64,000 nucleotides of DNA from Clostridiales bacterium DTU032 (GCA_001512745.1 LFSM01000075.1:80637-144636); one strand, 5' to 3'; shown: positions 1 to 64,000, counted from the first letter of the stretch. Numbers and translations are program-made. The notes: generated by a model not told the origin, from the letters alone.

Positions 1-347
1 GCTTCGCGTGCTGCATCTGCTAATGCTGCCACTCGCCCGTGATATTTATAGCCACCGCGATCAAAGATCACAGTCTTGATTTCTTGTTCAAGCGCACGTT
101 CACCGATAAGTTTGCCGACAGCTTTGGCTGCTTCAATGTTGCCGCCATGTTCAATATCCAGCACCTTATCCAGTGAAGATGCCTGCGCCAGGGTTACACC
201 ATTATCATCGTCAATCAATTGTGCGTAAATCTCCGCATTACTGCGGAAAACACAAAGTCTGGGATGTTGAGCTGTGCCATGAAGCTTGTTTCTGACACGC
301 GCATGACGACGGAGACGGCGTTGATTTCTTGATTCTTTATAACTCAT
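1..347 (-). CDS. rplR: 50S ribosomal protein L18 (uL18); C-terminal end cut by window edge
   Basis: Manual reverse-strand translation from ATG at 345-347 gives [37 protein letters not shown]...[22 protein letters not shown]. This is an L18 pattern in the spc-operon position after rplF. It is absent from the ORF track because it runs off the window. Confidence 0.93.
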
Positions 348-359
348 AACTTTCGCTCC

Positions 360-899
360 TTACTTTGCGCCTGTTTTGCCGACTTTGAGTCGCAGGATTT
401 CGCCTTCATATCTGATGCCTTTTCCTTTATAAGCATCGGGCAGACGGACGGCACGGATCTTGGCAGCCATCTCTCCGACTAATTGCTTATCATATCCACT
501 AACCGATATTTTGTTGTTAGAGGGAACATCAAATGTGATACCTTCAGGTTCATCAATACGGACCTGATGCGAATAACCGACGTTCAATACTAAAGTCGAG
601 CCTTCTTTGGCGGCATTATAGCCAACACCTGTGATTTCAAGGTTCTTCTTAAATCCCTGTTCCAGGCCGATTATCATATTATTAATTAAACTGCGGGTCA
701 GACCGTGCATAGAGCGGCCGAAGCGATCGTCTTTCAAACGTTCAACTGTCAGCACACCGTCATCCACACTGACTTTGACCAGCGGTGAAATGGTCTGTGT
801 TAGCGATTGATTACCTTTTTTAACTGTGACGACATCATCCGCAATGGTGACATCCACACCGGCAGGTATTTCAATCGGCATTTTTCCTATTCTAGACAT
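360..899 (-). CDS. rplF: 50S ribosomal protein L6 (uL6)
   Basis: 179 aa starting MSRIGKMPIEIPAGVDV, a canonical L6 N-terminus, in operon order. Confidence 0.97.
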   Translation of the reverse strand: MSRIGKMPIEIPAGVDVTIADDVVTVKKGNQSLTQTISPLVKVSVDDGVLTVERLKDDRFGRSMHGLTRSLINNMIIGLEQGFKKNLEITGVGYNAAKEGSTLVLNVGYSHQVRIDEPEGITFDVPSNNKISVSGYDKQLVGEMAAKIRAVRLPDAYKGKGIRYEGEILRLKVGKTGAK

Positions 900-990
900 A
901 CTTTCCTCCTGCTCTTAAGATTGGGGGTCTTTGACCCTTTTCAGAGTGTTATTCTGAACTCCTTCACGGAGTTATCAAAGCTAACCGGCT

Positions 991-1386
991 TTACCAAACG
1001 TAAGCCAGAACTTCACCGCCAATACCGGCGCGACGGGCATTGCGATCAGTCATAACACCCTGAGAGGTGGAAATGACTGCAATACCTAAACCGTTTTGAA
1101 CTCGCGGCAGATTGGCTGCATCAGCATACACGCGCAGTCCGGGTTTCGAAATGCGTCGTATACCCATGATAACGGGCTTTGAGCCATGATAACGCAAAGT
1201 TGTCGTTAAAACTCCCTGCACGTTATCGGCCTTATATTCGACTTTCTCTATATATCCCTCTTCAACCAAAATGTCAGCTATCGCTTTCTTCAGTTTGGAT
1301 GCAGGAATATCACAGGACTTATGACCAGCACGACCGGCGTTGCGGATGCGTGTCAACATATCAGCTACAGTATCAGTACTTTGCAT
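991..1386 (-). CDS. rpsH: 30S ribosomal protein S8 (uS8)
   Basis: 131 aa starting [17 protein letters not shown], in operon order. Confidence 0.97.
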
Positions 1387-1400
1387 AGACTTACTCCTCC

Positions 1401-1586
1401 TTACCAGCTGGCTTTGCGCACACCGGGAACCTGGCCCTTATAAGCCAGTTCACGGAAGCAAATGCGGCAGACACCAAATTTTCTCATGTAGGCACGAGGG
1501 CGTCCGCAAAGCTGACAGCGATTGTGTTCACGAGTACTGTATTTTTGCGGCTTTTGAGCTCTAACTATTTGTGATTTTTTCGCCAT
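1401..1586 (-). CDS. rpsN: 30S ribosomal protein S14, type Z (zinc-ribbon form)
   Basis: 61 aa. [23 protein letters not shown] carries the CxxC...CxxC motif of short type-Z S14. Confidence 0.96.
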
Positions 1587-1599
1587 ATCTTAATCTCTC

Positions 1600-2139
1600 C
1601 TATTTGCGGAACGGCATGCCTAATGCTTCAAGCAAGGCTTTGCCTTCTTCATCAGTTTCGGCCGTTGTAACAATAACAATGTCCAAACCTCTGATCTTAT
1701 CAATACTGTCGTAATCTATCTCGGGGAAGATCAACTGCTCACGTGCGCCCAGGGTAAAATTACCATGGCCGTCAAATGAGTTCGGGTTGATCCCGCGGAA
1801 GTCACGGACTCTTGGCAGAGCTACGCTAATGAGCTTATCAAAGAAGTAGTACATACGGTCTCCGCGCAAAGTTACTTTGGCACCGATAGGCATACCGGCA
1901 CGCAACTTAAAGTTTGCGATGGATTTCCTAGCATAGGTTACTACTGCTTTCTGACCTGCTATTGTTGTCAAATCTTCAATAGCATTGTCGATAGCTTTAG
2001 AGTCTTCTTTAGCATCACCAACACCCATATTCAGGACGATTTTGCTTAGCTTGGGCACTTGCATGACCGAGCTATAATCGAAATTCTTCATAAGTGCCGG
2101 AGTGATTTCTTCTATATATCTTTCTTGTACTCTATTCAT
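1600..2139 (-). CDS. rplE: 50S ribosomal protein L5 (uL5)
   Basis: 179 aa with a typical L5 sequence ([15 protein letters not shown]), in operon order. Confidence 0.97.
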
Positions 2140-2147
2140 AGCTCACC

Positions 2148-2492
2148 TTATTTCTTAGCCGAACGGATGACAGAAATCTGTTCTCCGCATGATTTGCAAA
2201 AACGGACTTTATCACCATTGTCAAGGAATCTGACTCCGGTCTTTGAAGGACGCTTACACTCACTGCAAACCAGCATCACATTGGAAGCATGAATCGGAAG
2301 TTCCTGATTAATAAGTCCGCCCTGCTGTGTGCTGCTTCGGGGTTTTACATGACGTGTGCCCATATTGACACCCTCAACCAGGATCCGTCCGCTGGCAGGA
2401 TATACCGCAATTACCTTGCCTGATTTTCCTGCATCTTTACCGGTCAGCACATAAACACGGTCGTTAGTTTTTACATGAACTTTATTAGCCAT
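2148..2492 (-). CDS. rplX: 50S ribosomal protein L24 (uL24)
   Basis: 114 aa with the KOW region VYVLTGKDAGKSGKV, in operon order. Confidence 0.96.
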   Translation of the reverse strand: MANKVHVKTNDRVYVLTGKDAGKSGKVIAVYPASGRILVEGVNMGTRHVKPRSSTQQGGLINQELPIHASNVMLVCSECKRPSKTGVRFLDNGDKVRFCKSCGEQISVIRSAKK

Positions 2493-2501
2493 CTTGCCCT
2501 C

Positions 2502-2870
2502 CTATAAAACTTCCGGGGCGAGAGACAGAATCTTCATATACTTCTTAGCTCTCAGCTCGCGGGCGATCGGTCCGAAGATACGTGTTCCCTGTGGGTTGCC
2601 GTCATCCTTCAAAATAACCGCTGCATTTTCATCAAAGCGAATTACTGAACCATCGTTGCGTCTTACTCCGGATTTGGAACGGACAACTACTGCTTTGACT
2701 ACATCGCCCTTCTTAACTACCCCACCCGGAATAGCTTCTTTAACAGAGCAGACAATCACATCACCAACATTTGCGTAGCGTCTGCCGCTGCCTCCCAATA
2801 CTTTTATACACATCAGGCTTCTGGCGCCGGTATTATCAGCGGACTTCAGCCTACTTTGTACTTGAATCAT
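2502..2870 (-). CDS. rplN: 50S ribosomal protein L14 (uL14)
   Basis: 122 aa starting [17 protein letters not shown]. Confidence 0.97.
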
Positions 2871-2893
2871 AATCTTAGTCCTCCAACACGCTC

Positions 2894-3151
2894 TTACTTG
2901 GCTTTCTCAATGATTTCGACTAGGCGCCAGCGCTTACTTTTTGAGAGCGGACGAGTTTCCATAACACGTACACGATCACCTATCTGGCACTCATTGTTTT
3001 CATCATGAGCTTTGAGCTTGTAAGACTGCTTCGAATATTTCTTATAAAGAGGGTGGCGCACATGCTGGGTAACTTCGACAGTAATTGTCTTATCCATCTT
3101 GTCGCTGACCACTACGCCTTCTCTTTGTTTGCGATCATTGCGCTCACTCAT
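2894..3151 (-). CDS. rpsQ: 30S ribosomal protein S17 (uS17)
   Basis: 85 aa containing [16 protein letters not shown]. Its start shares a 4-nt ATGA overlap with the rpmC stop. Confidence 0.96.
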
Positions 3152-3357
3152 GCTTTAATCCCTCCATCACTAAGTTCCTGCTGGCGCATTACGGTTTTAA
3201 CCCGGGCGATATCACGCTTTACATACTTCAACTGCAAAGGATTTGCCAGCTGATTGGTAGCATGCTGAAAGCGCAATTTAAACAACTCTTCTTTGAGTTC
3301 ATTTAATTCTTCTTCAAGCTCAGTTTGGCTCTTTTTTCTTAAATCAGTTGCCTTCAT
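3148..3357 (-). CDS. rpmC: 50S ribosomal protein L29 (uL29)
   Basis: 69 aa starting [31 protein letters not shown]. Confidence 0.95.
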
Positions 3358-3931
3358 CTGCTTCTACCTCCCCGCCTTCATCAACGTCAGCGCCGCCTTC
3401 GGCATCAACAGCATTTTCATCAAGAATGCCTGACTCCTCCAGTTCACCCTCAGTCATCATTTCCTCAGGAATATCCAGTACCTGAACTTCAGCAAATTTG
3501 GCGATTTCCTCTTCACTGAATTTGCGTTCACTTTCAACAAACTTAGTCTTGCAAGGCAGTTTATGTGATGCCAGGCGCAAGGCTTCGCGAGCGTTGGCTT
3601 CAGTGATACCGGCTACTTCAAATAGCACGCGACCGGGTTTAACGACAGCAACCCAATACTCCGGAGAACCCTTACCTTTACCCATGCGGGTTTCTGCAGG
3701 TTTAGCCGTGACAGGCTTATCCGGAAATATCTTGATCCACACGGTACCGCCACGACGGAAATAACGGTTGATAGCAATACGTGCAGCTTCAATCTGGTTT
3801 CCGGTAATCCAGCACGGTTCAGTTGCCACCAGGCCATACTGTCCGTAACTAACTTTGTTGCCGCGGGTTGCTTTGCCCTTCATGCGGCCGCGATGTTGTT
3901 TTCTATATTTTGTACGCTTAGGCATTAACAT
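3344..3931 (-). CDS. rplP: 50S ribosomal protein L16 (uL16) with about 60-aa acidic C-terminal extension
   Basis: 195 aa starting [19 protein letters not shown]. The L16 core runs to about aa 135 ([10 protein letters not shown]) and is followed by a D/E-rich tail. The gene overlaps rpsC and rpmC by 14 nt each. Confidence 0.95.
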
Positions 3932-4601
3932 CGGGTGTACCTCCTTCTTGAGCTGCTTGTGTCTTCTTCACCGGAAGGACCTCACCCTTGTAAATCCACA
4001 CTTTTACACCGATCAGGCCGTAAGCAGTGTTAGCCTCTGCAAAACCGTAATCGATGTCGGCGCGCAGAGTATGCAGGGGGATTGTACCTTCATGGTACTG
4101 TTCGGAACGGGCAATTTCAGCTCCGCCCAGACGACCGGATACCATGGTTTTAATACCTTTGGCACCGTTCTTAGTGGCGCGGCCCATAGCTTGCTTCATG
4201 GCACGTCTGAATGAAGTTCTTGCTTCAAGTTGACGGGCAATGCCTTCAGCCACTAACTGAGCTTCGACGTCTACATTTCGGACTTCTTTTACGTTTATGT
4301 AGAATTCACTGCCGAACTGCTTTGTCAGTTTTTTCTTTAATTTTTCAATTTCAGCGCCCTGGCGACCAATAATTATGCCAGGTTTCCCTGTAGTAATAGT
4401 AACCACAGTCTTGTCATCACCTTCACGTTCAATCTCGATCCGGGAAACTCCGGCGCGTGAGGTCTCAGCAAACACTAAATCACGAATCTTTTTATCTTCA
4501 ACCAGGTAACGGGAAAAGTTCTTTTTATCCGCATACCAGCGTGAATCCCAGTCTTTAATAACTCCTACACGTAAACCATGTGGATTAACTTTCTGGCCCA
4601 T
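3918..4601 (-). CDS. rpsC: 30S ribosomal protein S3 (uS3)
   Basis: 227 aa starting [24 protein letters not shown]. Confidence 0.97.
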
Positions 4602-4602
4602 A

Positions 4603-5088
4603 CTATGCCTCCTCCTCGCTTTCTCTCAGAACAACGTTAATGTGACTGCTGCGTTTCAAAATCCAGGAAGCAGCGCCTTTGGCACGTGGACGGATCCGCT
4701 TCATAGTTGGACCTTCTGTCGCATTGATCTCTGCAACATATAAACGCTCAGGATTCAAACCGTTGTTATTGACAGCGTTGGCTGCGGCTGAATCAAGCAG
4801 CTTTTTAATAGGCTGGGCCGCAGCATTTGAGGAGTATTCCACTATGGCCAGGGCATCCTGCAACGATTTGCCGCGGATAAGACCGGTGAGTAGATTTACC
4901 TTCTTTGAATTCATGCGCAAATGTCGAACTGTAGCGCGACCTTCATCGCGGCCAATACCCAGATACTTGCGTTCTTTTTTGCTTAAGGACGCTGTTTTCT
5001 GGTTGCGTCTGGTCTCTGCTTTATGTGCAGCTATGAGTTCTTCACGGCGCTCTTCTAATTCAACTTTACTCATTACTTTTCTTGACAT
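4603..5088 (-). CDS. rplV: 50S ribosomal protein L22 (uL22) with about 48-aa N-terminal extension
   Basis: 161 aa. The L22 core starts near [24 protein letters not shown]. The ATG is preceded by a strong RBS (GAGGAGGGAG, 7-nt spacer), which supports the long form. Confidence 0.93.
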
Positions 5089-5112
5089 ATATATTCTCCC
5101 TCCTCACTGCGA

Positions 5113-5394
5113 TCAGCGAACAATTGCGCGTCGTTCAGACGATGCATGTCCTCTGAAGGTTCGCGTGGGAGCGAACTCACCTAATTTATGACCGACCATT
5201 TCTTCAGTAATATAGATCGGCACATGTTTCCTGCCATCATGAACTGCTATTGTGTGGCCAACCATCTCAGGGAAGATCGTGGAGGCTCTGGACCATGTTC
5301 TTATGACACGATGCTCATTCTTTTCGTTCATTGCTTCTATTCGCTTCATCAGTGCTTCTTCAACATAGAAGCCCTTCTTTGTAGAACGACTCAT
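5113..5394 (-). CDS. rpsS: 30S ribosomal protein S19 (uS19)
   Basis: 93 aa starting [19 protein letters not shown] and containing [16 protein letters not shown]. Confidence 0.97.
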
Positions 5395-5406
5395 TCTTTA
5401 TCCTCC

Positions 5407-6240
5407 TTACTTCTTACGTCTTCTTCTGACGATCATCTCATTGGATTTCTTATTACGTTTACGCGTCTTGTAACCACGGGTTGGCTTACCCCAGGGAGTG
5501 ACAGGGCTAGGCATACCGATAGGAGCCTTGCCTTCGCCACCGCCATGCGGGTGATCAACCGGGTTCATGACTGAACCGCGAACATGAGGCCTTCTGCCCA
5601 TGTGACGTTTACGTCCTGCTTTTCCGATAGTAACAATGCTGTTTTCAAAATTACTGACGGTACCGATTGTTGCGCGGCATTCCTGTGGAACCAGGCGTAC
5701 TTCAGTAGAAGGCAAACGCAAAGTAGCATAACGGCCTTCTTTAGCAAGCAGCTGCGCAGATGATCCTGCAGAGCGAACAAGTTGTCCGCCTTTGCCGGGA
5801 TGCATTTCAATATTATGAATCTGCGTTCCTACGGGAATTGAACTTAAAGGCAGAGTATTTCCCAGAGCAATTTCCACTTCCTGGCCTGACATAACAGTGT
5901 CGCCGACCTTGAGCCCGTTGGGAGCTAAAATGTAAGACTTCTCACCATCTTCGTAATAGAGCAAAGCAATAAATGCTGTACGGTTGGGGTCATACTCAAT
6001 AGCCTTTACACGTGCCGGGATATCATCCTTGGTACGCTTCCAGTCAATTTGTCTGTATTTTCTGCGGTTTCCGCCACCACGATGACGAACCGTAATTCTG
6101 CCGTAGTTGTTTCGACCACTGGACTTCTGCTGAGCTTGAAGCAAACTTTTCTCCGGAGCTTTATTTTCTGTTAAATCAGAATAATCAACTCTGGTCATCT
6201 GCCTTCTCGCGGGGGAAGTCGGTCTATAACTTTTTGCCAT
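5407..6240 (-). CDS. rplB: 50S ribosomal protein L2 (uL2)
   Basis: 277 aa containing the L2 motif [16 protein letters not shown]. Confidence 0.97.
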
Positions 6241-6269
6241 TATAATTCTCCTTCTTTCGCTTGAACGGC

Positions 6270-6626
6270 TTATTGGCCGAAACCGAATTCTTCAATCGAA
6301 GTTTTATATTTCTTCGACCTGCTGCCTGTTTTACCGCCTGCTATCTGATATGTTTCAGCTACAGGATCAGTATCTATGGTAATAATTGCTTTTTTACGGG
6401 CTGGAGTCATACCTTTCTTGCCGGATCCGACACGACGTTCTTTGCCGCGCAGATTAACTGTATTGACTCCTGTAACCTTGACTTCAAAAAGCACTTCAAC
6501 TGCTTGTCTTATTTCGGTCTTGCTGGCCCGGCGGTCAACTTCAAAAGTATATTTGCCGTAGGCAGCTTCCATCATGCTATGTTCAGTGATGACGGGGCGG
6601 ATAATAATATCGTGTGGATTCTTCAT
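6270..6626 (-). CDS. rplW: 50S ribosomal protein L23 (uL23), longer than usual at the C-terminus
   Basis: 118 aa containing [32 protein letters not shown]. The rplW start overlaps the rplD stop by 4 nt. Confidence 0.94.
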
Positions 6627-7246
6627 GATGCGTAAACCTCCTCGATTGTGACAAGAGCTTCGCGTGTAACGATAAGCAAATCGGAATTCAGAAGATCGAG
6701 CACGGAAAAGGCATTCACGCCCGCAGTACGGACATTAGGAATGTTACGTGCTGAACGCATTACTTCCACATTGCTGCCGCTGGTAACAATCAGTGCTGAT
6801 GAATCAACACCGACGTTTTTCAAAATCCCGACCATTTCGCGAGTTTTATGTGTTTCCATGTCCAATGAGTCCAATACCAGCAACTTTTTGTTAGCAGCCT
6901 TGTCGGACAGAAGCGAGCGCATTGCCAGGCGTCTTAATTTTTTCGGCAAACGCGTTCTGTAAGAACGTGGAGTCGGACCGAAAGTCACACCACCACCAAC
7001 AAAAATGGGTGAACGGTTGGAACCGTGACGGGCACGACCTGTTCCCTTCTGACGATAGGGTTTTCTTCCGCCGCCGCGAACCTCAGCGCGACCTTTAGCT
7101 TTGCTGGTGCCCTGCCGACGATTAGCCTGCTGAGCAAGCATCACCCGATACACGGCATCTAAATTTGGCTCGATTGCGAAGACTTCATCAGATATTTCGA
7201 GAGTATCAACAACATCGCCTTTAATATTTAATACATTTATTTGCAT
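6623..7246 (-). CDS. rplD: 50S ribosomal protein L4 (uL4)
   Basis: 207 aa containing RGGGRKPYRQKGTGRARHGS. Confidence 0.97.
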   Translation of the reverse strand: MQINVLNIKGDVVDTLEISDEVFAIEPNLDAVYRVMLAQQANRRQGTSKAKGRAEVRGGGRKPYRQKGTGRARHGSNRSPIFVGGGVTFGPTPRSYRTRLPKKLRRLAMRSLLSDKAANKKLLVLDSLDMETHKTREMVGILKNVGVDSSALIVTSGSNVEVMRSARNIPNVRTAGVNAFSVLDLLNSDLLIVTREALVTIEEVYAS

Positions 7247-7262
7247 TTATCAGTTCCTCCGT

Positions 7263-7892
7263 CTACTTTCCCTTAACGCTTGTCTTGATTTCCAGCAGAC
7301 CGCGCTTGGGACCGGGCACTGAACCGCGTACTACCAGGATATGACGCTCTCCGTCAACCTGTACTACCTGAAGGTTCTGTACTGTCACACGCTTATTGCC
7401 CATCTGACCCGGCAATCTCTTACCCTTGAAAACTTTGCCCGGAGTTGCCGATGAACCCATAGATCCTGAACCGCGATGATATTTTGAACCGTGGGACATG
7501 GGGCCTCGTGACACGCCATGGCGTTTGATGGAGCCCTGGAAGCCCTTACCTTTGGAAATACCTGAAATATCTACAAAGTCGCCTTCAGCAAACATGTCAG
7601 CAACATTAACTTCTTGCCCTGCTTCAAATTCTTCGCCTGCATCCGCAGTAAACTCACGAATATAGCGCATTGGAGCAACTTCTACTTTTGAAAACTGACC
7701 GCTGTGAGGGCGTTTTGCTTTCTTGTATTCTTCATATCCAACGCGTGTAGCTACATAGCCGTCTTTTTCTACTGTTTTATTCTGTATGACCTTGAGGGGT
7801 CCACAGGCAATGACGGTTACGGGAACGGAATCCCCTTTTTCATCAAAAACTTGTGTCATACCAGCTTTGCGGCCTAGCATGAATTTTGCCAT
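7263..7892 (-). CDS. rplC: 50S ribosomal protein L3 (uL3)
   Basis: 209 aa starting MLGRKAGMTQVFDEKG and containing FQGSIKRHG. Confidence 0.97.
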   Translation of the reverse strand: MAKFMLGRKAGMTQVFDEKGDSVPVTVIACGPLKVIQNKTVEKDGYVATRVGYEEYKKAKRPHSGQFSKVEVAPMRYIREFTADAGEEFEAGQEVNVADMFAEGDFVDISGISKGKGFQGSIKRHGVSRGPMSHGSKYHRGSGSMGSSATPGKVFKGKRLPGQMGNKRVTVQNLQVVQVDGERHILVVRGSVPGPKRGLLEIKTSVKGK

Positions 7893-7949
7893 CTTCTATT
7901 ACCTCCTGGTTATTGGTTCACATCTGCGGTGAACATTGACCAATAATTG

Positions 7950-8261
7950 TTATAGTTTTATCTCGATACTTACGCCTGCGGGCATTTCCAGTCTCATCAG
8001 AGATTCAATAGTCCGCTGTGTTGGCGTGAGAATATCTATCAGGCGCTTATGAGTACGGACCTCAAACTGCTCACGTGAATCTTTATTAACGTGGGGCGAG
8101 CGCAGAATCGTAATGATATCCTTTTCTGTCGGCAAAGGTATCGGACCTGATACACTTGCACCTGTGTTCTTAGCTGTTTCAACGATCCGTTCAGCACTCT
8201 CATCCAGAATGCGGTGGTCGAAAGCTTTCAATCGAATTCTAATCGTTTGCTTGACTGCCAT
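7950..8261 (-). CDS. rpsJ: 30S ribosomal protein S10 (uS10)
   Basis: 103 aa starting [20 protein letters not shown]. It is the first gene of the operon, with RBS AGGAGGAAAAAA upstream. Confidence 0.97.
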
Positions 8262-8526
8262 TTTTTCCTCCTATGGCTACGTTTTAATCACTCATTTTCT
8301 GTTAATCACTATCGACTCGGGTGTGTCTAACACTTTCATGTTAAAACCCAGTCGAAGTGCTTGGCGCTTACGCTGGGTGCTAAGCTGCCGCGTGATCATC
8401 GTCCGGATCAAGCCGGACTGCTCTAACGAAGTTACCTCTCCAATCCGCAGCGAACTGAAAAGCAATCTCCGTCTTCTTCGCTAACCTGTTTATACACAGA
8501 CGCAATCGTCCATGTAAAAAGGCACA
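8262..8526 (-). promoter_or_regulatory. Long (about 265 nt) structured 5' leader of the S10 operon
   Basis: This is the non-coding stretch between the predicted promoter and the rpsJ RBS. On the - strand it contains several hairpins, for example GUCCGG-CUUGAU-CCGGAC and ACCCAG...CUGGGU enclosing GCG-UAAG-CGC. Only a spurious 61-aa ORF lies within it. Confidence 0.45.
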
Positions 8527-8532
8527 AGGGGA

Positions 8533-8561
8533 AGTATAAAGTATCAAGGGACATATTGCAA
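8533..8561 (-). promoter_or_regulatory. Sigma-A-type promoter of the S10 operon
   Basis: On the - strand: TTGCAA (8561-8556), a 17-nt spacer, then TATACT (8538-8533). Match to consensus and spacing are both good. Confidence 0.6.
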
Positions 8562-8658
8562 GCATTTTTTCAAAAACTTGGAAAAAGCTTGGAAATAACA
8601 GGCTATACTCTCTTTTTCACCTTAATCATTGTCAATAATAGAGAGATAAGTCCATAAT

Positions 8659-10692
8659 ATGTGCGACATGACTTTACTAAGTATTAACAATATATCAAAA
8701 TCGTACGCAGCCGTAAAGGTACTTGAGGGTGTTGATCTCAACATTATGCCCGGAGATAAAATCGCCTTGATCGGTGACAACGGCGCCGGCAAGACCACCC
8801 TGCTGCGACTTATCGCCGGCAGTGAAACTCCGGACCCCGAATTCGGCAGCATAAAACTCGCGCGCGGTACAGTCGTGGGATATCTGGAACAGCAACTGGA
8901 TCACTTAAATGCAAACAGTGATTTTGCCCTGGAAGACCCGGAAATTGCTGCAGTTGAACAAGAGATTCTCGATTTGCAGACTGAACTGGAAAACTGTAGC
9001 GATAACAATCTTGATATACTTATGCAAAAGTATGCCGGGGCACAGGATCGTTATGAAGCCCTGGGCGGATTCAGCTTCCGCCAGCGTCTTCAGGCCACAT
9101 TAAACGCATTTTCTCTGGACGAGACCACGATCAGACGCCCTCTGGAATATCTTTCCGGAGGCGAACGCATGCGTGTAGCTCTGGCCCGGCTTTTGCTGCG
9201 ATCTCCTGACCTTCTCTTGCTGGACGAGCCTACCAACCATCTGGACCAGAAAGCAATAGACTGGCTGGAGGATTATCTGAATAAGATGACCTCAGCAGTT
9301 CTCTTTGTTTCGCATGACCGCGCTTTTATCAATAAGGTGGCCAACAAGACCGCTGAACTTAACACAGGCAAAATCAGAATGTATTCCGGCAATTACACAA
9401 AATATCTGGAACAAAAAGCTTTTGAAGAAAAGACTTTGGAACGGCGTATTTATCACATTGAAAAAAAACTGCAAAGGCAGGAAGAGATTACCCAGACTAT
9501 GCTGTCGCATCGAAAAATCGCTCAGTATCACAGCAGTGAAATAAAAGAGAGTCGCATAAGCGATGAGCTGGCTGCTTTACGCAATTTCAAAAGATCTTCA
9601 CATAAGCGCATGAGTTTCAAACCGGTACAAGAGCCGGCACAGACCAGTTCACGCCGTGAACAGATCGCAATGGAAGTTAAAGATCTCAGTGTCCGCTTTG
9701 AAGGAGAGTCTGATCCTATCTTCGAAAATTTAACCTTTAATCTGATCAAGGGTAAGCACCTTGTTCTTGTTGGCAGGAACGGTTGTGGCAAGACAACACT
9801 CTTAAAAACACTGATGGGAGAAATTCATCAAAACAAAGGCACTATTCGTAGTGCCGCTAATCTGACTTTCGCCTTCCTCGGTCAGGAGGCAAAATTTGAT
9901 GATTATGAAAAAACAGTACTGGAGCAATTGCTTATTCTCCAGCCTCAGCTAAATGATGCAAAAGCACGCAGTGAGCTGGCACGTGTTGGCTTCAGCGGGG
10001 ATACGGTCTTTCATAAGACAGGCAGTCTCTCCGGCGGAGAACGTTCTCGTTTATTTCTCTGCGCCCTCCTCCAGGATAAGCCGGACGTACTTTTCATGGA
10101 TGAGCCGACAAACCATCTGGATATATATTCACGTGAACTGCTGGAAGACGCACTGAACGAATTTACAGGCACCATTCTCGCAGTTTCGCATGACCGCTAC
10201 TTCATTGAGCATATTGCTGAAGAAGTCTGGGGCATGCTCGACGGCGGGATTGATGTTTTCTCAAATCTAGCTGAGTACAGAGAAGCAGAAAGAGTGGCCG
10301 GCAGAAAGAAAATAGAAAGCAAAAAGCCGGACCCCCTGGAAGCATTACCAGAAAAACAGCTGAAGACGGCGGTTTCCTCAGAAAAGCCGCTTGAAATGCC
10401 GCTTTGGGATGATAGAGAAATTCATCTCTACCCTCTTCTGGCCAATCTGAAACAGTATCCTGCCAACAAAAGTGAGCGCCGCCGTGTTGTTGCAGATATT
10501 AACAAGCTCCTCAGAGAAGTTGATAGTAATCTCTCCCGTCATCAGGAAGAGAAGATTTCTCTGGAAAAAAATTTCACCCGGGTTGAGTCGGGTGAAATCT
10601 ATCATGATTATGCAGACCTCCTGCAAACTATTGAAGCAGAGGAATTACTTTACCTGCAGCTGATGGAAATCGCAGAAGATATCAAGAGCTGA
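8659..10692 (+). CDS. ABC-F family ATPase (soluble, two ABC cassettes; probable ribosome-associated factor)
   Basis: 677 aa with Walker A motifs GDNGAGKTT and GRNGCGKTT and signatures LSGGERMR and LSGGERSR. A charged inter-domain linker is present and there are no TM segments. The start could also be ATG 8668. Confidence 0.88.
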   Translation: MCDMTLLSINNISKSYAAVKVLEGVDLNIMPGDKIALIGDNGAGKTTLLRLIAGSETPDPEFGSIKLARGTVVGYLEQQLDHLNANSDFALEDPEIAAVEQEILDLQTELENCSDNNLDILMQKYAGAQDRYEALGGFSFRQRLQATLNAFSLDETTIRRPLEYLSGGERMRVALARLLLRSPDLLLLDEPTNHLDQKAIDWLEDYLNKMTSAVLFVSHDRAFINKVANKTAELNTGKIRMYSGNYTKYLEQKAFEEKTLERRIYHIEKKLQRQEEITQTMLSHRKIAQYHSSEIKESRISDELAALRNFKRSSHKRMSFKPVQEPAQTSSRREQIAMEVKDLSVRFEGESDPIFENLTFNLIKGKHLVLVGRNGCGKTTLLKTLMGEIHQNKGTIRSAANLTFAFLGQEAKFDDYEKTVLEQLLILQPQLNDAKARSELARVGFSGDTVFHKTGSLSGGERSRLFLCALLQDKPDVLFMDEPTNHLDIYSRELLEDALNEFTGTILAVSHDRYFIEHIAEEVWGMLDGGIDVFSNLAEYREAERVAGRKKIESKKPDPLEALPEKQLKTAVSSEKPLEMPLWDDREIHLYPLLANLKQYPANKSERRRVVADINKLLREVDSNLSRHQEEKISLEKNFTRVESGEIYHDYADLLQTIEAEELLYLQLMEIAEDIKS

Positions 10693-10704
10693 CTTGCATG
10701 AGAA

Positions 10705-12015
10705 TCAAAGGCGCCCAAAGACAAACTTGCCTGCGGCTCCCTCCTTCAGTTCACCATCTTCAACAACCCATTTGCCACGGCTCATAGTTGAAACAACTCT
10801 GGCATTGACCGCCAGTCCCAGATAGGGACTGTCATCTGCTGCAGAATGAAGTTCATCTATTACTGCAGGACCTTCACGGTAGAGGACAATATCCGCATCG
10901 CTGCCGGGGGCGATAACACCTTTTTGCGGATAAAGGCCGAACATCTTCGCCGGATTCACAGTCAGCCGGTCAATAACCCCCTTGCCGTAAAAGGAATGCA
11001 TCAGCGGAAAAAGATACTCCAAACCACCCATACCCATAGGCATTACAGCCAGATTTCCTTCAGCCTTGCGCTTGGCATCCAAAGTAAAAGGACAATGGTC
11101 TGTAGCAAAAACACTAATCTCGCGCCAGTTTTTACGCAGCAATTCGCCTTGTTCTACTGAGCGTAAAGGCGGGGTAATCGTGTAACGGTAATAGTCTTCC
11201 CTTCCGTATACTGATTCATCAAAAACGAAATACTGAGGGGCACTCTCAAGAAACAAATTCTTATGCAGAATATCGCTATACTCATTTTTCAGCATTTCAA
11301 TCGTCTCACCACAATTAACATGTACTATATAACTGTTGCCACGGTGTTTTCTGGTCCACTCTGCAATCTTGCGCACTTCCTCAATCTCGCACTCAGGCGG
11401 GCGGTTCTGTGCCAAATTCCGTGCATCCTTGTTTTCATGGTTGATCAGAGCATCGTCTTCCGCATGAATGATAATACGCACATCAGCCTGAGCAGATCTT
11501 TCAATAAAAGCTTCAACTGTTTGCGGAGAGGAATAAATACCTGAAGGCCTGTATGTCGTGTAGAGCTTAATTGAAGGTGTCCCCTGAGCTACTGCCTGAT
11601 CTGCCATCTCACCTGCACTGTCTTTCAGCTCTTTTGCCGAAGCGTGCAAAGCGTAGTCGACCAAAACGTCCTTTGTGATTGCCATCTTTTCCCTGAAAAA
11701 ATCACGCATCTCTGCTACACTGGCAGCTTCGCCCAGGAAATCAATAAATGTGGTAACACCACCGTAAGCTGCAGCAATACTGCCACTGTGATAATCATCA
11801 CAGGACAGGTTTCCACCGGCACCATTGAGAGAAATATGGACATGTGCATCGATTATTCCGGGAGCCACGAACAAACCGCTGGCATCTGTACTTTGCTCTG
11901 CGTCAAATATTTCCGGAGAAAGCAAAGCGATCTTTCCGGCATTGATATAGACATTGGTGTCTATAAACTCTCCATCCTGATAAACCTGGCCATTTATTAT
12001 CCTGTGGTCATACAT
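10705..12015 (-). CDS. Cyclic amidohydrolase (dihydropyrimidinase/hydantoinase/dihydroorotase-like)
   Basis: 436 aa with the metal motif GIIDAHVHI and a later HAED and TDHCP pattern typical of the amidohydrolase superfamily. RBS is GGAGAGGAG. Confidence 0.8.
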   Translation of the reverse strand: MYDHRIINGQVYQDGEFIDTNVYINAGKIALLSPEIFDAEQSTDASGLFVAPGIIDAHVHISLNGAGGNLSCDDYHSGSIAAAYGGVTTFIDFLGEAASVAEMRDFFREKMAITKDVLVDYALHASAKELKDSAGEMADQAVAQGTPSIKLYTTYRPSGIYSSPQTVEAFIERSAQADVRIIIHAEDDALINHENKDARNLAQNRPPECEIEEVRKIAEWTRKHRGNSYIVHVNCGETIEMLKNEYSDILHKNLFLESAPQYFVFDESVYGREDYYRYTITPPLRSVEQGELLRKNWREISVFATDHCPFTLDAKRKAEGNLAVMPMGMGGLEYLFPLMHSFYGKGVIDRLTVNPAKMFGLYPQKGVIAPGSDADIVLYREGPAVIDELHSAADDSPYLGLAVNARVVSTMSRGKWVVEDGELKEGAAGKFVFGRL

Positions 12016-12050
12016 AAAAAGATTTCTCCTCTCCCTTGCTATACAAATAT

Positions 12051-13487
12051 TTACTTAAGAAGTTTTTCCAGTAACTCAATGGCTTTAGCCAGCTGAGTAT
12101 CCTCTTCGAGACTTAATTGATTAACAGGTTTTCTGCCAGCCTCTTCATCCAAAATAATTTCCTCATCCGGAACAAGACCAATCTTATTAATCGATTCGCC
12201 TTTTGGCAAAAAATACTCGAAAGTTGTCACTTGGATCGCTGAATTATCCGATAAACTCCAAGTTAAAGTGCCGACGCCTTTACCATAGGTCCGCTCTCCA
12301 ATAAGAATTGCCTTGTCAAGATCTCTCAGCACCCCGGAAAACAGTTCACTGGCACTGGCTGAGTATTGGTTCAGCAGAATTGCAAAAGTCATATCTTCCG
12401 GTACAAGAGCCGCTTTTTTCGTCTTCCAATATTCTGTATATTCCTTGCCGTCAGATCGGCCTTCTACTGTAGCTATCGTCTGTGGCGGCAAAAGGACATC
12501 CAGCATATCTATGCATTGGTAAGCATAACCACCTCCGTTACTGCGCAAGTCAATAACAAGGTGCCGGGCTCCCTTATCCATCAGGTCCCGGACTGCTTTC
12601 TCAAAATTTTCTGCTGCATGAGCAGAAAATTCCGTCAGTCGGATGTAGCCGATACCTTCCTGGAGCATCTCATATGTAAGCGAGGCATTAGTGATTTTTT
12701 TGCGTATGATGTCCTGTACTATCTCACGATTTTCAGAGGGACGGAAAAAGGTGATGTTGACCGGAGTGCCATCTTCGCCACGTATCATATTTGCCAGCTG
12801 AGACACATCATTTATATCCGTAGTAGCTTTGTCCTCAACTGCAATGATCCTGTCACCAATGGCCACACCGGCCTCTTCCGCCGGACTGTTCATGACAACG
12901 TCGTTGACAACAAAATAACCGGTATCGTCCATCATCACAATGGCACCAATACCACTATACTCGCCACTCATTGAATCTTGAGTTGCCTGATTATCCTCAG
13001 CACTCAGATAGAAGGTATAGGGACTTTCCATATTATCTGCCAGTCCCTGAGTCATAATCTCAATTAATTCTGCGTGCGGGAGTTCTTCAATATAATTTTC
13101 ATGGATCAGATCATATACTTCACGCAGCTTGCTCAGAGCATCATCTACCCCTTCTTCTGCGGGGAAGCGTAAAGAATACGCATCTCCATCTTCTGCTTCA
13201 ACAAAGCTCAGACGATTACCTCCCAGCTCGCGGATAGCATCACCATAAAAAACATAAAGCAGACCCACTGTCAGCAAAAAAGTAATCGTCGCAGTTAAAA
13301 ATACTGCCAGAAAGACTCGCCAGCGCAAAGCGCGTTTGCGTGCTCTTTTCTCTTCTCCCTCAGCATCCAGAGGGAATTTTGGCGGATAAGTTCCAAACCT
13401 GTTCGTTTGTACTTGCGGGTTCAGCGGCGGCTGAGCATAGGGATCATGAAAATTCGGGGAATTCTGACCTTGTGGTTGTTCTTGCAT
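12051..13487 (-). CDS. ctpA: C-terminal processing (S41) peptidase with PDZ domain, membrane anchored
   Basis: 478 aa with an N-terminal TM anchor and the S41 motifs RSNGGGY, NQYSASASE and GERTYGKG. Confidence 0.88.
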   Translation of the reverse strand: MQEQPQGQNSPNFHDPYAQPPLNPQVQTNRFGTYPPKFPLDAEGEEKRARKRALRWRVFLAVFLTATITFLLTVGLLYVFYGDAIRELGGNRLSFVEAEDGDAYSLRFPAEEGVDDALSKLREVYDLIHENYIEELPHAELIEIMTQGLADNMESPYTFYLSAEDNQATQDSMSGEYSGIGAIVMMDDTGYFVVNDVVMNSPAEEAGVAIGDRIIAVEDKATTDINDVSQLANMIRGEDGTPVNITFFRPSENREIVQDIIRKKITNASLTYEMLQEGIGYIRLTEFSAHAAENFEKAVRDLMDKGARHLVIDLRSNGGGYAYQCIDMLDVLLPPQTIATVEGRSDGKEYTEYWKTKKAALVPEDMTFAILLNQYSASASELFSGVLRDLDKAILIGERTYGKGVGTLTWSLSDNSAIQVTTFEYFLPKGESINKIGLVPDEEIILDEEAGRKPVNQLSLEEDTQLAKAIELLEKLLK

Positions 13488-13501
13488 AATTTACCTCATT
13501 T

Positions 13502-13533
13502 AAAAACGGCAAGGCCGGATTAACCGGACCTTG
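13502..13533 (-). terminator. Putative intrinsic terminator after the M23 peptidase gene
   Basis: On the - strand: CAAGG(U)CCGG-UUAAU-CCGGCCUUG hairpin with one bulge, followed by CCGUUUUUAAA. Confidence 0.45.
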
Positions 13534-13573
13534 TAGCATACATAGTAAAACAAATATAATGATATCTGATTTT

Positions 13574-14809
13574 TTAATAATACGATAGAGGATTTGTCGG
13601 TGTACCGTAAGTAAGAATTTCAAAATGCAGATGTGGTCCGGTGGAATTTCCGGTAGAGCCGATGAAACCAATTACCTGGCCCCTGGATACGGACTGACCG
13701 TAGTAGCAATTATAAGCACTTAGGTGTGCATATCGTGTGCTATATCCATCGCCATGGTCCACAATAATCAAATTGCCATAGCCTCCCAGCCATCCGGCGT
13801 ATGTAACTGTGCCGCCACGGGCAGCGATCACATTAGATCCCATTCCTGCTGCAATATCTACACCTTGATGCCATTCCCAACCACGCCAGCCGAAATAGGA
13901 AGTTATATAAGCACTGGAGGGTACCGGCCAGGCAAAGGAACCACCGCTCGGAACTGCACTGCCACCACCACCTGACGGAGTTTCTGCCGGTACCTGTGGA
14001 CTGGTCGGTTTTGGTTTATTTTCAGTCGCATACTGATTGGTATAATAGTCTACGTCAGCTTTAGCATCATCTTTGATCGAAGTCAGATTCTCTTCCTTTT
14101 GCCTGAAGAGACTTAATGAGTATAATGCTTCATCCAGCTCGCCCTGAGTCATTTCCTGATCTGCCTTGATCTGTTGCAGAACCGCATCTGCTTCTTCGGC
14201 TAATACTTTTAGCTCATTATATGAGTTTTCAGAACGAAGGCGCATTGTTTCAGCTTCTTTTGTAGCACTTTCCAGATCATCCAAGGCTTGTTCATCGGCA
14301 TCAGAAACAACTTTCATAAAGCGGACGGTCGTGAAAAAAGACTGCAAACTATCAGATGACAGCAGCAGCTCGAGCAGGCTCTTGCTCTGCCACTTATACA
14401 TCTGGGAAATGCGTTTGCCATATTCTTCCTGTTTGTTACTCAGCTTTTGCAGGGACTGCTGATAGGCCGTTTCATCTTCCAGCATGATGGCGTAAGCTGT
14501 TTCCCTTTGCTGTAAAGCATCCTGATAGACTTTATTCTGTTCTTCAGTGCGATATGCCAGCCAGCTCAAATCATCTGACAGACGGTCTTGTGCTGAGCTC
14601 AGATCATTCAGTTGGGTCTGGGTGGCTTCTAATTCCGATTCCAGATCACTAAGATATTTTTTGGCTTCGTCTAACTTTTCTTTAGTTGTTTTACCTTCAA
14701 CAGAAACAGGAAAGATCAAGACCATGGTTAGCAAAAACACCAGAGTCAGAGAGCTTATCCGTAAGAAATTAACTAGCTTAGTTTTTGTTCGATTAACTTG
14801 TAAAGTCAA
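13574..14809 (-). CDS. Coiled-coil M23/LytM peptidase (EnvC/PcsB-like FtsEX partner candidate)
   Basis: The C-terminus has the M23 motifs HQGVDI and GSTGNSTGPHLHFE, and the N-terminal half is long and Q/E/L-rich. Start chosen is TTG 14809, which has RBS GGGAGA with a 7-nt spacer and gives a signal-anchor N-terminus. The ORF-track start at 14965 would overlap ftsX. Confidence 0.85.
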   Translation of the reverse strand: MTLQVNRTKTKLVNFLRISSLTLVFLLTMVLIFPVSVEGKTTKEKLDEAKKYLSDLESELEATQTQLNDLSSAQDRLSDDLSWLAYRTEEQNKVYQDALQQRETAYAIMLEDETAYQQSLQKLSNKQEEYGKRISQMYKWQSKSLLELLLSSDSLQSFFTTVRFMKVVSDADEQALDDLESATKEAETMRLRSENSYNELKVLAEEADAVLQQIKADQEMTQGELDEALYSLSLFRQKEENLTSIKDDAKADVDYYTNQYATENKPKPTSPQVPAETPSGGGGSAVPSGGSFAWPVPSSAYITSYFGWRGWEWHQGVDIAAGMGSNVIAARGGTVTYAGWLGGYGNLIIVDHGDGYSTRYAHLSAYNCYYGQSVSRGQVIGFIGSTGNSTGPHLHFEILTYGTPTNPLSYY

Positions 14810-14916
14810 GTGATCATCTCCCAAAGCAGAAATACCTGCTCTTGCACATTCTACATTAGCACTTTTTTCATGTCCATTTATTACATGGCAATAACATTTA
14901 TCCTGCAGCAGCGCAA

Positions 14917-15819
14917 TTACACCTTTGCATGTTTCCTGACCGACAGCATACTGGCGAGGAAGCATAAAACAAAAGCCACCAGCAAGTTAATTCCTGTTAT
15001 GCTGCCGATAACTTTTGAATTGGGCAAGAGCGTGAAGGCACCCTGACTGATCCCGCTCAGTCCCCTGCTAAAACGATTTTGAATATAAACATAAAGCAGG
15101 CCGGAAGCAAGGCTGGCAAGCAGCGCACCAATGAAACCCGACATCACACCTTCAATTATAAAGGGAAGCTCAATAAAGCCTTTCGTGGCTCCAAGATATT
15201 TCATGATATTTATCTCATTGGATCGGGATAGAACAGCCACTCTGATCATGTTGGCCACTATCAGAGCCGAGACTACAGAAAGTACAATGAAAACAATAAT
15301 GCCAATACGGTTCGTCCACATAGAAAGCTTGCTCAGAAGCTTCATAACTTCTGTTTCCATCATAACCTCATAGACATCAGGCATTGATTCCACAGTTGTT
15401 TTGAACTCTGCACCATAATCCGGGTCGGTCAAACGCACATTGAAGGTGTAAGGTATGTTATCCTCCACTGAGAATCCTTCCCAAAGTTCTTCTTTTCCTA
15501 TATCTTCTTTGAAGTTTTGGAAATTCATCTCAGGAGTGAATTCCGCATACTCAACAATGTTTTCAGTATCACTAGAGAGCAGTTGCCGCATCTGTTCGAT
15601 GCTGGATGCTTCAGCACCGACCCGCATAGAAATTGTTATCGGCGGCTGCTGAGCAGCTATCTTCGACAAATGTGATGCGTTACGGGAAAAAACGACAAAA
15701 ACGCTCAGCAGGAAAAGCATTAAAGTTAAGGTAAGAACTGAAGCAATAAGTAGCAAAGGATGGCGGCCCAGATTACGAATACCGGCTTTGCCGGCATAGC
15801 GTATTTCGTTTATTTTCAT
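14917..15819 (-). CDS. ftsX: Cell division ABC transporter permease FtsX
   Basis: 300 aa with TM1, a large extracellular loop and three further TMs. Its start overlaps the ftsE stop by 4 nt. Confidence 0.9.
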   Translation of the reverse strand: MKINEIRYAGKAGIRNLGRHPLLLIASVLTLTLMLFLLSVFVVFSRNASHLSKIAAQQPPITISMRVGAEASSIEQMRQLLSSDTENIVEYAEFTPEMNFQNFKEDIGKEELWEGFSVEDNIPYTFNVRLTDPDYGAEFKTTVESMPDVYEVMMETEVMKLLSKLSMWTNRIGIIVFIVLSVVSALIVANMIRVAVLSRSNEINIMKYLGATKGFIELPFIIEGVMSGFIGALLASLASGLLYVYIQNRFSRGLSGISQGAFTLLPNSKVIGSITGINLLVAFVLCFLASMLSVRKHAKV

Positions 15820-16841
15820 TTAAAAAACTCCCCGGGCTCTATTTTGTTTCCTTCCGAGCTGTCCTGAGCTTCATGAGACGAAAGCACTTCATCCTGCCTG
15901 CGCATAGCCTCACGTTGTTTTACCCGTTCGTCTATTTTCTTTAAAATCTCTTTCATTTCTTCAGTTCGGTTAAGAGACGAATATCGCTTGCGCCTGTTTT
16001 CTGAGTCCTGAGCCAGACTATCAAGCAAGTTTATCCTCTCTGTGCTTGGCGGAGTGCTTTCGCTAAATTCTGCGAAAGCTTCTGTTTCATCTGCTTCGAA
16101 ATCCGACACGGATGCGCTGCTATGTTCAATACTGGTTACTTCCCTGTCCGTGGAAGCGCAGTAGTAATTACCACAGTACTCATCACGTGTAATCCTGCCT
16201 TTTTCCAGCTGCAAGACACGTTTTTGCATTTTATTGACCAAGTTCTGGTCATGAGTGCAGGCGATAATCGTGGTACCATTGCGATTTATCCGCTCAAGCA
16301 AAGCCATGATGGCTTCACCATTTACAGGATCAAGGTTTCCGGTAGGTTCATCTGCCAAAATCAGACGTGGATTATTAACCAAAGCTCTGGCGATACCTAC
16401 ACGCTGGCCTTCACCACCGGACAATTGCGCAGGATACACATCAGCCTTGTTTTTCAAACCAACCACAGAAAGAACCAAAGGTACCCGCCTTTTGATCTCT
16501 TTCGGCGAGGCACCTGTAACCTCCATCGCATAGGCGACATTTTCTGCTACCGTTCTGGAAGGAATCAGTCTGAAATCCTGGAAGATCATACCGATTTTTC
16601 GACGCAAAAAAGGTACGTATTTATCAGGAAGTTCTGTAACTTCCTGACCTCCCAGTATTACTGAGCCATGGCTGGGCCGCTCTTCACAAGTCAGCAGTTT
16701 GACAATGGTAGATTTGCCTGCTCCGCTTTCCCCGATCACAAAAACAAATTCACCGGACTCTACACTGAAGGAAATATCATGTAAAGCCCGGGTGCCGTTA
16801 GGATAAATTTTGTTAACATCTTTAAATTCGATCATGTTCAT
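15816..16841 (-). CDS. ftsE: Cell division ATP-binding protein FtsE with about 115-aa C-terminal extension
   Basis: 341 aa with Walker A GESGAGKST, signature LSGGEGQR and Walker B ILADEPTGNLD. The core ends near aa 225 and is followed by an acidic/charged tail. Confidence 0.9.
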   Translation of the reverse strand: MNMIEFKDVNKIYPNGTRALHDISFSVESGEFVFVIGESGAGKSTIVKLLTCEERPSHGSVILGGQEVTELPDKYVPFLRRKIGMIFQDFRLIPSRTVAENVAYAMEVTGASPKEIKRRVPLVLSVVGLKNKADVYPAQLSGGEGQRVGIARALVNNPRLILADEPTGNLDPVNGEAIMALLERINRNGTTIIACTHDQNLVNKMQKRVLQLEKGRITRDEYCGNYYCASTDREVTSIEHSSASVSDFEADETEAFAEFSESTPPSTERINLLDSLAQDSENRRKRYSSLNRTEEMKEILKKIDERVKQREAMRRQDEVLSSHEAQDSSEGNKIEPGEFFK

Positions 16842-16865
16842 TATCGAGAATTACTCCAATAAGTA

Positions 16866-17999
16866 CTAAATCACCGGTATGGAGCTGCCCGACTTCCTGT
16901 CGCCGCGCACACTGCCGGCAGTCTTATTGCCAGAATCCTGATATTCCAGATACTTACGAACCATCTGAGCCAGTTTAAATAAAACCGCATCATCAAAGTT
17001 TCTCAAATCCAGTCCGGTAATCTTTTCAACCTTATCCAGTCTATAAACCAAGGTATTACGGTGTACAAAAAGCTGACGGCTGGTCTCACTGCCGTTCAAA
17101 TTGTTTTCAAAAAACTTTTGAATGGTAAGCAGGGTTTCATCGTCCAAAGCTTCATAGGCGCCATCCTCAAAGACTTCGGAAAGGAATAACTCACAGAGAG
17201 TTTTCGGCAGTTGATAAATCAAACGGCCTAATCCCAGTCTGTCATAGCGCATTATGCTCGATTCTTCGTCAAAAATCTGACCGACAATTAAAGCCATTGA
17301 AGCTTCGCGATATGATTTCGCTGTATCTTTCAATGTTTCCGCAGGCATGCTGACGCCAATATAGGCATGCGTTTTTGCTTCTGTATTAATTGTATCAAGT
17401 ATCAAAGATGATTCTTCACTGGCCGTCCGCGACTTATCGCCTGAGTGTATTTCCAGCATGACAACAATATTTTCTTCATCCATGGGGAAAACAAAATCGC
17501 GTTCCCAGTCAGGAAAAAGATGCTCCAGAACTGTCAGCACATCAGCAGACTTGCCCGGGTTAACCCTGACAATATAGATCTGGCGGGGAACCGGATAAGA
17601 TATTTTAAGATCTCTTGCTTTTAACGGTACATCTCCCGGCAATTCATTTTCCAACAAAACATTCTTGATAAATGTTTCTTTCTCTTCAACATTGTCTTTC
17701 TCGACATAGGATGATTCAATCCAACGTTTGAGCAATTCAAGGTAAACCTGAGACTGCTCATCTTTGCCATCTACAAAGCAGATCAGACTGTTGCGCGTAC
17801 GATCAATCTTCATATAGGCACGATCACCGCTAAAAACGATATGTTCATCTGACGCCAGAACTGCTTTTGCAACAGAATCCTCTGTGCCTTCGAGCTCAAC
17901 ATCGGTCGATGCCAGCACTGAGCCTTCGTGGTCCAGCACACCAGCTGTGCGGTCCATAAAGCTAGCGGCTTCTTGCATGTATTTTTTTAATTCTTCCAT
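16866..17999 (-). CDS. PucR/CdaR-family transcriptional regulator
   Basis: The C-terminal PucR-type HTH is ETSRQLFVHRNTLVYRLDKVEKITGLDL. Start chosen is ATG 17999, with RBS GGAAAGGTG. The ORF-track start at 18077 would add a hydrophobic 26-aa extension. Confidence 0.8.
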   Translation of the reverse strand: MEELKKYMQEAASFMDRTAGVLDHEGSVLASTDVELEGTEDSVAKAVLASDEHIVFSGDRAYMKIDRTRNSLICFVDGKDEQSQVYLELLKRWIESSYVEKDNVEEKETFIKNVLLENELPGDVPLKARDLKISYPVPRQIYIVRVNPGKSADVLTVLEHLFPDWERDFVFPMDEENIVVMLEIHSGDKSRTASEESSLILDTINTEAKTHAYIGVSMPAETLKDTAKSYREASMALIVGQIFDEESSIMRYDRLGLGRLIYQLPKTLCELFLSEVFEDGAYEALDDETLLTIQKFFENNLNGSETSRQLFVHRNTLVYRLDKVEKITGLDLRNFDDAVLFKLAQMVRKYLEYQDSGNKTAGSVRGDRKSGSSIPVI

Positions 18000-18193
18000 T
18001 TTCTGCACCTTTCCTGACGCTTCGAATACACCGGTCACGAGCAATAAAGCGAGCGGTATTAGTAAAATTAACATCATTTAAAGTATTCTAGCACATGCAT
18101 AAAGCTCATGCATAAAAAAACGCAAAATTGAGATCCGGAAAGAGATAACTCAGTCAAGATATCAATCAACTGCTATGTCGTCAGTTTTACCAT

Positions 18194-18225
18194 AAAAACC
18201 GGGGTTGCTCTTGTGAGCAGCCCCG
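18194..18225 (-). terminator. Intrinsic terminator of fhs
   Basis: On the - strand: CGGGGCUGCUC-ACAA-GAGCAACCCCG followed by GUUUUUAUGG, about 35 nt after the fhs stop. Confidence 0.7.
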
Positions 18226-18261
18226 ATTAAATAATAAAAATAGTTTCAGAACAAGTTCGGC

Positions 18262-19944
18262 TTAAAACAGGCCGGAAATTTTACCGTTGGCATCCACGTC
18301 GATCTTCTCAGCAGAGGGTACGCGCGGCAGTCCGGGCATGGTCATAACTTCGCCGGTTAGGGCAACGATAAAACCTGCCCCGGCAGAAACCTTAAGGTTT
18401 GAAACCGTGATTTCAAAGTCGCGGGGGGCACCGATCAGTGACGGGTCATCGGAAAAAGAATACTGCGTCTTAGCCATACATACAGGCAGATCACCAAAGC
18501 CGTTGTCTGCCAATTCTTTGAGCTGTTTACGGGCCTTATTGCTGTAAACAACGCCATTGGCACGATACATACGTTTGGCAATAGCTTCGATTTTCTCTTC
18601 TATTGTCGTGTCGAGTTCGTAGGTGTAATGAGGAGACTTGTCGGAATCGCTGTCACAGAGACGAATGACTTCTTCAGCCAGTTCCAGACCACCTTCGCCG
18701 CCTTTGCCCCATACTTCAGACAGTGCAACATTTACATTAAGCTTGCGGCATTCTTCAGCTACCAGCTCAAGTTCTGCTTCTGTGTCATCAGGGAAACGGT
18801 TAATTGCTACTACGACAGGAAGTTTGAAGATTTCCTGCATATTTTCAACATGCTGCAGCAGGTTCGGCATACCCTTGGCCAGAGCATCGAGGTTTTCACC
18901 TTTCAGGTCGGTTTTGGCTACGCCACCATGCATTTTCAAAGCGCGAACGGTTGCAACGATTACAACTACATCCGGTCTAAGTCCGGCTGCCCGGCATTTA
19001 ATATCTATGAATTTTTCAGCGCCCAGATCTCCGCCGAATCCGGCTTCGGTAACCAGGTAATCAAAATTATTCAGAGCCAGTTTGCTTGCCAGGATGCTAT
19101 TACAGCCATGTGCAATATTTGCAAAGGGTCCGCCATGAACAAAAGCAGGAGTGCCTTCAAGTGTTTGAACCATATTGGGCTTAATCGCATCTTTCAGCAA
19201 AGCAGTCATAGCCCCTTCCGCCTTGAGATCAGCACAGGTAACAGGTTTGCCATCATAGCTATATGCAACAACAATTCTGGCCAGACGAGCCTTTAAGTCT
19301 TCCAGACTGGTCGCCAGACAGAATATGGCCATAACTTCTGATGCAACAGTGATATCAAAACCGTCTTCACGCGGAGTACCATTAGCTTTGCCGCCAAGGC
19401 CATCCACAACAAAACGCAGTTGACGGTCGTTCATGTCAACTACACGTTTCCAGGTAATCTGGCGGGGATCAATATTGAGACTGTTGCCCTGTTGAATATG
19501 ATTATCCAGCATGGCAGCCAACAAGTTATTGGCGGCTCCGATAGCATGAAAGTCTCCAGTAAAATGCAGGTTCAGGTCTTCCATCGGGACGACCTGGGCG
19601 TAGCCGCCACCTGCAGCTCCGCCTTTAATGCCAAAGACAGGGCCCATGGAAGGTTCACGCAAGGCCACAGTGCTTTTTTTGCCCAACTTTGTCAGAGCAT
19701 CAGCCAGACCTATTGTCGTTGTGGTCTTACCTTCCCCGGCAGGAGTAGGTGTAATTGCTGTCATCAGGATAAGTTTGCCCTGCTCTTTATCTTCGGATTG
19801 CGACAAAGCATCCAATGATACCTTCGCTTTGTACTTGCCGTAGTGTTCAAGATGATCTGGCGATATGGCTGCTGCTTCCGCAATCTCGTCGATTGATCTC
19901 ATTTCCGTCGCCTGGGCGATTTCAATGTCGGATTTGAATGTCAT
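18262..19944 (-). CDS. fhs: Formate-tetrahydrofolate ligase
   Basis: 560 aa with the P-loop [15 protein letters not shown] and colinear throughout with FTHFS. Confidence 0.96.
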
Positions 19945-20148
19945 GTGTGCACCTCGTTCTTGTTTTTTTCAATTTAATTCATGTGTAAATAACGATTTTT
20001 ATATTTTTACTGAAATATATTGCATCCCAATAATCTTATATTTAAAACAAAGAAAAATGCAACATATTTACAACACAGTCTTTCTGACAAACCTTGTACG
20101 ATCTCATCATATATTTGGGGTAAAAGTCAGGCTTCAAAAAATCTTTTA

Positions 20149-20895
20149 TTATCCGGCAGGTAGTTCCTCTTCAGTATCAACGACAATTTCGCTGGCCAGA
20201 CTGCGAATATCCAATAACCAGATCACACGTCCATGAACCCGGATCAAGCCATCTTTCTCCATACTGATAAGTTCCCGGGAAAAAGAAGGGCGCGGCATCG
20301 CCAGCAGACGCGAAACTACTTCTTTGGATACCGGCAATTCCACCGCATAGGTTGTCGGATAGCGCAGTGCCTGTTCCAATGACATATCATGGTCTTCTAA
20401 TTGCTCTTCAAGCAACTGCAGTAAGTAATGCCCTATTTTTAAGCGTAAGGTTTTTTGTGACAGCAGATCTATCCTCTTATCCTGTTCTGTAGAACGGTCA
20501 GATAGCTGCTGCATATAGTTCAGCAGCAACTGAGGGTTCTTGGATATCATTGACAATAATACTTCACGTGTCATTTTTACTATTTTGCAATGAGAGACAG
20601 CCTCAAGCGTGAAAGGATATTTTTTGCGTGTCGAAAAAATGAGAGTTGTACCGAAAATATCACCAGGGCCAAGCAAATCAAGAGTAGAAAACTCGCCTGA
20701 TGCAGAATACTTTTGTCTGGCTACCTGTCCGTCAATAATTATTCCGATTCCGGTACAGGGATCCCCTTCATTAACAATGACTTCACCCTTCCAAAATGTT
20801 TTCATGTTAGTGCTATAACAGAATTCATGGTAAACAGCCTGGTCCAAACCGGCAAAAAGTGAAGTCATACCCAAAAAGTCACAGAGTTTTTTCAT
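20149..20895 (-). CDS. Crp/Fnr-family transcriptional regulator
   Basis: 248 aa with an N-terminal cNMP-binding-like barrel and the C-terminal HTH SKEVVSRLLAMPRPSFSRELISMEKDGLI. Confidence 0.85.
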   Translation of the reverse strand: MKKLCDFLGMTSLFAGLDQAVYHEFCYSTNMKTFWKGEVIVNEGDPCTGIGIIIDGQVARQKYSASGEFSTLDLLGPGDIFGTTLIFSTRKKYPFTLEAVSHCKIVKMTREVLLSMISKNPQLLLNYMQQLSDRSTEQDKRIDLLSQKTLRLKIGHYLLQLLEEQLEDHDMSLEQALRYPTTYAVELPVSKEVVSRLLAMPRPSFSRELISMEKDGLIRVHGRVIWLLDIRSLASEIVVDTEEELPAG

Positions 20896-21040
20896 ATATT
20901 ACCGTACTCCTCCAATTGGATTAACCAACAACTAATTATAAGGTATACAGCAAAGAATTTGCATTATCTCTCCTTTTATTGCAATCAATCTGTACTTATT
21001 CAGATTATCATATAAGCACAGTCTGCGTTTAATTTTTGAA

Positions 21041-21481
21041 TTAATACTCATCTAATTCGCCAATCAGCTTTACCCGGTCAGCGTGGCGGCCGCCTTCAAA
21101 TTCAGTAGCGAGAAATTCATCGACGATCATCAGTGCCAGCTCATCACCCACGACCCGGCCACCCATGGCCAGTACATTGCAATCATTGTGGAGGCGAGAC
21201 ATACGGGCTGAATATGGTTCACTGCAGCAGCAGCAACGTACACCTTTCACTTTGTTGGCGGCAATAGAAATACCGATACCGGTTCCGCAGAAAATTATAG
21301 CAAGGTCGCTGTTGCCATTTGCCACTTCTTTGGCAGCCATATTGCCAAAGACGGGATAATCACTGCGTTCTTTATTATGGACGCCCAGATCATTAATATG
21401 ATAGCCCTTTGCTTCTAAATGAGCTCTGACGTACATTTTCAAATCATAACCTGCGTGATCACTGGCTAATGCTATTTTCAT
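21041..21481 (-). CDS. rpiB: Ribose-5-phosphate isomerase B
   Basis: 146 aa starting MKIALASDHAGYDLK and containing CGTGIGISIAANK. Confidence 0.93.
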   Translation of the reverse strand: MKIALASDHAGYDLKMYVRAHLEAKGYHINDLGVHNKERSDYPVFGNMAAKEVANGNSDLAIIFCGTGIGISIAANKVKGVRCCCCSEPYSARMSRLHNDCNVLAMGGRVVGDELALMIVDEFLATEFEGGRHADRVKLIGELDEY

Positions 21482-21554
21482 TTCATCTTCTCCTTAATAT
21501 TTTTCTCAGCAAGACTCTCCGGAAAATTCATTAAAAAACAGCCTCCGGCTTCTG

Positions 21555-23420
21555 TTACTTAGCTTTACGTCCATAATTCATAAGACGCATCGCATTAAGT
21601 ATAACCAATAAAACCGATCCTTCATGCACTAACATTCCTAAGGACATGTTGACTTCCTGCAGCAAAACGCCAGCCAGAAGCACGATCACAATGATAATGG
21701 CAAAGATTACATTTTGCTTAACATTATTCGACGTTGCCCGGCTAAGCCCCATTGCGTAAGAGAGTTTTCCTATATCATTACTCATCAGTACAACATCAGC
21801 AGTTTCCATTGCCACATCAGCACCTGCAGCACCGATAGCGATACCGGGATCAGCCGAGGCCAGAGCCGGTGCATCATTGATACCGTCTCCAACCATGGCT
21901 GTTTGACCATACTTAGCTGACAAATCCTCTAAAGAGCTGACTTTGTCCTCCGGCAGCAGTTCACTGTAGTGCCCATCCAAACCCAGCTCGTCTGCAACAG
22001 CCTGAGCCGAGCGGCGGTTATCCCCGGTCAACATGACAATGTGCTCAATTCCTTGTGAGTGCAGATCGCTTACGAGTTGTTTAGCTTCAGGACGGATGGT
22101 ATCTGCTATGGAAATAATCCCATGAAGCTTGTCCTCTGATGCCATGATTACAGCAGTCCGGCCCAGGGCTTCTTCTGCGTTGAGATAGTCTTCCAGAGCT
22201 GAGTAATCAATCTTTTTGTCAGCAAGCAATCTTCTATTGCCCATGTAATACTCTGTTCCTTCATAGGTAAAAACCAGACCATAGCCGATCAGCATACGGG
22301 CGTCATCAGGAGTTTCCGTGATTCTCCCCAGTTTTTCTTCAGCTTTCATGATAATAGCCGCGGCGAGCGGATGCTCTGAATATGATTCACCGATGGCGGC
22401 CAAGCGCAAAAACTGATCTTCATCCATATCGTAAGTTTTAATCCTGCTGACGCCGGGTTTTCCTTCTGTAAGTGTTCCGGTTTTATCAAAAGCGATCGCT
22501 TTCAGACGGCCAAGCTTTTCCATAATTTCTCCGCCCTTGATTAACACGCCATTTTTAGCACCATTACCGATGGCTGCAACGTAGGAAATGGGGGTAGAAA
22601 TAACCAGGGCACCCGGACAGGAAACCACCAGCAAGGTCAGGGCGAGTCTGATATCTCTGGAGATCAGACCTGCTGCAATTGACAGGACAATAATTGCAGG
22701 GGTATACCAGGCAGCAAATTTCTCCAAAAATTTCTGAGAACCGGCTTTCTTGTCCTGAGCTTCCTCAACCATATGCAGGATGCGGGCGAAAGTCGTGTCT
22801 TCACCAACTTTTTCCGCTTTTACTAAGAGATAACCTGACTCAAGGATGGTACCTGAGAAAACCTCTTCACCAGGATTACGTGAGACCGGCATGGATTCTC
22901 CGGTTATTGCCGCCTGATTAACATAAGCCGAGCCTTCAAGGACTTTACCATCAACAGCAATTTTCTCGCCGGGTTTAATTATCAGCAAGTCGCCATAAAG
23001 CACTTCATCCGGTGATATTTCTATCTCTTCATTATTACGCCTGACCCGCGCAGTGTCCGGAGCCAGATCCATCAGCGAACGAATGGAGTTTCGTGTTTTT
23101 TCCAGCGTCAAAGATTCCAGATAGTCCCCAATGGTGAAGAGAAAAGTAACGGCTTGCGCTTCCCAGTATTCACCGATAATAACTGCGCCGATTGCTGCGA
23201 TTGAAACCAGCAGATCTATACCGACAACCCTGTATCTGAGACCGACAAGAGCAGTTTTAAATATATTATAGCCGGCTATGACCGTAGCCAGTATCATGAT
23301 CACGATCGAAACAGCCGCATATCCTTCTATATCTTTATGAATAACTTTATTCAATATAATTGCCGCGATGGCCATTAAGCCCGTAATCCAGACGATCTGT
23401 TTTTTTGACAGTTTAAACAT
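21555..23420 (-). CDS. Heavy-metal P1B-type ATPase (CadA/ZntA-like), no N-terminal metal-binding domain, non-canonical CPG motif
   Basis: 621 aa with ITGESMPV, DKTGTLT, GDGINDAPAL and HEGS. The TM motif reads VVSCPGALVISTP where CPC is usual. There are four TM segments before the actuator domain. RBS is AGGGGGAAG. Confidence 0.9.
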   Translation of the reverse strand: MFKLSKKQIVWITGLMAIAAIILNKVIHKDIEGYAAVSIVIMILATVIAGYNIFKTALVGLRYRVVGIDLLVSIAAIGAVIIGEYWEAQAVTFLFTIGDYLESLTLEKTRNSIRSLMDLAPDTARVRRNNEEIEISPDEVLYGDLLIIKPGEKIAVDGKVLEGSAYVNQAAITGESMPVSRNPGEEVFSGTILESGYLLVKAEKVGEDTTFARILHMVEEAQDKKAGSQKFLEKFAAWYTPAIIVLSIAAGLISRDIRLALTLLVVSCPGALVISTPISYVAAIGNGAKNGVLIKGGEIMEKLGRLKAIAFDKTGTLTEGKPGVSRIKTYDMDEDQFLRLAAIGESYSEHPLAAAIIMKAEEKLGRITETPDDARMLIGYGLVFTYEGTEYYMGNRRLLADKKIDYSALEDYLNAEEALGRTAVIMASEDKLHGIISIADTIRPEAKQLVSDLHSQGIEHIVMLTGDNRRSAQAVADELGLDGHYSELLPEDKVSSLEDLSAKYGQTAMVGDGINDAPALASADPGIAIGAAGADVAMETADVVLMSNDIGKLSYAMGLSRATSNNVKQNVIFAIIIVIVLLAGVLLQEVNMSLGMLVHEGSVLLVILNAMRLMNYGRKAK

Positions 23421-23475
23421 CTTCTTCCCCCTGGTTAATTTGCCTTGATGTATTGATTATTAGCTGCCGGAAAGA

Positions 23476-23497
23476 ATTATACCCTGATCCGGGTCAA
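23476..23497 (-). promoter_or_regulatory. Candidate -10 element plus palindromic operator upstream of the P-type ATPase
   Basis: On the - strand: TTGACC (23497-23492), the palindrome ACCCGGATCAGGGT (23494-23481) and TATAAT (23481-23476). The TTGACC to TATAAT spacing is only 10 nt, so TTGACC is probably not the -35. The palindrome overlaps the promoter core. Confidence 0.3.
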
Positions 23498-23532
23498 ATA
23501 TTTATTTTTAAAAATTGTTCTAATAATTATCC

Positions 23533-23568
23533 AAAAAAATCAACCGCCTTTGGCTAAAGGTGGTTGAT
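23533..23568 (-). terminator. Intrinsic terminator after copZ
   Basis: On the - strand: AUCAACCACCUUU-AGCC-AAAGGCGGUUGAU followed by UUUUUUU. Confidence 0.75.
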
Positions 23569-23597
23569 TTAGCCACAAAAATAACGTTTGCAGATAA

Positions 23598-23813
23598 CTA
23601 TTTTACAGAGACTACTTTATAGCCCAGTTGTTCGATAGCTGCTGAGATATCATCTACTGACACCAGATCTTCGTCCAAAGCAAGCTTCACTCTGCCGCTA
23701 TTATAGAGAACTTCTGACTCTCCAACACCTTTGGTCTTCTTCAGAAGTTTTTCAATCCTCAATACGCAGGTGGGGCAAGTCATCCCTTCCAGTTGCAAGG
23801 TTTTATTTGTCAT
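23598..23813 (-). CDS. copZ: Heavy-metal-associated (HMA) metallochaperone, CopZ-like
   Basis: 71 aa with the GMTCPTC metal-binding motif and a ferredoxin-like HMA length. Confidence 0.9.
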   Translation of the reverse strand: MTNKTLQLEGMTCPTCVLRIEKLLKKTKGVGESEVLYNSGRVKLALDEDLVSVDDISAAIEQLGYKVVSVK

Positions 23814-23910
23814 TTTCGACTCCTTTTGAAATATCTTTTTTTCTGTATTAACTATAACCTAGGACTTTGAGGCAAATCTTTGATTAAGGTCAAAATTACA
23901 AAATGTTACG

Positions 23911-23945
23911 CAAAATGAAAAGCGGCAAAACGCCATTGCCGCTTT
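23911..23945 (-). terminator. Putative terminator after the 166-aa hypothetical gene
   Basis: Hairpin AAGCGGCAA-loop-UUGCCGCUU with U-rich flanks on both strands. Confidence 0.5.
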
Positions 23946-23987
23946 CCATTTTGTCTTTTATATAGAAGAAAATGAATATCAGTTGTT

Positions 23988-24488
23988 TCAGGCCCAGGGA
24001 TCCTCAGCTTGTGGTGCGCGTATATCTGACAGCAGATATTGTTCCCACAAGAACCACTCCCCGCTGCTGGGCTTCTCGCGCAGCAGAATTTCACGCGGAC
24101 TGTCGGCTCCTGAGGAGCGCAGGAGAAGTTTGGCATAACCTTGGTCCTTATAGCTGTAAGGTCCGTCAAAAATGCTGATCTGATACGGCTGTTCAGCCTT
24201 ATAGTTATTTTCCGGAGCTGCCCCCTCAAGGAAGGAGTAAGGCTTATAGCCTTTCCCGCTCAGCCTGTCCCGCAGGAACTGCAGGTCATAGTTAGACAAA
24301 GCTTGCGGGCCTTTTAGAAAGTTCAGCATTTCTACTGCATCCTCAGGACTATCCTCATAACGGCAGAGTGCTAAGATGGTCAGTGCTGCTGTCTTGAAAG
24401 GACTTGATAAATCAGCTTCTGCTAGTGTTTTAAGTTCTTCAAGATTAAGCGGTAAATCTGTAAATTTAAATGTTTCAGTCTTTGTCAT
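23988..24488 (-). CDS. Hypothetical protein (166 aa), no recognisable motif
   Basis: Clean ORF with RBS GGAAGGCGGAAGGG upstream. I cannot assign a family from the sequence. Confidence 0.65.
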   Translation of the reverse strand: MTKTETFKFTDLPLNLEELKTLAEADLSSPFKTAALTILALCRYEDSPEDAVEMLNFLKGPQALSNYDLQFLRDRLSGKGYKPYSFLEGAAPENNYKAEQPYQISIFDGPYSYKDQGYAKLLLRSSGADSPREILLREKPSSGEWFLWEQYLLSDIRAPQAEDPWA

Positions 24489-24630
24489 CGCCCTTCCGCC
24501 TTCCTAAAATTTCCGGATTATTAATTAATTTTACACCACTTACAGGGCTTGCGACCTACCTGTGGCGGGTAGGTTTTAAAGCACCGCAAAGCAAGTTAAT
24601 ATCAGTTCACACACAGAATAGTATTCACTA

Positions 24631-25422
24631 CTATTCTATTTTATAAGCTAAATCTTTATGGTAATCAGACTCAATAGTAATAACAATCCCGAACTGTTCT
24701 GCAGGACTCTCCCCGTCTACATCATGCCAACGCGCTGCAAACTCAGTTTTCGGGATGTAAGCATAATTTCCTGAAGTGGACGGATCCATGAAATATATGT
24801 TTTCAGCATCGTAACCGATAGCTATGACATAATGGCCGCTGTCGTATTCCAGCTTGTACTCAGAAATAGTCAGGTATGACCAGGCCTGTATCGCGCAGAT
24901 TACCGGTTTGCCCTGGTCCAAATAAGCGCAAAGCTCGTCAATAGTAAGTTCAAATTTTGGCTCTGCGATGATTCTGTTCTCATTACCGTCCTGAGTTGAA
25001 TCACTGTAATGAGACTTTGTGTTTAGAAGCTCGACAATTTTCCTATAGTTAGTTCCGTCTTCATCATTTGCTCCTAAAGCTGAGGACAGATTATCTTCCC
25101 GAACGTCAAAATCATAGCCGGTGTACCTCAGGATTGACTGGGCACAGGCAACCCCGCAGGTATACCTTGTTGACTGCCGGACCAGCGGCAATTCAATCAG
25201 GGCCGTCGGAAGTTGTTCTTTCAGATCCAGTGATGCGGGATAATAATGCTCAAAGCTGACTTCAAATACTTCTTCATCAACTATTCCGCTATCCACATCT
25301 GCTTCATCTCCCTTGTTAGTAACCGGTATACTTTCTTTGCTTCCGCTATCCCCTTGACATCCTGTGACAGGCAAGCTTATCAGCAATATCACGAGTAAAA
25401 TTACAAGACTGGATTTTTTCAT
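24631..25422 (-). CDS. Lipoprotein with papain-like (peptidase C39-like) domain
   Basis: 263 aa with signal peptide plus lipobox LPVTGC. The TRYTCGVACAQSIL Cys motif and a later H (SGHYVIAIGYD) resemble C39-like cysteine peptidases. Confidence 0.7.
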   Translation of the reverse strand: MKKSSLVILLVILLISLPVTGCQGDSGSKESIPVTNKGDEADVDSGIVDEEVFEVSFEHYYPASLDLKEQLPTALIELPLVRQSTRYTCGVACAQSILRYTGYDFDVREDNLSSALGANDEDGTNYRKIVELLNTKSHYSDSTQDGNENRIIAEPKFELTIDELCAYLDQGKPVICAIQAWSYLTISEYKLEYDSGHYVIAIGYDAENIYFMDPSTSGNYAYIPKTEFAARWHDVDGESPAEQFGIVITIESDYHKDLAYKIE

Positions 25423-25518
25423 AGAAATGCACCCCTTTAATGTTTGTTCTATAGAACTTACGGCGCCATTCTACTTGTTACGGTAGGTATTTATTTGTCG
25501 AAAGTCCCCTGTGTCTTA

Positions 25519-26601
25519 TCAAAAACTAATACTAATCAGATTGCTGGTATTTTCATAAGAATAACCGGCAGTCTCTGTTTTGGCTAAGGCGATTTTAACA
25601 GCGAGCTCATCCCCTTCCTCCAGAGGGTTAAATCTTTTTCCCTCCCAGCGCATGGTCACCTCACAGGCCTCTCCGCCTTCCGCACAGGAAGCATCAAAAC
25701 TCAAGAACATACCTGAGTCCGGCAAAACCGGAAGTATTACCGATACGCACATTTCTTCAAATATCTGCTGGAACTTCAAGTTTTGTGCCGGCGATAATGC
25801 ATGTCTGTATGTGAACTCCGCCAGGCTGTTTGCAACAGCAACAAAATCAAAGTCCCTGCTTTCAATATCGTAATGGAAATTCCGCAGTTGTTTTACAAAT
25901 ATACGGGTTCTTTGCTTCTGAGGATTATCGAAAATATCTTCCGGAGTCCCTTCCTCATAAATAATGCCCTGATCCATATAAAAAACCCGACTCGAAACAT
26001 CACGGGCAAACTTCATTTCATGGGTAACAATCACCATGGTAAGTCCCTCTCCGGCAAGATTCCGGATTACAGCAAGAACTTCCCCAACCATAGTCGGATC
26101 CAATGCGCTGGTGGGTTCATCAAAAAGCAAAATCTCCGGTCTCATGGCCAGGGCTCTGACAATAGCTGCGCGCTGTTGCTGGCCGCCGGATAACTCATCC
26201 GGATAGTTTTTCGCTTTCTCAGCCAGGCCGACACTTTTTAAAAGCCTTATGGCTTCATCATATGCCTCCTGCCGGCTTAGCCCTAAAAGATCTATGGGAG
26301 CCATCATTGTATTTTCAATTATTGTCAGATGGGAGAAAAGGTTGAAAGACTGAAATACCATGCCCATTTTCTGGCGAACTTTTGTAATAGTAGCCGGGTC
26401 CTGGTAGATGTTTACGCCCTCCAGGAAGATCTCGCCGGAGCTGGGCTTTTCCAGACCATTCAGGCAGCGTAAAAAAGTGCTTTTTCCGGTACCCGACGGA
26501 CCGATAACCGATATTACTTCACCCTTGCTGATGCTGGTATTAACATCAGTCAAAGGAATCACATTGGGATATTCCTTTCTTAAATGCCGGACTTCAATCA
26601 T
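25519..26601 (-). CDS. Polar amino-acid ABC transporter ATP-binding protein with C-terminal extra domain
   Basis: 360 aa with [17 protein letters not shown] and [11 protein letters not shown]. About 115 residues follow the ABC core. Its start shares an ATGA overlap with the permease stop. Confidence 0.9.
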
Positions 26602-28208
26602 TTTTCTGTCACTCCTTTAAGATCACGGGATCTTTTCCTGGGATCAATTCTGACTTCAATCAAATTTAAAAGGGAGGTTAAAATCCAGGCAATTAAAAAG
26701 TAAATTATTGCAGTGACAATCAGGGGAAAGAAAGCTTCATAAGTCCGGCTGCGGATGATATCCGATACCTTGGTCAGGTCCTGAACGGCAATGTAGCTCA
26801 CTACGGAGGTCATTTTTACCATTGATATAAATTCGCCTTTATAGACCGGTAGTATATGGCGTGCTGCCTGTGGAAATATGACCTTACGGAAGGTCTGGAT
26901 ACTGTTGTAACCTAAAGCCAGAGAAGCCTCACGCTGGCCCCTGGGAACAGCTTCAATACCGGTCCTCATCATTTCACCGACATAAACACCAAAATTAACA
27001 GATATGCCGATAATTGCAACCAGGATGGCATTTATATCAATTGATCCGAACACAACATAATATATAATCATCAGAAGTACTACCAAGGGTACGCCCTGAA
27101 TTAATCTAATGAATACTTTTGCAAAGTTTGCCAGGCCCTTTCTTTTACTCATACGAAGCAAACAGAATCCAAATCCAAATATACTTCCGATTATTCCTGA
27201 CATTATTGAAATCAGCAAAGTTACGCCCAGGCCTCTGACAATAAGCTTCCAGCGGCTTTCCCTGATGAAAGTTTTGTTGAAACTATCTGAGATTCTCTCC
27301 CAGAAACCGACTGCAGCATTTTCCTTGGAATCACCATTGCTGTCAGCAAGAGCACGTGTGATTATCCACTGACTGTAAGAATGGTAACTTTCTGTGAAAT
27401 CAACACTTTGGCGGCGTTCTTCAGTAATAGCAAGACCCCCTCCGGCCAGATCATACTTGCCTGAAGTTATACCCGCCAGCATTCCGGCAATATTGGACTC
27501 AGTTACCGTCAGCCCATAGCCATATTCCTGACAGAAACGGCTAAGTAAATCAAGCTCCAGACCTGTCAGATCACCAGCTTGCATAAAGCTGATGGGCTCC
27601 ATATTTGCCTGAGCAGCATAGCGAATAGTGCCACGATCTCCTGTCAGCTCAGATGCTGAAATCACTTCAGGATAGCTGTCCTTTGCTTTAAACCACTTAT
27701 CATATATTTCATCAAAGAGACCGCTGGTCTTTGCAGTCAAAATGTAAGAGTTAAGCTGTAGCAGCAGTTCCCGCGAAAAATCAGTGGGTGCTGACATAAA
27801 GGCAACATGATCCAAAGGCCCCTCCAGCTCAAAGGCTGCTAACTTTTCATTTTCGCGGAGAATAAAGGGAACGCGCGTAGCTACAGTCATAAAACCATCA
27901 ATTTTTCCGGACGTCAGTGCCAGGATCATGTCGGAGATGCCTTCAAAGTAAAGAATGCTTGTGCCGGGCAGGTATTGCGCTGTGTAAGCGTCCTGTATAC
28001 TGCCTGTTCTAACACCCATTTTAGCTTTTGCTATGTTAAGCTCCTGAGACGAGGAAAATTCAGGCCGGGGATTTTTCTCCAGATCAGTTTCCTGCTCACT
28101 TATCCCTACAGCAGAGACAAGCGGAGATTGCGGGCCGACAGATAACAGAGCACAGACAAGTAGTAGCAGGGCCAGAGGAAGAAGCATATTAAAGGCAATT
28201 CTTTTCAT
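26598..28208 (-). CDS. Fused substrate-binding protein/permease of a polar amino-acid ABC transporter (GlnP-like)
   Basis: Signal peptide, a periplasmic-binding type-3-like domain, then a HisM/GlnP-type permease half (REASLALGY loop). Start chosen is ATG 28208. The ORF-track GTG at 28223 abuts the upstream stop. Confidence 0.87.
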
Positions 28209-28223
28209 AAGATCTGACCTCAC

Positions 28224-28961
28224 TTATCTGGAAATAAAACCTGATATTTTTGCATAGATTATTTCTTTTTCCACTTTTGTAAAATAGCTATGCCAGGACT
28301 CTTTTAAGCAAATGATTTCGTGATCAGACTCTAGCAATAGTTTATCAAACATAGCCGAACTTTTGAAAGACGCAGTTTCATCTGATTCCGAATGGATAAC
28401 AAGGGTCGGGACCCGGATCATTGGAAGATTTTGCTCTGTTTTTTTCATTAATTTGAAGGGCTGATATAAGACGCGGAGCCAAAACGGCATACTTAAAATG
28501 TACGACTTGTCAATGCTGTGTGATTCTCGGTAGGCTTGTCTGATCTCGGGATCAACACGGTTAAAGAGCAGTTTAATCCTTTTGGATATTGAAGAAGCTT
28601 GCAAAATATTCAGTTTCAGCGGTGACGAGATAAGTACAAGGCCGCTAACATCAAATTTCAAACTCGCATTAACTGCCAGCAATCCACCGATTGAATGACC
28701 AATTAAATATACTTGCTTATATGATGTAAAGCGCAGCAACTGCTTGTCAAGATATTCTTCCCAGGACCTGAGGGTAGTCCGGGCAAAATCAAATCCTGTT
28801 TTCCCATGTCCGGGCAGAAGTAAAGAAACAGCGGAAATACCTTTTTCATAGGCCAAGTCCATTAAGTCACTGCCTTGCGATGGAGATCCCATAAAACCAT
28901 GTATAAAAACAACAATCTTATCGGAATTCTTATGTAATTTTTCTATTGTCTGGAATCTCAT
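28224..28961 (-). CDS. Alpha/beta hydrolase (carboxylesterase/lipase-like)
   Basis: 245 aa with the nucleophile elbow GHSIGG and HGFMGS near the N-terminus. Confidence 0.85.
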   Translation of the reverse strand: MRFQTIEKLHKNSDKIVVFIHGFMGSPSQGSDLMDLAYEKGISAVSLLLPGHGKTGFDFARTTLRSWEEYLDKQLLRFTSYKQVYLIGHSIGGLLAVNASLKFDVSGLVLISSPLKLNILQASSISKRIKLLFNRVDPEIRQAYRESHSIDKSYILSMPFWLRVLYQPFKLMKKTEQNLPMIRVPTLVIHSESDETASFKSSAMFDKLLLESDHEIICLKESWHSYFTKVEKEIIYAKISGFISR

Positions 28962-29140
28962 CGCTTAGGCCTTGTGCGAAGCATAATATGTTACGCCCGC
29001 CTTTCGGCCATAGCTGCAGATTACCTCGGAAACTTTGTGTATATTCATGGCAAAATATACCAACTTTCTTGTTTCAGCTGGCTATAGATTAACACAATTT
29101 AACTATTCTTTAAGAAGCACAAAATGTTACCAAAATTCTA

Positions 29141-29170
29141 TTGACAAGCCACGCCCTAAAACATTAAACT
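29141..29170 (+). promoter_or_regulatory. Candidate feo promoter
   Basis: TTGACA (29141-29146), an 18-nt spacer, then TAAACT (29165-29170). The palindromic operator starts 8 nt downstream. Confidence 0.5.
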
Positions 29171-29177
29171 GCTTACG

Positions 29178-29195
29178 AGTTAGCAAGTGCTAACT
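29178..29195 (+). promoter_or_regulatory. Palindromic operator candidate AGTTAG-N6-CTAACT (copy 1)
   Basis: AGTTAGCAAGTGCTAACT, with a perfect 8+8 inverted repeat AGTTAGCA/TGCTAACT. It lies between the promoter and feoA and resembles the GTTAGC/GCTAAC core of DtxR/IdeR-type boxes. Confidence 0.5.
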
Positions 29196-29251
29196 TTAGT
29201 CCGTCAATTATTTTAGCAGTTGTTAAGCCATTAAATATGGAGGAAGAAGAC

Positions 29252-29464
29252 ATGATGCCACTCATAGTTGCAAGTATCGGTGAGGAAAATACAATCCGTA
29301 AGGTCGGAGGAAACACAGAAACTAAAAAACACTTAACAAATCTGGGTTTCGTCGTTGGAGGAAATGTCACAGTGCTTTCTTCAATTGCAGGCAATCTTAT
29401 CGTCAATGTCAAAGAATCCCGCATCGCCCTTAACCGCGAGATGGCCGGGAAAATTATGGTCTAA
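29252..29464 (+). CDS. feoA: FeoA-family protein (copy 1)
   Basis: About 70 aa, small SH3-like FeoA pattern (IRKVGG...LGFVVGGNVTV). Start is ATG 29252, after RBS GGAGGAAG. Confidence 0.88.
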   Translation: MMPLIVASIGEENTIRKVGGNTETKKHLTNLGFVVGGNVTVLSSIAGNLIVNVKESRIALNREMAGKIMV

Positions 29465-29476
29465 GGAGAAAAAGGA

Positions 29477-29698
29477 ATGAAAACTCTGAGGCAATCTCAA
29501 ATCGGTGAAACCGTAAAGATTGTTAAAGTCCACGGAGAAGGTGCAGTCAAGCGCCGCATCATGGACATGGGCATCACCAAAGGTACAAATGTATACATCC
29601 GTAAGCTGGCACCGCTGGGTGACCCCAACGAGGTCACGGTTCGAGGCTATGAGCTTTCTCTCCGCAAGGCGGATGCGGATATGATCGAGATTGAGTAA
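29477..29698 (+). CDS. feoA: FeoA-family protein (copy 2)
   Basis: 73 aa containing VKIVKVHGEGAVKRRIMDMGITKGTNVYI. RBS is AGGAGAAAAAGG. Confidence 0.9.
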   Translation: MKTLRQSQIGETVKIVKVHGEGAVKRRIMDMGITKGTNVYIRKLAPLGDPNEVTVRGYELSLRKADADMIEIE

Positions 29699-29704
29699 TC
29701 ACCC

Positions 29705-29727
29705 GGGGGACTTCCCCCCATTTTTTT
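29705..29727 (+). terminator. Short GC hairpin plus U7 between feoA and feoB (terminator/attenuator candidate)
   Basis: GGGGG-ACUU-CCCCC followed by C-A-UUUUUUU, lying 7 nt after the feoA2 stop. Confidence 0.5.
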
Positions 29728-29735
29728 AAACTAGC

Positions 29736-29753
29736 AGTTAGACATAGCTAACT
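29736..29753 (+). promoter_or_regulatory. Palindromic operator candidate AGTTAG-N6-CTAACT (copy 2)
   Basis: AGTTAGACATAGCTAACT, which has the same 6+6 arms as copy 1. It lies immediately upstream of the feoB RBS (GAGAGGAA). Confidence 0.45.
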
Positions 29754-29768
29754 AATTGAGAGGAATAT

Positions 29769-31607
29769 ATGGCAGAAAAAATCAGAATCGCACTTGCCGG
29801 TAACCCTAATAGCGGCAAGACAACGTTATTCAACAGCTTGACGGGTTCCAACCAGTTTGTGGGCAACTGACCGGGAGTTACAGTCGAGAAAAAGGAAGGC
29901 AAGTTAAAAAAACACGATGATGTTATCATCACAGACCTTCCTGGTATCTATTCCCTATCTCCTTACACATTGGAAGAAGTAATTGCAAGAAACTATCTTG
30001 TCATGGAACGCCCCGATGCTATCCTGAACATCGTAGACGGCACAAACCTGGAACGTAACCTCTACCTGACCACCCAGCTCACAGAGCTGGGAATCCCGGT
30101 GGTCATTGCCATCAACATGATGGATGTGGTCAGAAAAAACGGAGACAGGATCAATATCCCGGAACTTTCCCGTGATTTGGGCTGTAAGATCGTGGAGATA
30201 TCAGCTCTTCGGGGCGAGGGCATTCTAGAAGCCGCTGAAGCCGCCATCGATGCTGCCAGAAATACAAAAACCGAACCGATGCACACCTTCTCCGGTATCG
30301 TTGAACACGCCCTGGCCCACATAGAAGAAGCTGCATTACATGATTTGCCGCGGCAAGAGCAACGCTGGTTTGCAATCAAAATCTTTGAGCGTGACGACAA
30401 GGTGCTGGAACAGTTAGACCTTAAAGAATCTATCCTTGCACATATTGAAGAAGATATTCAGTCAGCCGAAAAAGAATACGATGACGATGCAGAGAGTATC
30501 ATCACCAATGAGCGATATAACTACATTGCTTCTCTGCTGAAAGACAGCTACAAGAAAAAGAATGCGGGCAAGCTGTCAACCTCGGATAAGATTGACAGGA
30601 TCGTTACCAACCGCTGGCTGGGCCTGCCGATTTTTGCGGTAGTCATGTTCATTGTTTATTATATTTCCATGGTGACTGTAGGACTGGCGGCCACAGACTG
30701 GGCCAACGATGCCCTCTTCGGCGACGGCTGGCATCTTTTAGGCATTGGCGGCGCCGCATATGGCGAGGCAGCGGACGAATACGCTGAAGCGACTCTCATC
30801 GTTGAAGGATATGACACCTATCTTGAAGAAAATGGTTCAGCTCCTGCAGGAAGCTTCCAGTATGCCGTGGAGGACGAGGAAACTCTGGCTGTAGAATACG
30901 AAACAGCAACACTTGCTGATTACAATACTGCCTTGAAAACGCTGGAAGAATATGGTGATGAGCCTGACCCTGCTGCTTACGGCGTGTGGGAGCGCGGCTG
31001 GTCCTTCATTAAAAAAGCCGGAACGATCATTCTTCTGTCAGCAATTGCGGTGTGGTTTACCTCTTACTTCGGCATAGTGGATGGAAGCTTCCGGATGCTG
31101 GAAGAAAGTGAAATCAGCCACTCTATACTTGCAGCTATCGGAGGAGCCATCGCCTGGATCTTCAAACCACTCGGCTGGGGAACATGGGAGGCTGCAGTAG
31201 CCTCCATTACCGGGCTCATAGCCAAAGAAAACATCGTCGGTACCATGGGTATTCTTTACGGTGCCTCCGGCCACGTGTACACAACACTGAGCAATGTGTT
31301 CACCGGCGTTACCGGCTACTCATTCCTGGTGTTCAACCTCTTGTGTGCCCCCTGCTTCGCAGCAGTCGGCGCAATCAGGCGGGAGATGAACAACGCTAAG
31401 TGGACCTGGTTTGCCATCGGCTACCAGACCGGATTCGCCTATGCTGTCGCCCTGATGATAAATCAGTTCGGCGGGCTTTTCACCGGTAATTTAAATGTAG
31501 TCGGTCTTATCTTTGCCATCGTGGTCCTCATCGGCATCATCTATATGCTGTTTAAACCTTACAAAGAAACCAGCAAGCTGACAACAGTGGTTGATGTCAG
31601 CAGCTAA
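29769..31607 (+). pseudogene. feoB: feoB, interrupted by in-frame TGA (29868-29870) at the invariant G-domain Trp and lacking the core membrane segment
   Basis: Manual translation gives [45 protein letters not shown]...DLPGIYSL, continuing in frame with ORF 29970-31607. The family motif is GNWPGVTVE. After the extracellular insert the sequence jumps from ...AAYGVW directly to ERGWSFIKKAGTIILL, so the conserved first Gate/FeoB_C region is absent. Confidence 0.8.
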
Positions 31608-31632
31608 TTGAGCAGGAAAGGAAGAAGCTGAA

Positions 31633-31803
31633 ATGATAGCTTGGATTGCAGGAAATATCGGAACGATTATAGTCAGTGCTGTACTTATCGCGATTGTGGC
31701 CCTGGTCATTACCGTGATGGTCAGAGATAAGAAAAAGGGGAAATCACCCTGCGGCGGAAAGTGCAGTGGCTGCCCCTCAGCAAACGCCTGCCACGACCGC
31801 TGA
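31633..31803 (+). CDS. FeoB-associated Cys-rich small membrane protein
   Basis: 56 aa: MIAWIAGNIGTIIVSAVLIAIVALVITVMVRDKKKGKSPCGGKCSGCPSANACHDR. It has one TM helix plus a CGGxCxxC tail and lies directly after feoB. It falls below the ORF-track size cutoff. Confidence 0.8.
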   Translation: MIAWIAGNIGTIIVSAVLIAIVALVITVMVRDKKKGKSPCGGKCSGCPSANACHDR

Positions 31804-31843
31804 TGCGATAATAAAAGTGCCAGACAGCGAATATTAACTTATT

Positions 31844-31874
31844 ACAGCTCCGGATCACCGGAGCTGTTCCTTTA
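31844..31874 (+). terminator. Terminator of the feo locus
   Basis: ACAGCUCCGG-AUCA-CCGGAGCUGU (10-bp stem) followed by UCCUUUAUG. The U tract is weak. Confidence 0.55.
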
Positions 31875-31997
31875 TGTACAACATGCATAGTTTTTTTGCC
31901 TTCTTATTAATCAATATGCTATCATATTGACAGGACAATCTTTCCGTTCAAGATGCTCCCGGATAGTAGCGGCTGAAACAATGGTAAGGAGAAAAAA

Positions 31998-32276
31998 ATG
32001 GAAAAGATGGCTAAGAAAAAAATAACAATGATCGTCTTTTTGATAATTGGGATTCTCGGCTATTCTTTCATAATGTTGTTTACAAAACGAGGTGTGATAG
32101 AGTTGTCGGCTCTAATGCTATTTGCATTTGTTGTAAACTATACTTCAGGTTTTCTCACAAGTAAACGTACTGAGTACAAATTGTCCGATTTGATTAGCCT
32201 ATACTTAGGAGCAGTAGTAACACTGTCAATGTTTTCCTATATAGAGCCAATTTTGGTAATCGGTGCCAAGCATTAA
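31998..32276 (+). CDS. Small hydrophobic membrane protein (92 aa)
   Basis: Three predicted TM stretches. RBS is AAGGAGAAAAAA. No family recognised. Confidence 0.6.
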   Translation: MEKMAKKKITMIVFLIIGILGYSFIMLFTKRGVIELSALMLFAFVVNYTSGFLTSKRTEYKLSDLISLYLGAVVTLSMFSYIEPILVIGAKH

Positions 32277-32313
32277 AATAATCAACACAAGAAATATCTT
32301 ATAAAGATTAACA

Positions 32314-32733
32314 TCACAGCCAAGACTCTTCCGGATAGCAGACAGGTCTTTTTCCGATTCCTTTTTCATTCTTTGATACAGATATTTCCCACATAATGCC
32401 CGCTACTAGAAAAACGATAAATACGCCGCCCCAAACTGCCCATCCAAAATAGCTCACACCGTATTGAGAACCTGTATAACCGTTTTCCAGGCATATTCCG
32501 AGAAGCGCTCCTAAGACATTGGCGGCAAAGGTCACAATAGAGAGAATCCGTTTACCAACAAATGCTGACAGAATTGAGATTACTGCAGCTATGAGCAAGG
32601 GAGCATAGTGAGATATCCTGTCAAGCAAAAGACTTGCTTCTCCAAAGCTCCCGGATATAATCAAGCCAAGAACAATGACGCCGATATAGCACACCGCAAT
32701 GATTAGTGCGATGCGACTATTCTCTTTTCTCAT
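32314..32733 (-). CDS. Membrane protein (139 aa, about 4 TM) downstream of the XRE regulator
   Basis: Hydrophobic throughout, 6 nt after the XRE gene stop, so probably co-transcribed. Confidence 0.65.
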   Translation of the reverse strand: MRKENSRIALIIAVCYIGVIVLGLIISGSFGEASLLLDRISHYAPLLIAAVISILSAFVGKRILSIVTFAANVLGALLGICLENGYTGSQYGVSYFGWAVWGGVFIVFLVAGIMWEISVSKNEKGIGKRPVCYPEESWL

Positions 32734-32739
32734 TCTCCG

Positions 32740-33015
32740 CTAATCCGCAGCCTTCTTTTCTTCTTCCTTTTTATATAGATAATAGGCTTGCTCCGCTAAG
32801 GATCGTATGCTTTCATCCGTTTCAGTATCCATCAGCACATCCACGCTTGTCCCCAGTATCTCTGCTAAGGCAAAGAGGTTAGTTGTGCTCGGAGCAGATA
32901 TGTCCGCCTCCCATTTTGTGACGGCTTGTCGGCTGACACCGACAAGTTCAGCCAATTTTTCTTGGGACATTCCTGTCTTTTTTCGCTGCTCCTTAATTCT
33001 ATTGCCTAAAGACAC
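32740..33015 (-). CDS. XRE-family helix-turn-helix transcriptional regulator
   Basis: LGNRIKEQRKKTGMSQEKLAELVGVSRQAVTKWE is a classic HTH_3 motif. Start chosen is GTG 33015, 5 nt after RBS GGAGGTGA. The ORF-track ATG at 33030 lies inside the RBS. Confidence 0.85.
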   Translation of the reverse strand: MSLGNRIKEQRKKTGMSQEKLAELVGVSRQAVTKWEADISAPSTTNLFALAEILGTSVDVLMDTETDESIRSLAEQAYYLYKKEEEKKAAD

Positions 33016-33261
33016 TACAATCACCTCCATTCGCTTTCATAATAGCCCGTTTATACTTCTATACTAGCAACTATTAGGCAACTACCGGTTGCAGTCTGGC
33101 TTTTTTCGTGTTTTACAAATCAATTTACACTTTTGTAAAGGAAGCCAGGATTAGTGGGCCTTCCGGTCAACCGGGCGCTTTCAGTTTAATCAATTTGCGA
33201 AATAACATGGGTTTTGGCTTTCACCTAAAAGGAACCTGGCTACTGGGGTTTCTTGGATATA

Positions 33262-33292
33262 GAAAAAGGTCCGCCCCATCCGGAGCGGACCT
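33262..33292 (-). terminator. Intrinsic terminator after tRNA-Leu
   Basis: On the - strand: AGGUCCGC-UCCGGAUGGG-GCGGACCU followed by UUUUUCUAUAU. Confidence 0.7.
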
Positions 33293-33300
33293 TAGCCATT

Positions 33301-33383
33301 TGGTGCGGATAACAGGACTCGAACCTGCACGGTTTCCCACTGGAACCTAAATCCAGCGTGTCTGCCAATTCCACCATATCCGC
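33301..33383 (-). tRNA. tRNA-Leu (anticodon TAG), CCA encoded
   Basis: On the - strand: GCGGATATGGTGGAATTGGCAGACACGCTGGATTTAGGTTCCAGTGGGAAACCGTGCAGGTTCGAGTCCTGTTATCCGCACCA. It has a 7-bp acceptor stem, anticodon stem CTGGA/TCCAG with loop TTTAGGT, a long variable arm and a GGTTCGAGTCC T-arm. Confidence 0.93.
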
Positions 33384-33411
33384 AGGACTATTGTATTGTA
33401 CCGTTTTATGG

Positions 33412-35223
33412 TTATTCGTCAAGTTTAAGCACGCTCATAAAAGCTTCCTGTGGTATTTCTACGCTGCCCACCTGACGCATACGTTTCTTGCCTTCTTTTT
33501 GTTTTTCCAGAAGCTTCTTTTTACGCGAAATATCACCACCGTAGCATTTGGCAGTTACATCCTTGCGATAGGCACGGACTGTTTCACGGGCAATGATCTT
33601 GCCTCCTATGGCTGCCTGAATCGGAACTTCAAACTGGTGACGCGGAATATTTTCCTGAAGATTCTCCGCCATTTTGCGTCCACGCGCGTAGGCATGGTCA
33701 CGGTGAATAATAAAGGTCAGGGCGTCAACGACTTCATTATTTATTAAGATATCAAGTTTAACCAGATCAGAAACTTGATAGTCTTTGAAGTCATAATCCA
33801 AAGAAGCATAACCTTTGGAACGTGATTTCAAGGCATCAAAGAAATCGTAAATAATTTCGTTCAGCGGCAGGTCAAAATGCAGATTAACCCGCTTTTCATC
33901 GAGATATTCTGTATTGACATAAATGCCTCTGCGTTCATGGCAGAGAGACATAATATTGCCGATGTATTCAGTGGGAGTCATAATAGAAGCACGTACAATC
34001 GGCTCTTCAATACTCTCAATTTCTTCTACAGCAGGCATGTTAGTCGGATTATCAAGATTGATCGTTTCGCCTGATACCAGGTTCAATTTATAAACAACCG
34101 ATGGCGCTGTGCTGATCAAATCCAGATCAAACTCACGCTCCAGACGTTCCTGAATGATCTCGTAATGCAGCAGGCCCAGAAAGCCACAACGGAAGCCAAA
34201 ACCAAGTGCTGCTGATGTTTCCGGTTCAAAAGAGAGCGCAGCATCGTTCAACTGCAGTTTTTCCAGGGCGTCCCGCAGGTCAGGATAGTCCCCGCCGTCG
34301 ACAGGGTACATACCGCAATAAACCATCTGCTGTACGGGCTTGTAACCCGGCAAAGCTTCTGAGGCCGGATTTTCCACTGTTGTGATTGTCTCCCCTACCG
34401 CCGTATCACGCACATTCTTGATGCTGGCGATGACATAACCCACATCACCTGCACTTAAACATTCAACAGAGCTGTAACTGCCCGGCAGAAAAGTCCCCAG
34501 TTCAGTTACAGTAAACTTTTTCCCGCTGTGCATCATCTTGATTTCATCACCGGCACAAATCTTACCATCCTGAACATTGACATGCACAATTACGCCCTGA
34601 TAAGTATCGTACTCTGAGTCAAAGACCAGGGCACGCAGAGCTTTGCTGTCATCAGCCACAGGCGGCGGTAACTTTATGGCAATAGCCTCAAGGACATCAT
34701 CAATATTAATATCATTTTTGGCCGAGATAAGTGGTGCATCTGCGGCATCAATGCCCAGTACATCTTCAATTTCCTGTCTTACTTCCTCCGGACGAGCTGT
34801 CTTGAGATCAATCTTATTAATAACCGGAAGGATTTCCAGATCCGCATCTATCGCCAGATAGGCATTAGCCAGTGTTTGCGCTTCCACACCCTGCGAGGCA
34901 TCAACAACCAGAATCGCACCATCGCAAGCAGCCAGAGAACGCGAAACCTCATAGTTAAAGTCAACGTGACCTGGTGTATCGATCAGGTTGTAGATGAACA
35001 TTTCACCGGACTGAGATTTATAAAGCATACGTACCGCACGTGCTTTTATCGTGATGCCGCGCTCACGCTCGAGCTCCATATCATCCAGAACCTGCTCCTG
35101 CATCTCACGTGAAGTCAAGGCACCGGTATGCTCAATCAGACGATCAGCCAGCGTAGATTTGCCGTGGTCTATATGAGCAATAATGCTGAAGTTTCTAATA
35201 TGTGAAGGTGGAATTTTTTCCAT
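33412..35223 (-). CDS. lepA: Elongation factor 4 (LepA)
   Basis: 603 aa containing [20 protein letters not shown] and the DTPGHVDF GTPase motifs, with an LepA C-terminal domain. Confidence 0.97.
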
Positions 35224-35276
35224 CTTGTCCTCTCTTAAGAAAAATATCTGAAACGTATTTAACCATAGATAATATA

Positions 35277-36077
35277 TTATGGTTTGCCAAATCGGTCAAA
35301 GGGATAGAACCTGATCCAGACTCTGCCGATTAAATCGGCTTCTTTCACCGGGCCAAAATGCCTGCTGTCAAAACTGTCAGGGCGGTTGTCACCCAGAAGA
35401 AAATACTCATCCTCAGCTAAAGTTACTTCCAGGGAAGAATCAGCTAAAACATATGTTAATACACTATCATCCAGATAGGGCTCAGCTAATTCCACATCAT
35501 TAATAAAAACTGCTCCCTCAGAAATTTCAATCTTCTCTCCCGGCAGGCCGATGATTCTTTTTATAACAACCATGGCTTTGCCATCGACAGTCCTTTTATC
35601 AGTTGTGGCAGTAACCAGTTCAAACCGGTCATAATCTCTCCATAAATGAGATATTTTGTCAACAAAAAGCTCATCTTTTTCTAGCAGAGTAGGTTCCATA
35701 GATATACCTTTAACAGTATTTCTCTGCAGAACAAAACGAGTAAAAAGAAGCGCAAAAACAACACATATGGCCAGCGTCAGCATAAAGCTTAAAACACTCC
35801 GTAAACGCGATACCGGCTGCCTGTCTTTTTTAGCTTTCATGCCAACATTATCATCCAGACCTAAGCTTTTTTTAAGTGCGATATCCAGCTTTCGCTCCTG
35901 TTCACCAAAAGCTTCGAATAGAGCTTCACCGGCCTCTTCATCACGTAAAACCGGTGAGGAGCTCATATTCTGAGATTGGCCCTTCAGTTTCGATGAGCGA
36001 ATTATGTGTTTGCTATTTCCCTCATTGAGGTCAGCCTCATTATTACTCAGCTCATTGTTTTCTATTGACTGCATCAA
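35277..36077 (-). CDS. lepB: Signal peptidase I with about 90-aa N-terminal cytoplasmic extension
   Basis: 266 aa with a TM helix ([16 protein letters not shown]), the catalytic Ser box [18 protein letters not shown] and [16 protein letters not shown]. Confidence 0.9.
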
Positions 36078-36087
36078 GATCAGCTTT

Positions 36088-37860
36088 CTACAATTTAATA
36101 CCCAATTCTGCTAATTGCTCGTCCGAAACTGCTGACGGGGCTTTGGTCATCAGGCAGCTGGAGTTTTGTACTTTGGGAAAAGCAATAACTTCACGAATGT
36201 TATCTTCACCGATCAGAAGCATCACCAAGCGATCCAGACCATAGGCAAGTCCGCCGTGCGGAGGCACTCCGTATTGAAAAGCGTCCAGCAAAAAACCGAA
36301 ACGGTGCTGATATTCTTCTTCACTGAAACCCAGTAAGCTAAAGATCTTTTTTTGCAAGTCCTGTTCATGGATACGAATGCTGCCGCCACCCAGCTCAGTG
36401 CCGTTCAAGACGATGTCATAGCTGCGGGAACGTACTGCGGCAGGATCTGTGTCCAGCAATTCAAAGTCTGCTTCGAGCGGTGCCGTGAAAGGATGATGCA
36501 TGGAAACATAACGTTTGTCCTCCTCATCCCATTCAAACAAGGGGAATTCAGTAATCCAGCAGAAGCGATAGGCTTGCTGATCAATCATATTACGGCGCCT
36601 GGCTACTTCGTTACGCAATGCTCCCAGAATCTCCAGGCAGGTATTAGGGTCGGAGTCCGAAACGAAAAGCAGTTGAGCAGTATCATCCTCATCAGCACGA
36701 CGCAGGCAGCTTCTCATGAAATCTTCGTCAATGAACTTCCGGATCGAACCTTTAAGCTCACAATCAACAAGTGAAGCCCAGGCCATCCCCTTGGCAGCTG
36801 TATTGCTTTGCAGGTAAGCGTTCAGATCATCCAGCTCGCGGCGGCTCATGTCATTGCCGCCTGGTACAGCGATATAAGCAACCATACCACCCTCTTCAAG
36901 AGCAGATGTGAAAACTTTAAATTCGGTCGCCGCAGCCAGATCACTGGCATCCTGAATCTCCATGCCAAAGCGCAGGTCAGGTTTATCTGATCCGAAACGT
37001 GACATGGCTTCATGCCAGCTCATTCGTTCCAGTGGCAATTCCAGATTATAGCCATGAAACTCTTTCATCAGATATGCCAGGAAGCGCTCATTCACATCCA
37101 TTACATCGTCTTCACCGATGAAGCTCATTTCTATATCAATCTGCGTAAATTCGGGCTGTCGGTCGGCACGCAAGTCTTCATCCCGATAACAGCGGGCGAT
37201 CTGCATATATTTGTCATAACCGCCAAGCATCAGCAGCTGTTTGAAAATCTGCGGAGACTGCGGTAAGGCGAAAAACTTACCAGGATAAATGCGTGACGGA
37301 ACCAGATAGTCACGTGCACCTTCCGGTGTACTCTTGATCAGGGTTGGTGTTTCAATGTCAAGGAAACCCTGGCTGTCAAAGAAGTCGCGTACTATCTTTG
37401 TAATGCGATGGCGGGCCATGAGCTTACGTTGCATGTCCGGCCGGCGTAAATCGAGGTAACGATTTTCCAGACGTAGTGATTCCTTGACATCGATATTCTC
37501 TTCAATGTAAAAAGGAGGAGTCTTTGCTTTTGAAAAAATGCGCAGCTCAGAGGCATGCAGTTCGAAAGCGCCCGTCTTCATGTCCGGGTTTTCATCCTGA
37601 CGGCGCCGCAAAACGCCACGGCAGGCAATAACAAATTCCCCTCTGACAGTAGCTGCTTTTTCTCTGGCCTCAGCCGGTGAATCGTCGTCAATAACTATCT
37701 GCACTTCACCTGAAATATCACGTAAAGTAATAAAAATCAAACCGCCTAAATCTCGCTGTTTATGGCACCAGCCCATCAGAGTCAGTTCTTTGCCCAAGTG
37801 TTTTTCATTGACTTCGCCACAACGGCAGTCCCGCCGCCAATTTCCCATAGATTCGCTCAC
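36088..37860 (-). CDS. aspS: Aspartate-tRNA ligase
   Basis: 590 aa with an OB-fold N-terminus, class II motifs (FRDEDLRADRQPEFTQID, GGGSIRIH) and a GAD insertion domain. Confidence 0.96.
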   Translation of the reverse strand: MSESMGNWRRDCRCGEVNEKHLGKELTLMGWCHKQRDLGGLIFITLRDISGEVQIVIDDDSPAEAREKAATVRGEFVIACRGVLRRRQDENPDMKTGAFELHASELRIFSKAKTPPFYIEENIDVKESLRLENRYLDLRRPDMQRKLMARHRITKIVRDFFDSQGFLDIETPTLIKSTPEGARDYLVPSRIYPGKFFALPQSPQIFKQLLMLGGYDKYMQIARCYRDEDLRADRQPEFTQIDIEMSFIGEDDVMDVNERFLAYLMKEFHGYNLELPLERMSWHEAMSRFGSDKPDLRFGMEIQDASDLAAATEFKVFTSALEEGGMVAYIAVPGGNDMSRRELDDLNAYLQSNTAAKGMAWASLVDCELKGSIRKFIDEDFMRSCLRRADEDDTAQLLFVSDSDPNTCLEILGALRNEVARRRNMIDQQAYRFCWITEFPLFEWDEEDKRYVSMHHPFTAPLEADFELLDTDPAAVRSRSYDIVLNGTELGGGSIRIHEQDLQKKIFSLLGFSEEEYQHRFGFLLDAFQYGVPPHGGLAYGLDRLVMLLIGEDNIREVIAFPKVQNSSCLMTKAPSAVSDEQLAELGIKL

Positions 37861-37931
37861 AATAATTCTCCCTATATGTAAATACTATTAAGTAATTTTA
37901 CTATCTAACAGCACTAATGTGCATTACTTTA

Positions 37932-39194
37932 TTACTTTTCTCTTGCTTTCAGTAAAAATTCCGCCAGATCATCTGATGCTACTGTGTCCTCTGCCCCATC
38001 TGACAGGCGTTTAATCAAAAACTGTTTAGCTGCCAGCTCTTCTGCCCCGTAAACCACCAGAAATTCTGCGTTACTGCGGTCAGCCTGCTTCATCTGGGCC
38101 TTCATGGAGCGTTCCATCACATCTGTCTGTACATTCAAACCTGACCGGATCAATTTTTGAGCCAGGGTCATAGCGGAGGCTGCTGTTTCAGGAAAAGAGA
38201 TGATGAAGAGATCTGCCGGCGCAGCTGCAGGCAGTTTGATTCCCTGAGCTTCTACCTCCAGAAGCAGACGTTCAATTCCCATTGCAAAACCAACCGCCGG
38301 AGTAGGCTTGCCTCCCAAAATTTCTATCAGGCCATCGTAACGGCCTCCGCCGCAAATTGATCCCTGTGTACCGACATGTGTTGAGACATATTCAAATACT
38401 GTACGGGAGTAATAGTCTAGCCCGCGCACCATACTTCTATTTATATTGTAGGAGATACCCAGCCCTTCCAAAGCCAGTTTGGCTTTGGCAAAATGTGCTT
38501 CACAATCAGAACAGAGATAGTCCAGCTGTGAAGGAGCATCCGCAATGAAAGGCTGGCAGCTCTCCACTTTACAATCCAGAATGCGCAAGGGGTTGATTTT
38601 AAAACGTTCCTTGCAGTCAGGGCACATTTGTCCCAGATTGGGTTCAAAATGCGTACGTAATGCATTCAAAAAATCCGGCCGGCATTGGGGACAACCGATA
38701 CTTCCTAATTCCAGTTGCCGCTCCGCCAAACCCAACTCCGTGAAAAAGGTATCCAGGATAGCAATTACTTCTGCATCAGCATAAGCGCTGGGGCTGCCGA
38801 TAATCTCACAACCAAGCTGCCAGAATTCGCGATAACGACCTTTCTGCATTTTTTCATAACGGAAAAAAGACATATCATAATAAAGTTTAACCGGTGACGG
38901 CAAAGAAGCCATACCATTTTCAATATAAGCACGGGCAATGCCTGCAGTGCCCTCAGGTCTCAGAGTCATGCTGCGTCCCGCTTTATCTTCAAATGTATAC
39001 ATTTCTTTACGTACGATATCAGTAGAACCGCCAACACCGCGGGCAAACAATTCGGTCTGCTCAAAAGTCGGTATTCTTATCTCTTTATAACCGTAGCGTT
39101 CACAGACTGAGGCGAATAAATTTTCGACTGCATGCCAGCGCGACATCTCATCCGGCAAAATGTCTTTTGTTCCCTTTGGTGCTGCAATATTCAT
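37932..39194 (-). CDS. hisS: Histidine-tRNA ligase
   Basis: MNIAAPKGTKDILPDE start, with the class II HisRS motifs (RYREFWQ, GGGRYDGL). ATG 39194 is preferred, with RBS GGAAGGA. The ORF-track GTG at 39230 sits at the predicted transcription start. Confidence 0.94.
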   Translation of the reverse strand: MNIAAPKGTKDILPDEMSRWHAVENLFASVCERYGYKEIRIPTFEQTELFARGVGGSTDIVRKEMYTFEDKAGRSMTLRPEGTAGIARAYIENGMASLPSPVKLYYDMSFFRYEKMQKGRYREFWQLGCEIIGSPSAYADAEVIAILDTFFTELGLAERQLELGSIGCPQCRPDFLNALRTHFEPNLGQMCPDCKERFKINPLRILDCKVESCQPFIADAPSQLDYLCSDCEAHFAKAKLALEGLGISYNINRSMVRGLDYYSRTVFEYVSTHVGTQGSICGGGRYDGLIEILGGKPTPAVGFAMGIERLLLEVEAQGIKLPAAAPADLFIISFPETAASAMTLAQKLIRSGLNVQTDVMERSMKAQMKQADRSNAEFLVVYGAEELAAKQFLIKRLSDGAEDTVASDDLAEFLLKAREK

Positions 39195-39236
39195 CTGTCT
39201 GATCCTTCCATGATAAATGTGTCTTTTCACCGCAAT

Positions 39237-39245
39237 ATTCTACCA
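39237..39245 (-). promoter_or_regulatory. Extended -10 promoter element for hisS-aspS
   Basis: On the - strand: TGGTAGAAT (TGn plus TAGAAT), about 45 nt upstream of the hisS ATG. There is no good -35. Confidence 0.35.
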
Positions 39246-39385
39246 CAAGCAGGCCTGTCAATTGTCTCCGTCTGCCGCGGATCGCGGATCATCATGTATA
39301 ATGAAAAGGAATTTGCCGCTAAATTGCTCTTAAAACCAGATTTTGCTTACAGGCCGGCGGTCAAAAATATAAAGGCAGGTTATCT

Positions 39386-39856
39386 ATGAATCTTCCCGAG
39401 TCATTAGAAAATTATCTGGAGAATATATTCATCCTCAGCCGTCACCAGCCGGTCGTTAAAGCGGTCGATCTGGCAAGAGCCATGGGCTTTTCAAAACCCA
39501 GTGTCAGCCGCGCAGTACACATTCTGGAAGATGAGGGTTATATCACGATCGGCGAACATGGAAAGCTCATACTGACTGAGACAGGGCATGAAATCGCCAG
39601 CAAAGTCTACGAGCGTCATCTCTTTCTGACTGAACTTTTCAAGGCCATGGGCGTTGACCCGCAAACTGCTGAGCAGGATGCCTGTGAGGTTGAACATGCG
39701 ATCTCAGCCTCGACATTCAATTTGTTGAAAGAGCATATCAGCTATATAGTAGAGAATCTTTCTGCGACAGATAACCCACTCAAACTCACCTCCGAAGTTC
39801 TGGGAAAGATTGAAGATAAAATCAATGCGCCTGCGGCTGCAGATGATCCCGAATAA
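39386..39856 (+). CDS. DtxR/MntR-family metal-dependent transcriptional regulator
   Basis: 156 aa containing ENYLENIFIL...ARAMGFSKPSVSRAVHILEDEGYI (winged HTH). The metal-site region ERHLFLTELF...DACEVEHAIS is typical of the DtxR family. There is no SH3-like C-terminal domain. Confidence 0.88.
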   Translation: MNLPESLENYLENIFILSRHQPVVKAVDLARAMGFSKPSVSRAVHILEDEGYITIGEHGKLILTETGHEIASKVYERHLFLTELFKAMGVDPQTAEQDACEVEHAISASTFNLLKEHISYIVENLSATDNPLKLTSEVLGKIEDKINAPAAADDPE

Positions 39857-39904
39857 AGCTATGGTCTGTCCATAGCCGCTCCTCAAGCAGACAGTCTGCT
39901 GAAC

Positions 39905-39946
39905 AATAAAAAACGACAGTGGCCCTTGCTACTGTCGTTTTTCTTT
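39905..39946. terminator. Bidirectional intrinsic terminator (DtxR-family gene on +, tRNA-Val on -)
   Basis: ACGACAGUGGC-CCUU-GCUACUGUCGU (11-bp stem), flanked by an A run upstream and UUUUCUUUU downstream. Confidence 0.75.
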
Positions 39947-40023
39947 TGGTGGGTGATATGGGACTTGAACCTATGGCCTCCTGCATGTCACGCAGGCACT
40001 CTAACCAGCTGAGCTAATCACCC
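39947..40023 (-). tRNA. tRNA-Val (anticodon GAC), CCA encoded
   Basis: On the - strand: GGGTGATTAGCTCAGCTGGTTAGAGTGCCTGCGTGACATGCAGGAGGCCATAGGTTCAAGTCCCATATCACCCACCA. The cloverleaf fits, with anticodon stem CCTGC/GCAGG and loop GTGACAT. Confidence 0.92.
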
Positions 40024-40057
40024 GTATCAGCTTTGATATCATAACCAAGACTAGAAA

Positions 40058-40945
40058 TTATGTCAACTTGTTTTTCTCAGCCTTTTCAATCTTCTTCTTA
40101 TTCGGGGCATAGACAGCCTCTGTACCATTATCAGGACTGACCACTGACCTCTTCCCTGCCCCGATGACCAGCTTTTTGATCTGCCGGCGGTAGTAATAGT
40201 AATACAAGCGGTCACGACGCTTCAGCATAGTGACATCCACCGGGAAAAAAAATCGCGCCCCATCCAGATCAATCAAAACCGGATAGAGACTGCCATATTT
40301 CATTGTTCCCAGAAAATTAACAACACCGGCACCGGCAGAACTTATTTCGTCAAAATTTTCCATATCAGTTAGAAAAATGAGAAAATTCTGTTCTGAAGCA
40401 GCCGTTTCCCAAAAGTGATCAATCCAGCGTTCTGCCTGCTTCAGTTTTTGATCCACTATCAGTACATTCAGCATTGGATGATAGCAAACGAAGCTGCGCT
40501 TGAAATAATGCCGTCCCCGCCAGGGACTTGCAATTGAGCGTTCCCGTTCGAAAATGAAATCAAAATGCTCGCTGTTGCCTAAATTGTAATTTTTACCTAC
40601 AAAAAAACTCTTAATTTCATTGAGTGCTTCCGGCCATCTTTCCTGCAAATGCTGATACTTCCTTGGAAGCATGAATCGGCGCAGTTTGGATAAACGACGC
40701 AGGCTCTCCGGGCTGCCGGGGTCATAACGTTCGAGAGCATGATTGCTAAAAACCTGATAAAAAAAGAGCAAAAACAGAATTGCAAATATTGCCAGGCCTA
40801 TATAGAAAATATTGCGCAACCAATTGATGCTGCTCAATTCAGGCCGGCCTGTTAATTCGCTGTTAATAAGATACAGAAATACAGCAAAAATAACCAAAAT
40901 AATCAGCTGTGAGATAAGCTCCTTAATTGACCCTTTTCGTCTCAT
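40058..40945 (-). CDS. Hypothetical membrane protein (2 N-terminal TM plus about 200-aa cytoplasmic domain)
   Basis: 295-aa clean ORF. No motif recognised. Confidence 0.6.
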   Translation of the reverse strand: MRRKGSIKELISQLIILVIFAVFLYLINSELTGRPELSSINWLRNIFYIGLAIFAILFLLFFYQVFSNHALERYDPGSPESLRRLSKLRRFMLPRKYQHLQERWPEALNEIKSFFVGKNYNLGNSEHFDFIFERERSIASPWRGRHYFKRSFVCYHPMLNVLIVDQKLKQAERWIDHFWETAASEQNFLIFLTDMENFDEISSAGAGVVNFLGTMKYGSLYPVLIDLDGARFFFPVDVTMLKRRDRLYYYYYRRQIKKLVIGAGKRSVVSPDNGTEAVYAPNKKKIEKAEKNKLT

Positions 40946-40999
40946 TAGGTCTCCCCCTGAGTGATGTAATCAAGCTGATGACTAACCGCTCATCAGGAT

Positions 41000-41401
41000 T
41001 TATTTGAACTGAACTTCCAGCTCCATCTCACTGACACAACTAATGGTCTTGTACACAGAACAGTATTTTGTTGCCAGACCCGTTGCACGCCTGAAACGAT
41101 CACTTTGCTCTTCAGCAGCACCGGAGATGACCATAGTTACTTTCACATACTCCAGAGTAGCAGGGGTTTCCTCACGCTTAACTCCATCAGCTGTCATTTC
41201 ACAGCTGTCAAATTCAAGTTTCATCTTTTTCACAATGTCTAAAAACGTGGCATAAAGACAGGATAGCAAGGCTCCCAGAAGCAAGTTGTAGGGCCTTAAC
41301 TGACCTTCTTTTCCACCTATAGCTACTGTTCCGTTTTCAGCTGTTAAAACACCATCAAACTCATTGCCGAATTCCAGCTTAACGTGTTCTTTTTCTTTCA
41401 T
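41000..41401 (-). CDS. OsmC/Ohr-family protein
   Basis: 133 aa with the OsmC-like pattern (PYNLLLGALLSCLYATF ... KYCSVYKTI) and two conserved Cys. Confidence 0.8.
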   Translation of the reverse strand: MKEKEHVKLEFGNEFDGVLTAENGTVAIGGKEGQLRPYNLLLGALLSCLYATFLDIVKKMKLEFDSCEMTADGVKREETPATLEYVKVTMVISGAAEEQSDRFRRATGLATKYCSVYKTISCVSEMELEVQFK

Positions 41402-41413
41402 CGTCTCCTCTTT

Positions 41414-42748
41414 CTAGCGTCCTTGCAGGATCACAGTCGCCTCCATCTCCTCACCATTTCTTTCAAATTTCACGGTCATGGAATCACCGACATCAAGCGT
41501 GTTCTTGATGTCGTTCAACTCACCGGTACTTGCTACAGGCTGACCTTCAGCCTCAAAAACCACATCACCGGACTTCAAACCGGCCAAAGAAGCAGCACTT
41601 CCTTTTTCCACAGTAACAATAAGCACTCCGGGATAACGCAAGTCTTTCTCCTGAGCATCAAATTCTTCCAGTGCGATTACAGTAATACCCAACATTGGCC
41701 ACTCATGCTTTCCTGTCCGGATTAAACTTTCAATAATCGGTATGGCAGCATTTGAAGGTATCGCAAAACTTATGCCCTGAATGGTTGGCTGACCGGATCC
41801 GTCATCTAAAATCTTCAACTGATTGATCCCGATCACTTCACCGTAAGCGTTAAAGAGCGGGCCTCCGGAATTTCCCGGATTCAAAGCAGCATCTGTTTGA
41901 ATCAGCCGCAAAGGAGTGCTCCCGGTCAATTCTCGTTTTACTGCAGAAATGATGCCCTGGGTAACTGTCCCGCGAAGCTGGCCCGTAGGGTTACCTATAG
42001 CGACAGCCAGTTCACCCACCTGAACCTGATCTGAATCCCCAAAAGAAACCGTAGGAAAACTGACACCTTTTCCCTCTATTTTTAAAACAGCTATATCTGC
42101 GTATTCATCACTGCCGACAACAGCTGCTTCATAGCGCGAGTTATTGTCCAGATAAACATAAACAGCTGTGTGGTCCTCAATAACATGTGCGTTGGTTATG
42201 ACATAGCCATCTTCAGTAATAATAAAACCTGAGCCTGAGACGGTGCTCTCCTGTACAACACCAAATCCGCCCTGAGTCGTAATATTTGTATAGATAGCGA
42301 CGGTCGCAGGACTGTTTTTCTCTGACAGCTCAGGAATAGTCAGGAGTTTCTTGCCTTCTTGTGGCAAAGGAGGAGCAAACTCTTCCAGTGAAAAATTAGG
42401 ATTTACAACACCGCTTTCAGTTTGATCAGGCTTTTCAGTTTGTAAAGGAGGAGGGTTTTCGCTGTCAGTCCCACTATTAGGCTCTGTATTCTGGATAGCT
42501 GGTGGTCTCTGACTTGGATTGCTGTCCCCATTTGAGTTCCCATCAAGATATGTTTTGTTAACAAATCTATACAAGAGTAAATTCAAGCCTGTGAAAAGGA
42601 TGGCAACTACTAAAACAGTAGCGATGATAGCAATAACTGCAGGTCCACGTCTTTTTGGCGGCTCCTGATTGCGGTAACTGTTGCTGTAAGGATCATAGGA
42701 GGATTTATTCGAAGATCCAGAATCATAATTCGGCGTTTGCATGTTCAT
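41414..42748 (-). CDS. htrA: HtrA/DegP-family serine protease with PDZ domain, membrane anchored
   Basis: 444 aa with a TM anchor, a trypsin-like domain (TNAHVI, DIAVLKI, GNSGGPLFN) and a C-terminal PDZ domain. Confidence 0.92.
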   Translation of the reverse strand: MNMQTPNYDSGSSNKSSYDPYSNSYRNQEPPKRRGPAVIAIIATVLVVAILFTGLNLLLYRFVNKTYLDGNSNGDSNPSQRPPAIQNTEPNSGTDSENPPPLQTEKPDQTESGVVNPNFSLEEFAPPLPQEGKKLLTIPELSEKNSPATVAIYTNITTQGGFGVVQESTVSGSGFIITEDGYVITNAHVIEDHTAVYVYLDNNSRYEAAVVGSDEYADIAVLKIEGKGVSFPTVSFGDSDQVQVGELAVAIGNPTGQLRGTVTQGIISAVKRELTGSTPLRLIQTDAALNPGNSGGPLFNAYGEVIGINQLKILDDGSGQPTIQGISFAIPSNAAIPIIESLIRTGKHEWPMLGITVIALEEFDAQEKDLRYPGVLIVTVEKGSAASLAGLKSGDVVFEAEGQPVASTGELNDIKNTLDVGDSMTVKFERNGEEMEATVILQGR

Positions 42749-42856
42749 TTAGCTCTTACCTCCAAGATAAAACTAATACTAATTAATTCTCAAGAATAAT
42801 ACACCACTATTGTGACAAGAGTTTGGATTATTTTCGGCAAAATTCTTATTGAGAGA

Positions 42857-43591
42857 TTATTGAGCTGAATCATCGCTGTCCCTGTCATTCTCTCTGGGAA
42901 ACTGAACGGGAATGCGGGTGCGTGTATGGCTATCCAGGTCTTCTATTGGACTTTGGCGGATACCGGGAGCTCTCCTTTTCCGTTTTTTTCCGTCGATAAT
43001 AGGCTGGAAAACATATTTTTTATATGTGAAATCGAGCAGATACTGTATTCCCCTTATCAGACCAAAGGAAAGCAAGGGTACAGTCAGGAGGAGAGCCACG
43101 ATAAGGAGCATCTCCAGTACAACCCACAAACCACCTGCAACAATTCCCAGAATCATACCGAACAAGCTGCCTGCAAATTCAAAAAAGCCAATGGATGCGG
43201 AAATGTGATTATCCATCCGCTCTAAAACAAGAACAGATGCATCGTCTATCTGCTCCGGCACCAGCGGCAAAAAGAAATGCAGCAAGATATAAAAGAGAAG
43301 AATATATTTAAACATATAGAGTATTAACAGTAAGGGTCTGATCGCAAGTGGCAGACGGTAATAAAAACTGGACAAGAGAGGGGTTAGAAGAACAAGAATA
43401 ATCAGAAATACTAAAGATCCTGGATATGGAACAAAAATGAAGCGATCCGTCCATTGCGGACGCAGATATGATAAGACAAAAAATAGCAGCATTAATACAG
43501 ACAAAATTATGTGAGCACCCAAATGTCTCCTTTTTTTATACTCTGTATCGCTCCAGATCGGACCTATTAGAGAACCTTCTAAATAATCCAT
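42857..43591 (-). CDS. Hypothetical polytopic membrane protein
   Basis: At least 6 hydrophobic segments and a charged C-terminal tail. ATG 43591 lies 2 nt after the TGATGA double stop of the upstream ORF. The ORF-track start at 43630 would overlap that ORF by 35 nt. Confidence 0.6.
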   Translation of the reverse strand: MDYLEGSLIGPIWSDTEYKKRRHLGAHIILSVLMLLFFVLSYLRPQWTDRFIFVPYPGSLVFLIILVLLTPLLSSFYYRLPLAIRPLLLILYMFKYILLFYILLHFFLPLVPEQIDDASVLVLERMDNHISASIGFFEFAGSLFGMILGIVAGGLWVVLEMLLIVALLLTVPLLSFGLIRGIQYLLDFTYKKYVFQPIIDGKKRKRRAPGIRQSPIEDLDSHTRTRIPVQFPRENDRDSDDSAQ

Positions 43592-43595
43592 CTCA

Positions 43596-44006
43596 TCACC
43601 AGAACAAGGTAAGATCACTTGTCTCTTCAATTAGAGCCATAAATTTTCTTAAGAATCCGTCACTGGGGTCATTGCCTTCATAGATATTTGCCCGCTCTTT
43701 TCCCCGTATTGTTATTTTCCAATAAAAGGGGCAGTTTTCTGATACCTGATTCTCAACCTCATCCTGACTTAGCATCGGCTGATAAGGCATTTTTTTAAGG
43801 ATTTCCCGTGCCTTTGCAGTTTTCTCCTCATTGAGCGACCGCACATAATTTTTATTCCATTGATTACTATCCTGCCAATAGAAAATTCGCCTCTCCAGAT
43901 TGATAAAAGCATGAACATAGCCATGCCGGAAAATTGAGTACTTACACTCTATAATCTCGGGATTCTGAATAATATGTGATGCGTTTGTTTTATTTTCCTC
44001 GCTCAT
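43596..44006 (-). CDS. Hypothetical soluble protein (136 aa)
   Basis: Clean ORF downstream of whiA. No motif recognised. Confidence 0.55.
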   Translation of the reverse strand: MSEENKTNASHIIQNPEIIECKYSIFRHGYVHAFINLERRIFYWQDSNQWNKNYVRSLNEEKTAKAREILKKMPYQPMLSQDEVENQVSENCPFYWKITIRGKERANIYEGNDPSDGFLRKFMALIEETSDLTLFW

Positions 44007-44115
44007 ACTTTTCAGTCCTCAGTTCATCAGTCAATTTAACCAGCTTAATTCATATGACAGTATTCCGGCTAGCTTAGAAAATTAGAATTATTATAGCACG
44101 TCAGGATATCCGGTG

Positions 44116-45033
44116 TTACTCTTGCGATTCAATTATCTTATCTGCCAAGGCATGCAAGCGTCTCATACGGTGACTTACTCCCGACTTACCGATTGGCGGT
44201 GTCATTAATTCACCTAAGTCTGCCAGACTGAGCTCAGGATTCTCCAGGCGAAGCCGCGCTGTTTCAGCCAATTGCAGAGGTATAGATTCCAGACCAAGGC
44301 TCCGCTCAATAATGTCGATACTTTCCATTTGCCTCCCGACCGCTTTGGTCATCCGTTCAATATTAGCTTCATCAAAATTCACTTGTCTCTGAACTGTTCC
44401 CAGCAGTTCTAATTCAGAACGGGCTTCCTCAAAACGCAGCAATGACAGATGTGCTCCTGACAAACGAAGGAAATCAGAGATATCATCACCGCTGGATAGA
44501 TAGACAGCTTTGCGCTTGTTACTGCCTGTCTGCCGGAAGGGAAGTTCCATAGCAAGCAGGATGTCGCACAACTCCTCATTACGTGTAGCTGCAAGTGGGC
44601 TGATCTCCAGGTGATAAATCCGCTTTAAGGGGTCTGACATAGAGCCTGCAGCCAGGAAAAGTGGTGCTAGTATATTCCACCAGTCCGACTGCGGCCTGGT
44701 TTTCACAAAAGCATAAAAATCATAGTTAATCAGTTCCCACTCTTGACCCTTGAGATCCAACTCTATTTGCTGGTCGCGCTTACCTTTGCTGACAACTTGC
44801 GCTTGTCCCGACACATGTCTGGCCAAGTCAGAAATCAGACGAGCAGTTTCCCTGCGCGATACCCGCAGAACAAAAGGCTGGCCTGGCTGAGCTTTTAGCG
44901 AAAGCAGTGAAAAAGACGACAATGCTGTCAGGGCAGTGCTTTTAGTCCACTCTTTAGCGGATAACTTAGATAATAGTTCATCTCTCACTTTACTTGAAAA
45001 GCTCATAACATCATCCTGAGGAACATACGTCAT
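44116..45033 (-). CDS. whiA: DNA-binding protein WhiA
   Basis: 305 aa with degenerate LAGLIDADG-like repeats and the C-terminal HTH LSLADLGELMTPPIGKSGVSHRMRRL. Confidence 0.93.
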   Translation of the reverse strand: MTYVPQDDVMSFSSKVRDELLSKLSAKEWTKSTALTALSSFSLLSLKAQPGQPFVLRVSRRETARLISDLARHVSGQAQVVSKGKRDQQIELDLKGQEWELINYDFYAFVKTRPQSDWWNILAPLFLAAGSMSDPLKRIYHLEISPLAATRNEELCDILLAMELPFRQTGSNKRKAVYLSSGDDISDFLRLSGAHLSLLRFEEARSELELLGTVQRQVNFDEANIERMTKAVGRQMESIDIIERSLGLESIPLQLAETARLRLENPELSLADLGELMTPPIGKSGVSHRMRRLHALADKIIESQE

Positions 45034-45938
45034 TACGGCATTGGCGTTGACCCGCTATCTTTCAAATCACGCTCAATATCTCGATGATCAATAACAATAC
45101 GGCTTAAGTCACCGGTCAGGAGGCCTGCCAGCCGCTCTGCCAGGTGCACGCTTCTATGCCGGCCGCCAGTACAGCCTACTCCGATATGCAAACGCGCTTT
45201 TCCTTCCCTTATATATAGGGGAAGGGCGAAATCATAGAAGTTTTTCTGCAATTTAAGAAATTCATCTGTCTCAGGCATATGATCAATATAGTCCTTAACT
45301 GGCTGATCCAAACCGGATAAAGGCCTCAATTCATCTATATAGAAGGGATTGGGCAGGAAGCGTACGTCCACTACATTGTCACAGTCGGAGGGGATGCCGT
45401 ATTTGAATCCAAATGACTGCAAAAATATCGTTATCCGGGCAGCTGAATCTGTTTTATCCATAAAAATCCGGAAAAGTGAGTCCCGCAGTTCAGCCAAGCT
45501 GAGCACAGATGTATCAATAATTTCTGTTGCCAGTTCCCGGACCGGCAACATTAATTCCTGTTCCAGACGAATAGCTTCGATCAGGCTTCTGCCTGCAGAC
45601 AGAGGATGGTCCCGGCGACTCTGCTTATAACGGCTGATCAGGCTTTTCTCCGACGCCTCAAGATATAGCACGCTTACATCCAGCTTCTTCTCTTTCATAT
45701 CTTCCAGTGCGGGAACGAGTTTTTCAATCAAATAGGGATTGCGCATGTCCATCACCAGAACGAGTTTGGCACTGCCGGCTCCATCATCCATTAGTTCACG
45801 GTCAGCCAATACATTAAAAATATCGGTGCTTAATTGCGGGGGCAGATTGTCAATGACAAAATATCCCATATCTTCAAAATAATGAGCAGCAGAACTTTTG
45901 CCGCTGCCGGATAAGCCTGTAATAATTACTATTTCCAT
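45033..45938 (-). CDS. rapZ: RNase adapter protein RapZ (YvcJ)
   Basis: 301 aa starting MEIVIITGLSGSGKSSAAHYFEDMGYFVIDNLPP and containing C-terminal GCTGGRHRSV. Its stop overlaps the whiA start (TAATG). Confidence 0.95.
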   Translation of the reverse strand: MEIVIITGLSGSGKSSAAHYFEDMGYFVIDNLPPQLSTDIFNVLADRELMDDGAGSAKLVLVMDMRNPYLIEKLVPALEDMKEKKLDVSVLYLEASEKSLISRYKQSRRDHPLSAGRSLIEAIRLEQELMLPVRELATEIIDTSVLSLAELRDSLFRIFMDKTDSAARITIFLQSFGFKYGIPSDCDNVVDVRFLPNPFYIDELRPLSGLDQPVKDYIDHMPETDEFLKLQKNFYDFALPLYIREGKARLHIGVGCTGGRHRSVHLAERLAGLLTGDLSRIVIDHRDIERDLKDSGSTPMP

Positions 45939-45971
45939 TACTTGTCCTTATCTATTTCTAATACTGCGAGC

Positions 45972-46919
45972 TTAATCCGAGTTTCTTTGTGGCAATTCCT
46001 CCTGCCAGTCTCCGATAAACTTTACCTCGGGATAGAGCATTACATCAAAGTTTTCATAAACTTTATTCTGCACAATATGGAAAACTTCCAGCACCTCAGA
46101 TGCATTAGATTTACCGTCCTGTATGATGAAACCGGCGTGTTTTCCGGACACTCCGGCATGACCATGCCAAAAGCCTTTAAGACCGGAATCTGAGATCAAC
46201 TTGCCTGCAAAGTGACCGGGAGGCCGCTTGAAGGCACTGCCGGCCGATGGATAATTGAGTGGCTGAGACTTATAACGGCGCAGTGCAATATCGGACATTT
46301 CATCATAGATATCCTGAGCCGGAGCCGGTTGAAGCTTAAAAGTCGTATTGATCACAAAGCAATCCGTATTATCATTAAAAAAACTGCCACGATAGTTAAA
46401 ATTATGTTCAGTAGCTTCCAGTGTTCGGACTTGTCCTTCTGCATCCAGGTATTGACTGCGCAGAACAATATCAGCCATTTTCCCCGTATAAGCGCCTGCA
46501 TTCATAACGACAGCACCGCCAACCGAGCCCGGAATACCACTGGAAAAAGCCAGACCGGCCAAGCCCGCTGCAGCTCCTTTAGCGGCAAGATCTGAAAGTC
46601 TGGCTCCGGCTGAAGCCGTCAGTTCATTATCCAAAATATTAATCCCGGCCATTTCCGGAGAAAGCTGGCAGACAATACCACGGATTCCCAGATCGGAAAT
46701 CAAAACATTGGTCGCAAGACCTAAAACTGTCAACTTCCAGTCTTCCTGGCGAATCAACTGAATTGCAGCTACAAAAGCTTTTTCTGTCTGCGGTCTTATA
46801 TATATATCTGCGGGTCCGCCCAATTTAAAATTGCTGAAAGGAGCCATGGACATATCTTCAGCAATATTTAAGTCTTTAATCCTCTTTAGCTTGTTAAAAG
46901 CTCTTTTTTTATCAAACAT
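45972..46919 (-). CDS. murB: UDP-N-acetylenolpyruvoylglucosamine reductase
   Basis: 315 aa with an FAD-binding PCMH domain (FKLGGPADIYIRP, GLATNVLISD) and a MurB C-terminal domain (SAGSAFKRP). Confidence 0.94.
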   Translation of the reverse strand: MFDKKRAFNKLKRIKDLNIAEDMSMAPFSNFKLGGPADIYIRPQTEKAFVAAIQLIRQEDWKLTVLGLATNVLISDLGIRGIVCQLSPEMAGINILDNELTASAGARLSDLAAKGAAAGLAGLAFSSGIPGSVGGAVVMNAGAYTGKMADIVLRSQYLDAEGQVRTLEATEHNFNYRGSFFNDNTDCFVINTTFKLQPAPAQDIYDEMSDIALRRYKSQPLNYPSAGSAFKRPPGHFAGKLISDSGLKGFWHGHAGVSGKHAGFIIQDGKSNASEVLEVFHIVQNKVYENFDVMLYPEVKFIGDWQEELPQRNSD

Positions 46920-46964
46920 CGTTAACTACTCATTTCTTAAATCCGGATCCTGCAGTCTTCATTC

Positions 46965-47891
46965 TTATCCATGGGTGTTAAAAACCCGGTCCGTTAGGGC
47001 ATCAGTCGCATTATATCCCATCATCTTTTGACGGTGATTAATTGCAGCCACCTCAACTATAATAGCTAAGTTACGGCCGGGTCGTATTGGAATAGTAAGA
47101 GAAGGCATGTCAATACCCAGAAGTGAAGTAGTCTCGTTTTCATTACCCAGACGGCTGTAAAATTTACCTTCCTGCCATAATTCAAGATTAATAATCACAT
47201 TGATATTTTCCTGCTGTTTGACTGAAGATACACCGTAGAGTTCTTTTACATCCACAATGCCAAGACCCCTGATTTCCAGCAGATGTCTGATTATTTCCGG
47301 TGCGCGGCCAACCAAAGTTGTATCTGAAACCCGGCGCACTTCCACCAGATCATCAGCAATCAGCCGATGCCCTCTTTTAACCAATTCCAGGGCCGTTTCC
47401 GATTTGCCGACTCCGCTGTCACCGGTGATCAAAACACCTTCACCGAACACTTCTACCAGAACACCATGAATTGATGTACGGGGTGCAAGTTCTACATTAA
47501 GATACTTAACCAGTGATGCATAAAAAGTAGATGTTGTATCGTTTGTCTGGATTAAAGGCACATCATATTTCTCAGAAGTGTATAGCATAGCATTGGACGC
47601 TTCGTGATGGCGGCTTAATATGAGGCAGGGAATTCCGGTTGCCATGAGGTGGCTAAGCCGGTTAACCTGATCTTTTTCCGGCAGAGAGTTCAAGTAGGAG
47701 ATCTCCATATTACCGATTATCTGTATGCGGTCCGGTCCAAAATGCTTAAAATACCCTGCCAGTTGTAATCCGGGACGCGTAACATCTGCAACTGAGATCA
47801 TAATCTCACTCAGATTTTTGTTGGAAGAAATTACTTCCAGATCGAAATCATCGATAATGTCCTGTAGTGCTACCATACCTGTATTTTGCAA
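46965..47891 (-). CDS. hprK: HPr kinase/phosphorylase
   Basis: 308 aa containing GVLVEVFGEGVLITGDSGVGKSETALELVKRGHRLIADD. Confidence 0.96.
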   Translation of the reverse strand: MQNTGMVALQDIIDDFDLEVISSNKNLSEIMISVADVTRPGLQLAGYFKHFGPDRIQIIGNMEISYLNSLPEKDQVNRLSHLMATGIPCLILSRHHEASNAMLYTSEKYDVPLIQTNDTTSTFYASLVKYLNVELAPRTSIHGVLVEVFGEGVLITGDSGVGKSETALELVKRGHRLIADDLVEVRRVSDTTLVGRAPEIIRHLLEIRGLGIVDVKELYGVSSVKQQENINVIINLELWQEGKFYSRLGNENETTSLLGIDMPSLTIPIRPGRNLAIIVEVAAINHRQKMMGYNATDALTDRVFNTHG

Positions 47892-47923
47892 GTCGCTATG
47901 CTCCTTTATATCTGATCTCTTCC

Positions 47924-49558
47924 TTAGTCCTTATCATCCGGGACCGGAATATTATACAGAGAATCGGCGAAAAACTTAAATTCTTCTGCAGTATCTTCTT
48001 CCTCAAAAGTGAATTCCAAACGTAAGTAATGTTGAGTGTCGGGAGCTGTTTTAAAAGTAGATTTATATGTCAGAAAAGTATCTTGCTCATCCCGGTCAAG
48101 AGCCAATAAGAGTGCAGCTGTCAGCTGGCTCTGCCACTTTTCAGAAGCTGCATCAATACTAAAGAGATCGCCACGGGTTTTGTAAGCAAATTCTCTCAGT
48201 GTTTTTTCGCTGTGTCTGTCTGGCAGATCAGCTGTTGCATTGCTTTCTTTTTCTCTTAGATAAATTATGTATACGGGAATTCGCTCCTCAGTAGCCAGTT
48301 CCAAAACCTCATCCAGAGATTTTTCATTATTTCTGTAACTGCCATCAGTAACAATAACAACTGTTCCCTGACCTGATTTGGCTGTGAGCTCTACAGCTTT
48401 ATATATTGCATCGTGCAAAAGCAAACGGCTTCCAGATGTCCGGCTGGCATTCCAGATAGCATCACGAGCAGTATAGTAATAGGGAGTCAGTTCAGTCTGA
48501 AGTAAAAGCTGGGAACCATAACTAATGAGAGAAAGCTGATCCCAGCCGTCCGGCAAATCTGCTTCGGACTCATCTTTCCCAGGCTTGGAATCATTATTTG
48601 CATCTGTATCTTCTTTTTCCGGTAAATCATGATTTAGTTTCATTGCATCTAATAGTTCAAAGAGCGAAACCTTTATGGATCCGCTTGTCTCAAAGCTTTG
48701 ACCGAAATTAACCAGCAAAGAGATGTTTGAGTTTTTCTTCTTATAAAGACTGACCTGTTCCTGCCATTCATCATCTTTGTTTAAGCGTTCAAAAATCCGC
48801 AAATCAAGCTGGCTGAATTCAAACAAAGCTTTACCTTCATCGTTTTTATCAATATCTACACCATAGTAGAGTCTGATTAAGGGATGATTTGAGGGATCGG
48901 GAAATATATGCACATGAACTGCTGCTGCCTGATCAGTTTTCGAACTAGGTTCGGACGACTGATCAGAAGACTCAGTAGAACTGTCCTGCCCTGTTTCCGT
49001 ACTGTCACCAGCTTCGCTAAAAACTGTTTCCGTTTCCAGATCTGTATTGACAACGACACGTATTGAGAATGATGTGGTGGACTCAGTGGTTCCGACGTTT
49101 GTGATGGCGCTGGCTGTTTCGCTGGCTTGTGTTGCAGACGATGCTTCTGCTCTGTCTGTTGCCTCGCTCTCATTACTGTCCGTCGTGCTTTTTGGGCGAA
49201 TAGTAAAAGCTTGGGTTGGATCTGTTTTGAAGCTGGGCAGAAGAAGAGGCGGTTCAGGCTCAGACTCCTCATGGAAGATGCTGGAAGAATTCCTTTTATC
49301 CCTTGTTAATCTGCGATAAATCATGAAAGCAAAAAACAGAAGTAAGAGCACTATAATTACAGAGATAATGATAGCTGTTTTGTTTCCTCTACTGGGTGCC
49401 CCCTCTGAATAAACAGCATAATCAGAATCATTAGCTGCATCTTCTTTATCAGTTACAAGCACAGATGAGTCCTCAAACTGCTTACCGCAGAAGCGACACG
49501 AAGTATTGCCGGTTTCATTTTCTTGTCCGCAATCAGGGCATCTCATAAATTGAAGCAC
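47924..49558 (-). CDS. Zinc-ribbon / TM / S-T-E-rich linker / vWA-like domain protein
   Basis: 544 aa. The N-terminus has CPDCGQEN...CRFCG. This is followed by a TM helix (IIISVIIVLLLLFFAFMIY), a low-complexity S/T/E region, and a C-terminal region with a vWA-like core (TVVIVTDGSYRNN...IPVYIIYL). Confidence 0.7.
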   Translation of the reverse strand: MLQFMRCPDCGQENETGNTSCRFCGKQFEDSSVLVTDKEDAANDSDYAVYSEGAPSRGNKTAIIISVIIVLLLLFFAFMIYRRLTRDKRNSSSIFHEESEPEPPLLLPSFKTDPTQAFTIRPKSTTDSNESEATDRAEASSATQASETASAITNVGTTESTTSFSIRVVVNTDLETETVFSEAGDSTETGQDSSTESSDQSSEPSSKTDQAAAVHVHIFPDPSNHPLIRLYYGVDIDKNDEGKALFEFSQLDLRIFERLNKDDEWQEQVSLYKKKNSNISLLVNFGQSFETSGSIKVSLFELLDAMKLNHDLPEKEDTDANNDSKPGKDESEADLPDGWDQLSLISYGSQLLLQTELTPYYYTARDAIWNASRTSGSRLLLHDAIYKAVELTAKSGQGTVVIVTDGSYRNNEKSLDEVLELATEERIPVYIIYLREKESNATADLPDRHSEKTLREFAYKTRGDLFSIDAASEKWQSQLTAALLLALDRDEQDTFLTYKSTFKTAPDTQHYLRLEFTFEEEDTAEEFKFFADSLYNIPVPDDKD

Positions 49559-49594
49559 GCACTTTCTGTGTAAATTTACTATCTATAAATTGTA

Positions 49595-49603
49595 ATTATA
49601 ACA
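49595..49603 (-). promoter_or_regulatory. Extended -10 promoter element for the vWA-domain gene
   Basis: On the - strand: TGTTATAAT (perfect TGnTATAAT), about 37 nt upstream of the ATG at 49558. Confidence 0.4.
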
Positions 49604-49740
49604 TTATCGCTGAACAACTGACTATCCGGTCGAATTTGTCCTCATACATGCCAGTGTATGATCTCAGACATAGGCTGATGATCCAGGATACATTTTTTCC
49701 GGCTTGCTCTGCTATACTCAAAAATAGAAAGAGTGAAATT

Positions 49741-51159
49741 ATGAGAAAAACTAAGATTATCTGCACTATAGGACCGGCATCCTCAAGTCCGGAAACATTG
49801 AAACAATTAGCCCTGGCTGGAATGGATGTAGCGCGTCTTAACCGATCGCACGGTACACAAGATGAGCACGCAGAAATAATAGATTCACTTAAAAAACTGC
49901 GTCAGGAGAGTGGCCTGCCAATTGCTATCCTTCTGGACCTGAAAGGGCCTGAAATCCGTACCGGCAGCTTTGTAAGATCTAAGGTTTTTTTACAAACCGG
50001 TCAGGACTTTTATATTCATTCTGAAGAGCTTGTTGGCGATGAAAAGCGTATGAGCGTCAACTACAAGGACTTTTTCCGGGCAGTTAAAGCTGGAACTCCT
50101 ATTCTGATCGATGACGGTTTGATTGAACTGCTCGTAGTCGCTATTGAGGACAGAGTAGTACATACTACCGTAGTAGTCGGGGGCGAGCTTTCAGACTTTA
50201 AAGGGGTAAACCTGCCCAACACTCCTACACCTCTTCCCGCCCTGGATGAAAAAGATTATTCTGACATTAAATTTGCCGCACAAAATGAAGTTGACTATAT
50301 CGCTGTTTCCTTTGCCCGCAATGCTGATGACATCCTGCAGGCACGACAAGCACTGAATAAGGAAGGCGGGCAGTCTATCAAGATCATCGCTAAAATTGAA
50401 AACCAGCAAGGTATCGACAATAGTGCTGAGATTATTGAAGCTTCAGATGGGCTGATGGTGGCCCGTGGGGACCTGGGTGTTGAAATACCGCCAGAGTCTG
50501 TGCCTATGGTGCAGAAGAGATTGATTAAGCAATGCTATCAGAGCGGAAAACCTTCTATCATTGCTACTCAGATGCTGGATTCAATGATTAAAAATCCAAG
50601 ACCAACCCGAGCAGAAGTATCTGATATTGCTAACGCTGTCCTGGATGGCACAAGTTGCCTTATGCTCTCAGGTGAAACAGCTGTCGGCAAGTATCCGGTA
50701 AGATCCGTGGAAACGATGGCCCGTTTTGCAGAGGGTATCGAAAACGAAATCGATTATTGGGCTAATAGGGATTTTGAACTTATATACCAGTGTAATAATG
50801 TACCTGATGCAATTAGCCATGCAGCGGCTTCAACAGCCAAAGATTTAAAGTCTGCAGCCATTGTCGTCATGACTTATAGCGGGAATACAGCTCGTTTAAT
50901 TTCTCGCTTCCGGCCTGAATGTCCCATTTTAGCAATGACTGTTAGTGAAAGTTCACAACAGCAATTGAATCTGAACTGGGGCGTAAAGCCATACCTGGTA
51001 GCTGTCGCCTCCTCGACTGACGAAGTATTTCGGCAAGCTGTCGAAGTTGCTAAACTGTCTTCCTTAGTTAGTAGCGGAGACACTATTGTCCTCGCCGGGG
51101 GTTCAGCCAGTGGCCGCAGTGGTACAACCAACACCATCAGAGTTGAAGTGGTGGAATAA
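49741..51159 (+). CDS. pyk: Pyruvate kinase
   Basis: MRKTKIICTIGPAS start at ATG 49741, followed by colinear PK motifs (MVARGDLGVEIP). The ORF-track start at 49636 adds 35 non-homologous residues. Confidence 0.95.
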   Translation: MRKTKIICTIGPASSSPETLKQLALAGMDVARLNRSHGTQDEHAEIIDSLKKLRQESGLPIAILLDLKGPEIRTGSFVRSKVFLQTGQDFYIHSEELVGDEKRMSVNYKDFFRAVKAGTPILIDDGLIELLVVAIEDRVVHTTVVVGGELSDFKGVNLPNTPTPLPALDEKDYSDIKFAAQNEVDYIAVSFARNADDILQARQALNKEGGQSIKIIAKIENQQGIDNSAEIIEASDGLMVARGDLGVEIPPESVPMVQKRLIKQCYQSGKPSIIATQMLDSMIKNPRPTRAEVSDIANAVLDGTSCLMLSGETAVGKYPVRSVETMARFAEGIENEIDYWANRDFELIYQCNNVPDAISHAAASTAKDLKSAAIVVMTYSGNTARLISRFRPECPILAMTVSESSQQQLNLNWGVKPYLVAVASSTDEVFRQAVEVAKLSSLVSSGDTIVLAGGSASGRSGTTNTIRVEVVE

Positions 51160-51272
51160 AGTAAAATTCTCCAGCTTCAGGGTGAAATCGTATCGTCATA
51201 ACGTCACAGCGTAAAGTCATCAGTTAGTCGCCTGTGGCAGCCTGGAACTTGGTCTGGAAATTCATCGATATG

Positions 51273-51300
51273 TTGACGAAATCAACAATTGACGTATTAT
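51273..51300 (+). promoter_or_regulatory. Candidate promoter of the LysR gene (possibly giving a leaderless mRNA)
   Basis: TTGACG (51273-51278), a 16-nt spacer, then TATTAT (51295-51300). The preferred ATG at 51310 is only 9 nt downstream and has no RBS. Confidence 0.4.
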
Positions 51301-51309
51301 TATGAAAGA

Positions 51310-52218
51310 ATGCTTACCTTTCGTGATCTGAAATCTTTTGTGGCAGTAATCGACACTGGCAGCTTTTCTCAGGCTGCTCAGGAACTCGCCTTGTCTCAAC
51401 CTACTGTAAGCGCACATATCAATTCCCTGGAAGATGAATTATCTGTACAGTTAGTGATGCGTTCCACTAAATCATCTACTGCCACTGAAGCGGGCAAGCT
51501 TCTCTATGCTTATGCCAAGCAGATTATTGCTCTCCTGGATGAGGCTGAAGCCGACCTGCGGTCCTATACTATTAAGAATGACAACACATTACGGATAGCT
51601 GTTTCCACTATACCTGCTCTTTATTTTCTTCCCGATTCATTACCTCAATTGCAGGAAACTTTCCCTGACCTTTCTTACAACATAATCGAAACGGACAGTA
51701 CCGGTGCAGCAGCCGCTGTTTACGAACAGCGTGCAGATCTGGCTATCGTGGGAACAAAGCTGGAATATGAAGGTTTACTTTTTACAAAGATTGCCGAAGA
51801 ATCTTTGCTCCTGATAGCTCCGCCACAGGAACCATATCTCAGCTCCGTAGCAAAAGTAAACCGCAATAATTTGGCAAACTGGCCCTTTATCAGACGTGAA
51901 GAAGGCTCAGGCACCTGGCTGGAATCCTACAATTTTTTTAACTCCTACCATATCGATCCTGAAGAGCTGAACACTGTTGCCAAAGTAAACGGAACCAGCA
52001 TGGCCCTGCATAGCGTAAAAGGCGGGCTTGGCTATACTTTGCTGTCGGAGCAGGCAGCAAGACCCTACATCGAAAGAGGCGAAGTTATTGATCTAAAAGC
52101 TGATTCTGCGGATCTGAAACGTCATTTCTGGCTGGTAACACCTGACAACAGACCCGGTACTCCGGCACTAAGATTCTTCACCGCTTTGATAAAAAAAAGA
52201 AATACAGCAGGTTTTTAG
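51310..52218 (+). CDS. LysR-family transcriptional regulator
   Basis: MLTFRDLKSFVAVIDTGSFSQAAQELALSQPTVSAHINSLE is a canonical LysR N-terminal HTH. The ORF-track TTG start at 51289 is an alternative. Confidence 0.88.
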   Translation: MLTFRDLKSFVAVIDTGSFSQAAQELALSQPTVSAHINSLEDELSVQLVMRSTKSSTATEAGKLLYAYAKQIIALLDEAEADLRSYTIKNDNTLRIAVSTIPALYFLPDSLPQLQETFPDLSYNIIETDSTGAAAAVYEQRADLAIVGTKLEYEGLLFTKIAEESLLLIAPPQEPYLSSVAKVNRNNLANWPFIRREEGSGTWLESYNFFNSYHIDPEELNTVAKVNGTSMALHSVKGGLGYTLLSEQAARPYIERGEVIDLKADSADLKRHFWLVTPDNRPGTPALRFFTALIKKRNTAGF

Positions 52219-52234
52219 TAATAGAAAGAAGGAC

Positions 52235-53242
52235 ATGACTAAGGTACTGATGATTGCAAATCCCGTTGCCGGGAGACACACTACTTCTAAACCCTGGCTG
52301 GAACTGGAGCAGGAGCTGCTGAAGCTTGGAGTCGATGTAACCATCCGGGAAACTGCGCAGAGCTTCGACGCTACTTTAATCGCAGCGGCAGAGGGTTCTG
52401 ATTATGATTTTGTCTGCGCCTGCGGTGGCGATGGTACCCTGTCCGAAGTAGTTTCAGGCTTGATGCTTTTGGAAAAGCGGCCTTTTCTCGCCTTTCTGCC
52501 TATAGGTACCACCTGTGATATGGCTAAAAGTTTTAATCTCCCCTCTGAAGCTCACTTAGTAGCTGAAACAATGTTATACGGACCATCTTTCGCCATTGAT
52601 ATTGGTGCTATCAGCGGCAGTGAAGTTTTTCTTCGGCAGGATCTGCCCGACGGAGTTGCACCTGCTGAACCGGATCGACTGCCGCATCATTTCACTTACG
52701 TGACCAGTTTTGGAGCATTCAGCGAAACATCATATGCGACTTCGCATAACCTGAAAAAATCTCTGGGCTATTTTGCTTATGTTCTCGGTGGCATTAAATC
52801 TCTTTCTACCATCGAATCCCTGAGAGTCAGGATCACAAGAGATAACTGTGTTACTGAAGAATCCTTAATTTTCGGTGCAGTTGCCAATTCCAGTTCTATC
52901 GGCGGAGTACTTGAGATCGAAGGGGCCCGTTTTGATGATGGCAAATTCGAACTTATCATGGTTCGTACACCGGAAAACATAATGCAGATAGCGCCTATGC
53001 TTAAGAATCTGATTAGCAACAATAGTGATCCCCTGATAATCAGAGAACTTATCTCTGATTGTGAGTTTGAGTTCCTTGATGACATGAAATCCATGACGGT
53101 AGACGGCGAATACGGAGGCACCCGCAAGACCTGGCATTTTCTTAATAAGCCACGCTCCATCAATCTGAAAGTGCCCGAATTACCTCATCTTCCTACACAT
53201 GTTGATACTGTCAAGGATGCAAGACCAAAAGATAACGACTAA
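52235..53242 (+). CDS. Diacylglycerol/lipid kinase family protein (YegS/BmrU-like)
   Basis: 335 aa with the catalytic-domain motif ACGGDGTLSEVVSG. Confidence 0.85.
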   Translation: MTKVLMIANPVAGRHTTSKPWLELEQELLKLGVDVTIRETAQSFDATLIAAAEGSDYDFVCACGGDGTLSEVVSGLMLLEKRPFLAFLPIGTTCDMAKSFNLPSEAHLVAETMLYGPSFAIDIGAISGSEVFLRQDLPDGVAPAEPDRLPHHFTYVTSFGAFSETSYATSHNLKKSLGYFAYVLGGIKSLSTIESLRVRITRDNCVTEESLIFGAVANSSSIGGVLEIEGARFDDGKFELIMVRTPENIMQIAPMLKNLISNNSDPLIIRELISDCEFEFLDDMKSMTVDGEYGGTRKTWHFLNKPRSINLKVPELPHLPTHVDTVKDARPKDND

Positions 53243-53285
53243 GTTCGCTTAGTAGATTTTTTAGTAAAAAATGAAAGAACGACAA

Positions 53286-54323
53286 ATGGACGAAATTAAA
53301 CTGACATCAATGACTACTGCCGGTGGCTGAGGTTCAAAACTGGGACCGGAGGTCCTCTCTCAACTGCTGAATAATCTGCCCAAGGTGTATGATGACAAAC
53401 TTATCGTCGGTTATGACTCATCAGACGACGCCTCGGTCTATTTGGCGCGTGAAGATTTAGCCATCGTACAGACAGTAGATTTTTTCCCGCCAATTGTAGA
53501 TAATCCATATGAGTTCGGCCTGATTGCAGCGGCCAATTCAATCAGCGATATCTACGCGATGGGTGCCAGGCCTATCACCGCACTAAACCTGATCATGGTT
53601 CCCAGCTGCCTGCCTTTGGATGTTGTACGCGAAATTCTGCGTGGCGGCGCTGATAAGGCCTGGGAAGCAGGCCTGGTTATTGCCGGCGGACATTCAATTG
53701 AAGATGAAGAACCCAAATATGGCATGTCTGTTATGGGCTTAGCCCACCCTGATGATCTCTGGCACAATGATACGCCACGCATCGGAGATGTTTTGCTGCT
53801 CACTAAGCCATTGGGAACCGGCTGTCTGACCACTGCCATGAAAGTTGAACTTGTTAGCAAGGAGACCGAGGGTCTGGTAATTGATACCATGGCGCGCCTG
53901 AATAAGAACGGCTCCGAAGCTGCCCGCTTTGCCGATGTCTCTGCTGCCACTGATGTGACAGGCTTTGGTCTCTTGGGTCATGCTGCTGAAATGGCAGGCA
54001 GCGAAAAAGCTTGCACTATCTTGCTCGACAGCAAGAATTTACCTTTTCTTCCTGAAGCACTGGACCAGGCTGCAGGAGGAATTTTACCGGCCGGCGCCTA
54101 CAAGAACAGGTCTTTTGTTGGTGAAAAGGTGAAGTTTGATCCGTCGGTTCCACTGGAAATTACTGACCTGATGTTTGACCCCCAAACTTCAGGCGGCCTT
54201 CTCCTGGCTATGCCGGAAGCTGATGTTTCTGAATATCTGTCCGAGATGGAAAGGCGGGGCGAAACGGCATCTGTCATCGGTCAGGTGACGGAGTTCAGAA
54301 CTCACCCACTGGAAGTCAGATAG
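53286..54323 (+). CDS. selD: Selenide, water dikinase SelD, selenocysteine-containing (in-frame UGA at 53328-53330)
   Basis: Manual translation gives MDEIKLTSMTTAGG-U-GSKLGPEVLSQLLNNLPKVYDDKLIVGYDSSDDASVY, in frame with ORF 53385-54323. The UGA sits at the Sec/Cys position of the N-terminal glycine-rich loop of SelD. An alternative ATG lies at 53271. Confidence 0.88.
53342..53356 (+). other. Candidate bacterial SECIS hairpin of selD
   Basis: GGGAC-CGGAG-GUCCU (or a 6-bp stem with GGA loop) begins 11 nt after the UGA. The loop is G-rich. Confidence 0.5.
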
Positions 54324-54329
54324 AAGTAA

Positions 54330-55496
54330 CTAAGCTGTCTCGGCAATAGATTCCAGAATGTCTGCCACTTTATTAATATCCGACAGACTGTGATTGTAAG
54401 CAAAGGAAAAGCGCACCGTGCCCTCGGGATAGGAGGCAATTGTCTGGTGAGCCCGGGGAGCGCAATGCAGGCCAACACGCGTCAGCACTCCAGCTTCAGA
54501 CAGGCGCTGTGACAGTTCTGACGGATCCATTCCGTCCAGCTGCACAGAAACCACTGCAACCCTTCCCTCCCTGTTTTCAGGATCAGAAATACCAAAAATC
54601 CGGACCTTAGGCATTTCATTCAAACGCCGCAAAAATTGCGCGGTCAGATCGGCTTTATGTTGGTGAATATTATATAAACCTGTTTCTTCAATCCAGTCCA
54701 GTGCAACACTCAAACCCGCAATAGCAGGCAGAGCTAAAGTTCCGGCCTCCAGACGATCCGGCAAGGGTTCCGGCATGGTTTCCAGATGCGAAAAACTTCC
54801 TGTTCCTCCGCAGACCAAGGGGTGTATCAATTCTGCTGCCCTGTCAGACAATAACAAAGCACCCACACCTTGTGGCCCTAATAAACCTTTATGGCCGGTA
54901 ATAGCCAAAGCATCTATATTATCCTCACGCATTGATATAGGGAATGTTCCTGCAGCCTGAGCGCTATCTACGGCAAAGAGAATACCCTTTTCCCTGCAAA
55001 TCTTTCCGATATCTTGTATGGGCAGGCATGTCCCGGCCACGTTTGAAGCCGCAGTAACTATAACTAATTTTGTCTGCGGCCTGATCAGTTCAACAATTTT
55101 CTCAGGATCAAGCTGACCCTCTTTATTAGCCATAGCCAGAGAAAATTCAATCCTGCCTTCGTCTCGCAGCTGAGTCAGTGGTCTGATTACTGCATTGTGT
55201 TCCATTGAACTCGTGATAACGTGATCCCCTTTTTCCAATATTCCATATAAGAGGACATTTAGAGCAAGAGTCACTCCTGAGCTGAAAGTAACATTCTTCA
55301 GTCTGGGAGCATCAAACATATTGCTCAGCTGTTCCCGTGTGCGAAAAAGCATTGCTTCTGTGTCGAAGGCACCGGCATAAATCCCCCGCGATGCATTAAA
55401 AGCTCCCGCATCAATGAAACGCATCATAGCTTGCCCCACACCCGGTGCTTTTGGCGAAGCTGTGCTAGCCTGATCGGTATTGATTAAAAACTCCAC
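54330..55496 (-). CDS. Class-V aminotransferase: cysteine desulfurase / selenocysteine lyase family
   Basis: 388 aa with the PLP-Lys region ALAITGHKGLLGPQGVG and active-site Cys loop RVGLHCAPRAH. It is convergent with selD (3' ends 6 nt apart) and divergently transcribed from yedE. Confidence 0.85.
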   Translation of the reverse strand: MEFLINTDQASTASPKAPGVGQAMMRFIDAGAFNASRGIYAGAFDTEAMLFRTREQLSNMFDAPRLKNVTFSSGVTLALNVLLYGILEKGDHVITSSMEHNAVIRPLTQLRDEGRIEFSLAMANKEGQLDPEKIVELIRPQTKLVIVTAASNVAGTCLPIQDIGKICREKGILFAVDSAQAAGTFPISMREDNIDALAITGHKGLLGPQGVGALLLSDRAAELIHPLVCGGTGSFSHLETMPEPLPDRLEAGTLALPAIAGLSVALDWIEETGLYNIHQHKADLTAQFLRRLNEMPKVRIFGISDPENREGRVAVVSVQLDGMDPSELSQRLSEAGVLTRVGLHCAPRAHQTIASYPEGTVRFSFAYNHSLSDINKVADILESIAETA

Positions 55497-55650
55497 TGAG
55501 AATCTCCTTGAGTGTCTTTATCGGTTTATCCTATAAAGTCCTGTTTGAATTAGCTGATTTTATAATATGCTTGCTTAACCTGCAAGGCAAATTGGATTTT
55601 CAAATACCGGATCCGTTTGCTGGTTAACAAAATTATAATAGGAGTACGAT

Positions 55651-56712
55651 ATGAAGAAGAAAAACTTGATTCTGGTTGTAGTAACCGGTTTGGCTCTCGG
55701 TGCTGCCGGAGTTGGCCTGATGCTACTGGGAAACCCTGGCAATATGGGTTTCTGCATTGCTTGTTTTATCCGTGACACTGCCGGTGCGCTTAAATTACAT
55801 ACAGCAGCTGTTGTGCAATATGCCCGTCCGGAAATTATCGGCCTGATACTAGGAGCATTTCTGATTTCTCTTGTGACAAAAGAATTCAAGCCCAGAGGCG
55901 GATCTTCCCCTCTGACCCGTTTTATGCTTGGTTTTTTTGTCATGATTTCAGCTCTGGTTTTCCTGGGCTGCCCCTTGCGTATGGTTCTGCGGATGGCTGC
56001 AGGTGACCTTAATGCCTGGGTTGGCTTGATCGGATTTATTGTTGGCGTATTTGTCGGAGTGCAATTCCTTAAAAAGGGTTACTCACTTGGCCGTACCTAC
56101 AAGAAAAATGTTTTGGAAGGCCTTACCATGCCTGCAATCCAGGTGGTTTTACTGATTGCCCTGATAGCAGGTGGTGTTTTACTGGCAGTCTCCGCCGAGG
56201 GACCCGGATCTATGCAGGCCCCGATTTGGATCGCATTTTTGCTCGCACTGGTAATCGGTGTCATTGCTCAGCGTTCACGTATCTGCCAGATGGGCGGATT
56301 CCGCGACTTGATCATGCTGAAGGACCCCCATCTTTTCTGGGGCGGTCTGGCAATTTTTGTTGCAGCCCTGATCTTTAACCTTGCCGCCGGAAAATTCACC
56401 CTCAGCTTTGCCGATCAGCCGATTGCTCATACCGAGTGGCTCTGGAACTTGCTGCCTATGGTAGGTGTCGGATTCGGTTCCGTCCTGCTGGGTGGCTGCC
56501 CCATGCGTCAGCTGGTCCTTAGCGGAACGGGCAATATTGATTCCACCATTACCTTGTTCGGTTTTCTGGTCGGCGCAGCCTTCTCACATAACTTCTCGCT
56601 GGCTTCAAGTGCTGCAGGTTCAACCCCAGGCGGAAGAATTGCCACCATTGTGTCATTGCTTGTTATGCTGATAATCGGTTTTGCCTACAGCAGAAAAAGC
56701 GCAAACGCATAA
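55651..56712 (+). CDS. yedE: YedE/YeeE-family membrane protein (putative selenium/sulfur-compound transporter)
   Basis: 353 aa, polytopic, with the conserved Cys-containing re-entrant motifs GFCIACFIRD, GCPLRM, RICQMGGFRD and GGCPMRQL. Confidence 0.85.
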   Translation: MKKKNLILVVVTGLALGAAGVGLMLLGNPGNMGFCIACFIRDTAGALKLHTAAVVQYARPEIIGLILGAFLISLVTKEFKPRGGSSPLTRFMLGFFVMISALVFLGCPLRMVLRMAAGDLNAWVGLIGFIVGVFVGVQFLKKGYSLGRTYKKNVLEGLTMPAIQVVLLIALIAGGVLLAVSAEGPGSMQAPIWIAFLLALVIGVIAQRSRICQMGGFRDLIMLKDPHLFWGGLAIFVAALIFNLAAGKFTLSFADQPIAHTEWLWNLLPMVGVGFGSVLLGGCPMRQLVLSGTGNIDSTITLFGFLVGAAFSHNFSLASSAAGSTPGGRIATIVSLLVMLIIGFAYSRKSANA

Positions 56713-56760
56713 GAACATAAAATATAAGGTCTTTGGTAGGCACAAGGAAAGGATTTATAT

Positions 56761-56967
56761 ATGAAAACAGTTGATGCACGTGGACTATCTTGTCCTGAAC
56801 CTGTGTTTTTAGCAAAGAAAGCTATGGATGCGGGCGAATATCCCTTTGCAGTGCTCGTAGATGATACGACGCCACTGGAAAATATTAAACGTTTTGCAAA
56901 TCAGAATAAACAGACTATCAAAGTTTACGAAGCTGATGGTGAATACACTATCACTTTCGAGAAATAA
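56761..56967 (+). CDS. yedF: TusA/SirA-like sulfur(selenium)transferase YedF
   Basis: 68 aa starting MKTVDARGLSCPEPV, which carries the CPxP active-site motif. Confidence 0.85.
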   Translation: MKTVDARGLSCPEPVFLAKKAMDAGEYPFAVLVDDTTPLENIKRFANQNKQTIKVYEADGEYTITFEK

Positions 56968-57030
56968 GATAGTCCTGACACACGGCTGGGCAGGTTGACA
57001 AGTTCTGTCATCCTGCCCACAATTAATCTT

Positions 57031-57270
57031 ATGAAATATATAGCAACTTTTTACACACATTTTGGAGCTTTCAGCTTTAACAGGCGCTTAGAAAAGCTTG
57101 GCGATGAATCCGTCAAGTTAATTGCTGCTCCGAGAAAAATTAGCGTTTCCTGCGGGACAGCAGTCAGTTTTTCTCTGGAATTTAATCCCGAGACCATGGC
57201 AGACGAAGATACCGAGGCGATTTATCTTGTTGAAGATGATATTTTCACTTTAATTTATCACAACGAGTAG
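57031..57270 (+). CDS. DUF3343-like small protein (putative Se/S carrier)
   Basis: 79 aa from ATG 57031, starting MKYIATFYTHFGAFSFNRRLEKLG...PRKISVSCGTAV. The size and the single conserved Cys context resemble DUF3343. The assignment is from memory of the family and has not been searched. Confidence 0.6.
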   Translation: MKYIATFYTHFGAFSFNRRLEKLGDESVKLIAAPRKISVSCGTAVSFSLEFNPETMADEDTEAIYLVEDDIFTLIYHNE

Positions 57271-57406
57271 TCTAGCCAGCATTCTTCTCAAGCCCGGCTT
57301 CTTTCGGTTTTTTCTTATTATTCGCGATTTCAGCGGAATATCAGTAAGTATTTGATACAATGTAAACAAGAAATTTTCAGCCATGCTTAACTACAGAGGA
57401 GTTTAT

Positions 57407-58801
57407 ATGACGATAATTAATACCCCACGTGACTTACCTCAGCTGGACGAGTTCATTGAATTAGAAGAATTACGGGACATAAAACTCCGTTACGGACGCA
57501 CTCCCCTGGTCGAGGCTTGCCGCGTCTGCATTGACGACCTCCGTCAAAGACTCTTGAAGGGGTCTGCTCCTGAGACCCTTGACTCTTTAGTGTCAGCAGT
57601 CAGGGCCCATGTTGTAAAAACACAAAGCCCAAAACTTAAGCGGGTTTTAAATGCCACCGGTACTATTCTGCACACGAATCTGGGACGAGCCCCTCTGGCC
57701 AAAGCTGCAGTTGATGCCGTCTGTGAAATTGCCTCCTCATACAGCAATCTCGAATATAATCTTGATCTGGGTAAACGTGGCTACCGCACCAGCAACATCG
57801 AAGAAAGGATGCAGGAGATCTTCGGCGTGGAAGCCGCTGTGGTAGTTAATAATAACGCGGCAGCCGTTATGCTTACCTTGGCTGCTCTGGCACGTGGTAA
57901 AGAAGTTATCGTATCCCGCGGTGAGCTGGTAGAAATAGGCGGTTCTTTCCGCGTCCCGGAAATAATGAGTGAAAGCGGGGCCAGGCTTGTAGAAGTCGGC
58001 ACAACCAATAAAACCCATCTTCATGATTATCGCAAGGCAATTAATGAAGACAGCGGCGCCCTGCTCAAAATACACCGCAGCAATTTTCTAATGCAAGGCT
58101 TTACCTCAGAAGTATCTATCGGCGATTTGCGTCCTTTGGCTGATGAATCAGGACTGCCGCTCATTTACGATTTAGGCAGCGGGTCTTTCTCTGACAGCCT
58201 GGCCGGCGTATTGCCGGAAGAGCCCACAATCAAGGAAGCTATTGACGCCGGGGCTGACCTTATTCTTTTCTCCGGTGATAAACTTTTCGGCGGTCCTCAG
58301 GCAGGCTTCATTCTGGGCCGTGCAGATCTGATCGCCCAAATAAAGCACCACCCCCTGCTGCGCCCCCTGCGCATCGATAAGATGACCCTTGCTGCTTTGG
58401 AAGCCACCCTCCTGCTCTACTCTGACCCTGACAAGGCCAGAGAAAACATTCCCCTTCTGCAGATGACGCTGATGGATTCTGATCAGTTGAAAGAGCGCAG
58501 TCTGCATCTGCTGGAGACCCTTCAGGCCCACGGAATCAAGGCTGTGCTTGAAGATAGTGATGCTGTCCTGGGAGGGGGATCTTCACCGGGTGTCAAACTT
58601 GACTCCTGCAATATCGTCGTGACACCGGCCATCGGCCAGTCAGCACAAGCACTTGATGTCAGCCTTCATCAGGCGGACCCCCCGGTTATTTCCAGAATAG
58701 TACGTGATCGCCTGCACTTTGATCTGCGCACTATAAAAGCCGAAGAAGATAGTGAATTGAGCGCTATTCTCATTTCAGTATTGGAAAAGGATCAGCTATG
58801 A
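57407..58801 (+). CDS. selA: L-seryl-tRNA(Sec) selenium transferase
   Basis: RBS AGAGGAG precedes ATG 57407. SelA motifs are present (NATGTILHTNLGRAP; PLP-Lys region FSGDKLFGGPQAG). Its stop overlaps the selB start (ATGA). Confidence 0.93.
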   Translation: MTIINTPRDLPQLDEFIELEELRDIKLRYGRTPLVEACRVCIDDLRQRLLKGSAPETLDSLVSAVRAHVVKTQSPKLKRVLNATGTILHTNLGRAPLAKAAVDAVCEIASSYSNLEYNLDLGKRGYRTSNIEERMQEIFGVEAAVVVNNNAAAVMLTLAALARGKEVIVSRGELVEIGGSFRVPEIMSESGARLVEVGTTNKTHLHDYRKAINEDSGALLKIHRSNFLMQGFTSEVSIGDLRPLADESGLPLIYDLGSGSFSDSLAGVLPEEPTIKEAIDAGADLILFSGDKLFGGPQAGFILGRADLIAQIKHHPLLRPLRIDKMTLAALEATLLLYSDPDKARENIPLLQMTLMDSDQLKERSLHLLETLQAHGIKAVLEDSDAVLGGGSSPGVKLDSCNIVVTPAIGQSAQALDVSLHQADPPVISRIVRDRLHFDLRTIKAEEDSELSAILISVLEKDQL

Positions 58802-60696
58802 GCAGTAACGTAATCATTGGTACAGCCGGTCACGTAGATCACGGCAAAAGTTCATTAATTAATGCTCTGACACATATCGAAACTGACCGGCTGAGCGAAG
58901 AAAAAGCACGCGGCATAACCATCGAGCTGGGTTTTGCCTATCTAGATCTGCCTGACGGCAGACGTGCCGGTATCATCGATGTCCCCGGACACGAACGCTT
59001 TGTCAGCAATATGCTGGCAGGCGCCGGCGGCATCGATATTGCCCTCCTGGTTGTAGCAGCAGATGAAGGTGTCATGCCACAAACCTTGGAACATCTGGGA
59101 ATTTTACAGCTTTTAGGTATTAAGCAGGGCGTGATTGCTCTGACGAAGATAGACCTGGTTGATGAAGAATGGCTGGAGCTGGCAGAAGAAGATTTACGTG
59201 AGCATATTGCCGGCAGCTTTCTAGAAGATGCTCCGTTTTTCCGTGTCTCTTCCAATACCGGCAGAGGGATAAAAGAGCTGCGGGAGGCCCTAATTGAAGC
59301 AGTCAATGATGCCGATGACAAGAAGCTTTCCGTAGCTTTCCGGCTGCCGATAGACCGCGTATTCACTCTGAGCGGCATAGGCACCGTAGTCACAGGAACT
59401 CTAATCGAAGGAAAACTTTCCACCGGCGATGATGTTGAACTTTACCCTCAGGAAGAAACAGTGCGTATTCGTTCTGTCCAGGTCCACGACGAAGCTGTCG
59501 ACGCTGCGGAAGCCGGTCAAAGAGTTGCGCTTAACCTCTCCGGCACAAAAAAAGATCAAGTAGAGCGCGGAGATATCCTGGCTGAGACCGGGTCGCTCTA
59601 CCCTACTTATATGCTGGACGTCGACCTGAGATCTTTAAGGCACAGCCGCTTCCAGATCGAAAATGGCATGCGTGTGCACTTATATCACGCTTCCAGAGAA
59701 TTACTGGCCCGGGTGATCTTGCTTGACCGGGATTTATTGGAAAAGGGCGACAGCGCTCCAGCTCAGTTGCGCCTGGAAGAGCAAACATATATTAAACAGG
59801 GTGATCATTTTGTCGTCCGCTTTTATTCTCCTGTAGAAACTATAGGCGGCGGTATCGTCCTTGATCCGATTGCAAACAAAAGGAAGCGCTATGAAGACCT
59901 GGATGACTTCGAAATCTTGCTAAGCAGCGATGCTGCGGCGAGACTGGATCTGGCACTGAAAAGCAGTGGCCTGCGCTTTAAAGCTCTGGACGAAATTTAC
60001 TACCGTGCCGGACTTAATTCAGCTGATGGCAGGAAGTATCTGCAGGAATTAATTGAAAAGGGACGTGCCTTACAGTTGAACGATCAAACAGCACTGCATA
60101 TTTCCGCTATGGAAGTTCTGGCAGCTAAATGTGATGAAATCCTGCAAAAATTCCACCAGGACTTGCCGCTGGAACAGGGCATGAAGCGCGAATCACTTCG
60201 CACCCGTCTCCTGGCAAGGATTCCCATCCAGCTTTCCGACCGTGTTATCGATGAATTGGTAAAACTGGGATATATCGAAGACAGAGCCGGCGATATTGCC
60301 TTAAGAAGTCATTCCGCCAATTTGTCCCCTCACGACCAGGAGCTGATCGATGAACTCAGCGCACGTTTTGAAGCTGAAGCCTTCTCTCCCAGCGCAACAG
60401 ATGAACTGATAGCTGAATACAGCAAAAAGGATAAGCTTGATCAAATTCTCTCCCGGATGGTAAATGACGGCATTCTTATTCGCCTGACAGATCAGATCCT
60501 GATGCACCACGAAACCGTAGAAAAAGCTCTTGAACAGGTGAAAAAAGATATCGGCGAGCGCGGATCTGTCACACTCGCCGACTTTCGCGATGAAATCGGA
60601 ACTAGCCGAAAGTTTGCCATTGCAATTCTGGAATACTTTGACCGCATAAAACTTACTAAGCTTAGCGGCGATGCCAGGGTTTTACTTGGCAACTAG
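58798..60696 (+). CDS. selB: Selenocysteine-specific elongation factor SelB
   Basis: 632 aa with the GTPase motifs [18 protein letters not shown] and DVPGHERF, plus a long winged-helix C-terminal half. Confidence 0.94.
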
Positions 60697-61584
60697 GTTT
60701 TTTACAGTATATTTTTTAACCAGCCATACAGGATTGTAAGAGAGCTTCGACTTGCGCAAGCCCAGATCTCCAGCATCATCTTCCCTGTTGACGTAGGTTA
60801 CGTTTTCATTGGTGAATTCTCGCACAAAACTGGTCATTAAATGCTGGTAAGCGCCACGATAGTTAGTGTTTGCCTTCTCAACATGTACGTAAAGTGTATC
60901 ACCATCATATTCTCCTAAAGAGAATCCGGCTATCACCTCATCTTCAGCGTACAGAGCGGCACCAAAAGCACGATAAAGTTCCATGTTGTCCATGACTTCG
61001 TGGATTTTGTCTGCCTCTTCCAGAGTAGTATCATCCGCTTCGGTATCATTCTCGACAAAGCGATCCAAAAAGACATGTAAATCCGGAGTTATCTCTTCAT
61101 CAATGATACGAAAACTATTATGGGGAAAAAGCCTCTTGAAACGACTGATATTGTTTCTGGTAGAGCGGTGTGCTTTTCCCTTGAGCTCCAAAAGTTCTTT
61201 TGCTTCATAGAGATAATCAAAGTAATCTCTCTCTTCACAAATGTCCATCCCGGCATAATGGCTTTGCAAGACAGGCAAATCCGCTTCGCCTGCGATGGCA
61301 TACTGCAATTTCCCCTTGTGCTGGCAGGAAGCACAGAATTCGTCAATCAGCCGCATGCCCTCTATCTGATCACCGCCCAGCGGTACTGTAAATGCACATT
61401 CATCATCAAATATGCGCATACGAAAAATAAGATTTCCCGCAGCAAAGGCATACTCATACTTAAAGGCATCCCTCCAGATGTAGGTACCGCCAATGGTCCA
61501 ATCGCAGAGTCTCTGAGGATGCAAGGCCAGATATGGGGCTATTACCGGAATAGTATCGAGTGTTAGTTTTTTAAATTCAAGCAT
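60682..61584 (-). CDS. DUF2156-like protein (GNAT-fold, resembles the C-terminal domain of lysyl-phosphatidylglycerol synthases)
   Basis: 300 aa containing WTIGGTYIWRDAF...KAHRSTRNNISRF...YVNREDDAGDLGLRKSKLSY. The family assignment is from memory. It converges on selB with a 15-nt overlap. Confidence 0.6.
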   Translation of the reverse strand: MLEFKKLTLDTIPVIAPYLALHPQRLCDWTIGGTYIWRDAFKYEYAFAAGNLIFRMRIFDDECAFTVPLGGDQIEGMRLIDEFCASCQHKGKLQYAIAGEADLPVLQSHYAGMDICEERDYFDYLYEAKELLELKGKAHRSTRNNISRFKRLFPHNSFRIIDEEITPDLHVFLDRFVENDTEADDTTLEEADKIHEVMDNMELYRAFGAALYAEDEVIAGFSLGEYDGDTLYVHVEKANTNYRGAYQHLMTSFVREFTNENVTYVNREDDAGDLGLRKSKLSYNPVWLVKKYTVKNLVAK

Positions 61585-61599
61585 AATAAACGCAAAGAT

Positions 61600-61631
61600 G
61601 GCGAAGTCTCTTTTCAGAAAAAGACTTCGCC
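61600..61631 (-). terminator. Intrinsic terminator after grdD
   Basis: GGCGAAGUCU-12 nt loop-AGACUUCGCC, lying 17 nt after the grdD stop, with U-containing flanks on both strands. Confidence 0.65.
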
Positions 61632-61647
61632 TCCAATAGTGAAAACA

Positions 61648-62805
61648 CTAATCTTCGCTTACATACCCCGCCTTCCGCAGGATCTCAAGCGCTTTTTCAG
61701 AATTAGCTTCCGAAACCATTACAACCGGTCCGGTACAACCCATTCCGCTTTTGGCGTAAATTTTTTCACGCCAGAGGACATTGACAGCATCATCCAGATC
61801 CAGAACTTCAATGCCACTGATCTCAAAGGTAACAACTTCAGCCGGCGGAGCTGCTACTTCTTCATCAGCCTCCTGTTTGGCTGATTTGGACCGGCGTTCT
61901 TCAAGGATTTCGTTCAGGCCGGCTTTTCTGGCCAGCTCCATTTCCCTCTTATAAACGTTGACCAGATCACCTTTAGCCATAGCTGCAGCATAACGGATTG
62001 CTCCGGCGATCAAGCTGGAACCGGATGCGCGAGAAATAATCAGCACGATTCCATTCATAGCTTCGCCAACACCAGGACCATAGCCTTCACCCACAGTCTC
62101 ATAGCTTCCGCCTGAAGAATGTGCAGACAACATTTTTACCAGAACATTGCCGGTAAGTGAATCTGTTACCAGCACGTCTTGCGAACCGAGCAAAACATCG
62201 TTGCCCCGCATGACGGCACCGCCATCAGCACGTTTGGAACGTGCAGCTGCTATAGGATAGCCATTCTCACTGAGTTTTTTCAGTACCATCTCGGTCTGAC
62301 GGGCACCATCCAGATTAAGGATACCTACTCCCGGATTTTCAATGCCATAGGCCTTGGCGGTCGCAATACCTGCGATTGCGCCTTTTACCATCGCTTCAAC
62401 GCGGTCAGTAGCAGCAGTTCCTGTAGTTGTTGCCAGAAAGTAGCTCTGGCCTGTAGCAGGAGCTACAACCCGGCCGATTGTTGCCACTCCGATCGGGAAA
62501 GGATAGTGCATGGCAACTGCAGCATCCGCTTTGCCTTCATTAAGTAATTTTTCCATTTCCTTGAGGCAGTCATCAGCACAGTCTGCATAGACAGTTTCAA
62601 TACCTTCAGCCTCGAGAGTTCCGATATAGATGACTTCGATACCATCACGGGCGGCTTCTAAACAGGCTGCCAGAACATTGTTCTCACCATGTTCTGAGCC
62701 AACACCGGGCACTGCGATTCTCACACTTTTAGCAAAAGAACCGCTTTCAATACCCTGTGCTATTTCCTCAAAGACACTGGCAATTTCTCTTTTAATATCT
62801 GTCAT
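61648..62805 (-). CDS. grdD: Glycine/sarcosine/betaine reductase complex component C, alpha subunit
   Basis: MTDIKREIASVFEEIAQG start at ATG 62805, 5 nt after the grdC stop. It has a PlsX-like fold pattern and GMGCTGP near the C-terminus. The ORF-track start at 62859 overlaps grdC. Confidence 0.88.
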   Translation of the reverse strand: MTDIKREIASVFEEIAQGIESGSFAKSVRIAVPGVGSEHGENNVLAACLEAARDGIEVIYIGTLEAEGIETVYADCADDCLKEMEKLLNEGKADAAVAMHYPFPIGVATIGRVVAPATGQSYFLATTTGTAATDRVEAMVKGAIAGIATAKAYGIENPGVGILNLDGARQTEMVLKKLSENGYPIAAARSKRADGGAVMRGNDVLLGSQDVLVTDSLTGNVLVKMLSAHSSGGSYETVGEGYGPGVGEAMNGIVLIISRASGSSLIAGAIRYAAAMAKGDLVNVYKREMELARKAGLNEILEERRSKSAKQEADEEVAAPPAEVVTFEISGIEVLDLDDAVNVLWREKIYAKSGMGCTGPVVMVSEANSEKALEILRKAGYVSED

Positions 62806-62809
62806 AGGA

Positions 62810-64000
62810 TTACCTGCTTTCCAGCAGACTGGAAGCGAAGTCACGCAAAGATTCAGCAATCAGGCTGCGGATCTCGTCACGTGATACAGCTGCTTCCTCT
62901 TCAGCACCTTGGTTAGCCTGAACGACGAAAGAAATACCGTCGAAGAGATTGGTTAAACGTCCCAGAAAGAGTGAGCCTTTACCAATGATCATGACCTTGT
63001 TCATCTTGCCGCTAAGAATTCTCTGCCTGGCATGACCGAGATAGGGTACACCTGAAGGAATGTGACCCTGTGTCGGTGCAAATCCGACAACACCATGCTT
63101 AGCAACAAAGTCATTCATCTCTTTGCGATCCAGATCTCCACGCTTAACTGCCAGTGCACCGATCATCTTCATGTTTGACTGCGGTACATCGCCGGCACCT
63201 GCCGGCTTGGTGATGTCTGGATTCTGCATTTCCGGTGAAAACTTGTCGATATCACTGACTTTCATTCCTGCTCTATCAAGTGGATCAACAACCAGAGAAC
63301 CGATTACGTTCTGGGGCGAGCTGCCGGTACCAACTGTGTGGGTGCCCTGAATATCGAGATTGATTTCAGGATTTACACCATCATTAGCTGAGAGTATAGT
63401 AGCGAAGCCACCTAAAACATCTTCCAGGATCGGGAGATTTTTTTTGACGTGGTCTTTGCCGTTCATTCCCAGTTTAGCTGTACTGCCTCCGGCAGTAACG
63501 GCAACACATTTAAATGTGCCGGCTTTAACCAGTGAAGCTGCCATGGTCAGTGCATGAGAAGGTGCGGCACAGAAACCACGTGTGTCAGAACCGGTAGCAT
63601 TAACCAGTCCGGCAATTTCCGCAGCTGCTTTGGCGAAGTTGCCGCCACCGCGCTGGTTCATATCACCACAGGCCTCTTCAGAACAGTCGATTACATATTC
63701 TACTTCACCCGGATCCATGCCGGCATCTTTAAGTGCATAGAGTAAAGACAAGACACTGGAAGCTTTGGAGACAATGTTCTCCAGCATGACATGAGCTGAG
63801 AGGTTTTCATCGATGGCATGGGCATTTTTGACACAGCCAACCAGCTTACCCTTCGAGTATAGTGGCTCGGCTTTTTCACTGATTAATTTTTCAATCTGCC
63901 CGATTTCGATGCCTTCTTCAATACGGTCAAGGATCAATTCCGTAATAATTTCATCTTTGGCCAGTTCCGGCTTCATCTTTGCCACAAAGCCTTTTTCAAG
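62810..64000 (-). CDS. grdC: Glycine/sarcosine/betaine reductase complex component C, beta subunit (N-terminus outside the window)
   Basis: Thiolase/KAS-like sequence (DCSEEACGDMNQRGGGNFAKA, GFCAAPSHAL). The reading frame stays open upstream of the listed Met to the window edge (…LEKGFVAKMKPEL). Confidence 0.88.
   Translation of the reverse strand, partial: LEKGFVAKMKPELAKDEIITELILDRIEEGIEIGQIEKLISEKAEPLYSKGKLVGCVKNAHAIDENLSAHVMLENIVSKASSVLSLLYALKDAGMDPGEVEYVIDCSEEACGDMNQRGGGNFAKAAAEIAGLVNATGSDTRGFCAAPSHALTMAASLVKAGTFKCVAVTAGGSTAKLGMNGKDHVKKNLPILEDVLGGFATILSANDGVNPEINLDIQGTHTVGTGSSPQNVIGSLVVDPLDRAGMKVSDIDKFSPEMQNPDITKPAGAGDVPQSNMKMIGALAVKRGDLDRKEMNDFVAKHGVVGFAPTQGHIPSGVPYLGHARQRILSGKMNKVMIIGKGSLFLGRLTNLFDGISFVVQANQGAEEEAAVSRDEIRSLIAESLRDFASSLLESR

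Follow-up and report, generated by a model that had tools for sequence, protein, structure and literature searches.

It is still an open question by which specific route bacteria obtain selenium and bring it to SelD; for no organism has a transporter dedicated to selenium been demonstrated (PMC11097638). The gene cluster described here represents, in compact form, the system that is the leading candidate. It lies in a stretch of 64,000 nucleotides of Clostridiales bacterium DTU032 (LFSM01000075.1:80637-144636; the window), from the first letter of which all coordinates are counted. In the selenocysteine pathway selenophosphate comes from SelD, the step from Ser-tRNA(Sec) to Sec-tRNA(Sec) is the work of SelA, and SelB takes care of delivery to UGA/SECIS sites. 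Gene identities were assigned with profile HMMs that were scored against curated cut-offs or Pfam gathering scores. All seven genes named in the initial annotation were borne out by family scores above curated cut-offs, i.e. selD, a class-V PLP enzyme (the lyase), yedE, a TusA-like gene, a DUF3343 gene, selA and selB, and the HMM check proposed there for the four accessory proteins matched them to the class-V, YedE, TusA/SirA and DUF3343 families. It is likely that the locus belongs to a known type of gene cluster for selenocysteine utilisation, with the adjoining glycine reductase operon as its consumer; the host is an uncultured Clostridia bacterium from an anaerobic digester.

The selD gene (53271..54323, + strand; TIGR00476 364.5 bits, cut-off 125) contains an in-frame TGA at 53328-53330, at the position of the catalytic Cys in the N-terminal glycine-rich loop (motif TTAGG-U-GSKLGP). 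In the alignment of relatives this column is occupied by TGA in 17 sequences and by Cys in 21. A SECIS-like hairpin (GGGACC-GGA-GGUCCU; 53342..53356, + strand) begins 11 nt after the UGA and was kept in each of the 17 selD genes of the UGA type, where one pair varies in a compensatory manner (AU in nine, GC in six and GU in two). Its predicted stability was higher in UGA-type than in Cys-type genes (median -7.0 versus -4.2 kcal/mol; Mann-Whitney p = 0.004); none of the Rfam SECIS families gave a match on selD. The pairing of Sec with Cys and the conserved hairpin support Sec decoding in selD, as had been read from the in-frame TGA.

The glycine reductase genes had been placed about 1 kb beyond selB, and the end of grdD was found 952 bp past it. 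The grdD gene (61648..62805, - strand; component C alpha of glycine/sarcosine/betaine reductase) scored 523 bits on NF040747 (cut-off 350), and grdC (62810..64000, - strand; component C beta), which is cut by the window end, scored 602 bits on NF040746 over profile positions 119-477. The interval of about 1 kb between selB and grdD is filled by a DUF2156/LPG_synthase_C-domain gene (60682..61584, - strand; PF09924 129 bits), which overlaps the 3' end of selB by 15 bp, leaves a gap of 63 bp to grdD and was found in the nearest relative (L001) as well. Past the window end, on the same contig, the operon reads grdX-grdE-grdB(UGA)-trxB-trxA-grdA(UGA)-grdC in the gene map of locus L086. GrdA reads CFV*TAAGAMD and GrdB TST*GTCTRCG, and Rfam SECIS_4 matched after the grdB UGA with 56 bits. 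UGA sites in selD, grdB and grdA are thus found within about 19 kb.

A gene for tRNA-Sec was found neither in the 64-kb window by ARAGORN and Rfam nor in about 7 kb beyond it, in line with the initial annotation. As a positive control, ARAGORN detected tRNA-Sec in seven related loci. Since selD, grdA and grdB contain UGA, the presence of selC in the genome is implied.

The translation machinery is completed by selA (57407..58801, + strand; L-seryl-tRNA(Sec) selenium transferase, 464 aa; TIGR00474 552 bits) and selB (58798..60696, + strand; Sec-specific elongation factor; TIGR00475 404 bits, SelB winged-helix domains matched). The stop of selA and the start of selB overlap in the ATGA at 58798-58801, the junction noted earlier. 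A selA start at 57383 was discarded in favour of 57407 on the basis of an AGAGGAG ribosome-binding site, the alignment with the nearest relative and public gene calls. An extended -10 element (TGaTACAAT; 57353..57361, + strand), 45 nt before the start of selA, is conserved in that relative. The conserved block reads ATTTG(A/G)TACAATGTAAA, and the remaining gap has a 30-nt indel. Judged from this single comparison, selAB probably has its own promoter at 57353..57361. The genes from yedE to selB had been presented as one same-strand run; the common strand was confirmed, but because of the conserved -10 element before selA the run probably represents two transcription units rather than one, so that yedE-tusA-DUF3343 would form a separate module.

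Whether these neighbours belong together was judged from 80 other species-level loci, with denominators that vary by gene. The gene directly after yedE encoded a TusA-like homolog in 77/77 loci, DUF3343 came next in 64/74, and in 44/68 a lyase gene lay upstream of yedE in divergent orientation. Of the 36 fully flanked loci, 20 had selD and seven had selAB at a distance of at most 10 kb from yedE. With such recurrence across 80 species-level loci, the clustering is far beyond chance. Together, HMM membership and the gene order across the 80 species support the view that the members of the cluster are a functionally linked selenium module. The term island used for it in the initial annotation holds for the gene cluster and not for a distinct composition, the GC content being 0.47-0.49 versus 0.43-0.47 elsewhere in the window. 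Identical proteins are present in public MAG assemblies, and the same module is carried by hundreds of genomes.

The arrangement and the model of import, relay and recycling have already been published (Lin et al., 2015; PMC5322559). The neighbourhoods described in the sections of that study on this system (e.g. Slackia heliotrinireducens Shel_25110-25130 and Shel_25300-25450) have the same parts list: YedE by a short gene of the SirA/TusA type and by DUF3343, with a gene of the Sec-lyase family, SelD, SelA/SelB and LysR_Se close by, and an import/chaperone/recycling model alike. In contrast to them, the present cluster takes up 9.4 kb in all, directly adjoins the glycine reductase operon, lacks a two-domain YedF (TIGR03527) and has a lipid-kinase gene between lysR_Se and selD. 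Neither its components nor their arrangement go beyond the comparative genomics of 2015, and it amounts to a good annotation, not a discovery. Of the route that had been proposed for the accessory genes, the gene identities and the linked module stand, whereas the route itself is the model of 2015 and continues to be conjectural.

The first step of this route would be taken by YedE (55651..56712, + strand), a polytopic membrane protein that scored 485 bits on TIGR04112 (cut-off 200), the family of putative YedE selenium transporters. A hydropathy scan indicated about 9-10 hydrophobic segments. The four Cys-containing motifs reported earlier hold five Cys (C35, C38, C107, C212 and C283), which were invariant in 81 sequences. 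The PF04143 superfamily is shared with the thiosulfate uptake system YeeE/YeeD (TsuA/TsuB) of S. thermophila and E. coli (PDB 6LEO, 8K1R), in which the membrane-protein gene likewise adjoins the gene of a TusA-family CPxP protein of about 70-80 aa. YedE and YeeE align at conserved Cys motifs, namely RIC...FRD and GGC. However, YeeE has three invariant Cys instead of five, and the system here has DUF3343 as a third partner and a context of sel genes, not cys genes. The nearest solved structure is the S. thermophila YeeE (6LEO), with 36 bits only.

This likeness raises the question of whether yedE-tusA-DUF3343 and the lyase could serve sulfur instead, by uptake of thiosulfate or sulfane sulfur and by desulfuration of cysteine for cofactors or tRNA thiolation, the sel genes being adjacent through shared chalcogen chemistry or regulation. 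All characterised members of the family are indeed transporters or carriers of sulfur (YeeE/YeeD, SoxT, zero-valent sulfur transport), and no clear selenium phenotype was seen when yedE was deleted in the archaeon M. maripaludis (PMC11097638). The grouping of YedE with thiosulfate YeeE proteins had been set beforehand as a test, and YedE fell in the selenium-linked family: on the thiosulfate TsuA models it scored 51 bits (NF052577, cut-off 400) and 40 bits (NF041049, cut-off 645). The linkage of yedE to selD and to the lyase gene also speaks against a role in sulfur metabolism, as does the vicinity of the cluster, where cys or sulfate-assimilation genes were not found. Moreover, in the account of YedE given by Lin et al. 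(2015; PMC5322559), nearly all genomes with the protein also contain SelD (P = 2.2e-16). A sulfur role is therefore considered improbable, and from its sequence YedE is taken as a putative transporter of selenium species.

The partner of YedE is a 68-aa TusA/SirA-like protein (56761..56967, + strand; PF01206 59.3 bits, cut-off 28.6) with a CPEP (CPxP) motif, the Cys of which was invariant in intact related copies. It had been called YedF. The TusA-like family and the CPEP motif were confirmed, but the protein is not the two-domain YedF: it scored 49 bits on TIGR03527 (cut-off 110) and covered only positions 1-64 of the 194 of the profile. As outlined in the part of Lin et al. (2015; PMC5322559) on YedF, the two-domain protein has about 200 aa, with an N-terminal SirA/TusA domain and a C-terminal DsrE-like domain with CGxC. 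In the PDB, a comparison of the 68-aa protein with YeeD gave no match even at E <= 10. The CPxP Cys of YeeD is essential for YeeE-mediated uptake, and in the crystal of a YeeE-YeeD fusion it is placed beside C22 of YeeE (PMC11073785).

The next gene encodes the 79-aa DUF3343/Se_S_carrier protein (57031..57270, + strand), a call that was upheld by 36.2 bits on PF11823 (cut-off 25). It has the invariant motif PR-x-(I/L)S-x-SCG, with Cys41 in every copy listed. An AF2 model reached a pLDDT of 92 in 1/5 models; the PDB held no significant structural neighbour, and hhalign found no relationship to TusA. According to the passages of Lin et al. (2015; PMC5322559) on this family, DUF3343 is also present in organisms that lack SelD, which can be counted in favour of a sulfur role, and a selenium-specific subfamily could not be defined in that study. 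It can be asked whether the YedE-linked DUF3343 proteins are nevertheless a selenium-specific subgroup and the obligate third part of a YedE/TusA-like/DUF3343 selenium machine that passes selenium to the lyase or SelD. The near-invariant gene order (77/77 and 64/74) and the absence of a detectable DUF3343-TusA relationship fit with this, and we put it forward tentatively, as a somewhat doubtful proposal.

The lyase gene (54330..55496, - strand) is convergent with selD, at a gap of 6 bp, and divergent from yedE. As a class-V PLP enzyme of the cysteine desulfurase/selenocysteine lyase type, which it had been called, it scored 264 bits on PF00266 and 395 bits on TIGR01977 (cut-off 377), the EF2568/SclA family. 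H100, the PLP lysine K203 and C345 were invariant in 50 sequences. SclA has a preference for Sec relative to Cys (bioRxiv 10.1101/2020.02.07.939272). On the SclA model NF040779, 354 bits were obtained, under the cut-off of 525, and an assignment as SclA proper was rejected in favour of the broader family; for this reason Sec specificity of the lyase is not established. TIGR01977 bears the name "cysteine desulfurase family protein" in NCBIfam, which, like the score short of the SclA model, speaks for a function in sulfur metabolism. With Enterococcus faecalis SclA (EF2568) the lyase has in common the family TIGR01977, the adjoining selD and the conserved H100, PLP lysine and catalytic Cys; it differs in falling below the SclA-specific cut-off and in its context, which is Sec decoding. 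In E. faecalis the context of sclA is the selenium-dependent molybdenum hydroxylase trait, without selA/selB.

Taken as a selenium route, the accessory genes could operate as follows. YedE would be a YeeE-like channel with one Cys-bearing motif pair per internal repeat, through which a selenium species would be taken up. By analogy with YeeE/YeeD and thiosulfate, selenium would pass from YedE to the CPxP Cys of its 68-aa TusA-like partner, which would be docked at the cytoplasmic face, and the relay might include DUF3343, with Cys41, as another small carrier. Release of selenium from free selenocysteine, for recycling or delivery, would be the task of the EF2568/SclA-type lyase, and this selenium would reach SelD. 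Such a cluster, beside a clear selenoprotein consumer, could be a template for heterologous reconstitution.

The same genes could also be thought to detoxify or buffer selenium, YedE exporting reactive selenium or limiting its entry, the TusA-like protein and DUF3343 sequestering selenide or perselenide, and the lyase destroying free selenocysteine against misincorporation. The direction of transport is not readable from sequence, free selenocysteine and selenide are toxic according to the part of the SclA study concerned with this (bioRxiv 10.1101/2020.02.07.939272), and selenium-related redox or detoxification roles were raised for YedF-type proteins in the discussion of that family by Lin et al. 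(2015; PMC5322559). The mRNA of yedE in M. maripaludis, however, was 5.3 log2 units higher under selenium starvation, the gene being induced by shortage and not by excess (PMC11097638), and the tight linkage of the cluster is to the selenium consumers SelD, SelA and SelB. In Campylobacter jejuni, as far as the accounts of FdhT and FdhU go, both are needed for the activity of a selenoenzyme, formate dehydrogenase, which also argues against protection as their function. Detoxification is hence regarded as very unlikely, more so than a role in sulfur metabolism. FdhT, which we take to be a YedE homolog, and FdhU are, like the genes of the present cluster, accessory genes for selenium-dependent selenoenzyme biogenesis. 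FdhU was equated with YedF in the corresponding part of Lin et al. (2015; PMC5322559). The consumer there is formate dehydrogenase instead of glycine reductase, and those accounts do not report DUF3343 in the FdhT/FdhU system.

Returning to the selenium route, its expression may be under the control of LysR_Se, a LysR-family regulator associated with selenium metabolism (51310..52218, + strand), whose gene precedes selD by 1 kb and shares its strand. It passed the equivalog cut-off (NF040786 270.4 bits, cut-off 250) and matched Pfam HTH_1 and LysR_substrate. Gene callers place its start at ATG 51310 (302 aa, in public contigs), and the mechanical ORF begins at TTG 51289. The divergent region between the lyase gene and yedE contains a perfect dyad, CTTTAT-N11-ATAAAG (55516..55538), of the T-N11-A type. 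Dyads in related intergenic regions were not enriched over shuffles (8/49 versus 6.0 +/- 2.2). In the window and in L086 the dyad was the sole site with zero mismatches, and in the nearest relative its arms are conserved and its spacer has diverged. From this comparison with one close relative the dyad is offered as a candidate LysR-type operator, as a lead only. There would probably be three transcription units, lysR-kinase-selD, the lyase gene and yedE-tusA-DUF3343, with a promoter of its own driving selAB at least in part.

The LysR_Se gene and a lipid-kinase gene, both upstream of selD, were absent from the initial annotation. The latter encodes a YegS/BmrU-type lipid (diacylglycerol) kinase (52235..53242, + strand; TIGR00147 139 bits, cut-off 119; PF00781). 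A homolog upstream of selD was found in the close relatives L002, L003 and L005 only, and the gene is probably a passenger between LysR_Se and selD.

Equivalog-level membership shows, at the level of predicted function, that SelD, SelA and SelB have their canonical roles in the window. From the ORF table and by translation through the in-frame stop, selD was assigned to 53271-54323 on the forward strand (TIGR00476, 364 bits), and its description as a Sec-containing gene in the initial annotation was borne out by a TGA at 53328-53330 inside the motif TTAGG-U-GSKLGP. Of 38 related selD genes, 17 have TGA in this column and 21 a codon for Cys. A short hairpin beginning 11 nt past the UGA was present in all of the UGA-type genes (17/17), with one compensatory base pair (AU in 9, GC in 6 and GU in 2). 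Its stability exceeded that of the corresponding stretch in the Cys-type genes (median -7.0 versus -4.2 kcal/mol, p = 0.004); the segment is coding sequence, and protein constraint accounts for part of its conservation. The identity of selA (57407-58801, forward strand, 552 bits) was upheld, but its start had been placed at 57383, whereas the true start is 57407, behind an AGAGGAG ribosome-binding site. The identity of selB (58798-60696, forward strand, 404 bits) and the ATGA overlap at its junction with selA were both confirmed.

The grdC-grdD end of the glycine reductase operon was said to lie about 1 kb beyond selB. This distance is correct, but it is occupied by a gene with a DUF2156/LPG_synthase_C domain (60682-61584, reverse strand), which overlaps the 3' end of selB by 15 bp and starts 63 bp after grdD. 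The gene is placed as if it were the last of the operon, and it is also found in the nearest relative (locus L001). The NCBIfam models for component C alpha and beta recognized grdD and grdC as such. On L086, a public digester contig with the exact cluster proteins that extends past the window end, the whole order is grdX-grdE-grdB-trxB-trxA-grdA-grdC-grdD-DUF2156, with grdX to grdD at L086 3225-11158; EF-Tu and Lon lie upstream. In-frame UGA codons were found in grdA (CFV-U-TAAGAMD) and in grdB (TST-U-GTCTRCG), the latter followed immediately by an Rfam SECIS_4 element (56 bits). The Sec consumers identified are selD itself, grdB and grdA. The Sec machinery therefore has three UGA-decoded genes within ~19 kb. 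The remainder of the window is filled with housekeeping genes (pyruvate kinase, HprK, MurB, RapZ, WhiA, FtsEX and formate-tetrahydrofolate ligase). The presence of the ligase (18262-19944, reverse strand, 937 bits) is consistent with a lifestyle of fermenting glycine and one-carbon compounds. That the selenium locus might be a mobile island was ruled out by the absence of a marked GC anomaly and by the housekeeping flanks; it is a gene cluster.

Convergent with selD, at a gap of 6 bp, lies a class-V PLP lyase (54330-55496, reverse strand). Its proposed cysteine desulfurase/Sec lyase type agrees with the matches to PF00266 (264 bits) and TIGR01977 (395 against a cut-off of 377). H100, K203 and C345 were retained in 50/50 sequences, H100 being the residue studied in SclA, the founding member of the EF2568 family; SclA prefers selenocysteine (bioRxiv 10.1101/2020.02.07.939272). 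The lyase shares membership of the EF2568 family with SclA, but it stays below the NCBI SclA-specific cut-off.

Divergent from the lyase is yedE (55651-56712, forward strand), for which the initial call stood (TIGR04112, 485 against a cut-off of 200). The five YedE cysteines (C35-x-x-C38, GC107P, IC212Q and GGC283P) were unchanged in 81 sequences. A grouping of YedE with thiosulfate-uptake proteins, named in the initial annotation as a refuting outcome, was not found: YedE stays apart from the thiosulfate protein TsuA. The alignment of YedE with S. thermophila YeeE is weak and spans exactly the Cys motifs relevant to YeeE/YeeD. Against the S. thermophila YeeE structure 6LEO, the C-terminal half of YedE matches the N-terminal half best and its N-terminal half the C-terminal half, a cross-match of internal repeats that involves YedE residues 55-135 and 192-297. 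The first-helix Cys motif is kept in both internal repeats of YedE, whereas YeeE does not keep it in both.

The gene that follows yedE (56761-56967, forward strand, 68 aa) had been named yedF. It is indeed TusA-like (PF01206, 59 bits) and has the CPEP motif, but it is not the two-domain YedF of TIGR03527 (49 bits, cut-off 110), and the match covers only profile positions 1-64 of 194. The YedF known from selenium studies (TIGR03527) consists of a SirA domain and a DsrE-like domain, and the 68-aa gene is the counterpart of the short 'SirA-like' gene placed beside YedE by Lin et al. (2015; PMC5322559). Its PDB match was TusA/YhhP (E 7e-4); neither E. coli YedF nor YeeD was matched even at E <= 10. 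The DUF3343 gene (57031-57270, forward strand) passed the HMM search (PF11823, 36.2 against a cut-off of 25), so that this member of the cluster is retained. The homolog search for DUF3343 recovered at least seven close relatives. The CPxP Cys (C12) of the TusA-like protein was preserved in all intact related copies and the S-x-SCG Cys (C41) of DUF3343 in all copies listed, and a replacement of the carrier Cys by Sec does not occur in these relatives; where tblastn coverage was short, it was C-terminal. The possibility that DUF3343 is a diverged TusA paralog was rejected (hhalign probability 0.4%). A PDB sequence search for DUF3343 gave no solved relative, and the best Foldseek matches, PII/GlnK-like, were not significant (E ~0.08, TM ~0.5). 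Confidence was reached in one of five AF2 models, a small alpha/beta fold in which the loop that carries the Cys joins strands 2 and 3.

YedE served to recover 80 species-level loci, mostly from Clostridia and some from Spirochaetota, on which the window proteins were placed with tblastn; each count was taken over the loci with enough flank. The TusA-like gene was directly downstream of yedE in 77/77 loci and DUF3343 was next in line in 64/74, while the lyase was divergently upstream in 44 of 68. Within 10 kb of yedE, selD was found in 20/36 loci and selAB in 7/36. In the cultured relative Mogibacterium pumilum ATCC 700696 (locus L019), yedE, tusA and DUF3343 were the sole members seen, and the lyase, selD and selAB were all missing from the surrounding 10 kb.

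YeeE/YeeD offers the best structural analogy for the inferred accessory route of YedE, the TusA-like protein, DUF3343 and the lyase. In YeeE/YeeD the CPxP cysteine of the TusA-family partner is essential for uptake and binds the substrate covalently, and in the crystallised YeeE-YeeD fusion it adjoins the Cys in the channel's first helix (PMC11073785). In Lin et al. (PMC5322559), DUF3343 adjoins YedF and the lyase, a LysR_Se subfamily adjoins selA/B/D, and a model of transporter, chaperone, recycling and regulator is put forward. The biogenesis of selenium-dependent formate dehydrogenase in C. jejuni is cited as requiring fdhTU. The model of Lin et al. was repeated in reviews of 2022 and 2026. 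Selenium starvation induces M. maripaludis yedE 5.3 log2-fold, and its deletion is without a clear phenotype (PMC11097638). Experimental support for the published route is thin, and the mechanism proposed in the initial annotation coincides with this still unproven hypothesis.

A selenium metabolism-associated LysR-family regulator (LysR_Se; 51310-52218, forward strand; NF040786, 270 against a cut-off of 250), absent from the earlier gene list, shares its strand with selD and lies 1 kb upstream. Between them lies a YegS/BmrU-type lipid kinase (52235-53242, forward strand), 16 bp from the regulator gene and 28 bp from selD. Only the closest relatives (loci L002, L003 and L005) have a homolog of the kinase ahead of selD, and the kinase is probably a passenger gene. 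In the divergent lyase/yedE intergenic region a perfect dyad, CTTTAT-N11-ATAAAG (55516-55538, unstranded), has the geometry of a LysR box (T-N11-A). Its arms are conserved and its spacer has diverged in the nearest relative, with which a TATAAT box in this region is also conserved. It is the sole zero-mismatch site in the window, and no second copy was seen upstream of selD, selA or grdX. Because dyads of this kind show no enrichment across 49 intergenic regions of related loci (8 versus 6.0 +/- 2.2), this candidate LysR operator is only a lead.

The DUF3343-selA gap of 136 bp has mostly diverged from that of the nearest relative, with a 30-nt indel, and preserved in it are the block ATTTG(A/G)TACAATGTAAA and the ribosome-binding site. 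The block suggests, by its sequence, an extended -10 promoter (TGaTACAAT, 57353-57361, forward strand), which is conserved with the nearest relative and lies 45 nt upstream of selA. Across species the yedE-tusA-DUF3343 module precedes selAB only sometimes. It is therefore likely that selAB has a separate promoter, with possible read-through. No convincing terminator was detected after DUF3343, and generic promoter and terminator scans gave counts at chance level.

That no tRNA-Sec gene (selC) is present in the window was corroborated by ARAGORN and Rfam, which gave only tRNA-Leu and tRNA-Val. This negative result is meaningful, since ARAGORN does detect tRNA-Sec in seven related loci. The ~7 kb extension on L086 held no tRNA genes, selC included. 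Among loci with complete selAB, selC is adjacent in 6/12, and also in L061, where selB is cut. In the more distant L024, L040, L041, L045, L061, L069 and L073, tRNA-Sec is the immediate neighbour of selA/selB or selD. No such adjacency exists in the closest relatives (L001, L003, L005 and L008), and a remote selC would therefore be characteristic of the lineage.

Three outcomes that could have refuted the initial annotation speak for its calls: the pass of the DUF3343 HMM, the separation of YedE from TsuA and the lack of selC in the window. The annotation is accurate, and the system that it covers has been described before; public databases already contain the sequences. The exact cluster proteins are found on metagenome contigs from anaerobic digesters as well as in MAG GCA_012727845.1, and among the species representatives of the genome collection an uncultured 'Mageeibacillus' is the nearest (YedE identity 78%).
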